Source of the DNA: a virus | Lineage: Duplodnaviria > Caudoviricetes | DNA: 64,000 nucleotides | Virus record (IMG/VR): IMGVR_UViG_3300049458_000012 | Location: 1-64,000 of that record | Strand: one strand, 5' to 3' | Shown: in pieces, positions 1-64,000 of the stretch | How positions within the stretch are numbered: the first letter of the stretch is position 1 | Layout of the letters: every line of letters starts with the position of its first letter | The notes under the pieces: generated by a model | Told to the model about the DNA's origin: nothing | The model's input: the letters and a program-made list of their open reading frames with translations, nothing else | The model's database searches: none | Made by a program: the position numbers and the translations under genes

Positions 1-69
1 CTCCCACACCAACACGGCCCATTCCGGGGACTCGAACCGCAATTACAATCGACTGGCTTTCTCGAACAT
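1..69 (-). pseudogene. 5' fragment of a conserved phage gene (MFEKASRL*LRFESP...) with an in-frame TAA; runs off the window edge
   Basis: AGGAG RBS then ATG at 69; TAA in frame at 45-43; the N-terminus resembles the small gene I recall following the 672-aa protein in other phages (from memory, unverified). Confidence 0.4.
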
Positions 70-86
70 TGCATCCGTCTCCTGTT

Positions 87-2105
87 TTAAAATGCGACCC
101 GCAGGTCACGTGTGAAAGAACCTTTCGCGCGCACGATGATGTGATCGCGACGCGTGGCCGAAAACCCCAGCCCGCTCAATTGGCGGACCGATTCCCCGGT
201 TTTCATCTTTGCGCCGACCAACTCCAGCACCTTTCGATGGGCGTTGAGGTCCGCGCCTAAGAACTCATTGTAAAAGCCCCGGGCCGTGCCGTCGTTACGG
301 CAGTTGTTCAGCATGAAGAAGTAGTGTTCGTTGCCAATGCCCGAGCCTCCCCAGAAGTTAGGCGAGCGGCATATTGCTGCGACGGGCTGAAATTCCTGCG
401 TCTTCAAGCCCCACAGCTCCCTCGCGGCAGTGGAAGAAGGCAGCGACTTCAAGATGTCAATGCCTCTTTCGCGCGAGTAGTGGAACTCCACCACGGGCAC
501 ATTCTCGTTGTGCCGCAACGGCTTTTCGTACACGAACCGCCAATGCTCGGTGCCCAGGTACTCCATTTCAATCTCGAAGCCGACGTCAACCGATTCGCGC
601 TTGTTGAATTGGTGCACAAAGAGTTTGTATGTGCCTTCCCGCATTTTGGTGCGCGTTGGATAGAAGATGTTTTCCACCGGGGTGCGACTTTCTCCCCCAA
701 CGTTCATGTCTACATCCAACGTGCCGTTCGAAGGGGACCAGACGCGCTTGTTGCGAAATGAGATCTCATAGCCATTCGGCTCGATCATGTGCAAGTCGAG
801 ATCGTCCGTATTGAACCAAGCCAACCGGGTGAGCAGATCCCCCGTCACGTTTCCGCCCGCCCGCTTCACGCGCTCCTTTATCGAGTCCGCGACGTCGCCA
901 ACGTAAGACCAGCTGAAGGCATTAGGCCACTTGAACAGGGGGCGGGCGGTTGGATCAACCGGGGCGATAAGGCTCACGAGGTTGCCCGCGTGCCGATTCT
1001 CGAACAACACCTCCAGCGCCGTCACCCGCGGCAAGACGTCACGGACAAACTCGCTGACGCTCACCTCTTCCACTCGATCGAAGCTCTTCGCGGGCGTCTT
1101 CACGGCCAGGGAGTCGAATACATCCGCACCCAGGGCCTGCCGGGTTGTTCTGTCTGCGAAGAGCAGATCATTGATGCTGATGTCCTCCAGGTGCGCGTAG
1201 CGGCGCTCCAACGCGGAGAGCAGCCCTAACTCGGTGAGGGTGGCCTTCGCGGCGTCGATTTGCTTCTTCGTGACCAGCGCGGTGGGGCGCTTGTAATTCT
1301 GCGGAGCCACAACCGCTTCATACCGGCGCACCGCGGCTTCCAACTCCATGCCGCCCGAGAGGTCAACGAGGAGCGTGCCGATGGCGGTGTTGCGGATCTT
1401 CGAGACGGAGACGTGCTGCACGCGAATCGATGCCCACACAAAGATGTGCTTTTCGCTTTCCAGCGCGAAACTTTGCCACGCCTCCTGGGCTTGTCGGAAC
1501 TGGCGTGTTGCGGTCAGCATCTCCGTGCCGCGATACAACGACCCCTGGGCAATCAACTCCAGCACGGTGTCTACGGCCTCGGAGGACAACTCCTCCAACG
1601 AGCGGAAGAAGACGTCATGCAAAGCCCTGGCCTCCGCGAGCTTCGGCCCGATATCGACGCCCTGCGCAACGGCATCCACGGGTAAGTGTACGAAGAAGTG
1701 GTGCCATATGGTTGGTAAGGCCGCGGTCATGATCTCTCGATTACGATCGGTTCCAACCGTGCTTTCGGGGTGCAAGAAGATATTTGCAATGGGCCGATCT
1801 TTCACCATCGCGGCTAAGGTTGCAGCGACAGTCGCATACGCGGGTTCATCCGTCACGATATCCCAGATCGTGTGCACCTCGCCATCTACGATTGCGACAA
1901 CATTGCCCAGGGCCTTGACGAAGTGGCGGCAAGCGCTGCAATCGTGCTCGCGCCGCTCGCGAAAGACGGGGTTGCTCCCGGTTGGGAAGGCTGCGAGATA
2001 CGCCTCCCACAGCTCCTCCCCCGAGACCTCAACACGAAAGAGCGGGAACCCCGACATGCGGGCAAATTGCTCGGCCACGGGGATCTTGAATTTCATGAAG
2101 TCCAT
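87..2105 (-). CDS. Conserved phage protein with a YfaP/DUF2135-like domain, function unknown
   Basis: 672-aa ORF; HDCSACRHF motif; WFNTDDLDLHMIEPNG and LDVDMN..VENIFY motifs typical of YfaP-like domains. Confidence 0.6.
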   Translation of the reverse strand: MDFMKFKIPVAEQFARMSGFPLFRVEVSGEELWEAYLAAFPTGSNPVFRERREHDCSACRHFVKALGNVVAIVDGEVHTIWDIVTDEPAYATVAATLAAMVKDRPIANIFLHPESTVGTDRNREIMTAALPTIWHHFFVHLPVDAVAQGVDIGPKLAEARALHDVFFRSLEELSSEAVDTVLELIAQGSLYRGTEMLTATRQFRQAQEAWQSFALESEKHIFVWASIRVQHVSVSKIRNTAIGTLLVDLSGGMELEAAVRRYEAVVAPQNYKRPTALVTKKQIDAAKATLTELGLLSALERRYAHLEDISINDLLFADRTTRQALGADVFDSLAVKTPAKSFDRVEEVSVSEFVRDVLPRVTALEVLFENRHAGNLVSLIAPVDPTARPLFKWPNAFSWSYVGDVADSIKERVKRAGGNVTGDLLTRLAWFNTDDLDLHMIEPNGYEISFRNKRVWSPSNGTLDVDMNVGGESRTPVENIFYPTRTKMREGTYKLFVHQFNKRESVDVGFEIEMEYLGTEHWRFVYEKPLRHNENVPVVEFHYSRERGIDILKSLPSSTAARELWGLKTQEFQPVAAICRSPNFWGGSGIGNEHYFFMLNNCRNDGTARGFYNEFLGADLNAHRKVLELVGAKMKTGESVRQLSGLGFSATRRDHIIVRAKGSFTRDLRVAF

Positions 2106-2138
2106 AGGTCGTCACCTCTCATTGCATTTGGGGTTAAT

Positions 2139-2474
2139 TCAGCGGGCCTCGTCCGGCACGCACAGCTTGCTGCAGTGGACGGATTGAAGTTGATCTTCCG
2201 CGTTCATGTATTCCCGGAATATGGGCAGGGTCCTCTGGAACAATTGCTCGCGCAGCACGTCTTCGGCCTTGCGGGCGGATTCCCAATTGGCCTTGGTGCG
2301 CTTCCAACGCTGCACGGGCGTCTCGAACGCGGGCGCGGGGATGAGCTTCACCGGGGTGGCCGGAGGACAAGCGCCGCCCAGCAACGTGGACATTGAGAGC
2401 GTTGGCTCGGGCGGTGGAGGCGGTTGCTCGCACCCGGCCAGCAGTACGGAAAGAAGAATAACTGTGCGGTTCAC
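2139..2474 (-). CDS. Predicted lipoprotein
   Basis: MNRTVILLSVLLAG-C lipobox followed by a Pro-rich tether; GTG start overlaps the upstream stop. Confidence 0.7.
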   Translation of the reverse strand: MNRTVILLSVLLAGCEQPPPPPEPTLSMSTLLGGACPPATPVKLIPAPAFETPVQRWKRTKANWESARKAEDVLREQLFQRTLPIFREYMNAEDQLQSVHCSKLCVPDEAR

Positions 2475-3064
2475 TTCGGCTCCTTAATTACAGCGCGATC
2501 GATGATGTGGACTCCGAACAACTCCTGCGGGAAGGAGGGCTGGAAATCCGGGTCTTCAGCAGCCTCCTCCAACTCCGCTTCAATGCGGCCCTTCACGAAG
2601 GCTTTGAGCGTTTGGTAGTGGATCGCGGCTTTGTCCACCAGCGGGGTGGTGGCCGGGATCTTCGATTGGATGAGCTTCTTCACGAGCGTCGCCAACTTGT
2701 CGTCCCCCTTACCGAAAGCGACAACGACGGTGCGCTTGATGATCTCATCGCACTCATTCTTGCGCAGCCACTCGAACGCGGCCCACTCATTCTCCTCCTT
2801 AATGCCGGGGTGATACTCGCGCTTCACCTCAATCTCGTGGCCGGAGGTGAGGGTGAGCTTCTTCATGCCGATTGCCGTGAGAGCGGCGGGAAGCTGCACT
2901 TGCTCGATGTTGGCGAACACCGCTTTCGCGTCCTCCAGTTGCTTTTCCAGGTCCGCGACGCGCAAACGCTGCTCACGCAATGCGCGGGCCAGGTCTGCAA
3001 CTTCCGCGAGCGCCTTGGCGGGGATAACTTCCAGATCGCCCGTAAAATCGATTGAGTCGTTCAT
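2471..3064 (-). CDS. Conserved phage replication-region protein (coiled-coil N-terminus)
   Basis: 197 aa; N-terminal coiled coil, AFEWLRKN..EIIK and HYQTLKAFVK motifs, acidic tail. Confidence 0.55.
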   Translation of the reverse strand: MNDSIDFTGDLEVIPAKALAEVADLARALREQRLRVADLEKQLEDAKAVFANIEQVQLPAALTAIGMKKLTLTSGHEIEVKREYHPGIKEENEWAAFEWLRKNECDEIIKRTVVVAFGKGDDKLATLVKKLIQSKIPATTPLVDKAAIHYQTLKAFVKGRIEAELEEAAEDPDFQPSFPQELFGVHIIDRAVIKEPK

Positions 3065-3096
3065 TTCATTTCCTTCGGTAAAGTTTTAACCCAGCT

Positions 3097-3480
3097 TCAA
3101 AACCTCTCCACCATCATCTTCAAGCGTCGTATCGCCGTCACGATCTGCGGATGAATGGCATTGGCCTCCAGCATCGCGATGTGTTCTCGTAGATACCCGG
3201 AGATGAACGGCATGACGTATATGCGGAAGTCTTCGAGCCGCGCCCACTCTCCTCCTTCACTGGGCACCATGATGTCGCGGTGCAGCGATTTATCGTACAC
3301 GTCTTCGTAACGCGGCAAATCGACACCCAATTCACTAGGCTCGGGCGCTGCGCGTGCATCCACCAGGAGCTGGTGCGCAGTTAGTGCAGCCAGTGCGTAA
3401 TCATTTATGCAGCCATCTTTCCCTTGGCCGCAGAGCAGCAATCGTTCGAGCAGCTCGAATGGAACCATGATTCTTTTCAT
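3097..3480 (-). CDS. Hypothetical protein
   Basis: 127-aa ORF coupled to neighbours (ATGA overlap). Confidence 0.55.
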   Translation of the reverse strand: MKRIMVPFELLERLLLCGQGKDGCINDYALAALTAHQLLVDARAAPEPSELGVDLPRYEDVYDKSLHRDIMVPSEGGEWARLEDFRIYVMPFISGYLREHIAMLEANAIHPQIVTAIRRLKMMVERF

Positions 3481-3665
3481 CGCAAGCCCTCACGTCGGAT
3501 CAGTAGTTCCAACTCCAGGCGTTGCTTCACGGCAGCCTCCAGCACAGGAATGGGCCGCGAGTCGCCATGCGTGTCGGTGATCTCGAAGCCGTTCTCCAAG
3601 CAACTTAGAATCACGTCCGTGGATATCCGGGCCACAGGGACTCCATCGAGGGTATAATCAAGCAT
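3477..3665 (-). CDS. Hypothetical protein
   Basis: ATG at 3665 within the 3477-3755 ORF; fits the tightly packed operon. Confidence 0.45.
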   Translation of the reverse strand: MLDYTLDGVPVARISTDVILSCLENGFEITDTHGDSRPIPVLEAAVKQRLELELLIRREGLR

Positions 3666-3939
3666 CGGTCGGGTCCTTGATGCGGGAGATAACGCCATGG
3701 GCACCGGACACCGCGTAGTGACGTTGATGTTTGGAGACTTCGAGCGCCACCGCAACGTCGTCCACGTCGTCGTTGCCCATCACCCAGGGGCCGATGGGTC
3801 CCACTGGGTTCGGCGGGAACCGGATCACGAGCGTGATCTTTGTCTCGGGCTCGAAGAGGGCTGCAAGCTCTTCGAGCTTCAAGGCTAACGCTCGCGCGAC
3901 GTCGGAGAGGGTTTGCTTGGCCTCGGTATCTTGCTGCAT
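3658..3939 (-). CDS. Hypothetical protein
   Basis: 93-aa ORF in a packed minus-strand run. Confidence 0.55.
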   Translation of the reverse strand: MQQDTEAKQTLSDVARALALKLEELAALFEPETKITLVIRFPPNPVGPIGPWVMGNDDVDDVAVALEVSKHQRHYAVSGAHGVISRIKDPTDA

Positions 3940-3941
3940 GC

Positions 3942-4310
3942 TCAGCCCTTTATTGTGGAGCGTAAAACGGTTGCTTGGCCTTTGTCCCCGATCTGCAGCA
4001 CTAATCGGGTGTTTCCATCCCTATATATGACGCGCCATTGGTCAACGGCCTCCGTTTCATCCGCACAGAAAACCACGGTCCCCTGCTCCGCGGAGGGGTG
4101 GGCAATGATATCGCCTTCGTAAATATCTGAACCCGCAAAGTCCTTCCAGGGCGCTTTTCGGATGGTCGGCAAAGGGCCCCCTTTGCGCATTTCACGCACC
4201 GCAGCCCGCCACCCTGCGACATAAGCGAGCTGCGGCGAAGGGGTTTCTTTCCCGCCTTTCCACCCCGCGGCCCAGCCGCAGGCCCTGGCCCAAAGGCTTT
4301 TCTTATTCAT
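3942..4310 (-). CDS. Hypothetical protein with YopX-like C-terminus
   Basis: KDFAGSDIYEGDII motif resembles YopX (KDxNGxEIYEGDIV); ATG 4310 overlaps the helicase stop. Confidence 0.45.
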   Translation of the reverse strand: MNKKSLWARACGWAAGWKGGKETPSPQLAYVAGWRAAVREMRKGGPLPTIRKAPWKDFAGSDIYEGDIIAHPSAEQGTVVFCADETEAVDQWRVIYRDGNTRLVLQIGDKGQATVLRSTIKG

Positions 4311-5811
4311 CCGCCTGGCTCCGCATCCATGCGATAAGGTCCCCCACCGAATCCTTGAATAGCTCGCCCAGTTCAATTTTCGCGGCCACAATCCGCAGCA
4401 CCAACTCGTCCACCGTCCCCAGCACCGGCAGATCTGTGTATGTTACGGACTGCGTGGTGCCGATGCGGTGCGAGCGATCCTCGCTTTGTTGTCGTTGAGT
4501 CGCGGAGTAGCCACAGCTGAGATAGGCAACTTGTGATGCAGCGGTGAGCGTTATGCCGACTCCACCTGCCGCAGCGGTGCCGACGAAGAAACGGGTGTCA
4601 GGGTCGTTTTGAAACCGGTCAATGCCGATGCTACGGGTGTCTTCATCAATGTCGCCCCAATAAGCCACCGGCCACTTCTTCGACACGTCCATCAGCGCCT
4701 TGCACACCGCCTCGCACTCGTGGATGAACCGGCACCAGATGATCACCTTCGCCTCGCGCGGCATGTCCTCGATGAGCCCGAGGAGCGAAGTTATTTTCGG
4801 ATTGGTGGCGCCGATCGGGTGCAGCGTCTTCCCGTCCGCGGCGAAGAAGCCGCCCGTGATCTGTGCGAGGCGCACCAGCCGGGTGAAGGCGAATTTAATC
4901 GTCATCGTCGGGGACTTGCGCCGTTCGGCTTCCAACTCAATGAGCACCTCCTTTTGTGCCCGTCTATAAAGCGCCCGGTGTTCCGCGGGGAGTTCCACCG
5001 GGCGAACCTCATAGACTTTTGGCGGCAAGTCCAGGCAATCGGATTTGCGCACGGTGTAGGCGTGCGTATCGATCAAGGTCTTCAACTGATCGAGGTGCTG
5101 GTAACGGATCAACTCGGGCCGCGTCAGCACCCGCCCGGTCTTCGGGTCCTTGTGCCCGGTGTACACCTGTTCCCATTGCGCGAAGTGCGCTTTGAAGAGT
5201 GCGTAGTCCTGGAACCCGAGGAGATGCTTGCCCAGGAAACGAAACTGAGCGTAAGCATCCAGGGGACTTTCCGTCATTGGTGTGCCGGACAGAAGGCGCT
5301 TAATGGGGGCAAACTTTCCGAGGCGCGCGAGCACCTTACTGCTGTGCGCGGAAGGGGACTTTATTGTCTGTGACTCGTCCACGATCATCATGCATCGGTG
5401 CTTCAGCAGTAATCGCTGCAGCATCTTCTCGGGCTTGCTGCCCTTCGTGCGGAAGCCCTCCACGTTGAACGCAGCCACCTTCAGGTATTTATCGGTGGGC
5501 GCCTTCAAAAAGTCCTCCCAACTCTTCGCCCCTGCGATTGTATTGATCTTCGCCGCAGACCACACCTGCGTGCGAAAGGGAACGGACAGGTGCTTCGGGG
5601 CCTCGCGCTCGATCCAATTGCGATGGACCCCGTTGGGCGCAACGATCACGAGGCAATGAATCGGGAAGGCGCCGTCATAGAACCCGCACTCCGCTTCGGC
5701 CAATACAACCCAACTCTTCCCCGTGCCCTGTTCCATAAAGAAGGCGAAGCCCTTGCGGCCCCGGGCGCGCTGGAGTGCGGTGTTTTGTTGAATGAGAGGG
5801 GTTGTTTTCAT
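4303..5811 (-). CDS. SNF2-like superfamily 2 helicase
   Basis: FFMEQGTGKS (motif I), IVDESQTIK (II), LSGTP (III), QSEDRSHRIG (VI); start moved to ATG 5811, which overlaps the upstream TGA. Confidence 0.92.
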   Translation of the reverse strand: MKTTPLIQQNTALQRARGRKGFAFFMEQGTGKSWVVLAEAECGFYDGAFPIHCLVIVAPNGVHRNWIEREAPKHLSVPFRTQVWSAAKINTIAGAKSWEDFLKAPTDKYLKVAAFNVEGFRTKGSKPEKMLQRLLLKHRCMMIVDESQTIKSPSAHSSKVLARLGKFAPIKRLLSGTPMTESPLDAYAQFRFLGKHLLGFQDYALFKAHFAQWEQVYTGHKDPKTGRVLTRPELIRYQHLDQLKTLIDTHAYTVRKSDCLDLPPKVYEVRPVELPAEHRALYRRAQKEVLIELEAERRKSPTMTIKFAFTRLVRLAQITGGFFAADGKTLHPIGATNPKITSLLGLIEDMPREAKVIIWCRFIHECEAVCKALMDVSKKWPVAYWGDIDEDTRSIGIDRFQNDPDTRFFVGTAAAGGVGITLTAASQVAYLSCGYSATQRQQSEDRSHRIGTTQSVTYTDLPVLGTVDELVLRIVAAKIELGELFKDSVGDLIAWMRSQADE

Positions 5812-6293
5812 GCCTTGAAGCTCAGCAAAACGGAGTAACTGATGGCGCACCAACCCAGCCCAATAACATACCCCACCCACAGCGGCGCCCCCAGATCGAG
5901 GGCGCAATACATAGCGACAACCCCCGCGAAGACAGCAGCAATGGCGCGGGGAATGGGCCCGGCAAACTTCCGCCCACCGGGCCCGGGATCACTCAATGCG
6001 GCACTCCGCCGCCCGACCGTTGAGGAAACATCCACATGAGGAACATCAACATTGCCCTTACTCCTTTCACCTTGGAAACAGTTGGTGCCTTCCGAGCAAC
6101 CGCACTCGGGCCATCCACACTCTTTCGGCAGCCCTAGCGCTTGCCGCACATCTTCGAGACGCAGCCACTTTTGCGGGGTTGGATTGACCTTGTCCTTTTC
6201 ATCCGGGCCCCACTCCATCGAGGGCCACTCTTTCATGCGACCGTAAATGTGGTGATTGCTCGGTTGACAAACGCTGCAGACGTACACCTTCAT
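5808..6293 (-). CDS. Hypothetical membrane protein
   Basis: 161 aa; two C-terminal hydrophobic segments, Cys motifs. Confidence 0.55.
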   Translation of the reverse strand: MKVYVCSVCQPSNHHIYGRMKEWPSMEWGPDEKDKVNPTPQKWLRLEDVRQALGLPKECGWPECGCSEGTNCFQGERSKGNVDVPHVDVSSTVGRRSAALSDPGPGGRKFAGPIPRAIAAVFAGVVAMYCALDLGAPLWVGYVIGLGWCAISYSVLLSFKA

Positions 6294-6298
6294 AACGT

Positions 6299-7072
6299 TT
6301 ACCCCTCCCGCTGCGTGAGTGCGTCAGCGAGTTGGGCCGCGTAGGTATCTACGTACGCATCCCCGCCCGCGGGCGCCGCTCCACCTTTCAAACGCCACAC
6401 GTAATAGTTATTGAGCGCTGCGACCGCTTCCGGCCAGTTCCTTTCATCGATCGCATTGCGCAAAGCGGTGATCGTTGCTGCCGCGTCCATTGAGATCTCC
6501 AGAATTTGAATGTCTGCTGAGGCCCCTGCTACCTCGGGCCGTTCGTGAATCCACCAGCGGCCCGCCCCAATACGCCATGCTGGACACGACAAACAAACTT
6601 CGAACGTTTGCCCGAGGACGGTGCCGTTATGAGCGCAAGCGGACGCCAGCCCCGCGTTGAACGCAAAACAACTCGGATCGCCGCAAAGGCCCCGACTGTG
6701 CCCGTGCTGACATTGCCCCGCATTAGCGCGGACTGAACGTAAATCCAGCAGCACAGCACTAGGCGCGGCAGCCCCGTAACTGCCCCCACACTTCGGACAA
6801 ACCCACCAGACCCCTCCATTACGTGAAGCGCGCACCAACTGGGGCCGCGTTGGCGTTGATTTACCGGCCTCCCAAAACTGGCAACGTCGGCATCCGTCCG
6901 AGAGCAGCCCGAAGCCTTGATCCTCGCAATCGTCATCCGCGATGGCCAATTCATTGCCCGTCACAACACCCTCCAACGGATGAGGGGGCTCTTTCCGAGG
7001 TGACACGGTGGAGCATAGGCATGCGGCCAAATCCACCACTTCCCCCTGTGCGAGCAGCACCTGCATTGCCAT
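6299..7072 (-). CDS. Cys-rich hypothetical protein (several CxxC motifs)
   Basis: CRRC, CPKC, CQH..C...C and CAH...CLSC motifs; start uncertain (ATG 7072). Confidence 0.5.
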   Translation of the reverse strand: MAMQVLLAQGEVVDLAACLCSTVSPRKEPPHPLEGVVTGNELAIADDDCEDQGFGLLSDGCRRCQFWEAGKSTPTRPQLVRASRNGGVWWVCPKCGGSYGAAAPSAVLLDLRSVRANAGQCQHGHSRGLCGDPSCFAFNAGLASACAHNGTVLGQTFEVCLSCPAWRIGAGRWWIHERPEVAGASADIQILEISMDAAATITALRNAIDERNWPEAVAALNNYYVWRLKGGAAPAGGDAYVDTYAAQLADALTQREG

Positions 7073-7083
7073 ATGAGCATTGG

Positions 7084-7251
7084 TTAGTATCGCAGCATCA
7101 TGTCGGAGTTGGTCGGCAGATCGGTGTGCGTCACCCACCAAGCCAACACGCCCAAGAGGATCACGAAGACGATCCCGGCAACAGTGACCGTTTTTGTTCG
7201 ACGCGGAGCTTGGTCACAAGGCAACCAATCGCACTTATTAGGGTCTCGCAT
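7084..7251 (-). CDS. Small single-pass membrane protein (55 aa; not in the ORF track)
   Basis: MRDPNKCDWLPCDQAPRRTKTVTVAGIVFVILLGVLAWWVTHTDLPTNSDMMLRY; first leftward gene. Confidence 0.55.
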   Translation of the reverse strand: MRDPNKCDWLPCDQAPRRTKTVTVAGIVFVILLGVLAWWVTHTDLPTNSDMMLRY

Positions 7252-7391
7252 AGCATTACATCCGTCGTACCCCGGGAGCGGTCGATTGTCCTTGAAAAGA
7301 TGGCTAAAACAAAATGTTTTCGCTTTTCCATCTTTCCCGCGATACTCGAAGACGTCCGGCGTCCGCCGGAAGGAAAAGGAGCGGGAATTCT
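7252..7391. promoter_or_regulatory. Divergent control region with a nested inverted repeat (operator candidate)
   Basis: Intergenic between divergent starts; GAAAAGATGG..AAAACA-AAA-TGTTTT..CCATCTTTC at 7294-7336; locally AT-rich. Confidence 0.5.
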
Positions 7392-7607
7392 ATGACCAGT
7401 ACGACCGGGCGCGAGCCCGATTTGATCGGCACGGGCGGGATGGCCAGGGCCTTGCGAAAGAGCGAAGACCAAGCGTTGGTCTATTCCCGGGCCATGCACG
7501 AGCGCCGCGTTCGCGGAGTTATGCGGGCGGACAACGGTCGGTATTACGTCACCCCTGCCGCTCTGGCGCGGATGGTGCGGGAGTTCGGGAGATCGACGCA
7601 TGTGTGA
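7392..7607 (+). CDS. Small HTH DNA-binding protein (excisionase/Cro-like)
   Basis: AAGGAG RBS; LIGTGGMARALRKSEDQALVY helix-turn-helix pattern, wing-like GRYYVTPAAL. Confidence 0.55.
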   Translation: MTSTTGREPDLIGTGGMARALRKSEDQALVYSRAMHERRVRGVMRADNGRYYVTPAALARMVREFGRSTHV

Positions 7608-7619
7608 CGGAGACAAGGC

Positions 7620-7784
7620 ATGAGCGCGGAGGACTGGGCGCAAGTGTTTGTGGAGACGTGCTGTGAGGCGGGGTGGAGTGAGGATCGGGCGCTGCTCGTC
7701 TTGGAGCGTAATAAGTGGAAATATAACTACGACACGGATGATCCGGAAGAAGCGGCAGAAGAAGAGATGAACTCGCACCGATAA
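7620..7784 (+). CDS. Small acidic hypothetical protein (54 aa)
   Basis: MSAEDWAQVFVETCCEAGW...; fills the gap before the primase. Confidence 0.5.
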   Translation: MSAEDWAQVFVETCCEAGWSEDRALLVLERNKWKYNYDTDDPEEAAEEEMNSHR

Positions 7785-7809
7785 GCGCACGCACGGGGTC
7801 TACCAAACA

Positions 7810-9903
7810 ATGAGCGCGATAGCCACTGCGCAGCGCATGATGCGCATATTCCGTGGATATGAAGCCACACATTATTTTGCTGATTTTCTGAACGTCACGC
7901 GCAAGGCCAACGGAAAACTTGTCCCCGAATACGGGAAAGTGATTGGTCCGGCGACACTGGAGGAGTTTGAAGCCCATCTCGCGGGCCGCAAGGGCCTGCT
8001 CATCGTCCCCGTCACCCCCGAAGGCGTCGCCTATTGGGGGAAGATCGATGTGGACGATTATAAAATCGATCCCGTGCGCGTCGCCTCTTCTATTAAGGCG
8101 CACAAACTCCCACTCGTCGTGGAGCGCACGAAGTCCGGAGGAGTGCACCTCGCGTTCTATCCGAGGAAGCCCTGGGTAGGCGACAAGCTGCGTGAGAAGT
8201 TGGCCGAGTGGGCCGCGGAGTTAGGCTTCGCACGGGCCGAGATCTTCCCGAAGCAAGATAAACTCGACCCCGCCAAAGACTCCGGCAGCTGCATCAACCT
8301 GCCCTACTTCGGCGGCGACAAGGCGACCAACTACGCCCTCAGCGCGGACGGCGCCCGGCTCACGGTGGAGGAATGGTTGAGCGCGATCGAGTCGTTGGAC
8401 GATCGCCCGGGACACACGACCGGTGTCGCCAACGTCGCCACCGCTGCCGATTTCCTCGCGCAGTTTTGGACAGAGGGGCGACGCGATCGAATGAACATCG
8501 CGGTTGCGGGCACTCTTCTGCGGGCGAAGATTGACGAGAGCGCGGTGGAGGCGTTGATCGAAGGGGTGCGTGCCATCACGGGCGACTTCGAGGACGCGCG
8601 CAAGTCCGTTGCACACATCGCGGAATCGATTCTCACGGATGCGAAGAAGATCCCGGGATTCACGAAACTCGTGGACCCTGCGGAAGATCTCATGAGCCGC
8701 GCGGATGCACTGGAGTTGTTACGGCTCATGGGCGCGAAGCCCCCGCCACCGGCCCTGGCCTTCGAGTTCAAGGCCGTCACCATCGAACAACTCAACGCGC
8801 CCCCTCCGCCGCTCGCCTTCACGGTGCGCCCGCTCTTTCCCGCGAAGAAAGTCACGCTGGTCGTGGCCGAAGGCGGCACTGGCAAGACAACCTTCGGCAT
8901 GCGAGCCGCGATTGCTGTCGCCTCGGGCCGTGAGTTGTTTGGCCTCGAAGTGACGCGAGGGAAGGCGTGCTATGTGGCGATGGAGGAGCAGCCCGACTCG
9001 CTGCACCGGCGCCTCCATCGCATTGTGGAGCGGGATCGGGAGGCCATGCGCGCGGGTGGAGCGAGCGAGGCTGCGTTGAATGAGTACACGGAATCGCTGC
9101 TGGAGAACTTCTACCCGATCCCCGCGGCGGGGTTCGAGATGATGCTGGTCACGATGATGGCTGGACAGGTGATTCAAAACGCGGGCGTGCTGTTGGCCTT
9201 AATAGAGCAGCTGCCTTCGCCGTTAGAGCTGCTGGTGCTCGATCCAATCGCCCGGCTGAATGGGGCCGAGGAGAACTCCAACGCGGTGGCCACAGCAATG
9301 ATCGGAGCGGGTGAGCTTCTCGCCCGTAGACTCGGGTGCACGGTTGTGTTCATGCACCACACCGGCAAAGCCGCCGCGCGCGAGGGGGACATAAGTCAGT
9401 ACTCCGCGCGCGGGGGATCGGGGTTGGTGGATGCGGCGCGGTCGTCCGTGCGATTGATCTCCGCCACGATGGAAGAGGCGCGCGCATTCACCAATGTACC
9501 AGAAGAAGTTGTCCTGCGTGGGGATCTCGTGCGTGTCGTACAAAACAAAATCAACGACGCCGCCAAGGCCCTGCCCTTCTTCTTACGACGGCAAGAGCTG
9601 GACTTCGAGTTATTTACCCCCGAGATCGCCTCGGATGAACAAGCGAGCACGCTACGCTTACGACAGTTGTGGGAGTGGCATGTGCGTGGCGGCATGCGGG
9701 CGTTCTCCGCCTCTGAGCTGGACCCGAAAGAAGCTCGTGCCGAAGTCTTCGGCCCTGGTGCCCCTTCCCGACTCGCCATGCGTGAATTAATACGCAGCAC
9801 CATGGCACGCGGCGATCTCATCGAGGACCCCGCGGTGCGTCGCGGCAATAACCCTCTGCTGCGCTTTCGAGCCGCTTATGCTCCACCGGGAGAGGAAATA
9901 TGA
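7810..9903 (+). CDS. AEP (TOTE-like) primase fused to a RepA/AAA_25 SF4 helicase
   Basis: WGKIDVDD, RTKSGGVH and FPKQD...GSCINLPY primase motifs; AEGGTGKT Walker A, LLVLDP Walker B, MHHTGK, RGGSGLVDAAR. Confidence 0.85.
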   Translation: MSAIATAQRMMRIFRGYEATHYFADFLNVTRKANGKLVPEYGKVIGPATLEEFEAHLAGRKGLLIVPVTPEGVAYWGKIDVDDYKIDPVRVASSIKAHKLPLVVERTKSGGVHLAFYPRKPWVGDKLREKLAEWAAELGFARAEIFPKQDKLDPAKDSGSCINLPYFGGDKATNYALSADGARLTVEEWLSAIESLDDRPGHTTGVANVATAADFLAQFWTEGRRDRMNIAVAGTLLRAKIDESAVEALIEGVRAITGDFEDARKSVAHIAESILTDAKKIPGFTKLVDPAEDLMSRADALELLRLMGAKPPPPALAFEFKAVTIEQLNAPPPPLAFTVRPLFPAKKVTLVVAEGGTGKTTFGMRAAIAVASGRELFGLEVTRGKACYVAMEEQPDSLHRRLHRIVERDREAMRAGGASEAALNEYTESLLENFYPIPAAGFEMMLVTMMAGQVIQNAGVLLALIEQLPSPLELLVLDPIARLNGAEENSNAVATAMIGAGELLARRLGCTVVFMHHTGKAAAREGDISQYSARGGSGLVDAARSSVRLISATMEEARAFTNVPEEVVLRGDLVRVVQNKINDAAKALPFFLRRQELDFELFTPEIASDEQASTLRLRQLWEWHVRGGMRAFSASELDPKEARAEVFGPGAPSRLAMRELIRSTMARGDLIEDPAVRRGNNPLLRFRAAYAPPGEEI

Positions 9904-10184
9904 GCTGTGACGTAGAGGTGAAAGATTACTTGCGATGGAGAATGACACGGGTGAAATCTGCCCATACGAAATTCAGCTTGCGCCTCGTGATCTATTTTAA
10001 GCAGCGCAACATCAAAGGCCAGAAGCTCCGCAAAGTGATTCACCTCGGCGGAGACGCCCACCGGTTCCCGCCCGACCAACGCATGAGCTGGGTCCGGGAT
10101 CACCTCCCAGGGCTCTTACCCGAGCTGGAGGGGTGGGGCGGCTGGAACGAAAACGAGTCGCCCGGGGTCTTTTTGCGTGGCTAA
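9900..10184 (+). CDS. Hypothetical protein
   Basis: 94 aa; ATGA-coupled to the primase-helicase. Confidence 0.6.
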   Translation: MSCDVEVKDYLRWRMTRVKSAHTKFSLRLVIYFKQRNIKGQKLRKVIHLGGDAHRFPPDQRMSWVRDHLPGLLPELEGWGGWNENESPGVFLRG

Positions 10185-10199
10185 TTCGGGCAGGCCCGC

Positions 10200-10412
10200 C
10201 AGGTCCGCCGTGGGTCCGCCGTGGGTCCGCCGTTTTTCACAGGATCAGGGGTCAGGTCCGCGGTGGGGGGGGGTCCCCTATAGGGGCCCCCCGCGGCGGA
10301 CCCAGATCCCAGCGGAAAATTGGGGGTTGAGGTCCGCCGTGCAAGGCGTCCTTGGGCGCCGTGTGCAGCCCTGTGCATTTTCGCCCGGGAGGTCCGCCGT
10401 GGGTCCGCCGCG
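10200..10412. repeat. GGTCCGCCG(T) iteron-like repeats around a G/C palindrome; candidate replication origin
   Basis: Copies at 10202, 10213, 10224, 10331, 10391, 10402, a variant at 10256 and an inverted copy at 10293-10303; near-perfect palindrome centred on CCCCTATAGGGG at 10265-10292. Confidence 0.7.
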
Positions 10413-10521
10413 CCCCTGGGGTTATTGGATTTATTGCTGAGCTTTAGCTTATGGCCAAGCCTATTCCCCTCCGCCATCTTTCCGCGGATACTCCCGCCCC
10501 GGGTTCAGGCGGGGTCCCTGG

Positions 10522-11097
10522 GTGTCAACGCAGACAGCGGTGCGCGAGAACGAAAACAACCAATGGTTTTTGGTGCAAACCAAAATTGCCTGCGAGCCCG
10601 CCGTCAACGCGCATCTTCAACGGCAAGGGTATGCCGCTTACTTCCCACGCACGGCACGGCGTGCGCGATGCCGAAGTGATGGGCGCCGAGTTCGGCGTTT
10701 GCTGCCGCTCTTCCCTCAGTACGTGTTCTGCGGTCTCGTGGTTGGCGAGCAATGTCTGGGCCCGGTGAAATCAACTCGTGGCGTGCTTGGCATCGTGAAG
10801 TTTGGCGCCGAGTATGCGGTGGTGCCCCCTACGGTGGTGGAAGGGCTGCGGTTGCGTGCAGACCCGGTGAGTGGGCTGCACAATTGGGCTGAGGAGAAAC
10901 GATTGCAGCCCGGAGATCCGGTGCGCATCGCGGATCATGCTGGACCGTTCGGGAGTTTGGAAGGCATCTTCAAGGCGGAGTGTGGGTTGGGCCGAGTGCT
11001 GGTGCTGTTGCACATCCTCGGCAAAGAAACCCCGGTGAAAATTTCTGAGGCGCTGGTGGAGTTTGTCCAGCACTCGCGAGTGCGCTGGAGCGCTTAA
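10522..11097 (+). CDS. NusG/RfaH-family transcription antitermination factor
   Basis: NGN domain (WFLVQTK, PLFPQYVF, STRGVLGIVKFG) plus KOW domain (PGDPVRI..GPFGSLEGIF...RVLVLL). Confidence 0.88.
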   Translation: MSTQTAVRENENNQWFLVQTKIACEPAVNAHLQRQGYAAYFPRTARRARCRSDGRRVRRLLPLFPQYVFCGLVVGEQCLGPVKSTRGVLGIVKFGAEYAVVPPTVVEGLRLRADPVSGLHNWAEEKRLQPGDPVRIADHAGPFGSLEGIFKAECGLGRVLVLLHILGKETPVKISEALVEFVQHSRVRWSA

Positions 11098-11193
11098 GCA
11101 GCGTTCGTGCATGGCGCATCTTTGATGCGATGGGATGAAAACTTTTTCGAGATTGAACGGCGCCCGCTGGGCGCGGAGCGTCCGTGAAGCATT

Positions 11194-11901
11194 ATGGCGG
11201 CCAAGAAGAAACAAACTCCCGCGGAACGGCGGGCACAGAACAAGAAATCAACTCCTGCGCGTGAGCGGGCTGCTGAGAAGCGTGCCGAGGAGAAGGCTGC
11301 ACGGCGTCGGGTGAAGCGGGCGGAGTTCGATGTGGCGGGAGCGGTGGAGAGGGAGCGCCAGCGTGATCAAGCGCAAGTCGATCTGGATCGCAGGTTGGAG
11401 TCGGGGCGTCGCCCTGGACGTCCGAGCGATTACACCCCCGAGTTGGGATTGCGCATCTGTGAACGTATTGCCAGCAGCACAATCTCTATTGCTCGGCTGT
11501 GTGAAGAGGACTGGATGCCAGCGTATATCACGATCGCGAAATGGCGACGGGATGTGCCGGAGTTTGATTCCTCATTCACACGCGCGCGCCATGATCGCGC
11601 AGACTTGTACGCTGAGGAAACGAAGGACATCGCTGACACTCCGGTGATTGGCGAGAAGACGAAGATCAGTCAATTCGGGGTGGAAGTCACGCGTGGCGAT
11701 ATGATCGAGCACCGCAAGCTTCAGGTGCAAACGCGGCAGTGGCTCGCTTCGAAGATCAACAAGAACGTTTACGGCAATGCGGTGGAAGTAACCGGTGCGG
11801 GTGGCGGGCTGGTCACGCCTAACTCGCCGGACGAGATGAGTGATGCTCAGTTGGCGGCCATTGCGAAAGCGGGCCAACCAACTTCCGAGCCCGAAGAGTA
11901 G
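11194..11901 (+). CDS. terS: Terminase small subunit
   Basis: GRPSDYTPELGLRICERIA...LC..DWMPAYITIAKW...ARHDRADLYAEE pattern; upstream of terL. Confidence 0.85.
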   Translation: MAAKKKQTPAERRAQNKKSTPARERAAEKRAEEKAARRRVKRAEFDVAGAVERERQRDQAQVDLDRRLESGRRPGRPSDYTPELGLRICERIASSTISIARLCEEDWMPAYITIAKWRRDVPEFDSSFTRARHDRADLYAEETKDIADTPVIGEKTKISQFGVEVTRGDMIEHRKLQVQTRQWLASKINKNVYGNAVEVTGAGGGLVTPNSPDEMSDAQLAAIAKAGQPTSEPEE

Positions 11902-11907
11902 CTCAGC

Positions 11908-12044
11908 TCTTCAAAGTCAATCGCTTCGGATTCGAACGTTGCACGAGTTGCGTGTCTTCTCGGGCTGCCTATTCGGATTTGACCTTTTCGCGCGAGACCC
12001 CCTCTGGTGCTGGAGGGCTCAAACGAGGCGATTGACTTTGGGGT
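11908..12044 (+). ncRNA. Candidate structured RNA (~135 nt multibranch element)
   Basis: 17-bp closing stem 11912-11928 / 12024-12040 (one G-U pair) enclosing three short helices; no known family recognised. Confidence 0.45.
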
Positions 12045-12072
12045 ATTGATTTGCAAAACGGAGAACTCATTT

Positions 12073-12342
12073 ATGATCAATGGCTCGGACGGGGCACCCT
12101 TGCCCACGAAGACGGAAGTTGAAGTTACGTTTCATTGCATGATGCGATCTAACGGCGCTAAGTTGGTTGTGTTCACGAAGGCGGGCGCGTACATCGGGGA
12201 TGTGGAGTTCGAAGGTACGAACCCGCTGGCCTACCCGGTGCTGGCGGCAGTGATGCAGCAATTCGTGCAGTCTACTCAGTCGGCTGTGCAGACGGCTCCG
12301 GCATCCGTATTGGCGGGCCTCGATCGGGCGACCAAGCGGTGA
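12073..12342 (+). CDS. Hypothetical protein
   Basis: GGAG RBS, ATG 12073; 89 aa. Confidence 0.55.
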   Translation: MINGSDGAPLPTKTEVEVTFHCMMRSNGAKLVVFTKAGAYIGDVEFEGTNPLAYPVLAAVMQQFVQSTQSAVQTAPASVLAGLDRATKR

Positions 12343-12551
12343 GCGTTGTGTTCGAGTGGCCGAAGTTCGATGTGCATGCGCCGTTCGATGCTCCGCTGCG
12401 GATGCGTGAGTTGCATGCCAAGCGTGAGCACGAGCAGGCAATGGAATACATGCGCAGTGAAGAGTTTCGACGTCTCATAGAGCCGATCGTGAAAAAGGCA
12501 TATGAGACCATGCGTGGCGGCCCGGTGGGTGTTGCTGGTCGAACGGTGTGA
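12339..12551 (+). CDS. Hypothetical protein
   Basis: GTGA-coupled; 70 aa. Confidence 0.5.
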   Translation: MSVVFEWPKFDVHAPFDAPLRMRELHAKREHEQAMEYMRSEEFRRLIEPIVKKAYETMRGGPVGVAGRTV

Positions 12552-12618
12552 CGTTCTCCTTCGCCGTGCGCTCAGTGCTGAGCTACCCCCTCGGTATGAT
12601 CCTGCCGGGCCGCCACGC

Positions 12619-14250
12619 ATGGCGATGAGTCCACAGCACGCGTTGCTGCTGCCGGAGCCCTATGTAGGTGTGCACCAGCCCCTGACCCCTGCGCAAGCGG
12701 CCCAGCACCTTCTGAATCGACGGCTGTCGCGTACGGATGTGGTGACGTATGCGGGGGTGATCTCCGTACCGGGAAGACCGGTGCGGGAGGAAGATCCGGA
12801 TTGCGAGTTGTTTCGCCCGGTGGAGACGCACCTCGCGGAACACATGGTGTTGATATTGCGGGCCATGGAGCGGACCTTCGCGAGGCGCTATGGGCGGTTG
12901 CTCATAATGATGCCGCCCGGTGGAGGGAAGACCACTTATGCCTCGGTTGTGTTCCCCTCGCATCATCTGGGTGCGCATGCGGGCTTCCGTTTGGGGCTGG
13001 GGAGTTATGGAGACGATTTGGCGTTGAAGATGGGCCGCAAGACGCGGGCCGTTATCCAGCAGCCACGTTACAAGTCGATCTTCAAAACCGAGTTGTCACG
13101 CGACTCGCGAGCGGGCAACCAATTCCAACTCACCAATGGGTCGGAGTACATGGCGGCCTCGATCGGGGGCGCTTTTCCCGGCAACCGGCTCGATGGGGCG
13201 ATTGCGGATGATCCAATCAAGGGCCGCACCGAGGCGAGTTCGGAGACGGTGCGGGCCACGACGTGGGATGAGTACAAAGACAACTTTGTAACGCGCCTCG
13301 TGCCGGGCGGCCCCATCGTGCTCATCATGACGCACTGGGATGAGGAAGACCCCGCGGGGCACATTCTCCCGGATGGGTGGAGCGGGGACTCGGGCATGTT
13401 CGTCGGCAAACATGACGGGTTGGATTGGGAAGTGTTGTGCCTGCAGGCGAAGTGCGAGACCACGACCGATCCATTGCACCGGAAGATTGGGGAGTATTTT
13501 TGGCCGGAGTGGTTCGATGCGAAACACTGGCAACAGTTCGAATCGGACATCCGCTCGTGGAACTCTTTGTATCAGCAGCGCCCCCGTCCATTGGAGGGCG
13601 CATTCTTCGCGCAAGAAGACATGCTGGTCAATGGCAAGCCGATCGAAGATCCACAGCGTGTGGATTACGTGTACGCGATCATTGACTCGGCGATGAAGGA
13701 CGGGAAGCCGCATGATGGGTTGGCCGTTATGTTCTTCGCCCGCAGTAAGCTCAATGTGCCGCTCAATCCACCGCTCGCGGTGCTGGATTGGGACCTTACG
13801 CAGATCAAAGGCGCCTTCCTCAACGAGTGGCTGCCGAGTGTGTTCGTGCGTGGACAGCAGCTCGCGAAGGACTGCTCCGCACGCTTAGGGTTCATCGGTG
13901 CTTTCATCGAGGACAAATCCTCGGGCACCGTGCTCCTGCAGCAAACCAAGCATCAAACTTGGGTGGAGGCGCATCCCGACTGGGCCGCGCACGCGATCCC
14001 CGCGGACCTCACTGCGCAAGGTAAGAAGGGTAAAGCGATCAATGTCGCGGGGTATGTGCACGCGGGGATGGTGAAGTGGACCCGCAGAGCGTGGGAGAGA
14101 GTCTGCACCTTCAAGGGCGTCACCAAGAATCACGCCCTCGGCCAAGTGCTCAAGTTCTCCCCTGACACGAAGGACACGGACCCGGATGATTGTTTAGACG
14201 ATTTCACGTATGGAGTCGCATTGGGGTTGGGAAATCGAAAAGGATTCTGA
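12619..14250 (+). CDS. terL: Terminase large subunit
   Basis: MPPGGGKT Walker A, IADDPIKG Walker B, IMTHW, LYQQRP, RNase H nuclease motifs IIDSAMKDG..HD, IEDKSSG, DDCLD; start likely ATG 12619 or 12625. Confidence 0.93.
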   Translation: MAMSPQHALLLPEPYVGVHQPLTPAQAAQHLLNRRLSRTDVVTYAGVISVPGRPVREEDPDCELFRPVETHLAEHMVLILRAMERTFARRYGRLLIMMPPGGGKTTYASVVFPSHHLGAHAGFRLGLGSYGDDLALKMGRKTRAVIQQPRYKSIFKTELSRDSRAGNQFQLTNGSEYMAASIGGAFPGNRLDGAIADDPIKGRTEASSETVRATTWDEYKDNFVTRLVPGGPIVLIMTHWDEEDPAGHILPDGWSGDSGMFVGKHDGLDWEVLCLQAKCETTTDPLHRKIGEYFWPEWFDAKHWQQFESDIRSWNSLYQQRPRPLEGAFFAQEDMLVNGKPIEDPQRVDYVYAIIDSAMKDGKPHDGLAVMFFARSKLNVPLNPPLAVLDWDLTQIKGAFLNEWLPSVFVRGQQLAKDCSARLGFIGAFIEDKSSGTVLLQQTKHQTWVEAHPDWAAHAIPADLTAQGKKGKAINVAGYVHAGMVKWTRRAWERVCTFKGVTKNHALGQVLKFSPDTKDTDPDDCLDDFTYGVALGLGNRKGF

Positions 14251-14254
14251 AGGC

Positions 14255-14440
14255 ATGATCGATGCATACTTCAAACTCGCCGTCATCCGACAGGTGCGAG
14301 CTTGGTTGCTCGATGGAGGGGCCACGCACTCCGTGCTGCAGGATCGTTGCGATTTCATTCAGTGGGGGCCGGGTGGAGCGTGTCGTTGTTTCGGGGAGCG
14401 CAACCACTCCGGCAAGCATGAGTATCCGGTGTGCAATTGA
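14255..14440 (+). CDS. Small Cys/His hypothetical protein
   Basis: CRC..ERNHSGKH motif; 61 aa. Confidence 0.45.
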   Translation: MIDAYFKLAVIRQVRAWLLDGGATHSVLQDRCDFIQWGPGGACRCFGERNHSGKHEYPVCN

Positions 14441-14457
14441 AAGAGGAGAAAAGACCA

Positions 14458-14643
14458 ATGGCGAAGATCAACGCAGATGAAGCGATCGAATACGGCACCA
14501 CGCTCGTCAATGCGGGAGTCGCGGCGAAGCGGTGCGGGCTGACGGAGTTTGATTTGGCGGAAGCCGCCCGGCCCGATGTGCAAGAGGCAATGGAGCAATG
14601 GGCGAAGGACAAGGCGAGCCCTCCACCGCCCGCGAAGGACTAA
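14458..14643 (+). CDS. Small hypothetical protein
   Basis: GAGGAG RBS; 61 aa. Confidence 0.6.
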   Translation: MAKINADEAIEYGTTLVNAGVAAKRCGLTEFDLAEAARPDVQEAMEQWAKDKASPPPPAKD

Positions 14644-14650
14644 CGGTAAA

Positions 14651-14681
14651 CGGGCCCCTGGCCAATAGGTTCAGGGGCCCG
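14651..14681 (+). terminator. Strong hairpin (terminator, pause or processing site candidate)
   Basis: CGGGCCCCTG / CAGGGGCCCG 10-bp stem; no clear U tract. Confidence 0.35.
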
Positions 14682-14717
14682 AGCCGCTTATCCAACTCAC
14701 CCGAGGAGTTTGCACCG

Positions 14718-17528
14718 TTGCAACTGAAACGTTTATTCCTTACGCTGGCTGCGCTGTTCACGCTGGCGTTGCCTGTTTTTGCGAATCCTCCCACGCAGTC
14801 GTATCACCTCGTGCTCACGCCCTCGGGGAAAGCGGATTCGAGATTCCCGGATGGTAACGATGCTGCATTGCTGCACTGGGCAACGATCCCCGATATAACG
14901 GTCAACAACGGATCGAGTGGCAGCGTTAACCTGCGTTCGTTTTTGACGGAGCCGGGATCTCCGAACGCGGCACTGACGGTGGGGTGCACGACCTCGGCGC
15001 TGCCTACGGGCGGGTTCAGCTTCGCGGACCCAACGCTGACCTACACCACCACGACGACAACCGCGGTGGTGTGCACCGCAACCGCGACTCGTACGGGCGG
15101 TTCACCAGTCAACTCGTTTCAATTCAACTTAGTTTCCAACTCGGCGGCTGCTGCAGACACCACAGCGCCAATGACTCCGTCGATTGTGTCGGCCATATGT
15201 TCGACAACGACGAGCTGCGCGGTAACGATATTGCCGTTGAGTGATCCTTGCGTATCGGGGGCGTCCACCTCGGGGCTGAAGGACATTCGCCTCTACCGCA
15301 ACGCGGCGCTGATCAATACGCAGACCGTGAGTGTGGGCCTCAGCCCTTGCTTAGTTCCAACTTCGATCGGTAATGCGAGCAGTGTTTCGACCTCGCAGAC
15401 CGGGGCCAATTGGCAGGCCACGCTGACCTCGGGAGACTTTTACAGCACGGCCAGCAATGGTGTGTTGCTGACGCCTGCGGTCTCGTTGTCGGGCGACTTG
15501 GACATTGTTACCTACACCTCCAGCTTCCCGACCACTAATTACTCCTTCGCCAAGATTGGCCCGATCTTCGCGAAGACGTTGGATTCACCGCAGCAGGCGA
15601 TCTGGGGCGTGCAGTTCCCGGTCACGGCGGGGTTGGGCAACGGCGTCAACCTCGAACAACGAGCCACGGCGGGTGGAGCCGCTACGCAGCAAGCGCGCGT
15701 GGCCAACGTTGGCCCGGGTTGCCTGTGGATGCACCGCACCGCGGCCACCAGTACGTTCCAGCTCTATAGCTCCCCGGATTGCAACTCGTGGGTGACGCGC
15801 CAGTCCTCCACGATGACGCTGGCAGACCCGGTCTTCCCAGGGGTGATGTGGGGGCAGACGAATGCAGCGGCGATGACCGTGACGCAGCGCGTCTCCATCA
15901 ATAACCTTGCGCAGTACACGTTCACCGATACTGGACGATCGCCCAGCACGACCTACACATACACGGTCGATGCACGCGACAACGCGAGCACGCCGAATGT
16001 GTCCACGATCTCGGCGGGAGTGGCCGCTACAACGCAGGGATCGGCGCCCGCGGTGGAGGCGTGGCCTCGATTGGGTGCGGTGGTAACGGGCGGCAGCCCA
16101 CGTGACTATTGTTCAGACCCGTCTGTCCAGTGGCAATCGCGCATGTCGGTTGTTATTACGAATATATGGAACGGGTGGCAAGCCACTTGCACGGTTCGCA
16201 CCTGGGGACAGAGTGTGCAGGCGGTGCACGATCAATCCCCGCTGAGCGTTCCAACGCGCATCTTCTCTTATTACAATGCCACCCAGGGTTCGAACTCCTC
16301 TAGTGGGGTGGATGCGAACTTGAATGCGGCCATGAACGCCAACAACTGGTGGCTGCGCACGACATACCCGTCTGGATCAATAGTGCCGGGGTTCTGGTCT
16401 TCGAGTTTGAATGTCTTCAATTTGTATTATCCGGGCGGCAACAACGATGGTGCGGGCCGCACGATGTGGCAGTGGCTCGGGCGGTATTTCCTGGATGTGA
16501 ACTATTGCGGCGGGTGCAGTGGGCTCGCTACGAGCGGCAACGCTGCGGCGCCAGCCCTCGCGGGCGTTTATGCGGATGACTTGGCCCACAGTCCACAAGT
16601 AAGTGGCGACTTCAATCGTGACGGCACGTCGGACAGTTCCGGGAATCAAACCTTTTGGCCCGGGTGGCGTGTGGGCGGAAGGCGCATCATGGATGAGATC
16701 ACCACTATAACGCCCACGCTGAAGAAAGCGGCGAATGTGGGCGGCGCATACAGTGATTCGTCCATCGCGAATGGCGCTGAGTTCATCGGGTACTATGACG
16801 TCGTGTTCATGGAAAACCTGATGGGCCAGCAGTATTTGGAATATTACAACGGGTTCGATGGAGTCGTGGCCGGGGAAATCAATGAGTTCAAACTCCTGAA
16901 CCCCAACGGCCTCAAGCAAGCGATCTTCAACCATCACATCAGCGCCGCGAATGGCACAGACTACTCCGACGCCACCCCTTATCGGGCGGCATGGTATGGG
17001 ATGACCACGGCTTGGGTCACGAACGACGGTTATTACTCCGCGGACATTGCCGCGGGCCTCAACTTCACCCAATACAACATCAACGATCGCGTATGGTTCG
17101 ATTACTACGCAATCAACCCCTCCACGGGCGTGCCGGTGAGCATGGGGAGCGCAACCAACTCCTCGCTGAAGTGGCTCGGAGCCGCCACCGGGGCGATGCA
17201 AACGGTTGCGGGCACCGGGACGGATGGCATTCGCATTCGCTTCTATGCGAACGGCTTTTGTGCGGTGAATCCGAAAGGCAACGGCACGCAGGGGCTGACG
17301 ACAGCCGCGGTTGGAGGAGCGGGCCTGTATGAGCGCGTGCACGGTACGCAGCGACAAAGTTGGGATGACGGCACAACGTTCAACAGCACGCTGTCGATGC
17401 CCGCGCGAGACGGGATCTGCATGCGCAAGCTCTATATGTGGCTGATGCTGCTGTTGCTACCGAATCTGTGGCGCCGACGTCGGGCTGCGAATGACGATTT
17501 TTTCAATGCGCGAAGGAGGGCAGCATGA
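14718..17528 (+). CDS. Exported multidomain protein: signal peptide, FN3/Ig-like domains, putative GHL15-type glycoside hydrolase, C-terminal hydrophobic anchor
   Basis: GAGGAG then TTG 14718; MQLKRLFLTLAALFTLALPVFA signal; YTYTVDARDNA FN3 motif; C-terminal RFYANGFCAVNPKG...SMPARDG resembles the GHL15 C-terminus; LYMWLMLLLLPNLW-RRRR tail. Confidence 0.65.
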   Translation: MQLKRLFLTLAALFTLALPVFANPPTQSYHLVLTPSGKADSRFPDGNDAALLHWATIPDITVNNGSSGSVNLRSFLTEPGSPNAALTVGCTTSALPTGGFSFADPTLTYTTTTTTAVVCTATATRTGGSPVNSFQFNLVSNSAAAADTTAPMTPSIVSAICSTTTSCAVTILPLSDPCVSGASTSGLKDIRLYRNAALINTQTVSVGLSPCLVPTSIGNASSVSTSQTGANWQATLTSGDFYSTASNGVLLTPAVSLSGDLDIVTYTSSFPTTNYSFAKIGPIFAKTLDSPQQAIWGVQFPVTAGLGNGVNLEQRATAGGAATQQARVANVGPGCLWMHRTAATSTFQLYSSPDCNSWVTRQSSTMTLADPVFPGVMWGQTNAAAMTVTQRVSINNLAQYTFTDTGRSPSTTYTYTVDARDNASTPNVSTISAGVAATTQGSAPAVEAWPRLGAVVTGGSPRDYCSDPSVQWQSRMSVVITNIWNGWQATCTVRTWGQSVQAVHDQSPLSVPTRIFSYYNATQGSNSSSGVDANLNAAMNANNWWLRTTYPSGSIVPGFWSSSLNVFNLYYPGGNNDGAGRTMWQWLGRYFLDVNYCGGCSGLATSGNAAAPALAGVYADDLAHSPQVSGDFNRDGTSDSSGNQTFWPGWRVGGRRIMDEITTITPTLKKAANVGGAYSDSSIANGAEFIGYYDVVFMENLMGQQYLEYYNGFDGVVAGEINEFKLLNPNGLKQAIFNHHISAANGTDYSDATPYRAAWYGMTTAWVTNDGYYSADIAAGLNFTQYNINDRVWFDYYAINPSTGVPVSMGSATNSSLKWLGAATGAMQTVAGTGTDGIRIRFYANGFCAVNPKGNGTQGLTTAAVGGAGLYERVHGTQRQSWDDGTTFNSTLSMPARDGICMRKLYMWLMLLLLPNLWRRRRAANDDFFNARRRAA

Positions 17529-19738
17529 ACACTCGTGTATTCTTGCGTGGAGTGCTGTGCGCCTTAGCGCTGACATTGTTCGTGCCACGCTTGGCACTCG
17601 GCACAGCGAGTGTTTTGCAAACCGGCCACGCCGAGACCGCGAGCGGCGTGGCGACGTTCACTGTGACCCCAACGGGCTTGACGGCGGGAAGTCTGGTTGA
17701 GGTCTGCTCTGAACTCAACCGCAACAATACGGTCAGCTCGGTCAGTGGCTCGGTCAACGGGAGTTACACGGTAACGGGAGCGGATGCGGATGACGGAACC
17801 GCGCGACGGTTGTCTTGTTGGCGGAAGGAGAACGTTGCGGCGGGAAGTGAAATAATCACCTTCACTTACAACTCCTCCACCAGTGCCCCGGGCATCGCGT
17901 GGGTTGAGGTTGGAGGGGTGAAAACCAGCTCCGCGTTGGACATCGCTGCGAGTGGACGCGCACAGACGACGCCAACCACGGGTACGGATCTCGTGGTGAG
18001 CAATGCAGCCACGAGCACCGCGCAACCTGCCATCATTATTAGTTTCAGCGGTGCGGTGTTCGCCAATGGACCTGCTGCAGGCACCGGGTTCACTAGCGCG
18101 GCCCTGGTCGATTGGGGCGGCACGGGCCCGGGTGGACAGGTCCGTATTGAGTCCAAGCGCATCACGGCCACGGGGTCGCAGACCTCTACTTTCACTGCCA
18201 CCTCCAACGTGACGCACCTCACCACGATGGCGGTGTTCGATGAGCTGACGGTAACGAATCCAACGTTCACTTCCGCGCCCGCGTTCTCTTCACGCACCAC
18301 CAGCTCGATAGTCGATGCATCGACTGCGAGTGAGACGGGTACGTATTATGGCGTGCTGGTCACCAGTGGATCGGGCGCACCGAGCTGCACCCAGGTGAAG
18401 GCGGGCCAGGATAGTACCAGCTCCTTCGCGTATGCGGCCAACAGTGTGGCGGAGACGGCCACAGTGAGCGCGAACCTGACTTTTGGATCGTTGACGAGTG
18501 GGACGGTGAAGGACGGTTACTTTTGCGTGCATGGCACGGTTAGTAATCTGGACAGCACGGTCTCTTCGATCCTGAATCAGTACAAGACGCCCGCATTCTC
18601 TGTGGCTCCGTCCGTGACGGCGCGCAGCACGACCTCGTACACCGTGGGGCAGACGCTTGATGGTGCGGGCTCGGTGGCCCTCGTCACATGCAAAACGCCC
18701 GACACCGCCCCCACGGGCACCCAGGTGAAAGCGGGCCAGTGCACGGGGAACGTCACCGCGACCTCTTCCGCCACCAAATCGACAACGGGCGCCGACACGG
18801 AGACCTTATCCGGGCTGGACACGACCATTCGCCCGATCTATACGGTGTACGAGGTGGGCACCTATGGCTCGATTGATTCCGCGGTGACGGCGATAGCCTC
18901 ACAGTTGTTGTCGGCTCCCGCGGGCCAGCAATACATTGTGGCTGCGGCCCTCCCGTGGCCCGGAGGCGCGAATTCGGTCTTTGCGAATATATCCCCCGCG
19001 GTCGTCAATGGGGACGTGTGGCAAGCGCCGTTGGTGGCGTCTCCGAGCCCCAGCAACTATGCCATTACACAAGGCACCGATGGCACCTTTCAGATCGCCA
19101 CCGCGGGGGATCAATCGCGCCAGTCTTTCGTCTCCAACGTGTATGACGTGTCGGTGGATGCTTGGTCTGGAACGTTCACCTCGTACGTCAACGATCAATC
19201 ACCCGTTTGTACGGGGCTGCCTTCGAGCCCTGGCGGCGCTCCCGGAGTTACGACAACGCAGACGGGCGTAGCACTAACTCCGATCGATTGGAATACGTTC
19301 TTCACGGATGCGGAGAACGATGCGCTCACAATTTCGCTGTCGCCTTCGTCCTTGAACTCGATCCCCTTGAACTTGGGGCTGAGCAGCGGAGTATTGTCGG
19401 GCTCGATCGCCGCAGCGGGCACCTCGTTGCTGACGTTTCGAGCGACAGACATTGCCGCGGAGCACACGGACTGCGCCGCTTGGTCGATTTCAGCATTCAC
19501 CACGGTCACCGTGCCGTCGGTTGTTGGGCAGAGCTTCTCCGCGGCTAGCAGCACTTTGACGGGGCTGCAGTTGACCGTGCCCGCAGAGCAACAGATCTAC
19601 CGTTGCCGTCGAAAGACCGCATATGACCAGATCCTGAATCAAACTCCCTCCGCTGGCGCCGTGGTCAACCCATTCACGACCATGCAATTGACGGTCGCCA
19701 AGGCTTGTGCATTCTTCAACGCTCCGGTGGTCCAATGA
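17525..19738 (+). CDS. Exported Ser/Thr-rich protein with an Ig-like (He_PIG-type) domain and a C-terminal PASTA domain
   Basis: Signal peptide ending LALG; FTDAENDAL...LSSGVLSG..FRATD Ig motif; VTVPSVVGQSFSAASSTL..LQL...ILNQTPSAGAVV...MQLTV PASTA pattern. Confidence 0.65.
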   Translation: MNTRVFLRGVLCALALTLFVPRLALGTASVLQTGHAETASGVATFTVTPTGLTAGSLVEVCSELNRNNTVSSVSGSVNGSYTVTGADADDGTARRLSCWRKENVAAGSEIITFTYNSSTSAPGIAWVEVGGVKTSSALDIAASGRAQTTPTTGTDLVVSNAATSTAQPAIIISFSGAVFANGPAAGTGFTSAALVDWGGTGPGGQVRIESKRITATGSQTSTFTATSNVTHLTTMAVFDELTVTNPTFTSAPAFSSRTTSSIVDASTASETGTYYGVLVTSGSGAPSCTQVKAGQDSTSSFAYAANSVAETATVSANLTFGSLTSGTVKDGYFCVHGTVSNLDSTVSSILNQYKTPAFSVAPSVTARSTTSYTVGQTLDGAGSVALVTCKTPDTAPTGTQVKAGQCTGNVTATSSATKSTTGADTETLSGLDTTIRPIYTVYEVGTYGSIDSAVTAIASQLLSAPAGQQYIVAAALPWPGGANSVFANISPAVVNGDVWQAPLVASPSPSNYAITQGTDGTFQIATAGDQSRQSFVSNVYDVSVDAWSGTFTSYVNDQSPVCTGLPSSPGGAPGVTTTQTGVALTPIDWNTFFTDAENDALTISLSPSSLNSIPLNLGLSSGVLSGSIAAAGTSLLTFRATDIAAEHTDCAAWSISAFTTVTVPSVVGQSFSAASSTLTGLQLTVPAEQQIYRCRRKTAYDQILNQTPSAGAVVNPFTTMQLTVAKACAFFNAPVVQ

Positions 19739-21084
19739 GCATACAAACATTGCCTATTGAGAGTTCGGTCACAATCCGGATTCTCGTCAATGCGCCGGAC
19801 ACAGGGCTGCCTGCGCCAGCGGACTTCGCCCCAACAATCGATATCTTCGATGGGGCCTCTGCGGTGCCCGTGTTGGCGGGCATTGTCTCCGCACCAGTGG
19901 GGGCGATCGTTGGGGATTATTCCGCGGTGCTGCCGTTCACCACAGCCAACACGTTTCAGACGGGTCACTCGTACACCGTGAAACGATATGTGACGATCGG
20001 TGGGGACGTCTTCACATACTCGGACGGCACGTATTTGCTGACCGCGGTGAATGTGGCGCAGTCCGTGGACAACGCAACCGGCATTGCGGCCATCAAGGCG
20101 AAGACCGACAACTTGCCTTCAGACCCCGCGGACGAATCGCTCATCATTGCGGCCACCACGGCCCTGGCCAACTCGATTGCGGCCCTGGCCGCGACTCTCG
20201 GGGCGCCCGTAACTACGATCGCGGGCGACATTGGGGCGGTGAAGACAGTGAGCGATACGCTGTCAACGCGGTTGACGCCCACTCGGGCGGGATACTTGGA
20301 CAACTTATCAGCGGGCGCGGTGGCCCTCGCCACTACGGCGGCTGCGATCAAGGCGAAAACGGATAACTTGCCCGCGGCGCCGGCAGACGAAACATTGATC
20401 ATTGCGGCCACTAATGGCATTGTCGCCCTCATCAATGCGTTGACGGCCACGCTTGGCGCTCCCGTCACCACGATCGCGGGCGACATTGGCGCGGCGAAAG
20501 CGGATACAGGGACGTTGATCACGCGGCTCACGGGCGCGCGAGCGGGATTCCTGGATAACTTGTCTGCGGGTGCGGCAGCGCTGGAGGCCACTGCCCAGTT
20601 GATCAAGGCGAAGACGGATGGGCTGCCCGCGGCCCCCGCGGATGAAACGGCAATCATTGCTGCCATCACCGCGGTCATGACTCGATTGGGTGTGCCTGCG
20701 AACGTTACCATTGCGACCGATATCGCGGGATTGGGCGCGAGACTTCCGGATGTGTTGGTGGGTGGATTTTTGAAGGTGGTGGTGCAGCAGATCGCCAACG
20801 GGGTTATCACGACGCCAGCTTTCGCGGCCAACGCGATCGACGCCACAGTGCTGGCGGCATCCGCAGCGACGGAGATCGCTACCGCGGTGCGCAACCTCGT
20901 CGTTGAGGTGAATGGCAACCGTACATTGCAGCAGGCTCTCTCCATCATCCTCTCCTTCGCCGCGGGCATCACGACGGGCGGAGGCAACACGCTCAAGGAC
21001 CCGAGCGGCACGGACGTTCGTATAGCGGCAGTGACGAATTCGAGTAATGAGCGCATCGGCATCAACTTGACACCGAGCCCGTAA
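19735..21084 (+). CDS. Ala-rich protein with 85-aa tandem repeats (probable virion-associated)
   Basis: IKAKTDNLP..PADE motif at nt 20092, 20347 and 20602 (255-nt period). Confidence 0.7.
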   Translation: MSIQTLPIESSVTIRILVNAPDTGLPAPADFAPTIDIFDGASAVPVLAGIVSAPVGAIVGDYSAVLPFTTANTFQTGHSYTVKRYVTIGGDVFTYSDGTYLLTAVNVAQSVDNATGIAAIKAKTDNLPSDPADESLIIAATTALANSIAALAATLGAPVTTIAGDIGAVKTVSDTLSTRLTPTRAGYLDNLSAGAVALATTAAAIKAKTDNLPAAPADETLIIAATNGIVALINALTATLGAPVTTIAGDIGAAKADTGTLITRLTGARAGFLDNLSAGAAALEATAQLIKAKTDGLPAAPADETAIIAAITAVMTRLGVPANVTIATDIAGLGARLPDVLVGGFLKVVVQQIANGVITTPAFAANAIDATVLAASAATEIATAVRNLVVEVNGNRTLQQALSIILSFAAGITTGGGNTLKDPSGTDVRIAAVTNSSNERIGINLTPSP

Positions 21085-21091
21085 GTGCCTC

Positions 21092-21556
21092 ATGGGTTAC
21101 CTAGCTTCAAACTACCTACCGGCGCACTACTTCAACACGCATTACTTTGCGACGGAGGGAGGCACCTCTCCGCCCGGGTTGGATGCGCAGTTTGGTTTTG
21201 CAGACATCAATGTGTACAGCACCACGGGGCTGCCCGTCGCGCGCTCCGCGTTCATTGAGAAGTCCGCGTGCATCGTGACCATTGGTTACTTCAATGGGCT
21301 GGGGGCGCCGTTCGTGCCCAATATTGTGACATATCAAGTGCTCGATGTGATCAGCAAAAAGATCCTCGTGCCCGCCACGGCGCTGATCCCGGCCTTGATC
21401 AATAAGATCACCATCACCGCCGCCCAGAACGCTATGGTTAGTTTGACGCGGGACTCGGAAGGGCACCAAGTGCTCTTCCAGATAACGGACGCCACGGGCA
21501 ACGTTAGTTACGCGCTGGATGAATACGACTTGCTGCGTGTGCCGGGAGCGGTGTAA
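21092..21556 (+). CDS. Hypothetical protein
   Basis: 154 aa; TAATG-coupled to the portal gene. Confidence 0.65.
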   Translation: MGYLASNYLPAHYFNTHYFATEGGTSPPGLDAQFGFADINVYSTTGLPVARSAFIEKSACIVTIGYFNGLGAPFVPNIVTYQVLDVISKKILVPATALIPALINKITITAAQNAMVSLTRDSEGHQVLFQITDATGNVSYALDEYDLLRVPGAV

Positions 21557-23124
21557 TGGCCACCGACACGCCCACCGGGATCTTCGCAGGCTTCAACGGC
21601 TCGGCACTATCGACCGTGCTGAAAGACTTGCTGATGGAGGACAGCATTGAGCCAGGCTCGGATGCGTCCTACCAGTTGTGCAAAACGCTGTACCTCTATC
21701 ACCCGCTGGGGCAGAAGATGGCGGACGCGCCATTGACGATGGCCCAGAGCCAAGCCCGCACGATCACCGTGCAAAGCGCTCCGGACGAAGTGGTGAAGGC
21801 GTTCACCGATCAATGGGACAAGGACAACTGCGACGGTTATATCCACAACGTCTACAGTTTGTCCCGGGTGTACGGCATCGCCTCCATCACCCTCGGGTGT
21901 GAGGGGAAAGCGGCGGATATTTTCCTGGAGCCTGCTGAGTATTGGCAGCTGCCTTTGTTCTTCAACGTCCTCGATCCTCTCAATACCGCGGGCTCGCTCG
22001 TACTGAATCAGGTGCCGACTGCAGCGGACTTCAACAAGCCCGTCGCGGTGCGCACCAATGGGGCAACGTTTCACCGCTCCCGGTACCAAGTGGTGATGAA
22101 CGAAACGCCCGTGTATCTTGCATACACCACTGCGGCATTCGGATTCGTTGGCCGTAGCGTGTACCAGCGGGCCCTTTTCCCGTTGAAGTCGTTTGTGCGA
22201 TCGATGATTGCAGACGACATGATAGAAACGAAGCTCGGGCTGCTCGTCGCGAAGCAGGAGCAATCGGGCTCGGTGCTGGACGCGGTGATGGCGAAGATTG
22301 TTGGCCTGAAGCGCTCCTTACTGAAGCAAGCGCAAACGGGCCAAGTGTTGTCGATCGGAGTTGAGGAGGATATCGAAACCCTCAACATGATGAATGTGGA
22401 CGGGGCGGGCGGATTCGCTCGCACCAACATCCTGAAGAACATCGCCACAGCCGCGGATATGCCCGCGAAGCTGTTGGAGAATGAGACGCTGGTGCAAGGA
22501 TTCGGAGAAGGCACAGAGGATGCGAAGAATATTGCGCGGTATGTCGGGTCTGTGCGCAAGAAAATGGACCCAACTTACCGCTGGTTCGACAACATCGTGC
22601 AGTACCGGGCGTGGAATCCGGACTTTGTGCTGCGGATGCAAAGCAAATACCCCCAGCAGTACGGTGGGCGCTCCTATTTCGACGTCTTCGCGGAGTGGCG
22701 GGCAACGTTCACCGCAGAGTGGCCTTCGCTGCTGATCGAGCCGGAAAGCGAAGAGGTGAAGGTTGAAGACACGAAGTTGAAGGCCATCACCTCGGTCGTG
22801 GAAGTGCTGCTGCCGGAGATGGACCCAGACAATAAGGTGCGCGTGATCGAGTGGATGGCGAACAACCTGGGCGAGAATAAGCGCATGTTCGCGCATGACT
22901 TGATCCTGGATTACGTCGGCTTGGGCGAGCACCAAAACGAGCAACTGGAAAACGAGCGCGCCAACGAAGAGGCGCAACGAGAGGCTGCACGCCTCGGACT
23001 CAATGCTGGCGAAGCCGAGCCGGGTGAAGGTGGGGAAGAGGGTGCGCCGCCCGGGAAGAAGGGGGACGAGAAGCAACCCCCGGTGCGTAAACTAGCGGCG
23101 ATGAAGTTGGCGGGAAAGAAGTAG
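21556..23124 (+). CDS. Portal protein (DUF1073 / Bcep781-like)
   Basis: 522 aa; IEPGSDASYQLCKTLYLYHPLG, FGEGTEDAK motifs; position ahead of the head genes. Confidence 0.85.
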   Translation: MATDTPTGIFAGFNGSALSTVLKDLLMEDSIEPGSDASYQLCKTLYLYHPLGQKMADAPLTMAQSQARTITVQSAPDEVVKAFTDQWDKDNCDGYIHNVYSLSRVYGIASITLGCEGKAADIFLEPAEYWQLPLFFNVLDPLNTAGSLVLNQVPTAADFNKPVAVRTNGATFHRSRYQVVMNETPVYLAYTTAAFGFVGRSVYQRALFPLKSFVRSMIADDMIETKLGLLVAKQEQSGSVLDAVMAKIVGLKRSLLKQAQTGQVLSIGVEEDIETLNMMNVDGAGGFARTNILKNIATAADMPAKLLENETLVQGFGEGTEDAKNIARYVGSVRKKMDPTYRWFDNIVQYRAWNPDFVLRMQSKYPQQYGGRSYFDVFAEWRATFTAEWPSLLIEPESEEVKVEDTKLKAITSVVEVLLPEMDPDNKVRVIEWMANNLGENKRMFAHDLILDYVGLGEHQNEQLENERANEEAQREAARLGLNAGEAEPGEGGEEGAPPGKKGDEKQPPVRKLAAMKLAGKK

Positions 23125-23128
23125 CCAT

Positions 23129-23971
23129 TTGGCCAAGTTCTCCAGCCAGTTCTACACCGTGCTCACCGACGCCGTGGCAGACCTCGCGGAGCATGGCTTC
23201 GATTCGCAGAAGCGCTTGGACGCCTGGCTCCAACGCCTGGAGATCGCGGCCCGTGGGGCCTTGGTGGACCCCTCGGTGCTGCAGCGCGAGGTGTGTGAGG
23301 CGTTGGCCCAGACCTACAAGCGCACTGTGGAGGGCCGTGGGCTGGTGCGTTTGCACAAAGGCGTGAGCGAATTCACCCTGGCCTCCATTAAGCCGAAGCT
23401 GCGTGCGGAGCTGGATAGACGAGTGCTGGCCTCCGCGCAGTTGATAAAGCTCAACCGTGAAGCCTCGATCCGTCGCACCTTGCAGCGCTTCGCGGGCTGG
23501 GCCACTTCGGTGCCCGCGGGCGGTACGGATGTTGTACAGCGGAAGAAGACGGTGGACTCGGTCCGCAAAGGCATTGCTGCGCTGCCGTTCGAAGAGCGTC
23601 GAGTGGTGATTGATCAGGGACACAAGCTCAACTCCGCGGTGAACGATATCGTGGCCCGGGATGGAGGTGCGATCGCCGCGAAGTGGCGTCATGTCATGGA
23701 GCGTGGGGCCGGGTACAAACCGCGTCCGGAGCACGTTGCTCGCAACAACTTGGTCTATGTGCTGCGAGATTGCTGGGCGATGCGCGACGGATTGATGAAG
23801 CTCGCGGGCGCCCAGTACTCGGATGAAGTGACGCAGCCCGGGGAAGAGGTCTTTTGCCGCTGCACGTACGAGTATCTGTACAACCTGCGTGATCTTCCGC
23901 CCGCCATGCTTACGGTGAAGGGCCGTGAGGAGTTGGCGCGGGTGCGGGCGCAGATTGCGGGCTGGCGATGA
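23129..23971 (+). CDS. Minor head morphogenesis protein (MuF / SPP1 gp7-like, short form)
   Basis: After the portal; W.H...YKPRPEH and PGEEVFCRC motifs. Confidence 0.8.
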   Translation: MAKFSSQFYTVLTDAVADLAEHGFDSQKRLDAWLQRLEIAARGALVDPSVLQREVCEALAQTYKRTVEGRGLVRLHKGVSEFTLASIKPKLRAELDRRVLASAQLIKLNREASIRRTLQRFAGWATSVPAGGTDVVQRKKTVDSVRKGIAALPFEERRVVIDQGHKLNSAVNDIVARDGGAIAAKWRHVMERGAGYKPRPEHVARNNLVYVLRDCWAMRDGLMKLAGAQYSDEVTQPGEEVFCRCTYEYLYNLRDLPPAMLTVKGREELARVRAQIAGWR

Positions 23972-24132
23972 CGGCCATTGTGTACACGCACCGCTTCCAG
24001 CCTACAGGGCTCGCGGGGTCCGCCTGCCAAGTTTGCCGTCAGCACCCATGGTATCGATTGCATCAAGTCGATGGCCGTCCAATTTCCCGTTGGGCCTTTG
24101 TCGCGAGTCTCGGGTGCAAGGCGATACGGTAA
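23968..24132 (+). CDS. Small CxxC protein (54 aa; not in the ORF track)
   Basis: ATGA and TAATG overlaps on both sides; CQVC..HP motif. Confidence 0.5.
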   Translation: MTAIVYTHRFQPTGLAGSACQVCRQHPWYRLHQVDGRPISRWAFVASLGCKAIR

Positions 24133-24467
24133 TGGATAAGCTGGATCAAATATTGTCCAAGTGCGATGCGGTTGGCGCGACACACTATTCAATTCCTAAC
24201 TCTTCGGTCATCTGTGGCAGCAACAGCAAAAGCGCCACGACTGATAAGGGGGCGGTGACATGCAAACGCTGCCGCCACCTGATGGGTTGGGATGTTGCGC
24301 GAAAGGATGCGCAATACACGCACAAGGTTGAAACAAACTTTGGCGGCTTGGCCAGTGAACACGGTTCGCGCGCGTTGGCCGAGAAAGCAGTCAGGCGGTA
24401 TGTTTCCCAAAGCAACGGCAAGTTGACCGAGAAGGACTTCCCCATCAGCGAGATTAAACGTCCATGA
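24132..24467 (+). CDS. Hypothetical protein with a His/Cys motif
   Basis: ATG 24132; THY..C...VTCKRC. Confidence 0.55.
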   Translation: MDKLDQILSKCDAVGATHYSIPNSSVICGSNSKSATTDKGAVTCKRCRHLMGWDVARKDAQYTHKVETNFGGLASEHGSRALAEKAVRRYVSQSNGKLTEKDFPISEIKRP

Positions 24468-26230
24468 TTCGCGCTGCCGGCACTTTGTGTGTAGACCCCA
24501 ATGGCCACGTTCTATTGGTGCATCGGACAGACGGCCAGGGTTGGTCCACCCCCGGGGGTCACATAGAAGACGGCGAGTCTGCACAAAGGGCCGCGCAGCG
24601 CGAGCTGGAAGAAGAGACCAAGCACGAAGAGAAGCTCGAAGCCTTGCTGCCTTGGACTCGACGCATTAAAGATGGGGTAGATTTCACGACGTTCCTGGTC
24701 AAAGTGCCGGAACAGTTCACACCTCGGCTCGATGGCGAGCATGATCAGTTCCGTTGGGTCGATCGCCACGTGGCCCTGGACTCGATGGAGCTGCATCCGG
24801 GTGTGAAGGTGGCCCTGCTGCTCCCGGATCTGGATGAGTTAGGGGTTGCGAAGGCGATCCGGGCGGGGGAGCTGATGAGCCCCTGGCGGTACAAGAATGT
24901 GCTGTTGATCGCGTTGCGCATCACGGGCACCGGAGCCGCATACCGTTTGGCGGAGAAGGAGTTCGTTTGGCGGGATGAGTCGTTGTATCTGAACGATGAG
25001 TTCCTGCAACGGTGCAATGGGCTGCCGGTTATCTGGGTGCACCCGGAAAATAAACCGCAGCTCAACTCCAAAGAATTCCACGACCGTATCGTGGGAACCG
25101 TTTTTCTGCCCTACATACTCGAAAACGAGGTGTGGGGCATTGCCAAGATCTATGACGACGGAGCGATGGCGGTGTTGGAGGAAAACACGCCCAAGCTGTC
25201 CACCTCTCCATGCGTTGTACTGCGGCCTGATGGCAGCAGCAGTAAGTATCGGCTGCAGGATGGATCGATCATTTTGATCGAAGGCAAGCCTGCCCTCCTG
25301 GACCATCTCGCGATTGTTGAAGTCGGAGTTTGGGACAAGGCGGGTGAACCGTCCGGTGTACTCAATCAACTAGAGGATCCAAAAATGCCCGAAGCAACAC
25401 TTGCGCCTGCCGCTGCTGCGCCTCCTGGAGAGGCAAAGTCCGACAGTGACGTGAAACTCGACAAGATTCTTACTCACATGGACTCCTTCCAGGTGTCGCA
25501 CAAAGCTCTCGCGGATGGCCAAGCGGCGCTTTGCTCCCGGATGGATGCCTTCGAAGCGGCTCACAAGCCCGCGGAAGGTAAGGAGCCCGTGGCCCCCGCT
25601 GCTGTCGCTCCGGGCGGAGAAGCCGCACCTTTGGCCGTGGACCGTAAGGACGGAGAAGCGCAGCCCGGCAAAGAGAGCGAAGGTGCCGCACTGGCATCCG
25701 AGCGCGATCCCAATCACCTTCAACCAGCGGACAGTGCCATGGCGGACAGCAACTCGAAGCGCATCAACGAACTCGAAGCGCAGATCAAGACGATGAACCA
25801 GCGCATCCCGACCGACATGCCGGAAGAAGACCGGCTGAAATTCGTCGCGGTGCAGGAGCGCGCCGAGCGTGTTGCGCAGGCGTTCGGTGATGCCCAGGGC
25901 GCCCCTCGTTGGCTCCATGGGGAAACGCTCGATCAGTATCGGCGCCGGATGGCCAACAAGTTCCGCACGCACAGCCCCGCGTGGAAGGACATCGACATCA
26001 CGCCGTTCGCTGGGGCGACGCTCGTGCCGGTGGAAACTCAGATCTACGCAGACGCGATGAATGCAGCAATGCACCCCTCGTCGGTGGAGGGTGGGCAGCT
26101 GCGCCAGGTGATTGAGCAGGACGCTACGGGCCGCCGCATCAAGAACTTTTACGGTGACCCGGAAGTGACGTGGGGACCTTTCAAACTCCATCCGCGACTC
26201 GTGTCCGATCTTCGCACCAAGTTCAACTGA
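24464..26230 (+). CDS. NUDIX hydrolase fused to a DUF2213-like prohead protease and scaffold
   Basis: Nudix box PGGHIEDGESAQRAAQRELEEET; NGLPVIWVHP and LLDHLAIVEVGVWDK protease-like motifs; low-complexity/coiled-coil C-terminus. Confidence 0.8.
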   Translation: MIRAAGTLCVDPNGHVLLVHRTDGQGWSTPGGHIEDGESAQRAAQRELEEETKHEEKLEALLPWTRRIKDGVDFTTFLVKVPEQFTPRLDGEHDQFRWVDRHVALDSMELHPGVKVALLLPDLDELGVAKAIRAGELMSPWRYKNVLLIALRITGTGAAYRLAEKEFVWRDESLYLNDEFLQRCNGLPVIWVHPENKPQLNSKEFHDRIVGTVFLPYILENEVWGIAKIYDDGAMAVLEENTPKLSTSPCVVLRPDGSSSKYRLQDGSIILIEGKPALLDHLAIVEVGVWDKAGEPSGVLNQLEDPKMPEATLAPAAAAPPGEAKSDSDVKLDKILTHMDSFQVSHKALADGQAALCSRMDAFEAAHKPAEGKEPVAPAAVAPGGEAAPLAVDRKDGEAQPGKESEGAALASERDPNHLQPADSAMADSNSKRINELEAQIKTMNQRIPTDMPEEDRLKFVAVQERAERVAQAFGDAQGAPRWLHGETLDQYRRRMANKFRTHSPAWKDIDITPFAGATLVPVETQIYADAMNAAMHPSSVEGGQLRQVIEQDATGRRIKNFYGDPEVTWGPFKLHPRLVSDLRTKFN

Positions 26231-26311
26231 GTTTCTCTTCCCCTCACTTCACATCCAATCGTTGTGCGCCGTTACGCGCACCCCGGCTAACCGGGTCAGG
26301 AGTTTACTATC

Positions 26312-26941
26312 ATGCCAGGCATCACAATCAACCCGGCCCTGATGAGCAATGCAGCCGGGGGTTTCTTCACGTCCAGCGATGGCTATGTGCAAGGAACCGC
26401 ACTCGATAGCCCAACTGCGCGGTTCGGGCTCATTGCGGGGTTTGTTGCCCCCGCGCAGCAGTCCCCTCTTTGGGGTGGAATGGCCGTCAAGGATTCTCTC
26501 CCGGCAGCGGGCGTAGAAGCGCAGGCCATGGGCCACGGGCTCGTGCTCGCGGCGAACGCAGCGGAGATCACGGGCTTCACGGTCTTTGATCAGTCGCTGG
26601 CCATGATCCAGTCGCCTCAGTCGCAGTGCCCACTCGCGCCCGCAGGGGATGGCACGAAACCGGGCGGCGCGATCAACTTCTATCGCATGGGCTCGGGTGC
26701 ACGCATCGCGGTGCAGCTCGATCAAGCGGTGGCCGGAGCCCTCGCGGGCGCGCTGTCCAACGTGGCGGTGTACTGGGACTATGTGAACCAGAAGCTGTTG
26801 TCCGCTCCAGGCGGCACAGCGATCCCGGTGAAGTTGGTTGGCCTCGATACCCAGGGCAACTCGAAGATCGTGAGTTACAGCTCGGTCACCGGGTTCGCCA
26901 ACTGGACCGAAACGGGCTTCTGCGCCATCATCCAGATCTGA
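26312..26941 (+). CDS. Head decoration / cement protein
   Basis: Between scaffold and capsid; PLWGGMAV and YWDYVNQKL motifs of Bcep781-like head proteins. Confidence 0.65.
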   Translation: MPGITINPALMSNAAGGFFTSSDGYVQGTALDSPTARFGLIAGFVAPAQQSPLWGGMAVKDSLPAAGVEAQAMGHGLVLAANAAEITGFTVFDQSLAMIQSPQSQCPLAPAGDGTKPGGAINFYRMGSGARIAVQLDQAVAGALAGALSNVAVYWDYVNQKLLSAPGGTAIPVKLVGLDTQGNSKIVSYSSVTGFANWTETGFCAIIQI

Positions 26942-26989
26942 TTTCCGCACGACCTCTACACCCCAACATTCTTTCAGGAGTTTTCTTTC

Positions 26990-28009
26990 ATGGCAAATCT
27001 CGCAACTTCATGGGCGGTCGTGCACCCCTCCTTCATGGAGCCGGAGCTGATCCTCCAAATCAATCAGGCCTCGGGAGCGTTCGAAACGCTGGCCGGGGGC
27101 AACCCTCGCGTGAAGATCGGGTCCGAGGACAAGGCAGTGTACATGCGGCGCATTGGCGTTCGCACCTCCGTTCGCAGCAATCAGGCGTCCGGCAACCAAC
27201 TGCCTTCGTGTTCGGTTGTCCCGGGCATGATCTCCGCGCCCACGTACCTCAACCGCACCCGCGCTGAGTACGACCACCACGACACGGCGATGATGTCCGA
27301 GTGGGGCACCAACATCGTGGAGGCTCAGCGCCTCGCGATGCGCCAGGGGCACTTCCAACTCTTGCGCAACATGCTGCTGGCTGGCAACATCCCCGCGAAC
27401 GGCGAAGGACTGCTGAATGCCAACGGGGCAACCTCGGTCAACCTTCCGCCCGATAGCTTCGGGTTTTCGACTGCACGCACGTACGACAATGGCCAGATGG
27501 CCACGTTCTTGCTCACGCAGCTGCTCAACACCAAGGTCCGCACCATGCAGCTCGGTATGCCGCAGCGGTTCGTGATCCTGGGGCCGCAGCGCACGCTCGG
27601 ACTCTTCGAGTACGCGAACATTGTGCAGCTCACCTCGTACCAGCGGCCCGGAGCTGGCTCCACCACCACCGCGGGCGTCGTGAAGGACGTGGCGGGGCTG
27701 AATGGGGACATTGTTGAGTGGACGTATGACGACACCCTGGCCAATTACAGCGGTGCGGGCATCGACACGATCATCATCACAATGCCCGAGGTGAAGAACC
27801 CGCGCGCCCACAACATCAACACCAACGAGTTCGGCTCCCTCACCCCCGGCCAAGTGGCCTGCACGCTGCAGTACACCGACATGGCCGCGCCGAAGGAGAT
27901 CCCGACTCCGCTACCCGGTGGAGCGATTGACGTGGTGTCGGAGCTTCGCGCCAGCCCGGGTTGGGCCATCCGTCCGGAGGCGGTAACGATTGTCGCGATG
28001 ACCTATTGA
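26990..28009 (+). CDS. Major capsid protein
   Basis: 339 aa; strong RBS; position; GEGLLNANG motif; ends PGWAIRPEAV. Confidence 0.8.
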   Translation: MANLATSWAVVHPSFMEPELILQINQASGAFETLAGGNPRVKIGSEDKAVYMRRIGVRTSVRSNQASGNQLPSCSVVPGMISAPTYLNRTRAEYDHHDTAMMSEWGTNIVEAQRLAMRQGHFQLLRNMLLAGNIPANGEGLLNANGATSVNLPPDSFGFSTARTYDNGQMATFLLTQLLNTKVRTMQLGMPQRFVILGPQRTLGLFEYANIVQLTSYQRPGAGSTTTAGVVKDVAGLNGDIVEWTYDDTLANYSGAGIDTIIITMPEVKNPRAHNINTNEFGSLTPGQVACTLQYTDMAAPKEIPTPLPGGAIDVVSELRASPGWAIRPEAVTIVAMTY

Positions 28010-28027
28010 GGTTTTGCGGCAACTTTC

Positions 28028-28067
28028 AAAACGCCCATTCGATCCCTGTGAAGGGGTGGGCGTTGTA
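28028..28067 (+). terminator. Hairpin downstream of the capsid gene
   Basis: AACGCCCAT...GTGGGCGTT stem. Confidence 0.35.
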
Positions 28068-28096
28068 CTTCAGCAAGTTCTAAAGGAGAACTTCAC

Positions 28097-28642
28097 ATGC
28101 CCAAGCTTTTTGTAGCCAACACTAGCAAGCAGCACCATGACTTTGCGTATCGTTTGGCGGAAGACAAGAACATCCGCATCGAAACCATCCGCATCGGCTC
28201 ACAGGTGTGCGTCGGGGGAGACTCTCTCACCCATGAGATGATTGCGAAGATCATCGAGCAGCACGCCCCCTACGGCCTGCGAGATGCGAAGACTCTCTCC
28301 GGGGTGAAGGATTTCGTCGGCCTGTGCTATAGCATCGACAAGCCCGTGCCGATGGACAACATGCTGGTGTTGTTCGAGAAGAATGACGTGGTGCTGAATG
28401 ATCGCGCAGCCGATCGGCGTGAAGACATCGCGGCATCGATCGCCCACAACACCCAGGCGCAGATGGAAGGCGCCGACGTCACGCTGCAGCGCACCGAGGT
28501 CGAGATCGAGGAGCAGACGAAGGACGGCGCACCGAAGGTGAATGAAGGGTTCGAGGTGACGGGCGACGGAGTGACCCCACGACACCCCGGGCGCACTGGG
28601 CGTCGAGATAAGCGCGGAGGATCGCGGAGCGCACGCACGTGA
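28097..28642 (+). CDS. Virion structural protein (hypothetical)
   Basis: 181 aa; AAGGAG RBS; head-neck position. Confidence 0.65.
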   Translation: MPKLFVANTSKQHHDFAYRLAEDKNIRIETIRIGSQVCVGGDSLTHEMIAKIIEQHAPYGLRDAKTLSGVKDFVGLCYSIDKPVPMDNMLVLFEKNDVVLNDRAADRREDIAASIAHNTQAQMEGADVTLQRTEVEIEEQTKDGAPKVNEGFEVTGDGVTPRHPGRTGRRDKRGGSRSART

Positions 28643-28788
28643 GTTCCAAAGGTGCGCCTCAGCAGCCCGCCAAGCACAGCACGCGGATTGAGTTGGACAC
28701 GTTCGAATCGGTTGATTTCGCCAATCGCCGCAACAAACGACGTCGCGCACGGGCCCTGGCGAAGGCATCTCGCCGCAAAAACCGCTGA
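28639..28788 (+). CDS. Small very basic peptide (49 aa; not in the ORF track)
   Basis: GTGA-coupled; ends NRRNKRRRARALAKASRRKNR. Confidence 0.55.
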   Translation: MSSKGAPQQPAKHSTRIELDTFESVDFANRRNKRRRARALAKASRRKNR

Positions 28789-28800
28789 AGAGGGGCCCTT

Positions 28801-29472
28801 ATGTTCGCCAACCCAACCAAACCCAACTTGGTCGATTACCTAGCATTTTTGTCGGGTAGCGTTCTGGTGGGCGTGCCTGCGGGAATATTCCCGAGCGTGG
28901 TTGGGTTGGTGACGGGCGGCACCCTTGGGTCATTGCTCGATACTGCCCAGGCTTGGACAGTGGACCAATGGCAAGGATACTCGATTATCGACTTGACGAA
29001 GAACACGCGGGCCGTTGTGGCGAGCAATGGCGCCACTTCCGCGATCTTCGTAACTGCGATGCCTGCGGCGCCCGTGCCCGGGGATCAATACGCCATTGCC
29101 CCGGGTTCAGCGCTGATGACGTTGGACGTAGCGGTGGCAACGGTGAACCCGGCTATCTGTGCTGCGTCCGCGGAGTTGTACACACTCGCGGTTTATAACT
29201 TGGCGACGGATAGGCTGTTCAATTACGCCCAAGACGTCCCTGGGCAAACGTTCTTCCGGGACCAACGCGGGAAGGACAAGCTGAACCTGTCTGCGTTCGC
29301 ACCGGGCGTGGTGGCCAGCAGTGGGGATGAAGGCAGCAGCACCTCATTGCTGAATCCGGAAGCAATGAAGCGGTTCACGCTGCGTGACTTACAGATGCTG
29401 AAAACCCCTTGGGGCCGCGAGTACATGGGCATTGCGCAAATGTACGGCGTCAACGTCTGGGGCCTCACGTGA
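28801..29472 (+). CDS. Head-tail adaptor (DUF4054-like)
   Basis: AVYNLA..L, G.VASSGDEGSSTS and KTPWGREYM motifs. Confidence 0.7.
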   Translation: MFANPTKPNLVDYLAFLSGSVLVGVPAGIFPSVVGLVTGGTLGSLLDTAQAWTVDQWQGYSIIDLTKNTRAVVASNGATSAIFVTAMPAAPVPGDQYAIAPGSALMTLDVAVATVNPAICAASAELYTLAVYNLATDRLFNYAQDVPGQTFFRDQRGKDKLNLSAFAPGVVASSGDEGSSTSLLNPEAMKRFTLRDLQMLKTPWGREYMGIAQMYGVNVWGLT

Positions 29473-29921
29473 AATTCGTGATGCACTTCGGTGTGCTGGT
29501 GCAGCCGTATCGAGTGAGCGGGAAGAAAGTGCGCGCCATGACCACGGGTGACGTCGCCAAAATTCTGGAAGACAAATACGGTGTCATGGCAGCCTTCTAC
29601 AAGGTACACGGCGCCGACGTCGTGGTGCCCGCGATGGAGGTGTCACTCGGTGGCGCAATGGAATCGCTCATGATGGGGCGCCCGGTGAACCCATGGGATC
29701 GGGGAGCGCAGATGATTCAAGCGGGCTTCCGGGACTTCATCTCTTCGCGGGAAGCGGAGCGAGTTGGTATTCCAGGGACTCCGACGAAAGCGGCGTTGGC
29801 GGGCGTGAATCACCGGCTCAAGCACCCTTACCGACGCCGCAATGCCTCTCGGCCTTCGTTCCGTGACACTGGGCTGTACATGAACAGCATGCGTGTTTGG
29901 GTGGAGAAGGTTGGCGTATGA
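29469..29921 (+). CDS. Neck / tail-completion protein
   Basis: RPSFRDTGLYMNSMRVWVE motif; GTG start overlaps the previous stop. Confidence 0.65.
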   Translation: MKFVMHFGVLVQPYRVSGKKVRAMTTGDVAKILEDKYGVMAAFYKVHGADVVVPAMEVSLGGAMESLMMGRPVNPWDRGAQMIQAGFRDFISSREAERVGIPGTPTKAALAGVNHRLKHPYRRRNASRPSFRDTGLYMNSMRVWVEKVGV

Positions 29922-30883
29922 CCTCGATCGGTGAAGCGGGTGATGTTCAGGGGCAAATGCTCGGCACGCTGCAAGCCGGGCGCGATTCCCTGGACCTCGA
30001 TCAAGAGGTCACTTTCAACAAATACTCTCGCGTTGTGCTGCCGCTGGACGGATACGTGTTTTGGGCCCCGGGCGCCCCCTTCGTCGCTAAGGGAGCGCTG
30101 CACTACTCGCAAGAGGTCGTGCAATCGGAAGACGAGACCCAAGGCTATGCGACGCTGACGTTCACCGCGCGAGATCCGATTGTGGAGTTCACCGCGGCCC
30201 CCTCCAATACGTTGTATGTGGCAACGGTGGACGGGTTCCGTTATTCCTTTTCGCAGCAGCAAGGCTTTTTCCAACAAGCGGCCCTGTGGCATTACTTCGG
30301 GCACTCGATCCCGCCCGCGTTGGCCGCGCAGTTGGTGGACAAGCCGGGGAGCATAGACCCGGATCGCGCTGTGGTGTCGAACTCCTTGCCGCTGTGGCTC
30401 GCGATGAACAACTATGTGTCGCCTTTCTATGACGGATTCTCGGATGCAGGCGTGCCGTTCGTAACGGCGCCACCCACGTTGTACCCGTCGTTTTTGGTGG
30501 AAGACAATAAGGTGCCTCCATATGGGGCGGTGCACATTGGGGAGGACGACACCCGCGCGTTGCAAGCGGCCCCTCTCCTCGATCGCAACCGCAGTCACTC
30601 TCAACTCGTTTCCGATCGCGTGCGCATCACGCTCTATGGGCTGCAAAATGACGAGGCAATGGACTTCCTCGACACCATCAATCAATACAGCTTGCTCACC
30701 GACAGCTTCGGCATCATGAATTCCCCCGTAGTGAGAGACGGGAAACGTAAACAGGAGGAGTTGAAAGCGGTCGCCATGAAGAAGGTGATCGATTTGGAAA
30801 TAAGTTACTACCAAACGCGCGCCGCGGCAGTGGCTCGACAGTTGATCTTATCGAGCATTCCGAGTTTTTTCCTGAAGTCTTGA
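29918..30883 (+). CDS. Head-tail joining / tail terminator protein
   Basis: Y.RVVLPLDGYVFW and VRITLYGLQN motifs of Bcep781-like neck proteins. Confidence 0.65.
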   Translation: MTSIGEAGDVQGQMLGTLQAGRDSLDLDQEVTFNKYSRVVLPLDGYVFWAPGAPFVAKGALHYSQEVVQSEDETQGYATLTFTARDPIVEFTAAPSNTLYVATVDGFRYSFSQQQGFFQQAALWHYFGHSIPPALAAQLVDKPGSIDPDRAVVSNSLPLWLAMNNYVSPFYDGFSDAGVPFVTAPPTLYPSFLVEDNKVPPYGAVHIGEDDTRALQAAPLLDRNRSHSQLVSDRVRITLYGLQNDEAMDFLDTINQYSLLTDSFGIMNSPVVRDGKRKQEELKAVAMKKVIDLEISYYQTRAAAVARQLILSSIPSFFLKS

Positions 30884-30911
30884 TCCCTTCACTCAATTCG
30901 AGGAGTTTGCC

Positions 30912-31274
30912 ATGCTCAGTTTCTTTTCCGTTGTCGCTGCAAAGCTCGCTGGCCTTCCCGGGATAATCAGCACGGTGCTTCTGTGGCGCGGAGGTCGCAC
31001 CGCTGTACTCAACGTGGCTGCCGCTGCCGCCATAAAGACCGGCCCCGGCACGCTCGTACGCATCGTTGTCGTCGTGGCGCCGACTGCGAACAACCTGACG
31101 GTGAACGATAACAACGTCACAGGTGGCACCAATGTGGCGGCCAACACCATTTTGGACGTCGCCTTCGGTGCACTGACCAAAGGCCAAGTGATCACGCTGG
31201 AGTGGCCGTGTGCGGTCGGCATCACGATCTCCTCCGTTGGAACGAATGGCGTGTATGCCGTGTCCTACACATAA
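30912..31274 (+). CDS. Small virion-associated protein
   Basis: 120 aa; beta-rich; AGGAG RBS. Confidence 0.55.
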   Translation: MLSFFSVVAAKLAGLPGIISTVLLWRGGRTAVLNVAAAAAIKTGPGTLVRIVVVVAPTANNLTVNDNNVTGGTNVAANTILDVAFGALTKGQVITLEWPCAVGITISSVGTNGVYAVSYT

Positions 31275-31286
31275 GGGTATCGCCCC

Positions 31287-31616
31287 ATGTTAATTCCAAC
31301 CGCAACGATCGGATTGGCAACGCCCGTGGGCAACGGCTTGACGGGCAATTCCGCCGTCATCAACACAGCCGGACTCTTCAAAGGTGTTGCCGGACTGAAG
31401 AGCGATCACGCGGGCACGCTGAGTGTCCAACGATACGCGGATGCCGCAGGAGTTGTTCCGGTGGGCGCACCACTGAGCGTGGCTGTGGCGGCCAATACGC
31501 CAATCGCAGTCGGTTGGTCGGAAGGACTGCCGTGTGGGTCCATCGTGATGACATTCGTCAATTCGGGTGGCGCAGCGGCCAACTTGACGAATGTCACCGT
31601 TAACCTGGGGCCATGA
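31287..31616 (+). CDS. Small beta-rich protein
   Basis: 109 aa. Confidence 0.55.
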   Translation: MLIPTATIGLATPVGNGLTGNSAVINTAGLFKGVAGLKSDHAGTLSVQRYADAAGVVPVGAPLSVAVAANTPIAVGWSEGLPCGSIVMTFVNSGGAAANLTNVTVNLGP

Positions 31617-31617
31617 A

Positions 31618-33153
31618 ATGAAATGCTTGCTTGCGTTGCTGCTCTGTGCGATGGCGCCGCTCGCGATGGCGGATCAATATTCACTGCCATACGGTTGGAC
31701 TGGAGGCAACGGGCTCCTCGGGCAATGTTTGACGAGCAATGGTTCGCTTCTGCCGCCATCGTTTCAAGCGTGTAGTGGCGGTGGAGGCGGGGGCGACGTC
31801 ACGCTCAACGGCACACAGACGCTCACCAATAAGACGATCGATGGTGCATCCAACACGCTGTTGAACATTCCCGCTGCGCAACTCGTCGGGTCTCTCAACG
31901 TCAGTGCCCTGTCCGGTCAACTCGGGGTTGCGAACGGCGGCACCAACCTCGCTTCGGGCCTCTCCGGTGGGCTGCTGTACTTCTCGGGCACAGGGACGAT
32001 TGCCAGCTCCGCGGCATTGACGGCGAACGCATTAATGCTCGGTGGAGGCGTTGGAAATGCCCCTGGCCCAATGGGCAGTTTGGGAACAACAATAACCCTC
32101 TTGCATGGCAATGCGTCGGGAGCCCCGACGTTTGGCCCGGTAAACTTCGCAACCGAGGGGACTGGGCTGTTGCCCGTGGCCAATGGCGGCAGCGGCGTTG
32201 GCACGCTCACGGGCCCAATAAAGGGCAATGGCACGAGCGCTTTCACCGCAGCAGCGGCAACCGATATGGTTGGGCTGTTCAGTGGTGGGTCCGCTACGTC
32301 TTCCTACTATCTAGCGGGTGACGGCACCAAACAACTGATCGCCTCGGGCGCCGCGGGAGGAAATCCAACTGCGACCACAGGGCTGACAGCAGTCAACGGA
32401 TCGGCCAATACGTTCTTACGTTCGGACGGCGCGCCCGCGTTGGATCAATCGATCACGCCGACTTGGACCGGTAACCACACGTGGTCCAAGGTTGAGCCTC
32501 GATTGATTGTGTGCGACACCGGGGGTGGAACCAACGGCAAATGTTTCGATATTGATGTCACGCCAACCTTGATTTCTATCCGCACACGCACGGACGCGGA
32601 CGGCGCTGGCGTCACTATTTTTTCAGCAACTCGCACAGGGTCCTCCACCGCTATCACGGGCATAGCGCTCGGGGCTCCAATTACGGTTTCAGGGTCCGGC
32701 ACCTCCACCCTCACGGGGCAGGCCACCGCGGATAAGTTCAATGCCACGGCTGCGACGAGTTCATCTTGTCCGGCGAACGGCATGTATCTTCCTGCTGGCA
32801 ACACGTTGGGGTTCTGCTCCAATACGGCAGAACGTTACCGCATCACGTCCGCTGGGATAAGCATCACGGCGGGAGGACTGAATCTAGCGGGCACAAAGCC
32901 CACGGTCACCGGCTGCACCAACAGCGCCACACTAGGCGGGGCAACCGCAGGGCAGTACACCTCCGGAACTACGGGGACGTGCAGTGTGACGCTGACCTTG
33001 CCTGCGGCCACGAACGGATATTCATGCTGGGCGCATGACGAAACCACGGCAGCGGATTATGTGCAGGCCGCCACTACGTCGAGCACCACGTTGTCCATCA
33101 CAGGCACCACGGTCTCGGGGGACATCGTTAAATGGGGCTGCATCCTTTACTAA
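31618..33153 (+). CDS. Gly/Thr-rich fiber/adhesin-like protein with an N-terminal signal peptide
   Basis: MKCLLALLLCAMAPLAMA-DQ; GTQTLTNKT and LPVANGG.G fiber motifs. Confidence 0.6.
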   Translation: MKCLLALLLCAMAPLAMADQYSLPYGWTGGNGLLGQCLTSNGSLLPPSFQACSGGGGGGDVTLNGTQTLTNKTIDGASNTLLNIPAAQLVGSLNVSALSGQLGVANGGTNLASGLSGGLLYFSGTGTIASSAALTANALMLGGGVGNAPGPMGSLGTTITLLHGNASGAPTFGPVNFATEGTGLLPVANGGSGVGTLTGPIKGNGTSAFTAAAATDMVGLFSGGSATSSYYLAGDGTKQLIASGAAGGNPTATTGLTAVNGSANTFLRSDGAPALDQSITPTWTGNHTWSKVEPRLIVCDTGGGTNGKCFDIDVTPTLISIRTRTDADGAGVTIFSATRTGSSTAITGIALGAPITVSGSGTSTLTGQATADKFNATAATSSSCPANGMYLPAGNTLGFCSNTAERYRITSAGISITAGGLNLAGTKPTVTGCTNSATLGGATAGQYTSGTTGTCSVTLTLPAATNGYSCWAHDETTAADYVQAATTSSTTLSITGTTVSGDIVKWGCILY

Positions 33154-33168
33154 GGTAGGAACGATACC

Positions 33169-34509
33169 ATGGCACTGACGCTTACGCTCTCTCCGCCAAG
33201 CCCCGCCAAAGTGGCGCCACCGCTGTCTTTCGGCAATTCGTTCGCGGATTCCTTGGGCGTGCTCAATTGCGGGTTGGTGGCGGATTATTTGTTTGGCTCC
33301 GCGGCCTCGGGTGCGGCACCCGTCATCCCCATCACCAGTGTTGCGGATCTCACTGCCAACTTCAATCCCCAGGCGGACGTCTCCGGGACCTCGGTGCAAG
33401 TTGAAGCCATCGAGCGCTATCAAGCCTTCAACGCCACCAATCACGCATTCGCCTCGGATCACCTCTCACTCACCGCAGCCCTAGAGGCGGGCGGCAATGC
33501 TGATGTGCTGCAGCTCGTTTCGAATGCGCCAACAACCGCTGCCACGGTCTTAAACTTCGCCAACACGGCAGGCGTACAAGACGGGCAGATTGTCGCGATT
33601 GCGGGCGCCTTCACCTCCAGTCTCGCGCGAGTTGTTTCGCATGATGCCACCACGGTCACGATCGGACAGAGCGTCACCATCGCCTCGGGCGTCACGGTTT
33701 ATTTTCTGCCTGCCTTTGTGCCTTCCGGTGCAGTAGCGGCCAGCAACAATGCGGTGCAGACCTACGCGAGCGTCCCCGCTGGAGTTGCAGCGGGCATGTT
33801 CTACAATAACATCACCGCGGGCACATTCGGCACCCGTCGAGTTGTGAGCCGGACCGGCACCACGATCACATACGATGCCCCTGTCTCACAGGCGGCGAGT
33901 GATTTTTGCATCCTCTCGCCCCCAATCACGAGTGGTCAGTTTTGGACCAAGGTTGGATACCAGCCGGGAAAGAACGGCGCCAACTACATCGCGATGGAGT
34001 TGACTTGCCAAATACCCGGCAACACGAAGCAAGGTGCATGGCCCGCTTTTTGGGGGTACTCCCGTTCATCCGAAGGCTTCAGCTTCGATGCGTCCGAACC
34101 CGATATCTTTGAATTCAATATGTGCGCCACCGCGAATGCGAGCGCATACAGCGGCAACATCCATGGCGGTTGGTATCAGCGCGAGGACTACAAGAAGTTC
34201 ATCGGAGTGCACAGCAGCTATTGGGATGCGTCGGGCTTTTACCGCCCCTCGGGCGCTCCAGACTACTCTGCCGCCCAGCACAAATTCCAGTTCATCTGGA
34301 CGTCCGATCGGATCTATTATTTCATTGACGGCATATTGATTAAGTGCCAGGTGTGGCCTTGGAGTTCGGCCTGCACCGCGCAGATTGGTTGCAATCTAGG
34401 GGCGGGAAGCTTCCTGCCAACTTACGTATCGGTGCTGCTCTTCCCCCTGTTGACTTCGCAATTCCCCTACTCGTATGACGTGTACGAGTTAAAAATTTGG
34501 CAAGGCTAA
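33169..34509 (+). CDS. Protein with a C-terminal GH16 (beta-glucanase-like) domain
   Basis: GAWPAFW, catalytic E-P-D-I-F-E (ExDxxE), HKFQFIWTSDRIYYFIDG. Confidence 0.8.
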   Translation: MALTLTLSPPSPAKVAPPLSFGNSFADSLGVLNCGLVADYLFGSAASGAAPVIPITSVADLTANFNPQADVSGTSVQVEAIERYQAFNATNHAFASDHLSLTAALEAGGNADVLQLVSNAPTTAATVLNFANTAGVQDGQIVAIAGAFTSSLARVVSHDATTVTIGQSVTIASGVTVYFLPAFVPSGAVAASNNAVQTYASVPAGVAAGMFYNNITAGTFGTRRVVSRTGTTITYDAPVSQAASDFCILSPPITSGQFWTKVGYQPGKNGANYIAMELTCQIPGNTKQGAWPAFWGYSRSSEGFSFDASEPDIFEFNMCATANASAYSGNIHGGWYQREDYKKFIGVHSSYWDASGFYRPSGAPDYSAAQHKFQFIWTSDRIYYFIDGILIKCQVWPWSSACTAQIGCNLGAGSFLPTYVSVLLFPLLTSQFPYSYDVYELKIWQG

Positions 34510-34520
34510 GGAGTTAGGTT

Positions 34521-34718
34521 ATGTACATCTCAATCTCTTGTGGCGGGGCAAAGGCCGCGGTGGTCGCCCACTTGCAGCAGCTCATCGAGGACAAATCCCA
34601 GGTGCCGGGGGTCGTTGAGGCTATTCTGGCGCACGTTGAAGCGGGTGCTGCGGAGGGTGCCACAGTGACCGTGTCGGTGACCGGATCAATTGGCTATTCA
34701 AAAGGCGCTGGGGCTTAA
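34521..34718 (+). CDS. Small hypothetical protein
   Basis: AAGGAG RBS; 65 aa. Confidence 0.6.
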   Translation: MYISISCGGAKAAVVAHLQQLIEDKSQVPGVVEAILAHVEAGAAEGATVTVSVTGSIGYSKGAGA

Positions 34719-34763
34719 TCCCCGGCCCCAGCACCCTACCTACCTTTCCGAGGATTGTCATCA

Positions 34764-36143
34764 ATGCCATCCATCGTACAAACCAACGTCTCGCAGATCC
34801 TGGCGCCCACACCTCCGACTCTGCAGCGTACGGGTGCTGTGATCTCGCAAGGTGGCACCAACCTCTCCTCGGGCACCTCCGCGCTGCTCACCGAGCCGGA
34901 TGATCTCACGCCAATACTGGCCGCGCCATTAGCGCTTTCGTCTTTGGCCTGGAGCGCGGGCGCAGTCCTGGCGACCACAGGCATTGCGATCCCGGGAGCG
35001 GCGCCCGGGGATAAGTTCCTCACCACCATCGCGGGGGCGACGCCCGCTGGATACAACGCGAAAGTTTGGGCCACGGTCACGGGCGCGAACACCTTCACAT
35101 ATCCGTTGGCCAGCAATCCGGGGGTGGAAACGGTTGCCGGAACATACACCCCGCCCGGCAATGGTGAGCTGTTGACGATGATCAATAGTTACTACGGCCA
35201 AGGCAGCACACAAGCGGTGTACGTCCTGGAGCTGGGGCCCGCGAACGGTAGCACAGGGCCCACTGCGCTGGATGCGTGGATCACGGCCAACCCGGGCGTG
35301 TTCTACAGCTACCTCGTGCCCAAGGGCTGGGACACGCAAGCCAACTACCTCGCGCTCATCGCCAAGTACGAGAATCCAACTTCCAAAACCTACTTCTTCA
35401 CCACCACCACAGTTGCGACCCGCGGCGCGTACACCGCATTGATGAAGGACGTATTGGCCGAGATCGAGTCCCCCACGACCCCGATCACTGAATTCAGCGC
35501 CGCGGCAACCTTTCAAGCGGCCCTGGCCTACAATCCCGGGTCCGCGAGCCGGATGACGCCGTTCGCCAACAAGTTCCTTTTCGGCGTCACCCCCTACCCA
35601 TTGGCCGGGAATAACGCCCTGTTGCAGACGTTGTATGACCAGAACTTCAACGTGGTGGGCACCGGAGCGGAAGGCGGCATCAGCACCGCGGCCCTCAGTG
35701 GCGGGGCCACGATGGATGGCAACGATTTCACTTACTGGTATTCCGCAGACTGGACCCAGATCAACGGCAAACTCGTGCTGGCCAATGAAGTGTTCAACGG
35801 CGCCAACGACTCGGCCAACCCGTTGTGGTATGACCAAAACGGCATCAACCGGCTACAGGACCGCGTTGTGAAACTCTTTCAAGCGGGCGTGGCGTTCGCC
35901 TTGCTGCAGGGGTCCGTTGGCCGGGCGCAGTTGGATGGGGTGACGTTCCAGCAGAACTTTGATGACGACCTCTACGTCAATCAGTGCATCGTGAACGCGG
36001 TGCCGTTCGTCATCTACACTCAGCAAAACCCCACGCACTACAAAGCAGGCATCTACAACGGCTTGCAGTGCGTGATTATCCCCAAGAGGGGGTTCAAGCA
36101 GATCATTTTCAACTTGACGGTCAGCAGCCTGATTGCACCGTAA
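34764..36143 (+). CDS. Contractile tail sheath protein
   Basis: YSYLVP..W, YWYSADW.QIN and PLWYDQNGINRL motifs of Bcep781-type sheaths; start ATG 34764. Confidence 0.82.
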   Translation: MPSIVQTNVSQILAPTPPTLQRTGAVISQGGTNLSSGTSALLTEPDDLTPILAAPLALSSLAWSAGAVLATTGIAIPGAAPGDKFLTTIAGATPAGYNAKVWATVTGANTFTYPLASNPGVETVAGTYTPPGNGELLTMINSYYGQGSTQAVYVLELGPANGSTGPTALDAWITANPGVFYSYLVPKGWDTQANYLALIAKYENPTSKTYFFTTTTVATRGAYTALMKDVLAEIESPTTPITEFSAAATFQAALAYNPGSASRMTPFANKFLFGVTPYPLAGNNALLQTLYDQNFNVVGTGAEGGISTAALSGGATMDGNDFTYWYSADWTQINGKLVLANEVFNGANDSANPLWYDQNGINRLQDRVVKLFQAGVAFALLQGSVGRAQLDGVTFQQNFDDDLYVNQCIVNAVPFVIYTQQNPTHYKAGIYNGLQCVIIPKRGFKQIIFNLTVSSLIAP

Positions 36144-36163
36144 AAACGTAAGGAGTTGACCCC

Positions 36164-36604
36164 GTGCCCAATCCACAAATTGCCCAAGGCTCTCTCAACC
36201 GTCTGGTCACCAGCCTGACGTGGGAGAGTGCGCCCGAGCTGAACGTCACCGCATCGTTCTTAAGTCGCGAGATGATCCGATTTGCGCGTAACGGGAATGC
36301 CGTGACGTTCATCCCCACGGGGACAGGTGCTGTCACGTCTGGGGAGCCGTTCATGATGATCACGCTGACGATCGGGTTGTTGAAAACGCAGAGCTTGGCC
36401 GCGGCATACGAGGCGCGGCTATTGGCCAATGCGAGGATCGGTAATGGGACGGTGCGCCCGGATGTAAGCGAAGGGATCGGGGCCTTCGACCTGACCAACT
36501 GTGCCATCGAGAATGTGGGCGAGCTGACCTTTGACGGCTCGAACCCGATTTATCCGGTGATGCTGAGCGGGTACATGCCGGTGAACAACGACCTGTGGCC
36601 GTAG
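36164..36604 (+). CDS. Tail tube protein
   Basis: MPNPQIAQGSLNRL; follows the sheath; 146 aa. Confidence 0.78.
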   Translation: MPNPQIAQGSLNRLVTSLTWESAPELNVTASFLSREMIRFARNGNAVTFIPTGTGAVTSGEPFMMITLTIGLLKTQSLAAAYEARLLANARIGNGTVRPDVSEGIGAFDLTNCAIENVGELTFDGSNPIYPVMLSGYMPVNNDLWP

Positions 36605-36639
36605 TGATTTGAAGGGGTTTGGAAAGAGGAGACTGAGCG

Positions 36640-37215
36640 ATGAAGATTGATAAGCGTTTGACCTTAGTCGTGCCGATCCCGCGCGGGGAAAAAGAACTGC
36701 TTTATGTGCACTCCACGCCCGTTTCGGTGGATGTGTTCCGGCAGTATTGGGAGGTCGTTGGGCAGACCATGAATGCGTTGTACAGCCGGGGGTTCGGTCA
36801 ATTCTCTCCGCGCTTCGCATGCGAGATGCTGAAGAAGATCGCCGCTGAGAATGGCGGGGCGAGTGCTGCGGGGCAAGCCGCCGAGTTGGCCCGGGTGGAG
36901 AAAGGATTCTTGGCCGAGATCCGTCGCATGACCAATGTGTTCGCGCTAGGGGACAAGGGGTGGGCGATGGTGCCGTTGGACGATGCACGTAAAAGCGGCG
37001 TGATTGACGAGGACGAAGCCGACGAGGTGGACAACGCCATCGTGTATTTTACGTGTGCCTCGCGCAGTCACCTCAAGTCCCAACTGGAGGAGCTGCGTGG
37101 GGCCTTGAGTCTGTGGAGTGCGCGGATAGAGTCGTTGAGCTGTATGGAATTCAAGAGATCCTTGCAGACCTCGATCGAGGACGTGAATACTGGCGTGACG
37201 GCGATAGCGTCGTAA
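36640..37215 (+). CDS. Tail assembly chaperone
   Basis: Position between tube and tape measure; 191 aa. Confidence 0.7.
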   Translation: MKIDKRLTLVVPIPRGEKELLYVHSTPVSVDVFRQYWEVVGQTMNALYSRGFGQFSPRFACEMLKKIAAENGGASAAGQAAELARVEKGFLAEIRRMTNVFALGDKGWAMVPLDDARKSGVIDEDEADEVDNAIVYFTCASRSHLKSQLEELRGALSLWSARIESLSCMEFKRSLQTSIEDVNTGVTAIAS

Positions 37216-37220
37216 GCGTC

Positions 37221-37352
37221 GTGCTCGATTGGCTCAGTGGCCCGGGGTTCTATGCTTTCTTTTCGCGCCCCGGTTTGACGGATCACTTCCCCTTCACTTC
37301 TGCGCAGGAGTTTCGGCAACGGCATTTGCGTGGCGCTACGTTGGTGAGATAA
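37221..37352 (+). CDS. Small ORF in the -1 frame after the chaperone (possible frameshift extension)
   Basis: Open from 37053; VLDWLSGPGFYAFF...EFRQRHL; no clear RBS. Confidence 0.4.
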   Translation: MLDWLSGPGFYAFFSRPGLTDHFPFTSAQEFRQRHLRGATLVR

Positions 37353-37367
37353 AAGGACCCCTTACAA

Positions 37368-39014
37368 GTGAGCCTGAAGTCAGTCCTGGATGTTGAAGTC
37401 AATGCGTCAGCGTTCGAACGCTATCAGCAGCTCTTCAACAAGTACCAGGACAATCTAACCAAGCACCCAGGCTTTTGGAAGTCCATCAGCAAGGAGACCG
37501 CTTCAGCCTCCGGCTCATTCAATCGGATGGCCGCCGCCGCACAAGCGCAAGCTCGGGTGCAGCGCGAGCTGAGCGAGGTGTACAAGACGCAAAATCAACA
37601 CCTGATGCAAGGGGAGAGACTTTGGGGCACGATGTCCCGGCATGCCACCTCGATCGCCTCCACCATCCTCCGGGCCACCCGTTCTCTAATCTCCTGGAGT
37701 GGGCTGGTGGGCGCCGCGGGTGGGCTCCTGGGGGCAGGGAGCTTGTTTGGGATCGATCGTATGGCCCGAACCGCGAACGACTCCCGACGCTCCTCCATGG
37801 GCCTCGGGATGACGATCGGGGAGCAGCGCGCCTTTCAGATCAATTTCGGGCGTGTAGTGGACCCGGATGCGTTCTTAGGGTGGATCAATGCGATGGAAAC
37901 CGATCCACGCAAAGCCGCCAGCGCCGCCGCTCTGGGCGTCGGCTTGACGCAGAACACGGGCCGCGATGCCGTAGGGATGTTGCGGGCCTTGCGTGCGCGG
38001 GCGCAATCCACGCCCCTGGCCCAATTAGGCATGCTGCCGGGGATGTTTGGACTGGAGGGCGTGAGCGGGGAGGACCTTCGCCGGTTACGCACCATGAGCG
38101 GGAAAGAGTTCGAAGGGTTGGTCTCGGGCAATGCGCGGGACGTCAACAAGCTGAACATCCAGGACAAGACCGCGGAGAAGTGGGCCGATTTCGTCAACAT
38201 GCTCGATCGGGCCAAGTCCTCAATCTTCGCCACTTTAGTACAGGGGCTGGCCCCGCTCGCGGGCCCCTTGGGGCATTTGTCGGGGGCGTTCGAGAAGTTC
38301 ATATCCACGTTACTGAAGAGTGATGTGGTCAAGCACGCCATCGATGGCTTCGCGGGTTGGTTGGAGAAATTCTCGGGCAGCCTCGGATCTTCCGAGTTCA
38401 TCGAGCGCGTGCGCCGGTTCACGTCCGATGTGGGCGACCTCGCGGATGCCTTTCATACGGTGATGCACCCCATCAACTCCATCGAGAATTGGGCCAACTC
38501 CGATACGGGCGGCACGCCCAAGGCCGCTAAGCAACGGTTCTCATCTCAGCTCTCGACGTTGGAGGAAAACTCCGGACTGCCCAAAGGGATGCTTGGCTAT
38601 CAATTCATGAAAGAGTCGGGAGGGATGTTCAATCCGCCCGACAACAAAGGCCACGTCGGCGCATTTCAGTTCGATCCGAACACGGCGAAGTGGCTCAACA
38701 AACTCTACCGCAAGCATCTCGACCCGCGTAAACCGGGAGAGGCTGCCATCCTCGCGAGTTATTATGACGACTGGTTAGTGCGGCACTATAAAGGCGACGT
38801 TAAGAGCGCACTAGGGGCTTACAACTGGGGCCCGGAGAACATGGATGCTTATTTAAAGACGGGCAAAGGTGCCCGAGGCCAGCCGATGCCCGCGGAGACC
38901 CGGGACTATATGGGCAATGCCCAGGTGTCGGGCTCCGGCTCCAACGTCACCATCACCGTCGTCAACGCAACGGGTGGCTCCGCTGCCGTGATTGCTAGCC
39001 AATTGGCGCACTGA
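37368..39014 (+). CDS. Tape measure protein with a lytic transglycosylase (SLT) domain
   Basis: Helical N-terminus; MKESGG (catalytic Glu), GAFQF.P.TA, ALGAYNWG, PAETRDYM. Confidence 0.85.
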   Translation: MSLKSVLDVEVNASAFERYQQLFNKYQDNLTKHPGFWKSISKETASASGSFNRMAAAAQAQARVQRELSEVYKTQNQHLMQGERLWGTMSRHATSIASTILRATRSLISWSGLVGAAGGLLGAGSLFGIDRMARTANDSRRSSMGLGMTIGEQRAFQINFGRVVDPDAFLGWINAMETDPRKAASAAALGVGLTQNTGRDAVGMLRALRARAQSTPLAQLGMLPGMFGLEGVSGEDLRRLRTMSGKEFEGLVSGNARDVNKLNIQDKTAEKWADFVNMLDRAKSSIFATLVQGLAPLAGPLGHLSGAFEKFISTLLKSDVVKHAIDGFAGWLEKFSGSLGSSEFIERVRRFTSDVGDLADAFHTVMHPINSIENWANSDTGGTPKAAKQRFSSQLSTLEENSGLPKGMLGYQFMKESGGMFNPPDNKGHVGAFQFDPNTAKWLNKLYRKHLDPRKPGEAAILASYYDDWLVRHYKGDVKSALGAYNWGPENMDAYLKTGKGARGQPMPAETRDYMGNAQVSGSGSNVTITVVNATGGSAAVIASQLAH

Positions 39015-39859
39015 TGTCCGCTTCAGGCCGCGATGCATTCCGGTTGGCGTTCGAGATCTCGCCAATTTTGTTGACCCGAGGGATTGCGGAAAATATCCCG
39101 GGTGGCGTGCTACCGATTGTGGCGCTCACGGATGCATCGAGCTTCGCCACGGGGTTATTGACCAGCGGGCCGATGATCGATTTCGATAATTTCTTTGCTC
39201 ATTGGTATGTGCTGCCGGGCGGTACGCTGCAAAATCAATCCGTCGCCACGTACCCCTTCGCCAACCAAGCGGTTGCGGCCAACGCGGTGATCTCGGGCCC
39301 GTTGGGGGTGTCGATGATGATGGTGGCGCCAGCGCGAGCGGGCAATGGAGCCATCGGAGGAGTTGGAGGAGCTTTAACAGGGGCGGCCACTGCGGCGTTG
39401 AGCGGCGCCAACATCGTGGCGGGTGCCCTGGGGGGAGGTGTGTTGGCCGCGGTTGGAGGCTACACTGAGAAGTTGGCCATCATGACCGCGCTGCAAAAAA
39501 CCATCGCCCAGCACAACGCCTCGGGCGGCACGTATTCGGTGATAACGCCCGCGTACATTTACACCGACTGCATCATGAACACTCCCGGCATCCGGGATGT
39601 GAGTGCGGAAGGCGAAACGCAGCAACGGCAAGTGCGCTGGCAGTGGGATTTCCTGCAGCCTCTCGTCCTGACGCAAGCCGCAGCGGACGGCGCGTTGAAC
39701 TCGCTGATGCAAAAATTGCAAAAGCTCCTGCCCCTCAGCGGGCCGTCACAGACCTTGACTTCTGCGGGGTTGGGCGTTGGATCCACGGCCATTTTGCCCA
39801 GCGCCTTTTCGCCTGTGCAAGGGGCGACGAGTGCGGCGCTGTCGCTGGTGCCGCAATGA
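39014..39859 (+). CDS. Baseplate-proximal tail protein
   Basis: FAHWYVLPGGTL...YPFANQAVAANA and WQWDFLQPL motifs; position. Confidence 0.65.
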   Translation: MSASGRDAFRLAFEISPILLTRGIAENIPGGVLPIVALTDASSFATGLLTSGPMIDFDNFFAHWYVLPGGTLQNQSVATYPFANQAVAANAVISGPLGVSMMMVAPARAGNGAIGGVGGALTGAATAALSGANIVAGALGGGVLAAVGGYTEKLAIMTALQKTIAQHNASGGTYSVITPAYIYTDCIMNTPGIRDVSAEGETQQRQVRWQWDFLQPLVLTQAAADGALNSLMQKLQKLLPLSGPSQTLTSAGLGVGSTAILPSAFSPVQGATSAALSLVPQ

Positions 39860-40338
39860 CGACATTAGTCGATTTCACGCCGTCCGCCATTGCGGTGTTT
39901 CAATTCCTGGCCACGCTGGACGATGGGGTGCAGTACAACGTGAGCGCCCCTTGGAACGCGCTCGGTGAGCGGTATTACGTTTCTGTTGCGGACCTCGCGG
40001 GCAACGTGGTGGCCAATCGCGCAATCGTGCAAAGTGGCCCCGTGTTCCGAGGCACAATGTCCTGGGCATTAGGGGAAATCACGGCCTCCCTCCTGCAGCC
40101 GCACAATGTGCCGATTGGGGAGGTGGTCAATGCACGCATTACGCAAACCAACACCCCTATGGACGGCCTTTACCTCGCGCGCGCCACGGACTCAATGGCG
40201 TTAGCACTCCCCCTGGCCGCCAATCCGAATCAGGCCACGCCGATCGTTGGGAAGGTGGATTTCCCTTTGGACCTGCTGGCCGGGTACGACATCGGCAGGT
40301 TGTATTTTCACGCTGATACGCAACAGTTTGAATTCTGA
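39856..40338 (+). CDS. Baseplate protein
   Basis: FQFLATLDDG.QYNV..PWN..GERYY motif; ATG 39856. Confidence 0.65.
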   Translation: MTTLVDFTPSAIAVFQFLATLDDGVQYNVSAPWNALGERYYVSVADLAGNVVANRAIVQSGPVFRGTMSWALGEITASLLQPHNVPIGEVVNARITQTNTPMDGLYLARATDSMALALPLAANPNQATPIVGKVDFPLDLLAGYDIGRLYFHADTQQFEF

Positions 40339-41357
40339 TGCGTTACTACGATATCGCAGTATCGGACTCATCCGGAAAGGTGTGGAAGCCCACGGCCACG
40401 GGCGAAGCCTTCGTGAAGAGTGCAGGGGGCTCGACATTCACGAGCTTTACGAATGGGAAGACCAACCCGAACGCGCTCAACGTTGAGTTGGATATTCCTT
40501 CCATCCCGTTCAATCAGCCGCAAGGTGCGGGGTTTTTAAAGATCTGGGGCGTTGGGTTGCCAATGATCGGGCAGGCGGCAGACCTCGCGGGCCAGAATAT
40601 TAAAGTCTCCGTCGGCATGCAAAAAGGTCTCCCCCTGGCCAAGCCCGCACAGGCGGGCCTCGTGTTGCAGGGCACCATCTTCCAGGCGTTCGGGAATTGG
40701 CAGGGCACCAACCAAACTCTCGAATTGATCTGTTACCCGCCCGCCTCCCAAGACGATCAAGATATCTCCTGGAGCTGGCCCGCCAACACTTCGTTGTCGA
40801 GTGCCCTGTTCCAGACCTTCACGCAAGCATTCGGCAAATACGGCATGAAGGCGAGCGTGAACATCTCGGAGCTGACGCTATCGAGCGCGGAACACGGGCA
40901 CTACACCCGACTCGCCACGTTCGCGGATTACATCCAACGCATCAGTGCGTCTTTGGGTGCGCAGAAGTTCGGAGACACTTACTCGGGGGTGCTGATTACG
41001 ATCGTAGGCAATACGATTTATGCATTCGATTCGAAGACCGAGCGCACTCCCACGAAGTTGGATTTTGTTGATCTCATTGGACAGCCGACTTGGATCGATC
41101 CGGCCACGGTGAACTTCAAAGCGGTGATGCGCAGTGACTTGACGATTGGAAGTTTGATCAAGTTCCCCGACAAAGGCGTGGCTACCCCTTATGTCCTCAC
41201 AACGCAAAATTCCGCTTTCCCCAATGCCCCCTCTCGCAACAAGGCCGTCTTTCAAGGTTCCTTCGTGATCATCGAGGCGCACCACTTCGGCAACTTTCGC
41301 CAGCCGGACGCGGACTCCTGGGTGACCGCGTTCAATGCAGTGGCGCTGCCGCCATGA
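40338..41357 (+). CDS. Baseplate hub protein (gp27-like)
   Basis: MRYYDI, DLIGQPTW and RHFGNFRQPD.DSW-like motifs; position. Confidence 0.7.
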   Translation: MRYYDIAVSDSSGKVWKPTATGEAFVKSAGGSTFTSFTNGKTNPNALNVELDIPSIPFNQPQGAGFLKIWGVGLPMIGQAADLAGQNIKVSVGMQKGLPLAKPAQAGLVLQGTIFQAFGNWQGTNQTLELICYPPASQDDQDISWSWPANTSLSSALFQTFTQAFGKYGMKASVNISELTLSSAEHGHYTRLATFADYIQRISASLGAQKFGDTYSGVLITIVGNTIYAFDSKTERTPTKLDFVDLIGQPTWIDPATVNFKAVMRSDLTIGSLIKFPDKGVATPYVLTTQNSAFPNAPSRNKAVFQGSFVIIEAHHFGNFRQPDADSWVTAFNAVALPP

Positions 41358-41947
41358 ACAACGCACAAAAAACGCCGATGGCGCGCAGCCTCAATCTCTT
41401 CGCTCAGCGCAAGGCGATGGACGAGATTGAGAAGTTGGGCATGGCGTTACCGGGGCATGTGGTGGCGGTGGCCGGGTCGATTGTGACTGTGAACTTCGAT
41501 GTAGAGGGTCTCACCCTCGATCGGGTGGCCATGCCCCTGGCCACGAGCGAATACATCCGGCTCCCAGTGCAGGTGGGGGACAAAGGCGTCGCGGAGCCCT
41601 CTGACGCTTATCTCGGGGGCATCTCGGGCCTCGGTGGAGGGGTGGCCGATTTGACCCTTCGAGGGAACTTGTCCACGCTGGTTTGGAAGCCCGTGGCCAA
41701 TGCGAATTGGGCCGCGGCACCGGACGCGAACACGCTGTGGATGTACGGGAAGAATCGAACCCGGGTTTCCGACTCCGTGGCCAACAATGCGCACATCGAC
41801 GTAACGGCGAACGGCATCACGCTGCAATTCGGTGCGCACTCGATCGTGATCGATGCCACCGGGGTGACGATCGACGGGAAATTGTTCCTGCCGCACACTC
41901 ACAGCGGCGTGACGACGGGTGGCGGCAACACGGGGGCGGTGGTGTGA
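41354..41947 (+). CDS. Baseplate central spike (gpV/gp5-like)
   Basis: OB-fold-like N-terminus; C-terminal HTHSGV iron-binding HxH motif. Confidence 0.8.
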   Translation: MNNAQKTPMARSLNLFAQRKAMDEIEKLGMALPGHVVAVAGSIVTVNFDVEGLTLDRVAMPLATSEYIRLPVQVGDKGVAEPSDAYLGGISGLGGGVADLTLRGNLSTLVWKPVANANWAAAPDANTLWMYGKNRTRVSDSVANNAHIDVTANGITLQFGAHSIVIDATGVTIDGKLFLPHTHSGVTTGGGNTGAVV

Positions 41948-42282
41948 GACTATACGGACGGGTTGGGAAAACGTGGTTCCAGGTTCAAACCGATGCCCAA
42001 GGCAATAACGACCTGGTGTATGTCACCGCGGTGCTGCAATGCGTGAAGCTGAACAAGGGTGAAAGCCCGTTTTATTCTTGGGCCGGGATTCCCGCGGAGG
42101 ATGCCGTTATCCAGCAGGTGTTTCCGGATTACGATGTGTCCGTTATCCAGCAGGTGTATGCGCCCAACTTTGCATCTTTGATAATCTCGCGCCGCCCGGG
42201 TGGCATAACCCCGGTGTATGATGTGAACGTCATCACGCATCAGGGCGTGAAACTCAACCCCAGTGTGAAAATAGCAGCATGA
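41944..42282 (+). CDS. Baseplate wedge subunit
   Basis: GTG 41944; RLYGR...LKLN.GESPFY. Confidence 0.65.
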   Translation: MRLYGRVGKTWFQVQTDAQGNNDLVYVTAVLQCVKLNKGESPFYSWAGIPAEDAVIQQVFPDYDVSVIQQVYAPNFASLIISRRPGGITPVYDVNVITHQGVKLNPSVKIAA

Positions 42283-43496
42283 GCACGCCAAATCCATTCG
42301 ATTTCCCCGTGGTCGTTACCGCGGCAGGCATGCAACCCCAAGACCCTCAAGATTTACGGGATCAAATCCTAGCCGCAGCCACCGCCAACTCTCCCGGACT
42401 CACCGCCAACTTGCCCGGCACCCTTGTAGAGGACTTCTTGAGCACCAGCGTGCCCGCCGTGGCCCTGTGCGATCAAGGTCGAGTGGAGGCGGTGAACTGC
42501 CTGACTCCGGACGCGGCGAATGAATTCACGCTCGGAAGACTCGGCACGATCTACATCGGTGAAGGTCAACCCGGGAAAGTAACCAATACGAGCGTGCTGC
42601 TGGTGTTCACGGGCACGGTGGGTTGGGTTGTGCCTCCGGGGTTTTTGGCGGGCGACGGGGCGCACTTGTTTCAGGTTCAATCGGGCGGGCCAATCGGAGG
42701 AGGCGGGAGCACCTCACCTTTGTCCGCGATAGCCATACAGCCCGGATCGTATGGCGTGCCTGCGAATACGGTGACGCAGCTGAAGTCTTCTGCCCCTCCG
42801 AACATCACCCTATCCGTGAACAACCCCACGGCAGGCACCCCCGGAGGAACGGGAGAAACTTGGTCATCGTTCCGGGCGCGCGTGATGCGGGCGGGCCTAG
42901 CGGACTGCGTTGGAGGTCCGAGCCTAATCAAGACGCTGGTGGGCAGGGTCCCAGGGGTGCAGAAAGTTTCAGTGCAGGCAGCGGTTGGCGGGCTGCGCGT
43001 GATCGTAAAAGGGGGTGACGTCTATGAAGTGGCCTATGCCATATACCGCGCAATCGACAGCCCCACCTCGTTGGTGGGGCATGTGGCGGGCGGAACCAAC
43101 GTCACGGTCGGATTGATCGACTCGCCCAATACATACAACATTCTTTCCGTGGCCGCGGCGACACAAACGGTGACCATGGCCGTCACTTGGAATACGAACT
43201 TAGCCAACTTCACCGGTGGCGGAGCATTCCCCGCGCTGGTGCAACCGGTGCTGGTCAACTATATCAACTCGATCCCCATCGGGGCGCCGATCAATGTGCT
43301 AGAGATGAATGAACTGTTTCAAGAGACCGTGGCCGCGGTGCTCGCGAAGGACTTTCTAACGAGGTTGGTATTCGGGGTGAATATCAATGGAACTCCGACC
43401 GCTCCCGGGACAGGCACATATGCGATCACGGGGGATGCGGAGAGCGATTTCTTTACCGCGGTTGACGGCAGCGGTGTCGTGGTGACGCAAGGCTAA
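42279..43496 (+). CDS. Baseplate J-like protein
   Basis: GLTANLPGTLVED and GGTGETWSSFRARV motifs. Confidence 0.8.
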   Translation: MSTPNPFDFPVVVTAAGMQPQDPQDLRDQILAAATANSPGLTANLPGTLVEDFLSTSVPAVALCDQGRVEAVNCLTPDAANEFTLGRLGTIYIGEGQPGKVTNTSVLLVFTGTVGWVVPPGFLAGDGAHLFQVQSGGPIGGGGSTSPLSAIAIQPGSYGVPANTVTQLKSSAPPNITLSVNNPTAGTPGGTGETWSSFRARVMRAGLADCVGGPSLIKTLVGRVPGVQKVSVQAAVGGLRVIVKGGDVYEVAYAIYRAIDSPTSLVGHVAGGTNVTVGLIDSPNTYNILSVAAATQTVTMAVTWNTNLANFTGGGAFPALVQPVLVNYINSIPIGAPINVLEMNELFQETVAAVLAKDFLTRLVFGVNINGTPTAPGTGTYAITGDAESDFFTAVDGSGVVVTQG

Positions 43497-44536
43497 TGCG
43501 CACCACCACCCTAAGATCGTACCCGTACAAGCAGTACGAGGACGATGACGATATCCAGGCGTTGTTCAAGGCGTACAACGACGCGACGCAAGTGATTGTG
43601 GATTGGTTCAATGAGACGCCGCTCGCGTATTACCCGGCCCTGACGGGAGACTTGCTGAATTGGGTGGTGGCGGGGCTGTACGGCCTGCGACGCACGCAGC
43701 TCGCCTCCCCATTGAGCCCCGCATTAGGTCCGCTCAACACTCTCGTACCGTTGAACTCTCTTTTCCCACTCAACACTTTTGTGCCCCCGGTGCAAACGTT
43801 CTACAACCTAACGGATGACGTTTTTCAGCGCATCCTCACGTGGAACTTTTTCAAAGGCGACAGCCGTCGATTTTCGATGCAATGGCTCAAGCGCCGTGTC
43901 ATCCGCTTCCTCCTCGGCACCAACGGCATCGACCCGCAACCACAGCAAGCCGATTTCGTTATTGGCACGGAGACCACCAGCGCCATCGGCGTTGTCATCG
44001 CGGCGAACGTGTGCACCGTGTCCATTGATCAGTCCTTGCTCTCGCTGCAAGCCCCGAGCGTGACCCCCGGGATACTGAAGCTATTCAAGCTCGCTTTCGA
44101 AGGCGGCAATTTGGAATTGCCACTGCGGTACACATACGCTGTCAGCATCATAACCAACTTCGTGGCCTTGATACGGCCCGGAGTACTTTCAAGCAACCTT
44201 CCCGTTTTCACGCAGACGGTGGGTCCCGCTATTGTTGCGGTGTTGGGTGGCACGGGGATCTACACTTACGCGTGGACTTGGCAATCGGGAGGAGCCGGGA
44301 TAGCGATTGATTCTCCCGCTGCAATCAGCACGACATTCACCGCCGCGGGGATGGCTTGGGGTGAGTCTCGCTCGGGAGTGGCGCTGTGCACGGTGACGGA
44401 CACGGTGTCGTCTTTGACCGCAACCGCGGTATGCGAGGTGTTTATAGTTTGCGAGTTGCCCTCACAGCTGCTGATCGAGGGGACGGCCCTGCCACTTCTT
44501 ACCGAGGATGGAGCGCCCATCGTCGTGGAACCATAA
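43496..44536 (+). CDS. Baseplate wedge protein with a C-terminal Ig-like extension
   Basis: YNDATQ, LLNWVVAGLYG, DDVFQRILTW motifs; C-terminal YTYAWT..ISTTF beta-sandwich. Confidence 0.7.
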   Translation: MRTTTLRSYPYKQYEDDDDIQALFKAYNDATQVIVDWFNETPLAYYPALTGDLLNWVVAGLYGLRRTQLASPLSPALGPLNTLVPLNSLFPLNTFVPPVQTFYNLTDDVFQRILTWNFFKGDSRRFSMQWLKRRVIRFLLGTNGIDPQPQQADFVIGTETTSAIGVVIAANVCTVSIDQSLLSLQAPSVTPGILKLFKLAFEGGNLELPLRYTYAVSIITNFVALIRPGVLSSNLPVFTQTVGPAIVAVLGGTGIYTYAWTWQSGGAGIAIDSPAAISTTFTAAGMAWGESRSGVALCTVTDTVSSLTATAVCEVFIVCELPSQLLIEGTALPLLTEDGAPIVVEP

Positions 44537-45637
44537 ATGACAACGCGCAGATTATTCTGGTCTGACAATGCGCAGACAACCCTGGCCGCAGGCATAACCA
44601 ACGCCTCCCCAAGTCTGCAAGTTGTATCGGGCGGAGGTGCACTTTTCCCTGCAATAGCCACACTGGGCACGGGAGCAGCATTTCTCATCACTCTATTCAA
44701 GAATGGATCGCCAAATATAACGGAAGTGATGCTGGTCACTGGCCGTGCAGGGGATAATTTTACGGGGCTCGTGCGCAATTTCAGCGGCACGGGCGCTCTC
44801 GCTTGGAACGCGGGGGACACCGTGGCAATCGTGCCCACCGCAGAAGCCTTGAATAGTCTCGTGCAAGCGATCGATCTGCAGGGGCAATGGACAAACTATG
44901 CCCTCGACACGGGCGCAGCCAACAATTATGTAGTTACTTTGGCGTTGCCGTTGAATGCTCATTTCCCCGGAATGCCCATTCGATGGAAAGCTGCGCACGC
45001 CAACACAGGGGCTTCCAACTTTAATGACAGCATCGGAGCCGCAGCCCTTCTTACCGCCAACGGTCAAGCGCTTGTTGCGGGAGATATTGTGGCTGGCGGA
45101 TTGTATGAAACCTGGTGGGATGGCACGCAGTTCCGTGTCATTGCACTACAGCGCACGGCATTCTCACAACTCTCCGGGTCTATTGCCAATGGCCAAGTGC
45201 CCGCAGCCGCAGTGCTGCAGTGGCAGACGTTCTTGGCCATCTCGACCACGCAGCTATATAATCAGATCCTCAGCGCACAGATTCAAGCCAACTTGGCCCT
45301 GGCGGGCGCGCCTTCCGCTCCCACCGCGGCAGTTGGAACCGCCAACACGCAGCTGGCCACCACCGGATTTGTCAACCCAGGGTCTTCGTTCGGCGGCGCC
45401 AGCAATTATCGAAGGGAGCCCGACGGCAGCATCACGCAATGGGGCTTGTGCAACCCGAATGGCGGCGCGATCACTGTGACTTTCCCGGTTGCATTCCCGA
45501 GCGGCTGCAGGTCCTTGTCCTTTGGGCAAGTCAGTGCTGGGCCAACGCAAAGTTATGCCACCGCAGTGGCCTCTACAACCGGGTTCACTGTTGCCAATAC
45601 GGGCGGCCAGACCTATTGGCAAGCGAAAGGAAATTGA
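44537..45637 (+). CDS. Tail fiber protein
   Basis: PSAPTAAVGTANTQLATTGFV and PDGSITQWG...VTFPVAFP (gp53-like) motifs. Confidence 0.8.
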   Translation: MTTRRLFWSDNAQTTLAAGITNASPSLQVVSGGGALFPAIATLGTGAAFLITLFKNGSPNITEVMLVTGRAGDNFTGLVRNFSGTGALAWNAGDTVAIVPTAEALNSLVQAIDLQGQWTNYALDTGAANNYVVTLALPLNAHFPGMPIRWKAAHANTGASNFNDSIGAAALLTANGQALVAGDIVAGGLYETWWDGTQFRVIALQRTAFSQLSGSIANGQVPAAAVLQWQTFLAISTTQLYNQILSAQIQANLALAGAPSAPTAAVGTANTQLATTGFVNPGSSFGGASNYRREPDGSITQWGLCNPNGGAITVTFPVAFPSGCRSLSFGQVSAGPTQSYATAVASTTGFTVANTGGQTYWQAKGN

Positions 45638-45641
45638 CGCC

Positions 45642-46190
45642 ATGAAAGAGCAACAAAAAATCGAAGCAAAAGACGTGGCGCCACTCGATCTTCGCCACAA
45701 ACAAACTCCCCCTGTCCCCCTGGAGTCACTACCGCCCGAATCACCCCCGGACAAGTTCTACAGCGCCACGACGCAAGGCTTTTACTCCAGCGACATTCAC
45801 TCCACAGAACAGATCCCCGCGGATGCGGTGAAAATAACGCACGATCATTGGCAGCAACTGCTGAGTGCGCAAGCGCTGGGCATGCAGATCGTCCCCGACA
45901 CCCGTGGGCACCCGGTCAACTCGGGCCCGAGCTTCGAAGAGCGGGCAGGGCGTTTACGCGCGCGTCGCAACCGGGCCCTGGCCGAGACGGATGGCCTCGT
46001 GGCCCGTCACCGCGACGAGTTGGAGATCGCGAAAGATCGGAGCTTGTTCCAGAAAGTAATCAGCCGCCCGACCACGCTCAGCGCACCCGCTTACGCGGAG
46101 CTGCAGCAATGGCGTCAAGCGCTGCGGGATCTCTCCCAGGTTTCCGGATTTCCGGATATTGAACTGCCTGCTGCGCCCAAGGGCACTTGA
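45642..46190 (+). CDS. Tail fiber assembly chaperone
   Basis: FYSATTQGFY...IPADAVKIT and WRQALRDL motifs; ATG 45642. Confidence 0.8.
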   Translation: MKEQQKIEAKDVAPLDLRHKQTPPVPLESLPPESPPDKFYSATTQGFYSSDIHSTEQIPADAVKITHDHWQQLLSAQALGMQIVPDTRGHPVNSGPSFEERAGRLRARRNRALAETDGLVARHRDELEIAKDRSLFQKVISRPTTLSAPAYAELQQWRQALRDLSQVSGFPDIELPAAPKGT

Positions 46191-46199
46191 GGACAACGC

Positions 46200-47342
46200 A
46201 TGACCACCGGTGTACAAATCTCCGCGCTTCCAGTCGATCCCGCATTGACGGGTGGCGAGTTGGTGCCGCTGGTTATTGTCGGCACGATCACCGCCATTAC
46301 GCAAGCCGTTAACGCTGTCATCACGATCAACACCCCTACGCCCGTAAACCCTTTCACCGCGGGGATGGCGGTGTCTTTCGCAGGCGTCGGCGGCATGACG
46401 CAGTTGAATGGGCAGGGGGCTGCGATATCTGCCGCGGGCGGCACATCGGGAAATTGGACCCTAACGATTCCGGTGAACTCCACAGGTTACGGTGCCTTCA
46501 CTGCGGGCGGCATTGTAACCGCCACAGCCGTGGCCACACTGTCCGCGATGCGCTTATCGGGTGGACAGCCATACAATCCAACTTTCCAATCGGGCAATGT
46601 ACAGTACGCGGGCCCGGGTGGCGTCCTCGCGGGCGACAACAACTTGATTTTCGGGCTCGATCTGCCTAACCCTTCTGGCGTTAACGGGGCGTGCCTCTTA
46701 CTGGGCAGCGGAGGTGGGGCCGGGGCCAACATCACCTTCGCCCTTATTCAAGATCAAGCCTTCGACAACATCACCCCCGGCAACCGATTGATCATCACCT
46801 CCGGCGAAACGCAACCCGCGGGCATCGCGGTTGGAGGCGATTTCAATCAATATGCGGGCGCCTCTTTCGGTGGCATGGGCGGGCAATGGACGGCACAAGG
46901 GGGCACCTCGGCCAATGCGGCGGGCGGGCCCACGATCCTCAAAGGCGGAGCCGCCACCGGTCCCACGGGCGCGGCGATCCCGGGGGACTTGTTCTTAGAA
47001 GGTGGAGACGAGGGTCAGCAAGGCGCCAATGTCCACCTCATCATGACGGGTCTCGCGGGCTTGTGGGGCGTGATCCGGCACCGGGCCAATTCAACTCTCA
47101 TCTGGGACGAGTTTCATGACGGCAGTTGGTTCTTTTATGCCAGCGCCGCGCTCCCCGGTGGAGGGTACGGTAATGCGGGGGCCCCAGCCATTTCCAACGG
47201 CATCGGGGCCCCGGTGGGTTGGGCAACGGATACACTACACCTGACGGTCCCCCTCGCGAAGCTCACCCCCGGAGGCGTAAATGGTTCAATCACCTATGTG
47301 CGTGGCATCCCGCAAGCAAGCACCTACGCCGCGCCAACTTGA
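46200..47342 (+). CDS. Second Gly-rich fiber/tailspike-like protein
   Basis: ITAITQA...FAGVGGMTQLNG (FCCH-like) N-terminal domain followed by Gly-rich repeats. Confidence 0.55.
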   Translation: MTTGVQISALPVDPALTGGELVPLVIVGTITAITQAVNAVITINTPTPVNPFTAGMAVSFAGVGGMTQLNGQGAAISAAGGTSGNWTLTIPVNSTGYGAFTAGGIVTATAVATLSAMRLSGGQPYNPTFQSGNVQYAGPGGVLAGDNNLIFGLDLPNPSGVNGACLLLGSGGGAGANITFALIQDQAFDNITPGNRLIITSGETQPAGIAVGGDFNQYAGASFGGMGGQWTAQGGTSANAAGGPTILKGGAATGPTGAAIPGDLFLEGGDEGQQGANVHLIMTGLAGLWGVIRHRANSTLIWDEFHDGSWFFYASAALPGGGYGNAGAPAISNGIGAPVGWATDTLHLTVPLAKLTPGGVNGSITYVRGIPQASTYAAPT

Positions 47343-47350
47343 AAAGGAAA

Positions 47351-47596
47351 TTGAATACAGTGGACACTCATCACCCAATCGTCGCCCATCCCAAACTGCA
47401 CTGCGGCAAATGCGGACACCCGCTTTTGCTACCTTTGAAAAGAGAGCCGGATCAACCGTTGCCGGATCGAGTGTTAGCGGAATGCAATGTTTGTTGCATT
47501 GCAGTGACTGTGCCGAAAGAATTGTTGGCGCCTGCCCATCCAACGCATTGCGAGGTTACGGTTGCGCGTCCCTGGCCGCGACCCCCGAATATTTGA
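47351..47596 (+). CDS. Small zinc-ribbon protein
   Basis: CGKC...CNVC; start TTG 47351 or GTG 47360. Confidence 0.5.
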   Translation: MNTVDTHHPIVAHPKLHCGKCGHPLLLPLKREPDQPLPDRVLAECNVCCIAVTVPKELLAPAHPTHCEVTVARPWPRPPNI

Positions 47597-47616
47597 GAAA
47601 GCAATGGAGGTGCACG

Positions 47617-47991
47617 ATGTCGGGGAGTCCAATAGATCCTCCGGATCTTCTCGGATGGAAGACCATTGCTTCGGCACTTTACGGATTGCTCACGCTGTTA
47701 GGGGTTGGCGTGGTGCGATGGCTACTACAACGATTTCAAAAACAACTCGATGATCACAGCACACGAATTTCGAAGTTGGAAGGCTCTTACGTAACGCAAG
47801 AGCAATTGGACAAGCACCTAGATAAGCTCGAAGCGGTGTCATTTCGCATGCATGCAGAGAATAAAAATTCATTGGAGCGCATAGAGGAAAAAGTGGCCAA
47901 CGCCTCCAACACTCGGCATGACATCCGTGATAGTTCGCACACAATGCTGACGATGCTACGGGAGTTGGTAGAGCATGCCCGCCGCCAATAA
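47617..47991 (+). CDS. Membrane protein, one TM plus coiled coil (lysis-associated candidate)
   Basis: GGAGG RBS; LYGLLTLLGVGVVRWLL then a helical C-terminus. Confidence 0.6.
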   Translation: MSGSPIDPPDLLGWKTIASALYGLLTLLGVGVVRWLLQRFQKQLDDHSTRISKLEGSYVTQEQLDKHLDKLEAVSFRMHAENKNSLERIEEKVANASNTRHDIRDSSHTMLTMLRELVEHARRQ

Positions 47992-48526
47992 CGAAGAGGG
48001 GGACTCGCCTTCGACCCGAGGCGGGATTGAGGACACGGTTAAAACTCTGCGCCTCACCACATTCACGCTGAGCGGCGTGGCTGAACAGTTCAAGAAGGTG
48101 GCGGACGATTTCCGCAACAATTTGAACCTGCGTAGTGCCTCGATGCATCGCGTGGCCATCACGGTTGGTGGTGGAATGTTCTGGCTTATGGCGGGACTGC
48201 TCATTGTTGTAGGCATCCTAGTTGGGCTGGATCGGGCCGAACGCTCAGCTCAACGTCGGCAATGGGACTCGGACACGGCCACTCTTCAGCGCCAATGGAT
48301 CCAGGGCACTGAGACGTTGCAGCGTGAGTGGATTCGTGACACCCGGCAGATACAAGAAAGCAACGCACAGCTCTACCTGGAGTATCAGAAAGCCGAGCGA
48401 GAAGCGCGCGTGAAGGAACAACAGATTATGGATCAATCGGCCCTCCTCTTACGGGAGGGGCACCGTAAGCCGAGCGACGCCACCAATGGGCCCGCTGGCA
48501 ATCTCAATTACAACCGGGAGAAATGA
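47975..48526 (+). CDS. Membrane protein with a coiled-coil C-terminus (i-spanin-like topology)
   Basis: Internal TM, then 11-residue repeats QW..DT.TL. Confidence 0.55.
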   Translation: MPAANNEEGDSPSTRGGIEDTVKTLRLTTFTLSGVAEQFKKVADDFRNNLNLRSASMHRVAITVGGGMFWLMAGLLIVVGILVGLDRAERSAQRRQWDSDTATLQRQWIQGTETLQREWIRDTRQIQESNAQLYLEYQKAEREARVKEQQIMDQSALLLREGHRKPSDATNGPAGNLNYNREK

Positions 48527-48807
48527 ATATGGGCGGGGCAGTTTGTCGGATACTCGTGCGATCACAGTTGACCTTCGTTTCGGTCCCAACGAACACGGAG
48601 ATGCTCAAAGTGTTCGATGCACAAATGAAAGCGATTCACTTCAACACTTACTACGCGCAAGCGATCGTCAACGAGACGGATGATGCGGAAAAAATCTGCG
48701 CAATCTTACAAAAACAAACCCCCTACTGGGCCCCTGGGCAATGGACTCATGCCGAACGGCAGACACTGTTGGACATGACGAACACGATATGCGGCCCATA
48801 CACGTAA
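48523..48807 (+). CDS. Hypothetical protein
   Basis: 94 aa; ATGA-coupled. Confidence 0.5.
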   Translation: MNMGGAVCRILVRSQLTFVSVPTNTEMLKVFDAQMKAIHFNTYYAQAIVNETDDAEKICAILQKQTPYWAPGQWTHAERQTLLDMTNTICGPYT

Positions 48808-48814
48808 TGCCTCG

Positions 48815-49111
48815 ATGTCTTCCGAAGCGCTCCTTATCTCAATCATCAGTGGGTTGCTGATGGTGGTGCAGTTGCTCGTGTCGTATATCTTCAAAAGCGC
48901 GATCACGGATTTGAAGGAGCGCATCAACCGCCAAGATGCCCGTTTCGAGCAGTACGTGAAAGACAAGGAGCGCTTCGATTATGAGTTTCGTCACGATGAG
49001 TACGCGCAGCGCGTGAGCACGATCGAGGTGCGGTTGGGCGGTGTGGAACATGACCACAATCGGGTGGAGCAACTTTGGCGGAGAGCCTTCGACGGGGACA
49101 AACGCACATGA
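48815..49111 (+). CDS. Holin-like / membrane coiled-coil protein
   Basis: N-terminal TM; directly upstream of the endolysin. Confidence 0.55.
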   Translation: MSSEALLISIISGLLMVVQLLVSYIFKSAITDLKERINRQDARFEQYVKDKERFDYEFRHDEYAQRVSTIEVRLGGVEHDHNRVEQLWRRAFDGDKRT

Positions 49112-49587
49112 GTAAAGCGCAGGCCATCGCCTGGACCCTCGAAAAGGAGACCGGGGAACTGACCGACAATCCGAGCGATCCGGGAGGGCTCACCCGCTGG
49201 GGCATCGCTCTCAACCGTCATCCCGAGTTGACCCGCGAGGATATCCTCAACATGACCGCAACCCGGGCCGGGGAAATCTTTGCGAAAGATTATTGGCCCG
49301 AGCGCGCGGATGAATTGCCGGATTACTGGGCCCTTCCACTATTGGCCGCCGCGGTATTACAGGGGCCTGCCACAGCGGTGAAGGTGCTGCAAGCGGCGCT
49401 CAACGTCGGCGTCGATGGGATCATTGGACCGATGGTGCTCAGTGCGGCTCGAACGGCCAACCCGAAAAAGGCCCTGCCCAAGTTTCTCGCTGAACAAGTG
49501 CGCCGCATGCGCGGTTACGCGGGGTGGAGCGCGAACGGCGTGGGCTGGGTGGAGAGAGGGGCGGAGGCGATTTTACTGGCGAGCTGA
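49108..49587 (+). CDS. Endolysin, glycoside hydrolase family 108
   Basis: LEKETG..DNPSDPGGLTRWGI GH108 signature; LQAALNVGVDGIIGP peptidoglycan-binding motif. Confidence 0.88.
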   Translation: MSKAQAIAWTLEKETGELTDNPSDPGGLTRWGIALNRHPELTREDILNMTATRAGEIFAKDYWPERADELPDYWALPLLAAAVLQGPATAVKVLQAALNVGVDGIIGPMVLSAARTANPKKALPKFLAEQVRRMRGYAGWSANGVGWVERGAEAILLAS

Positions 49588-49609
49588 TTTCGAAGAAAGG
49601 GGCCTGCAC

Positions 49610-49963
49610 ATGGACATTCACGTTTATATTCACCTTGACCATCGACAACCGACCGATTTCGAGCGGGAGGTGTTATCTCGGCTCGCCTCGGTCATTCACA
49701 CCCAGGAGATACTTATGACGAAGGTAGATGACGCCACGGTTGCTCTCAACAACGCGAATGACCTTTTGCTGCAGGCCAGCACCGGTATCGATAACATCGC
49801 CACCGATGTCACCACGCTGAAGCAGCAAGTTGCCGATCTGCAGGCCGCCGGTCAGGGCAACACCACTCCGGAGTTCGACGCCGCGCTGCAGAAAGTTGTC
49901 GGCACCGTCAATTCCCTGGAGCAGAAGGTCTCCACCACGGATGCCTTGTTCCCCGGGGCGTAA
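49610..49963 (+). CDS. Coiled-coil hypothetical protein
   Basis: ATG 49610; heptad-rich. Confidence 0.6.
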   Translation: MDIHVYIHLDHRQPTDFEREVLSRLASVIHTQEILMTKVDDATVALNNANDLLLQASTGIDNIATDVTTLKQQVADLQAAGQGNTTPEFDAALQKVVGTVNSLEQKVSTTDALFPGA

Positions 49964-50038
49964 CAGTCCGCGGGACTCCCGGGGAAGATTGAGGCAGCTC
50001 AACTCCCCCGGGGTCTCGTACCTAACGGAGCTGCGCAC

Positions 50039-50314
50039 ATGACCATCTTACGCGACCTAACTCACCGCAAAGCCCGCAGTGCGCAAGTTGGTCTGTCATA
50101 CTTCTTTCTGGCCGGATTCTTCGGCATCATCATGCTAGAGGGCCTGGGGTGGATCAAGTTCGACGTCATGGGCCAGCTCGGACCGATGGCAATGTTAGTG
50201 CTGTCGTTTTGGTTCCAGCGCCAACGCAGCAGCTCGGATGAGGCCAGCGAATTGCACCGGGGCCCCGATCCCGTAAACCCTATTGCGCCGCCCTCGGCGG
50301 CGAATTCTCAGTAA
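50039..50314 (+). CDS. Putative holin (two TM segments)
   Basis: Two hydrophobic helices then a charged tail. Confidence 0.6.
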   Translation: MTILRDLTHRKARSAQVGLSYFFLAGFFGIIMLEGLGWIKFDVMGQLGPMAMLVLSFWFQRQRSSSDEASELHRGPDPVNPIAPPSAANSQ

Positions 50315-50334
50315 CTTTCATCAAGGAGACGCCT

Positions 50335-50721
50335 GTGAGCAACCCAAACATCCCCTTCATCATGAAGATCGCCGTCGATCTCTTCGTGGGCCGCGAGATC
50401 ACGAAGGACGGCCCCGAAAAAGCCCCCATCAACGCGCAGACCGCGATCGACGTCGCCAACGCGATCAAGGCGGGGATCGACGACCCGTTGAGCGGGGTGG
50501 CCGCACTCGACGCACTGCTCGCGAAGGGCACCACCGATCCGGCGAAGCTCGCCGCGCTGCAGACCCTCATTGGCTGGGCCAGCACCAAGGCCGCGGCCCT
50601 ACAGACCCTGGCCTCGGGCGGGATCGTGGCTTCGGTGCAGGCCTCGATCTTAGCCTCGGCGTGCGATGAGGCAATCGCCGTGGCGAAGAAGTATCTGCCC
50701 GCGACCCCAGCGGCGAAGTAA
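50335..50721 (+). CDS. Ala-rich hypothetical protein
   Basis: AAGGAG RBS, GTG start; 128 aa. Confidence 0.6.
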   Translation: MSNPNIPFIMKIAVDLFVGREITKDGPEKAPINAQTAIDVANAIKAGIDDPLSGVAALDALLAKGTTDPAKLAALQTLIGWASTKAAALQTLASGGIVASVQASILASACDEAIAVAKKYLPATPAAK

Positions 50722-50747
50722 GCGCCTTCGAGCTTCCCTCTCACCAC

Positions 50748-50779
50748 CGAAGGGGCCCACGCGGCCCCTTCGCTCTTTT
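50748..50779 (+). terminator. Intrinsic terminator-like hairpin upstream of the lipase
   Basis: CGAAGGGGCC-CACGC-GGCCCCTTCG followed by CTCTTTT. Confidence 0.55.
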
Positions 50780-50797
50780 CGAGGAGCGATACACCCT

Positions 50798-51622
50798 ATG
50801 AGTCTCACCGACCTGGCCGCGGGGCTGCCTGTGGTTTATATGATGGATATGCACTGTCGGACGCCCAACGATCTGGAACCCACACCGGACCCACGCCTAG
50901 CGCCTCGGTGGGCCTTGAAGGGATACCTGATCGGAACGGATGACGCCTGGCGCCTCACCAGCGGATTCAGCTCCCGGGAGTGTTACGGGGTGCTTTTGGA
51001 AGGGGCGGCGGGAGAGTTCCTCGTGGCCATCCGGGGCACCAATGGGATACTGGAGTGGATCGAGGATGCGCAAGCGGTCCGCCCCACCCCTCATCCCCTC
51101 GGCGGGCGCGTCGGGGATGGCTTTTGGGGCCTATACGAGACACTCGTCTTTCGCCCACCGGGTGGCACGGACGTGGCCCCCGCGGCGAAGGGGATCGCGG
51201 ACGCTATCGGCGTCGGGGGCACGGTGACCGTCGCGGGCCACTCATTAGGCGCGGCCCTGGCCACGTACTTGACGCTGGACCTCGCGGAGCGGCCCGGGAT
51301 TCGAGTCCAGGGGCGGTATTTCGCTTCACCGCGCCCGGGGGATGCGGCTTTCGTGGACGTGTTCGACCGAACGGTGGCGGATTATCGCTCTTATGCCTAT
51401 GCGCTGGACGTTGTGCCGCATGTGCCGCTCGGGTTCGTGCCACTGCTGAAGTCGGTGACGATCTCCCCCGACAAGGCGCAAGCGCGGATTCGCTTCGGGA
51501 TCGGCTGCGCACACCACCTCGTGTGTTATCTGGCTGCGCTCGATTACGCAAACATGGAGAAAGGATTCGTGGCCTCACCGATCGACGTGGACAATTTGCT
51601 TTGCATCCGGGGGCCGCGGTGA
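50798..51622 (+). CDS. Class 3 lipase / phospholipase A1 (alpha/beta hydrolase)
   Basis: FLVAIRGT, VAGHSLGAALA (GxSxG), FASPRPGD, DVVPHVP, late His (AHHL); ATG 50798 after GAGGAG. Confidence 0.88.
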   Translation: MSLTDLAAGLPVVYMMDMHCRTPNDLEPTPDPRLAPRWALKGYLIGTDDAWRLTSGFSSRECYGVLLEGAAGEFLVAIRGTNGILEWIEDAQAVRPTPHPLGGRVGDGFWGLYETLVFRPPGGTDVAPAAKGIADAIGVGGTVTVAGHSLGAALATYLTLDLAERPGIRVQGRYFASPRPGDAAFVDVFDRTVADYRSYAYALDVVPHVPLGFVPLLKSVTISPDKAQARIRFGIGCAHHLVCYLAALDYANMEKGFVASPIDVDNLLCIRGPR

Positions 51623-51628
51623 AGAGGC

Positions 51629-51844
51629 TCATGGCACGATCACCTCGATCAGCGTGATGAGGGCGTGCCCGTCCGGCACCCATGCCTGACAATAGCGTGC
51701 GCGAGGGTCCATGGATTTTTTCAACGTGCCATTAACCGCAATCAGTGCAGCGCCCGGATATCGGTGCGCCGCCACATACTGGGCAGTCTTCCCCGGCCAC
51801 ACTAGCACCTCCCCAATCCCAATTTCCACGCAGTGCGTGGTCAC
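51629..51844 (-). CDS. Small hypothetical protein
   Basis: GTG 51844 overlaps the upstream TGA; last gene of the leftward operon. Confidence 0.5.
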   Translation of the reverse strand: MTTHCVEIGIGEVLVWPGKTAQYVAAHRYPGAALIAVNGTLKKSMDPRARYCQAWVPDGHALITLIEVIVP

Positions 51845-52014
51845 GGGGCGAAGCCCTTCAGCCGCTCCCATTCGGTCTCGCGTTGAGCGGCGAAGATCGC
51901 GGTGGCCGCTGCCACGCACCGTTCACAAATGGCTGCGGGTGAGAGCTGCGAGGCCACGAGGTGCCCGCAATCCAGAACGCTCCGCGCGCAAAAGCTACAT
52001 GCGCCCGCGCTCAT
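51841..52014 (-). CDS. Stand-alone ClpX C4-type zinc finger protein
   Basis: CSFCARS..DCGHLVA.....AICERCV aligns with ClpX CSFCGKSQHEVRKLIAG...ICDECV. Confidence 0.75.
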   Translation of the reverse strand: MSAGACSFCARSVLDCGHLVASQLSPAAICERCVAAATAIFAAQRETEWERLKGFAP

Positions 52015-52310
52015 GAGGCACCCTTTAGCAACTGTCCCGCCTTCCAAACTCTTGCCCCCAGGTACGTGGCCGCTTGGAAACCGTCTTCGCAATTGGCAAT
52101 CACAATCTTCGCGGCCAACTTCTTCTCCAACAGTTCATCGCGACCCACCTTACTCGGCACGGCTCCGTCGTATGTTGGCCCGAGTTTCACGAGACACAGC
52201 AGCGTTTCCCGGGCCGAAGGGGATAGCGTGCGCCAAATGTCTCGCCAGCGCACCGCGTCCTCTCCTTCGGTGTAAAGGTGCTCGTCAATATCAATTCCAT
52301 GCTTCTTCAT
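52011..52310 (-). CDS. Hypothetical protein (possible winged helix)
   Basis: ATG 52310; LSPSARETLLCL..GP..DG...GRDELLEK. Confidence 0.55.
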   Translation of the reverse strand: MKKHGIDIDEHLYTEGEDAVRWRDIWRTLSPSARETLLCLVKLGPTYDGAVPSKVGRDELLEKKLAAKIVIANCEDGFQAATYLGARVWKAGQLLKGAS

Positions 52311-52321
52311 GCTTGACCTCT

Positions 52322-52675
52322 TCAATGGCGGAAAGTATCGAGTTTGATCACCTCGGCCTTCTCGGGCGAGAAGTTGACTTGTTTGAGCCCCGGTTGCAGC
52401 ATCACTGTGACGGCCACAGTGTCACCCTGCTCACACTTTTGTAGAAGTCGCTCATCCACCGTAAACTCCCTCCCATCGCGCGCCCGTACCGGATAGCCAC
52501 AGAAGTTGAAATGGTGCTCGCAACAAATGGCCAGGGGCCGCGCGAGACTAACCACCGTCACCAAGGCCCCTAGATACCGGTCCAAAGGCCCGGACATCAA
52601 AAACTTGAGATTGGGTTCCTCTTCAATGCGCTTTATGCGCGTTTGTTCACCGATATGAAAGGGGACAACGATCAT
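52322..52675 (-). CDS. Hypothetical protein
   Basis: 117 aa; coupled. Confidence 0.55.
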   Translation of the reverse strand: MIVVPFHIGEQTRIKRIEEEPNLKFLMSGPLDRYLGALVTVVSLARPLAICCEHHFNFCGYPVRARDGREFTVDERLLQKCEQGDTVAVTVMLQPGLKQVNFSPEKAEVIKLDTFRH

Positions 52676-52854
52676 GGGGCGTGGACCTCTCGCAATGGGA
52701 TGGCGGGGTGTAGAGCGGGGGCGTGCAGCATCAGCTCGATGTTCTCCAGCAACGCTTGTAAGAACACCATGCGCTCATACGCGGTGTGCGCCATCAGTGC
52801 TTCCGCGAGCGCTTTCGCTTCGGCCCGGATCTCTTCGGACGTTTGTGTGCTCAT
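52672..52854 (-). CDS. Hypothetical protein
   Basis: AAAGG RBS; ATG 52854. Confidence 0.5.
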   Translation of the reverse strand: MSTQTSEEIRAEAKALAEALMAHTAYERMVFLQALLENIELMLHAPALHPAIPLREVHAP

Positions 52855-52875
52855 ATCATTTCCTTTCATATCAAA

Positions 52876-53205
52876 CTAGTCTTGATGCCAGGATCTCTTG
52901 CGCACCACCCCACCCGGGCCCAAGGGCATCGGGGAATTGGCTCGCGGGCACTGGCACGTCGCGCAATGCAACCCGTTAGCGCTTTGTGTCGGAGGGGGCG
53001 CCGCACCCGCCACGATAGCGTCGATCACCAACTCGCTCTCGTTCGTCTCGGGAGCGGGTCTCAGCAGCGCAATCGCCTTGCGAAGCTCGACCGGGCTTAC
53101 ATATGCCAGTCCGTCAGATCCGAGTTGTTCCCCCAAGGCTGCGCATCCTTCGAGGTATTGGATGAGCTTGGTGGTTGAGGAACCCACTACCGTCTTGTCA
53201 TTCAT
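52876..53205 (-). CDS. Hypothetical protein
   Basis: ATG 53205 overlaps the upstream TGA; HCATCQC motif. Confidence 0.5.
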   Translation of the reverse strand: MNDKTVVGSSTTKLIQYLEGCAALGEQLGSDGLAYVSPVELRKAIALLRPAPETNESELVIDAIVAGAAPPPTQSANGLHCATCQCPRANSPMPLGPGGVVRKRSWHQD

Positions 53206-53504
53206 GCGATGAGCACCTCTCGAAATTCGATTGGGCACTTCCCATCGCGCACCGGACCGTACCAGCACAGCAGCCAGCGACGAGCCGCGGGGGCACAGTT
53301 TCGGTCATAGGCGCCATCGTGTCGGCGCCACAGCTTCCCCGGGTAAACGCCCGTAGGCATCGTGGTGCTGTATTCCGCGAGACTTTCGAACGTCGCCCGT
53401 GACATCAGGGCGTGCGTCTCGTCAATTAAAATCGACTCAAGCGGAGGTTGTGGCCACGCGCCCGGGTAAGGTGATTCTAACGCGGGCAGGGTTTGCGTGC
53501 TCAT
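53202..53504 (-). CDS. Conserved phage hypothetical protein
   Basis: LAEYSTTMPTGVYPGKLWRR motif; ATG 53504. Confidence 0.6.
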   Translation of the reverse strand: MSTQTLPALESPYPGAWPQPPLESILIDETHALMSRATFESLAEYSTTMPTGVYPGKLWRRHDGAYDRNCAPAARRWLLCWYGPVRDGKCPIEFREVLIA

Positions 53505-54070
53505 GCCGTGCCCCTCGTGTGCAAAATGGGTTGAGCGGTGGAAGGAAGATACAACGGATGCTTCGGGTGGCCTTTCGCAGTCAACCCTAGCGAATATATC
53601 AGCCGATTTCCGCACCAGCCCAATGTCGTTTCGTCCTGGCCCAAGTGCCCTCCATGCGCGCCCCAGGCGCAGATGATCTTCCCCGCATCCAGAACGGCAT
53701 TTTGCACATGGTCCCGATTATCCGGGCCCACCGGATCGGCCATGTAATCCATGGCGAGAATGACCGCGGGTTGCGTCGCCCGGTACGCGAAGAGGTTGAC
53801 CACTTCCAACCGTTCATACCCCCAAGCCTTCGCGAACCCAACGCAACGACGAATGGTTGGATCGTCCTGGGCGCCGTCCGCGGTGGAGGGGTTGAGCATG
53901 ATGAAGACGCACGCTTTCGGCTCACCCAGCGGCGCCCCTGACCCATCCTTTGCGCCGAGCCAGCGCCAGTTTTTCGGGTCATGAGTTCCGCGCCACTCAC
54001 GCCACAGCAGGTAACGATAGCTTTCGCACTTGGAGAGCTTCGCCCCCGCCTCGATGTATTGGTCCATCAC
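53501..54070 (-). CDS. DUF1643 family protein
   Basis: YRYLLWR, FIMLNPSTAD..DDPTIRRC, VNLFAYRAT, ICAWG, GHPKHPLY. Confidence 0.88.
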   Translation of the reverse strand: MMDQYIEAGAKLSKCESYRYLLWREWRGTHDPKNWRWLGAKDGSGAPLGEPKACVFIMLNPSTADGAQDDPTIRRCVGFAKAWGYERLEVVNLFAYRATQPAVILAMDYMADPVGPDNRDHVQNAVLDAGKIICAWGAHGGHLGQDETTLGWCGNRLIYSLGLTAKGHPKHPLYLPSTAQPILHTRGTA

Positions 54071-54327
54071 TGCGGCATCCTCCCGACATTTCGCTTTAGT
54101 ATTTTCCCGTGTCGATGCAGCACCCATCGCACCACATGATTGAAGCGCACGTCCATTCGGCGCCACTCCGGATGCCGAATGACGCCAGCCGCTTTCAGCT
54201 GGATAATGCCACGGCGCGTACGTTCCAAAGATGCCACGGCGTGGCCCGGGAGCTTCAGCCCTTGAGTGCGTAACTGGAGCCGGATGTGATCGGCCAACCC
54301 CGAGGTGTCGAACATGAGCAGCTTCAT
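54067..54327 (-). CDS. Basic hypothetical protein
   Basis: 86 aa; coupled. Confidence 0.55.
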   Translation of the reverse strand: MKLLMFDTSGLADHIRLQLRTQGLKLPGHAVASLERTRRGIIQLKAAGVIRHPEWRRMDVRFNHVVRWVLHRHGKILKRNVGRMPQ

Positions 54328-54515
54328 GGCTGCCTCCTGCTGGCGCTCAGCGCCGCACCGAACCCGATGGCAGCGCAGCCGATGCCGATCTCCATGAGCC
54401 GGATTGCACGCGAGGGGTGCACCGCCATATTCACCAACAAACTTCCAATCATGGAACCGATGCCCACGTAAATCAGCGCCACTCCCGCGATGGTCGCCCC
54501 TTTTTGCCAGTTCAT
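54324..54515 (-). CDS. Small two-TM membrane protein
   Basis: Two hydrophobic segments; ATG 54515. Confidence 0.55.
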   Translation of the reverse strand: MNWQKGATIAGVALIYVGIGSMIGSLLVNMAVHPSRAIRLMEIGIGCAAIGFGAALSASRRQP

Positions 54516-55027
54516 GGCTTCACCTCCGAGGGCCAAAGGCGCTCCGCCTTCGCAATCGCCTCTCGAATCAGTTCAGCAGTCGGGCTGTTAATCCCCAAAT
54601 TATTGTGCGTCGTTGTTTCGATATAACTGGCCGCTTGTCCCAGGGCCGCCAAGATATCGCGCGCAGCCTCCTGGGCTTGTGGCGATTGCCGCAGAAAGAG
54701 GCGCTTAAAATCCAGCAAACTCGCCTCCCATCCCGCGGGCAATTCGATCTCGAATGGCAACACGAAACGGCACAGCTTATGCCCCGCTCGAACCACAGAG
54801 CCATCGCGTAACACCTCAACCGGTGTCGAGTCCTCGGGCTGTGCCAAGGCTTCGAGGGCCAGTGGCTCGGTCAACAGCCCTGTGTCCTTTATCACGGCCA
54901 GGGCTGCCCGGAAGATCTTCGGCGCGTGCCAGTGCGGGTTGCTGATGATGGTGTTGGGGCCCGGATAATTACGCACGAAGTATTCGGCAAACCGAGCCTC
55001 CGCATTTTCGCGTGTAGTGGACATCAT
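54512..55027 (-). CDS. Hypothetical protein
   Basis: 171 aa; YPGPNTII..P.WHAPKIF motif. Confidence 0.6.
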   Translation of the reverse strand: MMSTTRENAEARFAEYFVRNYPGPNTIISNPHWHAPKIFRAALAVIKDTGLLTEPLALEALAQPEDSTPVEVLRDGSVVRAGHKLCRFVLPFEIELPAGWEASLLDFKRLFLRQSPQAQEAARDILAALGQAASYIETTTHNNLGINSPTAELIREAIAKAERLWPSEVKP

Positions 55028-55242
55028 TTCGTCCTCTGATTTTGCGCGGCACGTTTGGCCGCTTCTTTTTCCTCTTCCTCCACGAAGCGGCGCCCACCCG
55101 AGAGGGCTGCCTCTACGTCGATGAAGAACCCTGACAACTCCACCCCGTCCACGTACCCGAGTAGATCCGGGCCCATGTGCCGAGCTTCGAGCCGTCGTCC
55201 GTGGAACTCCTCTTTCTTCACCAACTTGCGTTCTAAAGCCAT
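55024..55242 (-). CDS. Hypothetical protein
   Basis: GAGG RBS; 72 aa. Confidence 0.6.
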   Translation of the reverse strand: MALERKLVKKEEFHGRRLEARHMGPDLLGYVDGVELSGFFIDVEAALSGGRRFVEEEEKEAAKRAAQNQRTK

Positions 55243-55248
55243 TTCATT

Positions 55249-55548
55249 TCACCTCAAAGAGTTTGTTGTGAGGGTGTGCTCGCCCCGTCGAATCTGACGC
55301 ACCGTTGGCACAGAGAGTCCGGTGGCGGTGGAAGACTGCTGTATCGTCCACCCATTCAATGCGTGCGCTTTCACTCGGTCCACCAATGCAGGCGTGACTC
55401 GATATCGCGGATCAGCGGTGAGTTCCGCGGCCAATTCTTCCAGCACCGCCAGCACCTCACCTCGGGTCCTCGCCGCACGCGCCCGAATGAGGTTGCGATT
55501 GATCAATTTTTCTCGGGATGCTATCGTGCTGTATTTCGATGCAGGCAT
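55249..55548 (-). CDS. HTH DNA-binding protein
   Basis: GWTIQQSSTATGLSVPTVRQIRRG helix-turn-helix pattern. Confidence 0.6.
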   Translation of the reverse strand: MPASKYSTIASREKLINRNLIRARAARTRGEVLAVLEELAAELTADPRYRVTPALVDRVKAHALNGWTIQQSSTATGLSVPTVRQIRRGEHTLTTNSLR

Positions 55549-55560
55549 TACATTGCACTC

Positions 55561-55836
55561 CTAATCTGTAAAAATGTTTCGTCCGTTTTGGGCATCCACA
55601 TGCCCTCGTTTGTATGCGGATTCCAACCCAACTCCATGCTCCAATAAATACGCCAGGGCCGCGGCTCCCGCGTGCAGATCGCACAGCCCCTTGCCTTCGA
55701 AAATGAACCGTGCTTTGCGCTCACAGTGCATATCGGTGCGCCCCGCTTGTTCGCGCCAACGCTGCCCCTGTTCAGTGACTTCGGCCTCGCACGCGGGGGC
55801 CCGGGAGGGGGAAAGTTTAATGCGCTGCAGCTTCAT
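55561..55836 (-). CDS. Hypothetical protein with a Cys/His motif
   Basis: C...C..KA.....LCDLH; ATG 55836. Confidence 0.55.
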   Translation of the reverse strand: MKLQRIKLSPSRAPACEAEVTEQGQRWREQAGRTDMHCERKARFIFEGKGLCDLHAGAAALAYLLEHGVGLESAYKRGHVDAQNGRNIFTD

Positions 55837-56252
55837 TGGCGCGCACCCATGCGCAAGCATTGCGTGAACTCCGCCCAGTCAACGTGATTGCGCCAAAATT
55901 GGCTCGCTTTCGCGAGCAGTACCGTTTGCGTCGAGTGGGGCTTATCGACGTTGTGCACCGCATGGTACGTATTGAAGAGCAGATACTCTCGGCCCACCCG
56001 CACGAAAAGCCAGCCTCTACGAAACTTTAAAAAGAGCCGCTGCAGGTCCTCCAATCCAAACTCCGCAGGCGTCGTGGCTCGATGTGGCCACTTGTCTAGT
56101 GCCTTCAGCTCAATCCAAATATTGCCCGCTCCCGGGAGCCAAGCGCTAAGGTCCGCGATGCCCGCGGTGAATCCGTCTGCGTGTTTCACGGGCCACTGCC
56201 ATCGCGACTCCATCCCGCCCAAGACGTAATCAACTAGGGTTCGCTCAGCCAT
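55833..56252 (-). CDS. PD-(D/E)xK nuclease (VRR-NUC / Holliday junction resolvase-like)
   Basis: AGIADL...WIELK motif. Confidence 0.7.
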   Translation of the reverse strand: MAERTLVDYVLGGMESRWQWPVKHADGFTAGIADLSAWLPGAGNIWIELKALDKWPHRATTPAEFGLEDLQRLFLKFRRGWLFVRVGREYLLFNTYHAVHNVDKPHSTQTVLLAKASQFWRNHVDWAEFTQCLRMGARQ

Positions 56253-58942
56253 TTTGTGCGCTCCACTTGCAGCATATTGAAGTCAGTCACCACCTTCCCC
56301 GTCACCACCATCCACTGCCCGATCGGCGCCCGCTCCACGATCGGCGCCCCGAGCGTTGCATATCGTTTCGCATTCACGCAACACAACACCCGGCCCGAGT
56401 CGTCCTCCAAGTTGAAGAGCAGCATGTCCCGCATGTTGTCGGGGACTCGTTTGCCTTTGCGCTTGACGAGATACTTCTCATCATTCAAGTCGCGCAGATT
56501 CTTCTTAATGATGCGCCCGAGGACCGCGAATTGTTGCATCGGATTGCCCGCCACAACGCTCGCACACTCGTGCAGCTCGCGTACGGTTTTGAAGTGTTTC
56601 TCCGGGTGCGCATACAGATCGCCCCAGATCCGATGGGCAGGGGCGTAGTCTGCGAACCGGGAGACCCCCGCCAGCAGTGTCTTGTGCCGGGCGCTGAGGG
56701 CGATGCCGTTGGCGCGACGAATGCAGATCTCCCGCGCGGTCTTCGGGCCACACCCCTTCAACCCGGTGAGAGGGCCGAGCAGCCGTTTGCCTTCGAACTC
56801 CCACCGCTCGGTGCTCTTCTCCGGGTCCACCGGCACGAACTCTATGCCGCTGCTCTCTCGCATCAACTCCCGCAACGTGCCGAGTGTGGAATCACTCTCC
56901 CCGGTGGAGGCTTTCGCGTGCCGAAGGTTGGCCACCGCGAATTCCAACGGGTGATGCGCCTTCAACCACGCGGTCCAATACGACAACAGCCCATAGGCCA
57001 CGGCGTGCGACTTGTTGAAGGCCCATGAACCCATCGTGTTGACGGACTTCCAAACCTTCTCCGCATCCGTAGCGGCCAGCCCCTTCGCCTGCGAGGCAGC
57101 AATGAACTGCTTTTCATACTTGGCGAATGCCTCATTGCCTTTTCGCCCCGACATCACCTTGCGGATCGCGGATGTATCGGCCCATGAAAAATCCCCCATC
57201 TCGCGCACCACGCGCATGACGGTTTCCTGATAGATGATCGTGCCGAACGTCTCTTCAGTGAAGGGCCCGAGCGCGGGGTGCAGCGGGTTATTGGTGCCGG
57301 TGTTCTTCCCCTTCACCCATCGTTCCGTCTCCCCCGAGGACAACGGCCCCGGGCGGGCGAGCGCCGTCACAGCGGCCACGTCCTCGAAGCGATCAATAGT
57401 GAATTGGCGGGCGACGCTTTGCAGCGCGATGCCTTCGAATTGAAACACCCCGGAGTACTTGCCCGCATTCAACATATCGAAGGTATCTTGGTCCTCCAGC
57501 GGCAGCTCATACAAACTCAACGGATCGATCCCGATCAACCCACACGCCTCCTCGATCACGGAGAGCGTCCGCAGGCCCAACGCATCGATCTTCAGGAGGT
57601 TGATAGTCTCCGCGGTCTTCTTCTCCAGCTGACAGGCCCCGTCCCGCACGCCACAAAATTCATTCACCGGTGCATTGCAAACCACGATCCCTGCGGCATG
57701 GATGCCTGCCGAGCGCGCATGATCTTCGAGCCGCGTGGCGACCCTCAGCAACGGATACTTCGCCACCAAGGCCCTGCCCACCTCCATGCCGTCCAACGAG
57801 TCCGCCAGACACGCACTCGCCCGCGCGTCTCCGGAGGATCGTTCAATCATGACGTCCTTCAACTGATCCAGCTCGAAGAGGGGGACGTTGGCCACCTTGG
57901 CAACATCCGTCAATGCGGAGCGTGGCTTGTAACGGATCACCGTGCCGATGTGAGCGACGTTGGCCGCCCCATACTTTTCTCGCAGATATTCGATCACGGC
58001 TTCACGCTTGACGTCGGGGAAGTCAATGTCAATATCGGGGAGGTCCGCGCGGTTGACGTCAATGAAGCGCTCGAAGATGAGCCCATGGCGCAACGGGTCG
58101 ATCTCCGTGATGCGGGTAAGCCAACACACGACCGAGCCCGCGGAACTTCCGCGCGCGGGGCCCACAAGCATGGAGCGCTTCGCGAATTGCAGCAGGTCCG
58201 CGATCACTAGGAAGTAATCCGCAAACTTCTTCTCCGCGATCAACCGCAGCTCATATTCCAACCGGGTCTTGTACTCCTTGCCGAGCTTTCGGCGGCGCAG
58301 CTCCGCGGTGGCCAGGGCCTTCAATTCGGCGTCCGGGTCTTTCACCGGGAATTTAATATTCTCGGCCCTGGGCAGCGGCGTGTCGCACCGCTCGATGAGG
58401 GCTTTGAGCCTCTCAATCCAAGGCGCCAGCGCCCCTTCCGCAATCAGTTCCTCGGGACTAAGGATGTGGGCGGAGCCGGTACGGGTGCGGGCGGCTTTCC
58501 CCAGCATGAGGGCCCATGCCTGGGCGTCCTCGGGGGCCGGGAAGAGATTGTCCGAGGAAGCGATCGAGGTCGCCTCGCTGGCCAGCGACAGCCCCGGGAA
58601 GAAGCCCTGGAGGGCCTTGGGGAGCGAGGTTCGGCCCGCGGTGACCACGGTCCAATCCGCACCCCCCGCGCGCTCGGGTGTCAATGCGCCTGCCGCGATC
58701 GTGGCATATAGCTCCTTCAGTCCCGCGGGGGAGTGAGGGATGACGATCGCCGGACGGCCTTCATATTGGAACCGGGCGCCGAGGACGCCGTGCTTACCCG
58801 CTTTCTTACACTCGGTGGCGAAGTCCACGTGCCCCCAACAGTTGTTGTCCGCGATCACCCCGCCCCACGCGGGCAGGCGGGCCACGACCTCTTTTATAGG
58901 GCCGAAGACCGCGCGGAAAGAATACTCAGATCGGACGATCAT
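56234..58942 (-). CDS. dnaE: DNA polymerase III alpha subunit (family C)
   Basis: GPARGSSAGS, FERFI...DLPDIDIDF, HAAGIV, KIDALGLRTL, FNKSHAVAY; degenerate PHP domain; C-terminal OB fold. Confidence 0.95.
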   Translation of the reverse strand: MIVRSEYSFRAVFGPIKEVVARLPAWGGVIADNNCWGHVDFATECKKAGKHGVLGARFQYEGRPAIVIPHSPAGLKELYATIAAGALTPERAGGADWTVVTAGRTSLPKALQGFFPGLSLASEATSIASSDNLFPAPEDAQAWALMLGKAARTRTGSAHILSPEELIAEGALAPWIERLKALIERCDTPLPRAENIKFPVKDPDAELKALATAELRRRKLGKEYKTRLEYELRLIAEKKFADYFLVIADLLQFAKRSMLVGPARGSSAGSVVCWLTRITEIDPLRHGLIFERFIDVNRADLPDIDIDFPDVKREAVIEYLREKYGAANVAHIGTVIRYKPRSALTDVAKVANVPLFELDQLKDVMIERSSGDARASACLADSLDGMEVGRALVAKYPLLRVATRLEDHARSAGIHAAGIVVCNAPVNEFCGVRDGACQLEKKTAETINLLKIDALGLRTLSVIEEACGLIGIDPLSLYELPLEDQDTFDMLNAGKYSGVFQFEGIALQSVARQFTIDRFEDVAAVTALARPGPLSSGETERWVKGKNTGTNNPLHPALGPFTEETFGTIIYQETVMRVVREMGDFSWADTSAIRKVMSGRKGNEAFAKYEKQFIAASQAKGLAATDAEKVWKSVNTMGSWAFNKSHAVAYGLLSYWTAWLKAHHPLEFAVANLRHAKASTGESDSTLGTLRELMRESSGIEFVPVDPEKSTERWEFEGKRLLGPLTGLKGCGPKTAREICIRRANGIALSARHKTLLAGVSRFADYAPAHRIWGDLYAHPEKHFKTVRELHECASVVAGNPMQQFAVLGRIIKKNLRDLNDEKYLVKRKGKRVPDNMRDMLLFNLEDDSGRVLCCVNAKRYATLGAPIVERAPIGQWMVVTGKVVTDFNMLQVERTKWLSEP

Positions 58943-59127
58943 GATTTTTCGATTTCCTCCCAATCCCACTCTGCAACCGCTTCGATGGAGATGCGTGCGG
59001 TGCTTACAGCAATCACTGCCGTTTGTACCGCGGCGGCAGAGTCGTAATCTCCATCCTTGTTGAGGAGCGTTACAACACGCACCAAGTCCGCTTCCATGGC
59101 ACGCATATGGGAATCAAGCGATTTCAC
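58939..59127 (-). CDS. Small hypothetical protein
   Basis: 62 aa; coupled to dnaE. Confidence 0.5.
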   Translation of the reverse strand: MKSLDSHMRAMEADLVRVVTLLNKDGDYDSAAAVQTAVIAVSTARISIEAVAEWDWEEIEKS

Positions 59128-59418
59128 CTAATCTCTCCTTCTCGGATCGCGCACCGTGGTGGCGCATGAATTGGGGCGGTGAGGGTATTTGGCCGCCCCA
59201 CAGTTGCAAAGCGGATACCGGGTGCGGTCTTCCCGAAGTTGTCGATTCCAATCGATCCCCCAACTAGGCCGCTTGCAACACCGGGGCAAGCGCAACATGA
59301 GCCCCGGTTGTTTCGGAAAAGTGGCCCGTTTCCAGCAAGCCCAGCATCGGCACCTCCAACTAGAAAATCTTTTTGTGACTGCGGCATGAGAGTGTTTAAC
59401 GGTGAGTTTTCTACCCAA
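59128..59418 (-). CDS. Cys-rich zinc-binding hypothetical protein
   Basis: CRCWACWKR and CNC...PHR..SC; TTG start assumed. Confidence 0.45.
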   Translation of the reverse strand: MGRKLTVKHSHAAVTKRFSSWRCRCWACWKRATFPKQPGLMLRLPRCCKRPSWGIDWNRQLREDRTRYPLCNCGAAKYPHRPNSCATTVRDPRRRD

Positions 59419-59419
59419 G

Positions 59420-59797
59420 TTATGCCCACACCGGGAAAAAGGTGAACTGTTCCGGCTCCGTGAACAATTCCCCGTGCCACTCGCACCAGTGGTTGGACTT
59501 CCGGGCATTGGGCCCTGCCAGGAGGATTTGCAAGTTGGCCGGAATATTGAGCCCGCATACCCGTTTGTGCGTGAGCGGGATGATGTGGTCCAAAACGTAT
59601 TGCTTGCCCGTTTGTTCAGTTTTCTCCTTCGCCAACTTTCCGAGTCGGCGCAACTCGGCCAAATTGACCCAGGGAGGTGTCGCCATGACGCATTGCACGA
59701 TGTAGCTGCGGCGCGGGTGCTTCGTAAGCCACGCAGGTTCCTCCCCTTTCAGCAGCCGCCCGCGAAGTTTGAAGTTGGAATATCGCAGCACCGTCAT
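59420..59797 (-). CDS. HNH endonuclease
   Basis: VLDHIIPL....VCGLNIPANLQIL...N.RKSN; ATG 59797. Confidence 0.85.
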   Translation of the reverse strand: MTVLRYSNFKLRGRLLKGEEPAWLTKHPRRSYIVQCVMATPPWVNLAELRRLGKLAKEKTEQTGKQYVLDHIIPLTHKRVCGLNIPANLQILLAGPNARKSNHWCEWHGELFTEPEQFTFFPVWA

Positions 59798-60174
59798 TAC
59801 TCCTCCAGCAGCAACGATTTGTAAGGGGCGTGCGATCGCTTTTCGAAACGCACTGGAGCCGTCTTGAGCATCTCCAGCGCCAGCTCCCCGGAGCAATAAG
59901 CTACGAGATGGCCGTGAGCCTTTTGAAAAAAGAAATAAGCGTCTCCAGCATGTTTCGGGGTGCAATGATCCGCGGCATCCACGTCCAACCGGATGCCGCG
60001 GGATCGATATCGCTCGTAATCAGAAAACTGCACCACGCAACGTCGCCCATCTTCGAGGAAATAAAAGTAAGCCCCTCCATTGGTGTCGGGGATCTCTTCG
60101 ATACGGATCACGAGGGATGCCAACCGATCGGCCACGATGTGTTCAGGCAGTTGGACCATTGCATGCATGTTCAT
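59797..60174 (-). CDS. Hypothetical protein
   Basis: 125 aa; GAGG RBS. Confidence 0.55.
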   Translation of the reverse strand: MNMHAMVQLPEHIVADRLASLVIRIEEIPDTNGGAYFYFLEDGRRCVVQFSDYERYRSRGIRLDVDAADHCTPKHAGDAYFFFQKAHGHLVAYCSGELALEMLKTAPVRFEKRSHAPYKSLLLEE

Positions 60175-60209
60175 ATATTCCTCTGAAAGATGGCCACCGG
60201 AAAGCTAAA

Positions 60210-60719
60210 TTAGAGCGTTTTCCAACACTCGATTAGCCTCCGCACGTCATCCAACGCCCTGTGCGTTTGTGCCACGAAGGCGTCCGCCTTGATCACCTCC
60301 CGGCTCCAGTTCTCCAACTTCTTCCCGCCGCTGAGTGGCACCGTGTCGATCTGTTTCGAGGCGTAAGGGAAGCGGTGCTCCCAACCGCATCGACGCAGCT
60401 CGAACACGAGGCACCCTGCATCGAAGGGGTGATTGTGTGCCACGGAGGAGTTGTCCGGATCGGAGCGCCAGAAGTCGATAATCTCGGGCAACTTGGTGAC
60501 GAACTTCGGCGCCCCCACTAAGTCCCCGTCCGTCAGTCCGGTGATCTTCGTGATGATGGCCGGGAGGGCCATGCCGGGGGAGAAGAGAGAAGTGAACGTG
60601 GCGCGTTCTTCACCATTCACCAGCAACACGGCAGCTAACTCAATGATGCGCGGCTGTTGTTTCGGATCTTCGATCCCGGGCAGCAGCAGGCCCGTTGTTT
60701 CTGTGTCCCAAAAAATCAT
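60210..60719 (-). CDS. dnaQ: DEDDh 3'-5' exonuclease (DNA polymerase III epsilon-like)
   Basis: DTETTG, AHNHPFD, HRALDDV. Confidence 0.9.
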   Translation of the reverse strand: MIFWDTETTGLLLPGIEDPKQQPRIIELAAVLLVNGEERATFTSLFSPGMALPAIITKITGLTDGDLVGAPKFVTKLPEIIDFWRSDPDNSSVAHNHPFDAGCLVFELRRCGWEHRFPYASKQIDTVPLSGGKKLENWSREVIKADAFVAQTHRALDDVRRLIECWKTL

Positions 60720-60955
60720 GGCATCGTCTCCGGTAATTTAGCGAAATACATAACTCCATGCCATTCGGCATCCTCAGCATCCAATCCAAACTCCCCGTAT
60801 TCGTGTAACCGCCAATGTTCTCCATTTGCATCGGTTTTCCACCGCACGCACACCATGGGGACGTTCTTGTCGTCCAGCGTCAGCACCGCCTCATCATAAT
60901 CGGGCAACGGCTCCGGACCGCCCACGGGGTGAAAGGTCAAGGTGAGTGCGTTCAT
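60716..60955 (-). CDS. Hypothetical protein (DUF551-like)
   Basis: EPLPD...VL....W....V.YFAKLP pattern. Confidence 0.5.
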   Translation of the reverse strand: MNALTLTFHPVGGPEPLPDYDEAVLTLDDKNVPMVCVRWKTDANGEHWRLHEYGEFGLDAEDAEWHGVMYFAKLPETMP

Positions 60956-61461
60956 CCCTCGAACACCTCTCTCCACCGCAGCCCCTCTTCGAGCGTGAGC
61001 CGCTGAATCAACTTCAGCTCCGCTCCAATCATTGCCCGGGTGTTCAGGATGATGTACCGGTAGCGCCGGTCTGCGCAGCGTGCGTTGGTATGTTCGATCG
61101 TCACGACCTCCTGCAACGTTTTGTAATTACGCTTCCACTCCTCGATGGCCCCGGAGTCTTGCAGGTGCATGCCGAAGTGAGAGGTGTGCACGCAGTCGCA
61201 TTGTAGCCAATCCAACCGGTGCCAGTTCCACCCATCGATGTACGTGAGTACCTCGTGCTCCAGGCGATTGGGCCAAACGTTATAAGTGAAGGACAGTTCC
61301 GCTTTGTTGCGGATGCGCTTGCCTTCATCATCGAACCCAACCGCGGTCACCGTGTCCATGGCATCGAAGCTAGCGCCACCCATCTGGAAGAAGTGGCGAG
61401 CTTTCGTGTGCGTGGCCATGTCAGGGGTGACGATGGCGATTTGATCTAGTTGTATTTTCAC
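60952..61461 (-). CDS. Glyoxalase / VOC-fold-like protein
   Basis: LDQIAIVT, EHEVLTY, SHFGMH, ELKLIQRL beta-alpha-beta-beta-beta pattern with possible metal ligands Q/E/H. Confidence 0.55.
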   Translation of the reverse strand: MKIQLDQIAIVTPDMATHTKARHFFQMGGASFDAMDTVTAVGFDDEGKRIRNKAELSFTYNVWPNRLEHEVLTYIDGWNWHRLDWLQCDCVHTSHFGMHLQDSGAIEEWKRNYKTLQEVVTIEHTNARCADRRYRYIILNTRAMIGAELKLIQRLTLEEGLRWREVFEG

Positions 61462-62000
61462 GAGTTGACTCCATCGGTGCGGGAATGAATCTGCACGGCC
61501 ATGATGCAGTAGTTGGCCATGTCTCGGTAGGATTCCAGCAGCCCTGCATCATCCTTCCGGAGGAGTTGCTGCCGCAGCCGGATGTATTTCCGATGCACAT
61601 CGGAGAACAGCATCCAGCGGTTGAATTCAGCATCCGTCTCCTCGTAGCGGGACTCCCCATACTCGATGCACTTTTCGAGCCGGATGTAAGCGAGTGAGGA
61701 AAGCGTTATTTCGAACTCGACGTGATACTTGAGCCCCTTCAGCTCCGCACTCACGAGGCGATCTGCGAGTGCCTTTTGCACAGAATATTTGAAGGGAGCG
61801 CCAGGCGGCTCACGGATAAGGGGCAGCTGAGCCTTCGCATCCAGCAGCGTAACGCCAACCAGTTGCCGAGCCAAGTTGAAAACTAACTCGGTTCCGCCAT
61901 TATGAATAGAAGCCACCCGGTGCGTTGTTCCGCCGTCCCCCACATCATCCGCGATCTGAATAAACGCGGTGTTGTGCTCTTTGTCGTGAGTAACTTTCAT
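61458..62000 (-). CDS. DUF2283-like N-terminus fused to a nucleotide-modification-associated domain 1 (Nmad1/DUF1599)-like helical domain
   Basis: MKVTHDKEHNTAFIQI (DUF2283-like); EK..EYGES, RKYIRL, ESYRDMANYCIMA (DUF1599-like). Confidence 0.6.
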   Translation of the reverse strand: MKVTHDKEHNTAFIQIADDVGDGGTTHRVASIHNGGTELVFNLARQLVGVTLLDAKAQLPLIREPPGAPFKYSVQKALADRLVSAELKGLKYHVEFEITLSSLAYIRLEKCIEYGESRYEETDAEFNRWMLFSDVHRKYIRLRQQLLRKDDAGLLESYRDMANYCIMAVQIHSRTDGVNS

Positions 62001-62725
62001 CCCTGCGGCCCTCCATACGGGAAGACGCACCCCGTAATGAAGGGGTGGTGCACCGGGCGCATCAGCTCCGCGATGAAAGCGGCCAGGGCCTGTGGTGGGG
62101 TCTCGACGCCCGCGGGCAGTGCTGCGAGTTGATAGCGCTTCGCCTCCTCGGGCGTCCAGCCTCGCATGTCGCACACTGCGGCTTCAATTTCGCGGCTCAT
62201 TGGCGTGCCCGCGAGCTTGTTGGGGTTGACGGCGAATATGCAGTAGTCCTTCAACTCCCGGGCCATCTGCCGCGTGATCATCTCGGCGGCTGCCTTGGAA
62301 GCGTTGTACGCGAGTGAGTGTGTCATCGGGATGTGCGCCGCGTTGCTCACCACGTTGCAGATGGCGGCCCCCTTCGCCAACAGCCCTTGGGATCGTAGCT
62401 CCCGCACCACCCACACCAACGCGAACGCATTGACCTGCATCAGCTCTTCGAGCGCGTCCAAATGCAATCCGCTGAATGGCAGCAACAAATTTGCCCCTGC
62501 GCAATTGATCAGCCGAGTGACCGCCATCGGCAACTGCCCAGCGGCGCTATCGATAGATGGGAAATCGATGAGATTCACCCCGGTCTCATTCGACCAATTG
62601 ACGGCCCCTGGGAAATGCGCCATCACCACCCTCCCGAGCCCTCCCGAACCGCCAAGGATGAGCGTATCACGGCATTGCCGCGGTTGCTCTTCCGAGGCGC
62701 AATCTTGCATATAGTCACGAGTCAT
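61997..62725 (-). CDS. Short-chain dehydrogenase/reductase
   Basis: GGSGGLG, NCAG, VNA, SNAA, YNASK (complete N-S-Y-K tetrad). Confidence 0.9.
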   Translation of the reverse strand: MTRDYMQDCASEEQPRQCRDTLILGGSGGLGRVVMAHFPGAVNWSNETGVNLIDFPSIDSAAGQLPMAVTRLINCAGANLLLPFSGLHLDALEELMQVNAFALVWVVRELRSQGLLAKGAAICNVVSNAAHIPMTHSLAYNASKAAAEMITRQMARELKDYCIFAVNPNKLAGTPMSREIEAAVCDMRGWTPEEAKRYQLAALPAGVETPPQALAAFIAELMRPVHHPFITGCVFPYGGPQG

Positions 62726-62763
62726 TTCATGTTCCTTAAAAGTTTGTTTATGGGGGCAGCGAA

Positions 62764-63207
62764 CTAAAAGTCACCCGGGGCGACCTGCGCACAAGTGATC
62801 CCACGACGGCGCCACATCGCGACAACCTTGTCGCGATCGTCAAACACTATGTCGATTTTGCGACCGTTGGCGAGTGCTTCGTCCAACCACTTCATCTTCA
62901 ACTCGTCATCCGGGGTGTAGTCCCCCGTCGCCCGCATGCGCAAAAGGATGCCATAGGAGTCGATGTAAGGGGCGTGCTTCAAAAACCAATGGCGAGTCTC
63001 TTTGCGCACGGACTCTTCCCGCCCGCTCCAGATCTGCACCTCGTGGTTGGTGCGCACCATGGAATAAAGGACCTTGAGCACCGCGGGCTTCGGCGTGTCT
63101 TGCACGCAGGCCTTATAGAAGGCGGTCCAATCGGAACGTGGTGCTGTCACCAAGTGCCTGCGATGTTCAATATCGCACAGCGTGCCGTCGAGATCGAAAA
63201 TGATCAT
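62764..63207 (-). CDS. HAD phosphatase (polynucleotide kinase 3'-phosphatase-like)
   Basis: DLDGTL, SGR, LRMR..GD..PDDELK, FDDR. Confidence 0.88.
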   Translation of the reverse strand: MIIFDLDGTLCDIEHRRHLVTAPRSDWTAFYKACVQDTPKPAVLKVLYSMVRTNHEVQIWSGREESVRKETRHWFLKHAPYIDSYGILLRMRATGDYTPDDELKMKWLDEALANGRKIDIVFDDRDKVVAMWRRRGITCAQVAPGDF

Positions 63208-63223
63208 TGTGCTTTACCCTTTT

Positions 63224-64000
63224 TTAAAATGGAAGGTCATCGAAATGGCTGCAGTCTTCCCCGTGCTCTCCGTCTTGGCCGCCACACTCGTCACAGGCCA
63301 CCTCCACCGGAACAACCACCTCCACCGCCATGCCGTCCTTCGCAACCGGCGCCGCATAATGGCGACGGGTCCAAAAGAGCATCTTTGCCTGCTCACGGAC
63401 GTATGAATTTTCCATCGCGGGCAGATAGACAGGACACTCCGCTTTCCCGTACCGCGGGAACGCACAGGTGCCTTCCGAGACGCAGTGCACCTGGATGAAG
63501 TCTTCGGCCCACGGGTGCACCTCGATCACCGCAGCTCGCATCGCGCGCATGACGTCCTGATACTCGCCCGTCACCCGGGTGCAAAGGCGCACCTTCGCCG
63601 TGTCGTGGAGCGTGCGAAGGTTCCACTTCGCCATGATGTTCGTGAGGACGTTGGTCGGCAGTAATCCACGGGCATCTTGCACCGGCACACCGTCATCAAC
63701 CAACGCGCCATAAGCGGATTTCACCCCATCCACTTTTTCATTCCAAACTTCCATACGCACATCGTGATCCCTCACACTCTCCGGCATCAACACTTCCGCA
63801 TGCCGCGCATCAATCACGCGCATGGACTGCTGAGCGTAAGACCCTATGCGTGTGCGTACGAACTCGTGGGTGAAGGCGCGCGTCACACCCTCGATCTGGA
63901 ACACGTAATCGATGAACTCCCAGGAGGACTTGATGCTTTGCAGCATGTAGTTCAAGTGCTCGCGCTTCTTCTCCTCCGTCCACCCCACGGGGTCTTCCTC
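63224..64000 (-). CDS. thyX: Flavin-dependent thymidylate synthase (ThyX-like), 5'-truncated by the window
   Basis: WEF....F.IEGVTRAFTHEFVRTR..SYAQQSMR, QDARGLLPTN, NLRTL; the frame stays open to the window end. Confidence 0.85.
   Translation of the reverse strand, partial: EEDPVGWTEEKKREHLNYMLQSIKSSWEFIDYVFQIEGVTRAFTHEFVRTRIGSYAQQSMRVIDARHAEVLMPESVRDHDVRMEVWNEKVDGVKSAYGALVDDGVPVQDARGLLPTNVLTNIMAKWNLRTLHDTAKVRLCTRVTGEYQDVMRAMRAAVIEVHPWAEDFIQVHCVSEGTCAFPRYGKAECPVYLPAMENSYVREQAKMLFWTRRHYAAPVAKDGMAVEVVVPVEVACDECGGQDGEHGEDCSHFDDLPF

Follow-up and report, generated by a model that had tools for sequence, protein, structure and literature searches.

Gene content and organization of the locus

The window that we analyzed is a 64,000-nt stretch of viral DNA, part of a record of 75,424 bp. 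Toward its end, genes for a ThyX-like protein, a HAD phosphatase, an SDR, an Nmad1-like protein (p4) and a VOC-fold protein (p5) lie in a row upstream of a small ORF, dnaQ and dnaE (Table 1). The ThyX-like gene extends beyond the window and was completed from the record; farther upstream, also outside the window, is a gene for a conserved 360-aa protein (up360). Successive spacings from the ThyX-like gene through HAD, SDR, p4, p5 and the 86-aa ORF to dnaQ are 16, 38, -7, -4, -25 and -4 nt. These values agree with a preliminary description of the DNA, which had placed five mostly translationally coupled genes here and named them mostly correctly. The 86-aa ORF has no match in Pfam or PHROG, and approximately 1.2 kb of small ORFs intervenes between dnaQ and dnaE. 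The DnaE identities given in Table 1 refer to Pluto, Hera, PA5 and IMG/VR relatives, in which the gene order is the same; DnaE is the ordinary backbone polymerase of the phage group.

Table 1. Features of the locus, in the order in which they are read
Feature	Position (nt)	Strand	Length (aa)	Basis or remarks
ThyX-like gene	63224-64000 in window; start at 64079, outside	minus	284	
HAD phosphatase, PNK-phosphatase type	62764-63207	minus	147	Pfam HAD_PNKP, PHROG 415/505
SDR	61997-62725	minus	242	adh_short 5.3e-19
p4, Nmad1-like	61458-62003	minus	181	Homologues, fold match
p5, VOC fold	60952-61461	minus	169	Profile and structure model
Small ORF	60716-60976	minus	86	Between VOC gene and dnaQ
DnaQ-like 3'-5' exonuclease	60210-60719	minus		Pfam RNase_T 6e-21, PHROG 192
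DnaE-type DNA polymerase III alpha	56234-58969	minus	911	37-43% identity to relatives

ThyX-like and HAD proteins belong to the replication backbone

The ThyX-like protein matches Pfam Thy1 (PF02511; 1.7e-33, 116.4 bits against a cut-off of 24.8) and narrowly misses the cut-off of the NCBIfam thyX equivalog (TIGR02170; 85.4 versus 87.9 bits). Its motif, RTRIGSYAQQSMR, has RTR where the canonical RHRxxSxxxxSxR has RHR. When aligned by HMMER with T. maritima ThyX, numbered here on the assumption that its PDB chain includes a tag of 12 residues, the protein retains R78, R80, S83, S88 and R90 and shows the replacements H53 to I, H79 to T, E86 to Q and Y91 to V, leaving no equivalents of H53 and H79, the histidines near flavin and folate. 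The preliminary description had noted RTR in place of the canonical RHR. We found RTR in 13 of 13 aligned PB1-like ThyX proteins, including that of the Pbunavirus PA5, which has neither SDR nor VOC; RTR is therefore uninformative on the SDR/Nmad1/VOC cluster.

The HAD protein begins MIIFDLDGT, with the DxDGT motif at residues 5-9, and its match to HAD_PNKP (PF25109) is strong (5.7e-30, 104.8 bits against a cut-off of 27.6). It comprises the phosphatase part alone, lacks a P-loop kinase domain and is not of the bifunctional T4 PseT type. Its relatives are longer, bearing a C-terminal extension of 150-330 aa that has no kinase match in Pfam and a homologue of which we sought, and did not find, in the phage genome. 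ThyX and HAD are backbone genes, which Pbunavirus has too.

The SDR, p4 and p5 proteins

Motifs read from the SDR sequence include a glycine-rich dinucleotide motif (GGSGGLG, residues 25-31), INCAG at 73-77 and, as the preliminary description had claimed, an intact catalytic tetrad (N99/S127/Y140/K144), and they assign the protein to the classical type. It matches adh_short (PF00106) at 68.9 bits against a cut-off of 26.6 and reaches no NCBIfam equivalog (top score 57.5 bits versus 360). Serratia phage Hera gp58 is 44% identical; among solved structures, L-xylulose and carbonyl reductases come closest (~1e-9), and databases file the protein under "moron, auxiliary metabolic gene". As far as its sequence tells, this SDR is generic.

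The Nmad1-like part of p4 is its C-terminal ~100 aa. The protein differs from the Nmad1/DUF1599 family in falling below the Pfam gathering score (PF07659; E 0.027, 15.2 bits versus 25) and in carrying an additional N-terminal ~75 aa, which is absent from all homologues found. We assign p4 to the family by transitive homology, because its homologue P0022 and the fusion protein P0033 (28.5 bits) pass PF07659. Of the DUF2283::Nmad1-like architecture proposed earlier, the Nmad1-like portion thus stands, and the DUF2283 portion is weak (PF10049 on the N-terminal 75 aa; 13.7 bits versus a cut-off of 23, E 0.071). The sub-threshold DUF2283 match spans the entire 49-position model.

Homologues of p4 are mostly stand-alone proteins of ~105 aa and otherwise form the N-terminal half of Nmad1::VOC fusions, which account for 33 of the 155 family members examined. 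With Nmad1/DUF1599 and, by fold, with AF_0060, p4 shares three long helices with the conserved motifs YGExRY, DxxRKxIRL and DxANY. Genes of this kind often adjoin ThyX: stand-alone Nmad1-like genes, many of them near-identical, occur just upstream of ThyX in 18 other viral loci. The Nmad1 domain of a fusion model matches AF_0060 (2p06_B) with Z 9.2 over 83 of 88 residues, a modest score for a predicted helical bundle. AF_0060 (2p06) is reportedly placed by SCOP with the all-alpha NTP pyrophosphatases; we know of no biochemical activity for the Nmad1/DUF1599 family.

Although p5 itself matches no Pfam model, its relatives pass PF13669 and its family profile matches 3gm5 at 6.9e-6. The AF2 model (pLDDT 97.1) has the strand and helix order expected for paired beta-alpha-beta-beta-beta modules, and Foldseek matches it to 3gm5 (2.9e-8) and also to methylmalonyl-CoA epimerases (MCE) and HPPD. 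The VOC domain of the fusion model aligns with 3gm5_A over 136 residues (Z 15.7, rmsd 2.2 Å, 23% identity). Profile and model thereby confirm the predicted VOC fold, in agreement with the earlier assignment.

This VOC family has 504 cluster representatives. In it, Q7, D36, E68, E70, Y74, H95, H99, Q117, T121, H124, N126, R132, Y134, Y136, K150 and R154 are near-invariant. The model points to candidate metal ligands Q7, E68/E70, H95/H99 and D/E148 on strands 1, 4, 5 and 8, all at near-invariant positions except 148. The MCE/glyoxalase I branch of VOC enzymes, to which the closest PDB entry (3gm5) belongs, has the same paired-module fold and likewise places polar residues at the four strand positions that hold metal ligands. 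Unlike those enzymes, p5 has Gln for His on strand 1, an ExE motif on strand 4 and additional invariant Arg, Tyr and Lys residues, and its family includes fusions to an Nmad1-like domain.

Conserved synteny separates backbone from accessory genes

Each of the 16 IMG/VR loci has the order up360-ThyX-(PNK/HAD)-SDR-(variable slot)-VOC-DnaQ-DnaE, and so do Pluto, Hera and Bas98. The SDR and VOC pair occupies the same spot in those 16 loci and in about 50 isolates; VOC is found in 50 isolate records, and SDR matches 88, with the same host genera among them. Other arrangements occur as well: ThyX-SDR-Nmad1-VOC-DnaE in locus L022, HAD-SDR-VOC-helical protein-DnaE in Microbacterium phage RikSengupta and, in locus L023, ThyX...VOC-Nmad1-SDR beside a PolA-type module (PolA-type exonuclease). 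The last of these also encodes an all-alpha dUTPase-like (dUTPase_2)::NT5C fusion. Elsewhere, the slot between SDR and VOC holds a radical SAM/SPASM enzyme with an FkbM methyltransferase, or a DUF6378 protein, content that looks like that of a variable tailoring cluster.

The preliminary description had proposed a survey of gene neighborhoods and would have been refuted by a lack of conserved co-occurrence; because the co-occurrence proves to be conserved in other phages, the grouping of the five genes is not due to chance, although synteny within the PB1-like group may reflect co-inheritance with the replication module. Pbunavirus lacks SDR, VOC and Nmad1. The locus thus has two layers, a ThyX and HAD backbone and an SDR and VOC accessory pair, joined here by a separate Nmad1-like partner. 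What had been described as a five-gene unit is better divided: SDR, VOC and Nmad1 hold together as an accessory unit, and ThyX and HAD belong to the backbone.

Avoided palindromes suggest possible protection of TG sites

The Pbunavirus phages F8 and 14-1 carry a hypermodified thymidine in TG context; in their DNA, approximately one T in four occurs as a sugar-alcohol or aldopentose derivative, with reported modified nucleoside values of 362 U and 390 U, and no genes were assigned to the modification (Yee et al. 2025, preprint, PMC12191111). The phage analyzed here resembles F8 and 14-1 in phage supergroup and in operon backbone (up360, RTR-type ThyX, HAD, DnaQ and DnaE). The modification was measured in those phages; the present phage is uncultivated.

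The genome has almost lost nine 6-bp palindromes, which occur in 0-4 copies where 10-35 are expected: CTCGAG, GAGCTC, GTCGAC, CGGCCG, GGATCC, GCCGGC, AAGCTT, AGGCCT and ACGCGT. None of the nine contains TG/CA. The same tally of strongly avoided palindromes gave 0/12 in Pluto, 0/15 in Hera, 0/10 in Bas98, 1/13 in PA5 and 0/7 in G002, and hence 1/66 over the six PB1-like genomes versus 21/78 in eight control phages (p=3e-5 for the first five PB1-like genomes against the controls, excluding G002, which was examined afterwards). TG/CA is the sole dinucleotide with an exemption from avoidance specific to the PB1-like group. This exemption is a new observation, and it matches the TG context of the F8 and 14-1 modification. 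As an indirect proxy for TG-site protection, the restriction-site statistics suggest that the phage DNA carries a TG-specific modified thymine as in F8 and 14-1.

PA5 shares the exemption with this genome and does so without SDR and VOC; therefore, the pair is not needed for TG protection, and its role would extend no further than tailoring or precursor supply. Among SDR carriers outside the PB1-like group, whether or not they have VOC, avoidance does reach some TG palindromes: CTGCAG and GTGCAC in Gibbin and, at low power, CAGCTG in RikSengupta and G001.

Discussion

We interpret the locus as the half of a replication operon that encodes nucleotide enzymes, in a distant PB1-like myophage, and propose that it serves TG-context thymidine hypermodification, a reading to which we give a probability of roughly 0.42. 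Each chemical step in it, and the link from genes to modification, is what we infer from observed gene identities, folds, the fusion, synteny and the TG/CA signature. The Nmad1-like domain, with its NTP-pyrophosphatase-like helical fold, would bind or hydrolyze a nucleotide; p5, as a putative metal-type VOC enzyme, could catalyze an epimerase or isomerase step on an enolizable, sugar-like group, on which the NAD(P)-dependent SDR might carry out keto/hydroxyl redox; and the HAD enzyme would remove a phosphate. SDR, VOC and Nmad1 would then tailor or supply a sugar-derived side chain rather than set TG specificity, which requires a DNA-level step and for which pool enzymes such as ThyX cannot account.

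Thymidine hypermodification reportedly proceeds, in work attributed to Lee et al. in 2018, via 5-hmdU, a DNA kinase and tailoring enzymes. Like that route, the present locus sets a phage pyrimidine C5 enzyme beside variable tailoring enzymes, some loci include radical SAM enzymes, and T would be replaced only in part. The 5-hmdU route relies at its start on a hydroxymethylase of the ThyA type together with a P-loop 5-hmdU DNA kinase, whereas the pyrimidine enzyme here is ThyX-type and the HAD genes have no detectable kinase domain. A scan of ORFs surrounding the cluster showed no ThyA-type dUMP hydroxymethylase, 5-hmdU DNA kinase or aGPT-Pplase transferase. To our knowledge, no thymidine hypermodification pathway described so far includes an SDR or VOC enzyme. 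A more specific and, in our estimation, improbable version holds that the PB1-like ThyX derivative starts a new route by attaching a sugar-derived carbon chain at uracil C5 in place of simple dUMP methylation, with SDR, VOC and Nmad1 setting the oxidation state and stereochemistry of the chain or making a nucleotide-linked donor, and HAD removing a terminal phosphate. By arithmetic alone, dU with its C5-H replaced by CH2(CHOH)3CH2OH would come to 362.3 and thymidine plus a pentose minus 2 H to 390.3, fitting the reported 362 U and 390 U.

The genes might instead serve ordinary deoxynucleotide-pool metabolism, with ThyX making dTMP, the Nmad1-like protein supplying dUMP as a dUTP/dCTP pyrophosphatase, HAD acting as a nucleotidase or 3'-phosphatase, SDR and VOC in support (for example, in cofactor upkeep) and any TG modification arising from genes elsewhere in the genome. 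We regard this as doubtful but worth serious consideration: ThyX keeps its dUMP-binding arginines and serines and scores 116 bits against Thy1, Nmad1-like genes precede ThyX in the 18 other loci, their fold resembles that of the presumed NTP pyrophosphatase AF_0060, L023 has its dUTPase_2::NT5C fusion, and the TG signature does not depend on the SDR and VOC pair. However, pool metabolism gives no role to a strongly conserved SDR and VOC pair with ~20 near-invariant polar residues, and it leaves unexplained both the recurrent Nmad1::VOC fusion and the genes for a radical SAM enzyme and a methyltransferase that occupy the slot in other loci; the replaced equivalents of H53, H79, E86 and Y91 and the missed thyX equivalog cut-off also speak against a standard ThyX role.

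Two further readings fit the data less comfortably. SDR as a carbonyl reductase and VOC as a glyoxalase- or bleomycin-resistance-like protein could protect replication against reactive aldehydes or DNA-damaging small molecules, unlinked to nucleotide chemistry, in line with the carbonyl and xylulose reductases closest to the SDR, its "moron" label and the presence of glyoxalase I and antibiotic-binding proteins in the VOC superfamily. The fixed place of the pair within replication operons of unrelated phages, the fusion of VOC to a domain named for nucleotide-modification loci and the epimerase-like enzymes, not binding proteins, closest to VOC in structure make such a role quite unlikely. The preliminary description had envisaged a dedicated family-C polymerase incorporating a non-canonical nucleotide, and complete replacement of a base would suit the proximity of the cluster to dnaQ and dnaE and the adjacency of SDR and DnaE in actinophages too. 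We consider this very improbable: the nine near-purged palindromes imply that much of the DNA is apparently exposed to restriction, the modification in F8 and 14-1 affects no more than about one T in four (PMC12191111), Pbunavirus has an orthologous DnaE but neither SDR nor VOC, and a PolA-type exonuclease, too, can be the neighbor of the SDR/Nmad1/VOC trio. The undescribed modification pathway suggested at the outset is supported in part, by a conserved, uncharacterized, nucleotide-linked gene set, modified relatives and a TG signature, and is weakened by the equal presence of that signature without SDR and VOC.

Separating the backbone from SDR, VOC and Nmad1 narrows the candidates to a few genes open to study in culturable relatives, and the Nmad1::VOC fusion family represents an uncharacterized enzyme type with a well-defined active site. 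The palindrome test offers a cheap, sequence-only predictor of context-specific DNA protection in uncultivated phages. Wifcevirus coliphages resist restriction for no reason known to us, and Pbunavirus includes some of the Pseudomonas phages most widely used in therapy. If the C5 sugar-chain route is true, it would constitute a new class of DNA hypermodification enzymology in hundreds of phages, including therapeutic ones.

Composition of the cassette

The record is 75,424 bp long, with the window as its bases 1–64000, and the stretch of it that reaches past the window (L004) carries genes lying further upstream. Seven closely spaced minus-strand genes run from 64079 down to 60210, with intergenic distances of 16, 38, −7, −4, −25, and −4 nt; Pfam and PHROGs both back the ThyX, HAD_PNKP, adh_short, and RNase_T identities. 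The HAD phosphatase call of the preliminary description was confirmed by a Pfam HAD_PNKP match and a DxDGT motif, in a protein without a kinase domain. Its reading of the SDR catalytic tetrad as intact likewise stands, since N99/S127/Y140/K144 can be read from the sequence along with GGSGGLG and INCAG. No long SDR fusions turned up in our search, which is weak evidence.

ThyX falls narrowly under the NCBIfam equivalog cut-off. Compared with T. maritima ThyX it keeps R78, R80, S83, S88, and R90 and carries the replacements H53→I, H79→T, E86→Q, and Y91→V. The RTR previously noted in place of RHR is present, but it is no marker of special chemistry here, since it occurs in all 13 PB1-like (Pbunavirus-related) ThyX proteins aligned; these include that of Pbunavirus PA5, which has RTR without SDR or VOC.

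Features of the cassette, its surroundings, and related loci
Feature	Location	Strand	Details
DUF932 protein	L004:8443-9504		353 aa (1.2e-8); upstream of cluster
up360	L004:4454-5536 = genome 64453-65535	minus	360 aa
YAcAr/YspA SLOG-family protein	L004:4076-4441 = genome 64075-64440	minus	121 aa; PF10686 6.6e-17
ThyX-like	start 64079	minus	284 aa, 258 aa of them within window
HAD phosphatase		minus	147 aa
SDR		minus	242 aa
p4		minus	181 aa
p5		minus	169 aa
Small ORF after p5		minus	86 aa
DnaQ-like exonuclease	last of seven genes, ending 60210	minus	
ORF between dnaQ and dnaE	window 59420-59965	minus	181 aa; PHROG 26577 5.3e-20, unknown function
DnaE	~1.2 kb past DnaQ		911 aa
SDR–VOC slot, PB1-like IMG/VR contig	L008:5176-6856		radical SAM/SPASM enzyme and FkbM-type methyltransferase
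SDR–VOC slot, related locus	L010:1122-1538		DUF6378 protein (8.2e-26)
Fusion just upstream of ThyX, non-PB1-like locus	L023:2342-3451		369 aa; weak all-alpha dUTPase_2-like domain and NT5C-type 5'-deoxynucleotidase

Two further genes bear on this layout. The ORF between dnaQ and dnaE has a weak relative immediately past DnaE in a related locus (L011). The SLOG-family gene sits between ThyX and up360, a conserved upstream protein, just past the window; SLOG domains bind nucleotides, and relatives carry unrelated small ORFs in its place.

A VOC-fold enzyme and its Nmad1-like partner

The assignment of p5 to the VOC fold is borne out by an AlphaFold model (pLDDT 97.1, from a 113-sequence alignment), Foldseek, VIA-align, and a profile match, with no Pfam match for p5 itself. 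A profile search retrieved 504 cluster representatives at E ≤ 1e-3, some of which pass Pfam Glyoxalase_4. The top Foldseek matches were 3gm5 (E 2.9e-8), a putative methylmalonyl-CoA epimerase of unknown function, and true epimerases; the family profile matches 3gm5 by sequence at 6.9e-6, and VIA-align superimposed the VOC domain of a fusion protein on it over 136 residues (Z 15.7, rmsd 2.2 Å). Approximately 20 polar residues are near-invariant across the family. On strands 1, 4, 5, and 8, the metal-holding strands in VOC enzymes, stand Q7, E68/E70, H95/H99, and D/E148, and R132, Y134, Y136, K150, and R154 are likewise conserved, a pattern that is probably that of an enzyme rather than a binding protein.

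p4 is an Nmad1-like, split partner of p5. Their genes share a 4-nt overlap, and an Nmad1-like domain stands N-terminal to VOC in 33 of the 155 VOC-family members examined, including one fusion (P0033) that passes PF07659, the Pfam "Nucleotide modification associated domain 1". Most homologues of the last ~100 residues of p4 stand alone, at ~105 aa, and one homologue carries PF07659. The earlier description of p4 as DUF2283::Nmad1-like is upheld through these relatives for the C terminus and is doubtful for DUF2283, the match to which is weak (E 0.071); the N-terminal extension is missing from all homologues. In the model of a second fusion, P0019 (pLDDT 94), the helical domain aligns with AF_0060 (2p06_B) over 83 of 88 residues (Z 9.2, 18% identity), a match clearly above the lower-listed two-helix matches yet modest for a helical bundle. 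We take AF_0060 to fall among the all-alpha NTP pyrophosphatases. Acidic and basic residues that do not vary in the Nmad1-like domain, in YGExRY, DxxRKxIRL, and DxANY, would suit a nucleotide site. A tblastn search with p4 matched nothing among 50,697 phage records, and PF07659 is absent from the complete Pluto, Hera, Bas98, PA5, and RikSengupta genomes. The Nmad1-like profile had no PDB sequence match, and literature searches on Nmad1 gave nothing relevant.

Conservation and mobility of the SDR–VOC–Nmad1 unit

Co-occurrence of these genes in other phages, which the preliminary description named as a test, was found in IMG/VR loci, in isolates, and in modules that are not PB1-like. The order up360–ThyX–(PNK/HAD)–SDR–(variable slot)–VOC–DnaQ–DnaE recurs in every one of the 16 IMG/VR loci that the VOC alignment retrieved, and cultured phages sharing it include Luteibacter phage Pluto, Serratia phage Hera (Myosmarvirus), and E. 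coli phage Bas98, to whose proteins p5 is 31–34% and the SDR 44% identical. The VOC gene is present in 50 isolate records (Wifcevirus, Myosmarvirus, and Pantoea, Erwinia, Aeromonas, Xanthomonas, Xylella, and Luteibacter phages), none of them from Pseudomonas phages; an SDR search matched 88 records, with the same host genera among them. Every PB1-like locus, including those of Pbunavirus, has up360 upstream of ThyX (32–40% identity); the protein matches nothing in Pfam or NCBIfam and no PDB sequence, and in Hera it is annotated "galactopyranose". Since PA5 encodes ThyX, a small ORF, PNK, DnaQ, and DnaE without SDR or VOC, ThyX and HAD belong to the backbone, and SDR and VOC form an accessory pair. 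The slot between that pair varies, holding the Nmad1-like gene in this phage, the inserts listed in the table in two loci, and small ORFs elsewhere; among these inserts, DUF6378 is a helical domain of phages with a motif arrangement similar to that of Nmad1. By HMM, none of the 16 PB1-like IMG/VR loci has an Nmad1-like gene in this gap.

The SDR/VOC/Nmad1 unit moves between replication modules. One locus (L022) reads up360–ThyX–SDR–Nmad1–VOC–DnaE, its Nmad1 and VOC ORFs lying side by side and overlapping; another (L023) has ThyX followed, in differing order, by VOC–Nmad1–SDR, amid a PD-(D/E)XK nuclease, AAA_24, DUF669, and a PolA-type exonuclease. Microbacterium phage RikSengupta combines an FAD-type oxidoreductase, HAD, SDR, VOC (family HMM 5.8e-46), a helical protein, and DnaE, and Gordonia phage Gibbin has HAD, an Nmad-like helical protein, a methyltransferase, SDR, DnaE, MazG, and ThyX. 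In 18 additional viral loci, many of them near-identical, a stand-alone Nmad1-like gene directly precedes a ThyX. We found nothing relevant in the literature on ThyX, SDR, and glyoxalase together in phages. The proposal that a dedicated family-C polymerase incorporates the product was not upheld: DnaE is a backbone gene, and because the trio also adjoins a PolA-type exonuclease, the link is not exclusive.

TG-context protection in PB1-like phages

In Pbunavirus phages F8 and 14-1, nucleosides of 362 U and 390 U take the place of about one quarter of T and fit sugar-alcohol and circularised aldopentose derivatives of thymidine, respectively; F8 DNA resists all five of the tested enzymes with TG-containing sites, and no gene was named for the modification (Yee et al. 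2025, PMC12191111).

Reasoning that protection of TG sites should spare restriction sites containing TG/CA from counter-selection, we scored all 64 six-bp palindromes against maximal-order Markov expectation in six related genomes and eight controls (lambda, T7, phiKMV, P22, T5, D3, Xp10, and F116), calling strongly avoided those with O/E below 0.35 and at least 5 expected copies. Among these, TG/CA occurred in 0 of 9 in this genome, 0 of 12 in Pluto, 0 of 15 in Hera, 0 of 10 in Bas98, 1 of 13 in PA5, and 0 of 7 in a further IMG/VR relative (G002), versus 21 of 78 in the pooled controls, every one of which avoids at least one such palindrome, usually CAGCTG, CTGCAG, CCATGG, or GTGCAC. The first five PB1-like genomes differ from controls at p = 3e-5, a figure outside which G002, tested later, falls; for this genome, Fisher p is 0.02–0.04, varying with the cut-off for expected copies. 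TG/CA is the only dinucleotide, among all, with a group-specific effect, and the sets of avoided palindromes differ among genomes, so this is not one inherited event. This indirect evidence suggests that PB1-like phages as a group, this one included, protect their DNA in TG context. Most DNA outside that context appears open to restriction, which argues against full base replacement.

The nine palindromes avoided here (CTCGAG, GAGCTC, GTCGAC, CGGCCG, GGATCC, GCCGGC, AAGCTT, AGGCCT, and ACGCGT) occur in 0–4 copies versus 10–35 expected. Across the whole genome (window plus L004), CTCGAG, GAGCTC, and GTCGAC have 0 copies and CGGCCG 1, versus 10–35 expected, which points to strong restriction pressure from a GC-rich host; the dinucleotide TA is strongly depleted (odds ratio 0.52). 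The Bas98 genome (L062) has 18 GAATTC and 82 AGACC sites but only 3 of GATATC. Bas98 is reported to be sensitive to EcoP1_I alone, in keeping with that enzyme's site, which we take to be AGACC, having TG/CA on neither strand.

A possible role in side-chain tailoring

The TG protection does not originate from SDR, VOC, and Nmad1, because the signature is equally strong in PA5, without SDR or VOC, and is absent or ambiguous in carriers outside the PB1-like group: Gibbin lacks the exemption, purging CTGCAG and GTGCAC, and RikSengupta and a further genome (G001) each avoid CAGCTG, an ambiguous result of low power. A serious rival is that the cluster has a plain nucleotide-pool role and the modification is made by genes elsewhere. 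As the best remaining role for SDR, VOC, and Nmad1 themselves, we infer that they tailor or supply a sugar-like side chain. The SDR, which among solved structures comes closest to xylulose and carbonyl reductases, could interconvert hydroxyl and keto groups on a sugar-like moiety, as is typical of SDRs; the VOC protein may act like its closest relatives, epimerases that work via metal-stabilised enolates. The apparently nucleotide-binding Nmad1-like partner and the tailoring-type enzymes in the SDR–VOC slot of other loci would fit such a role.
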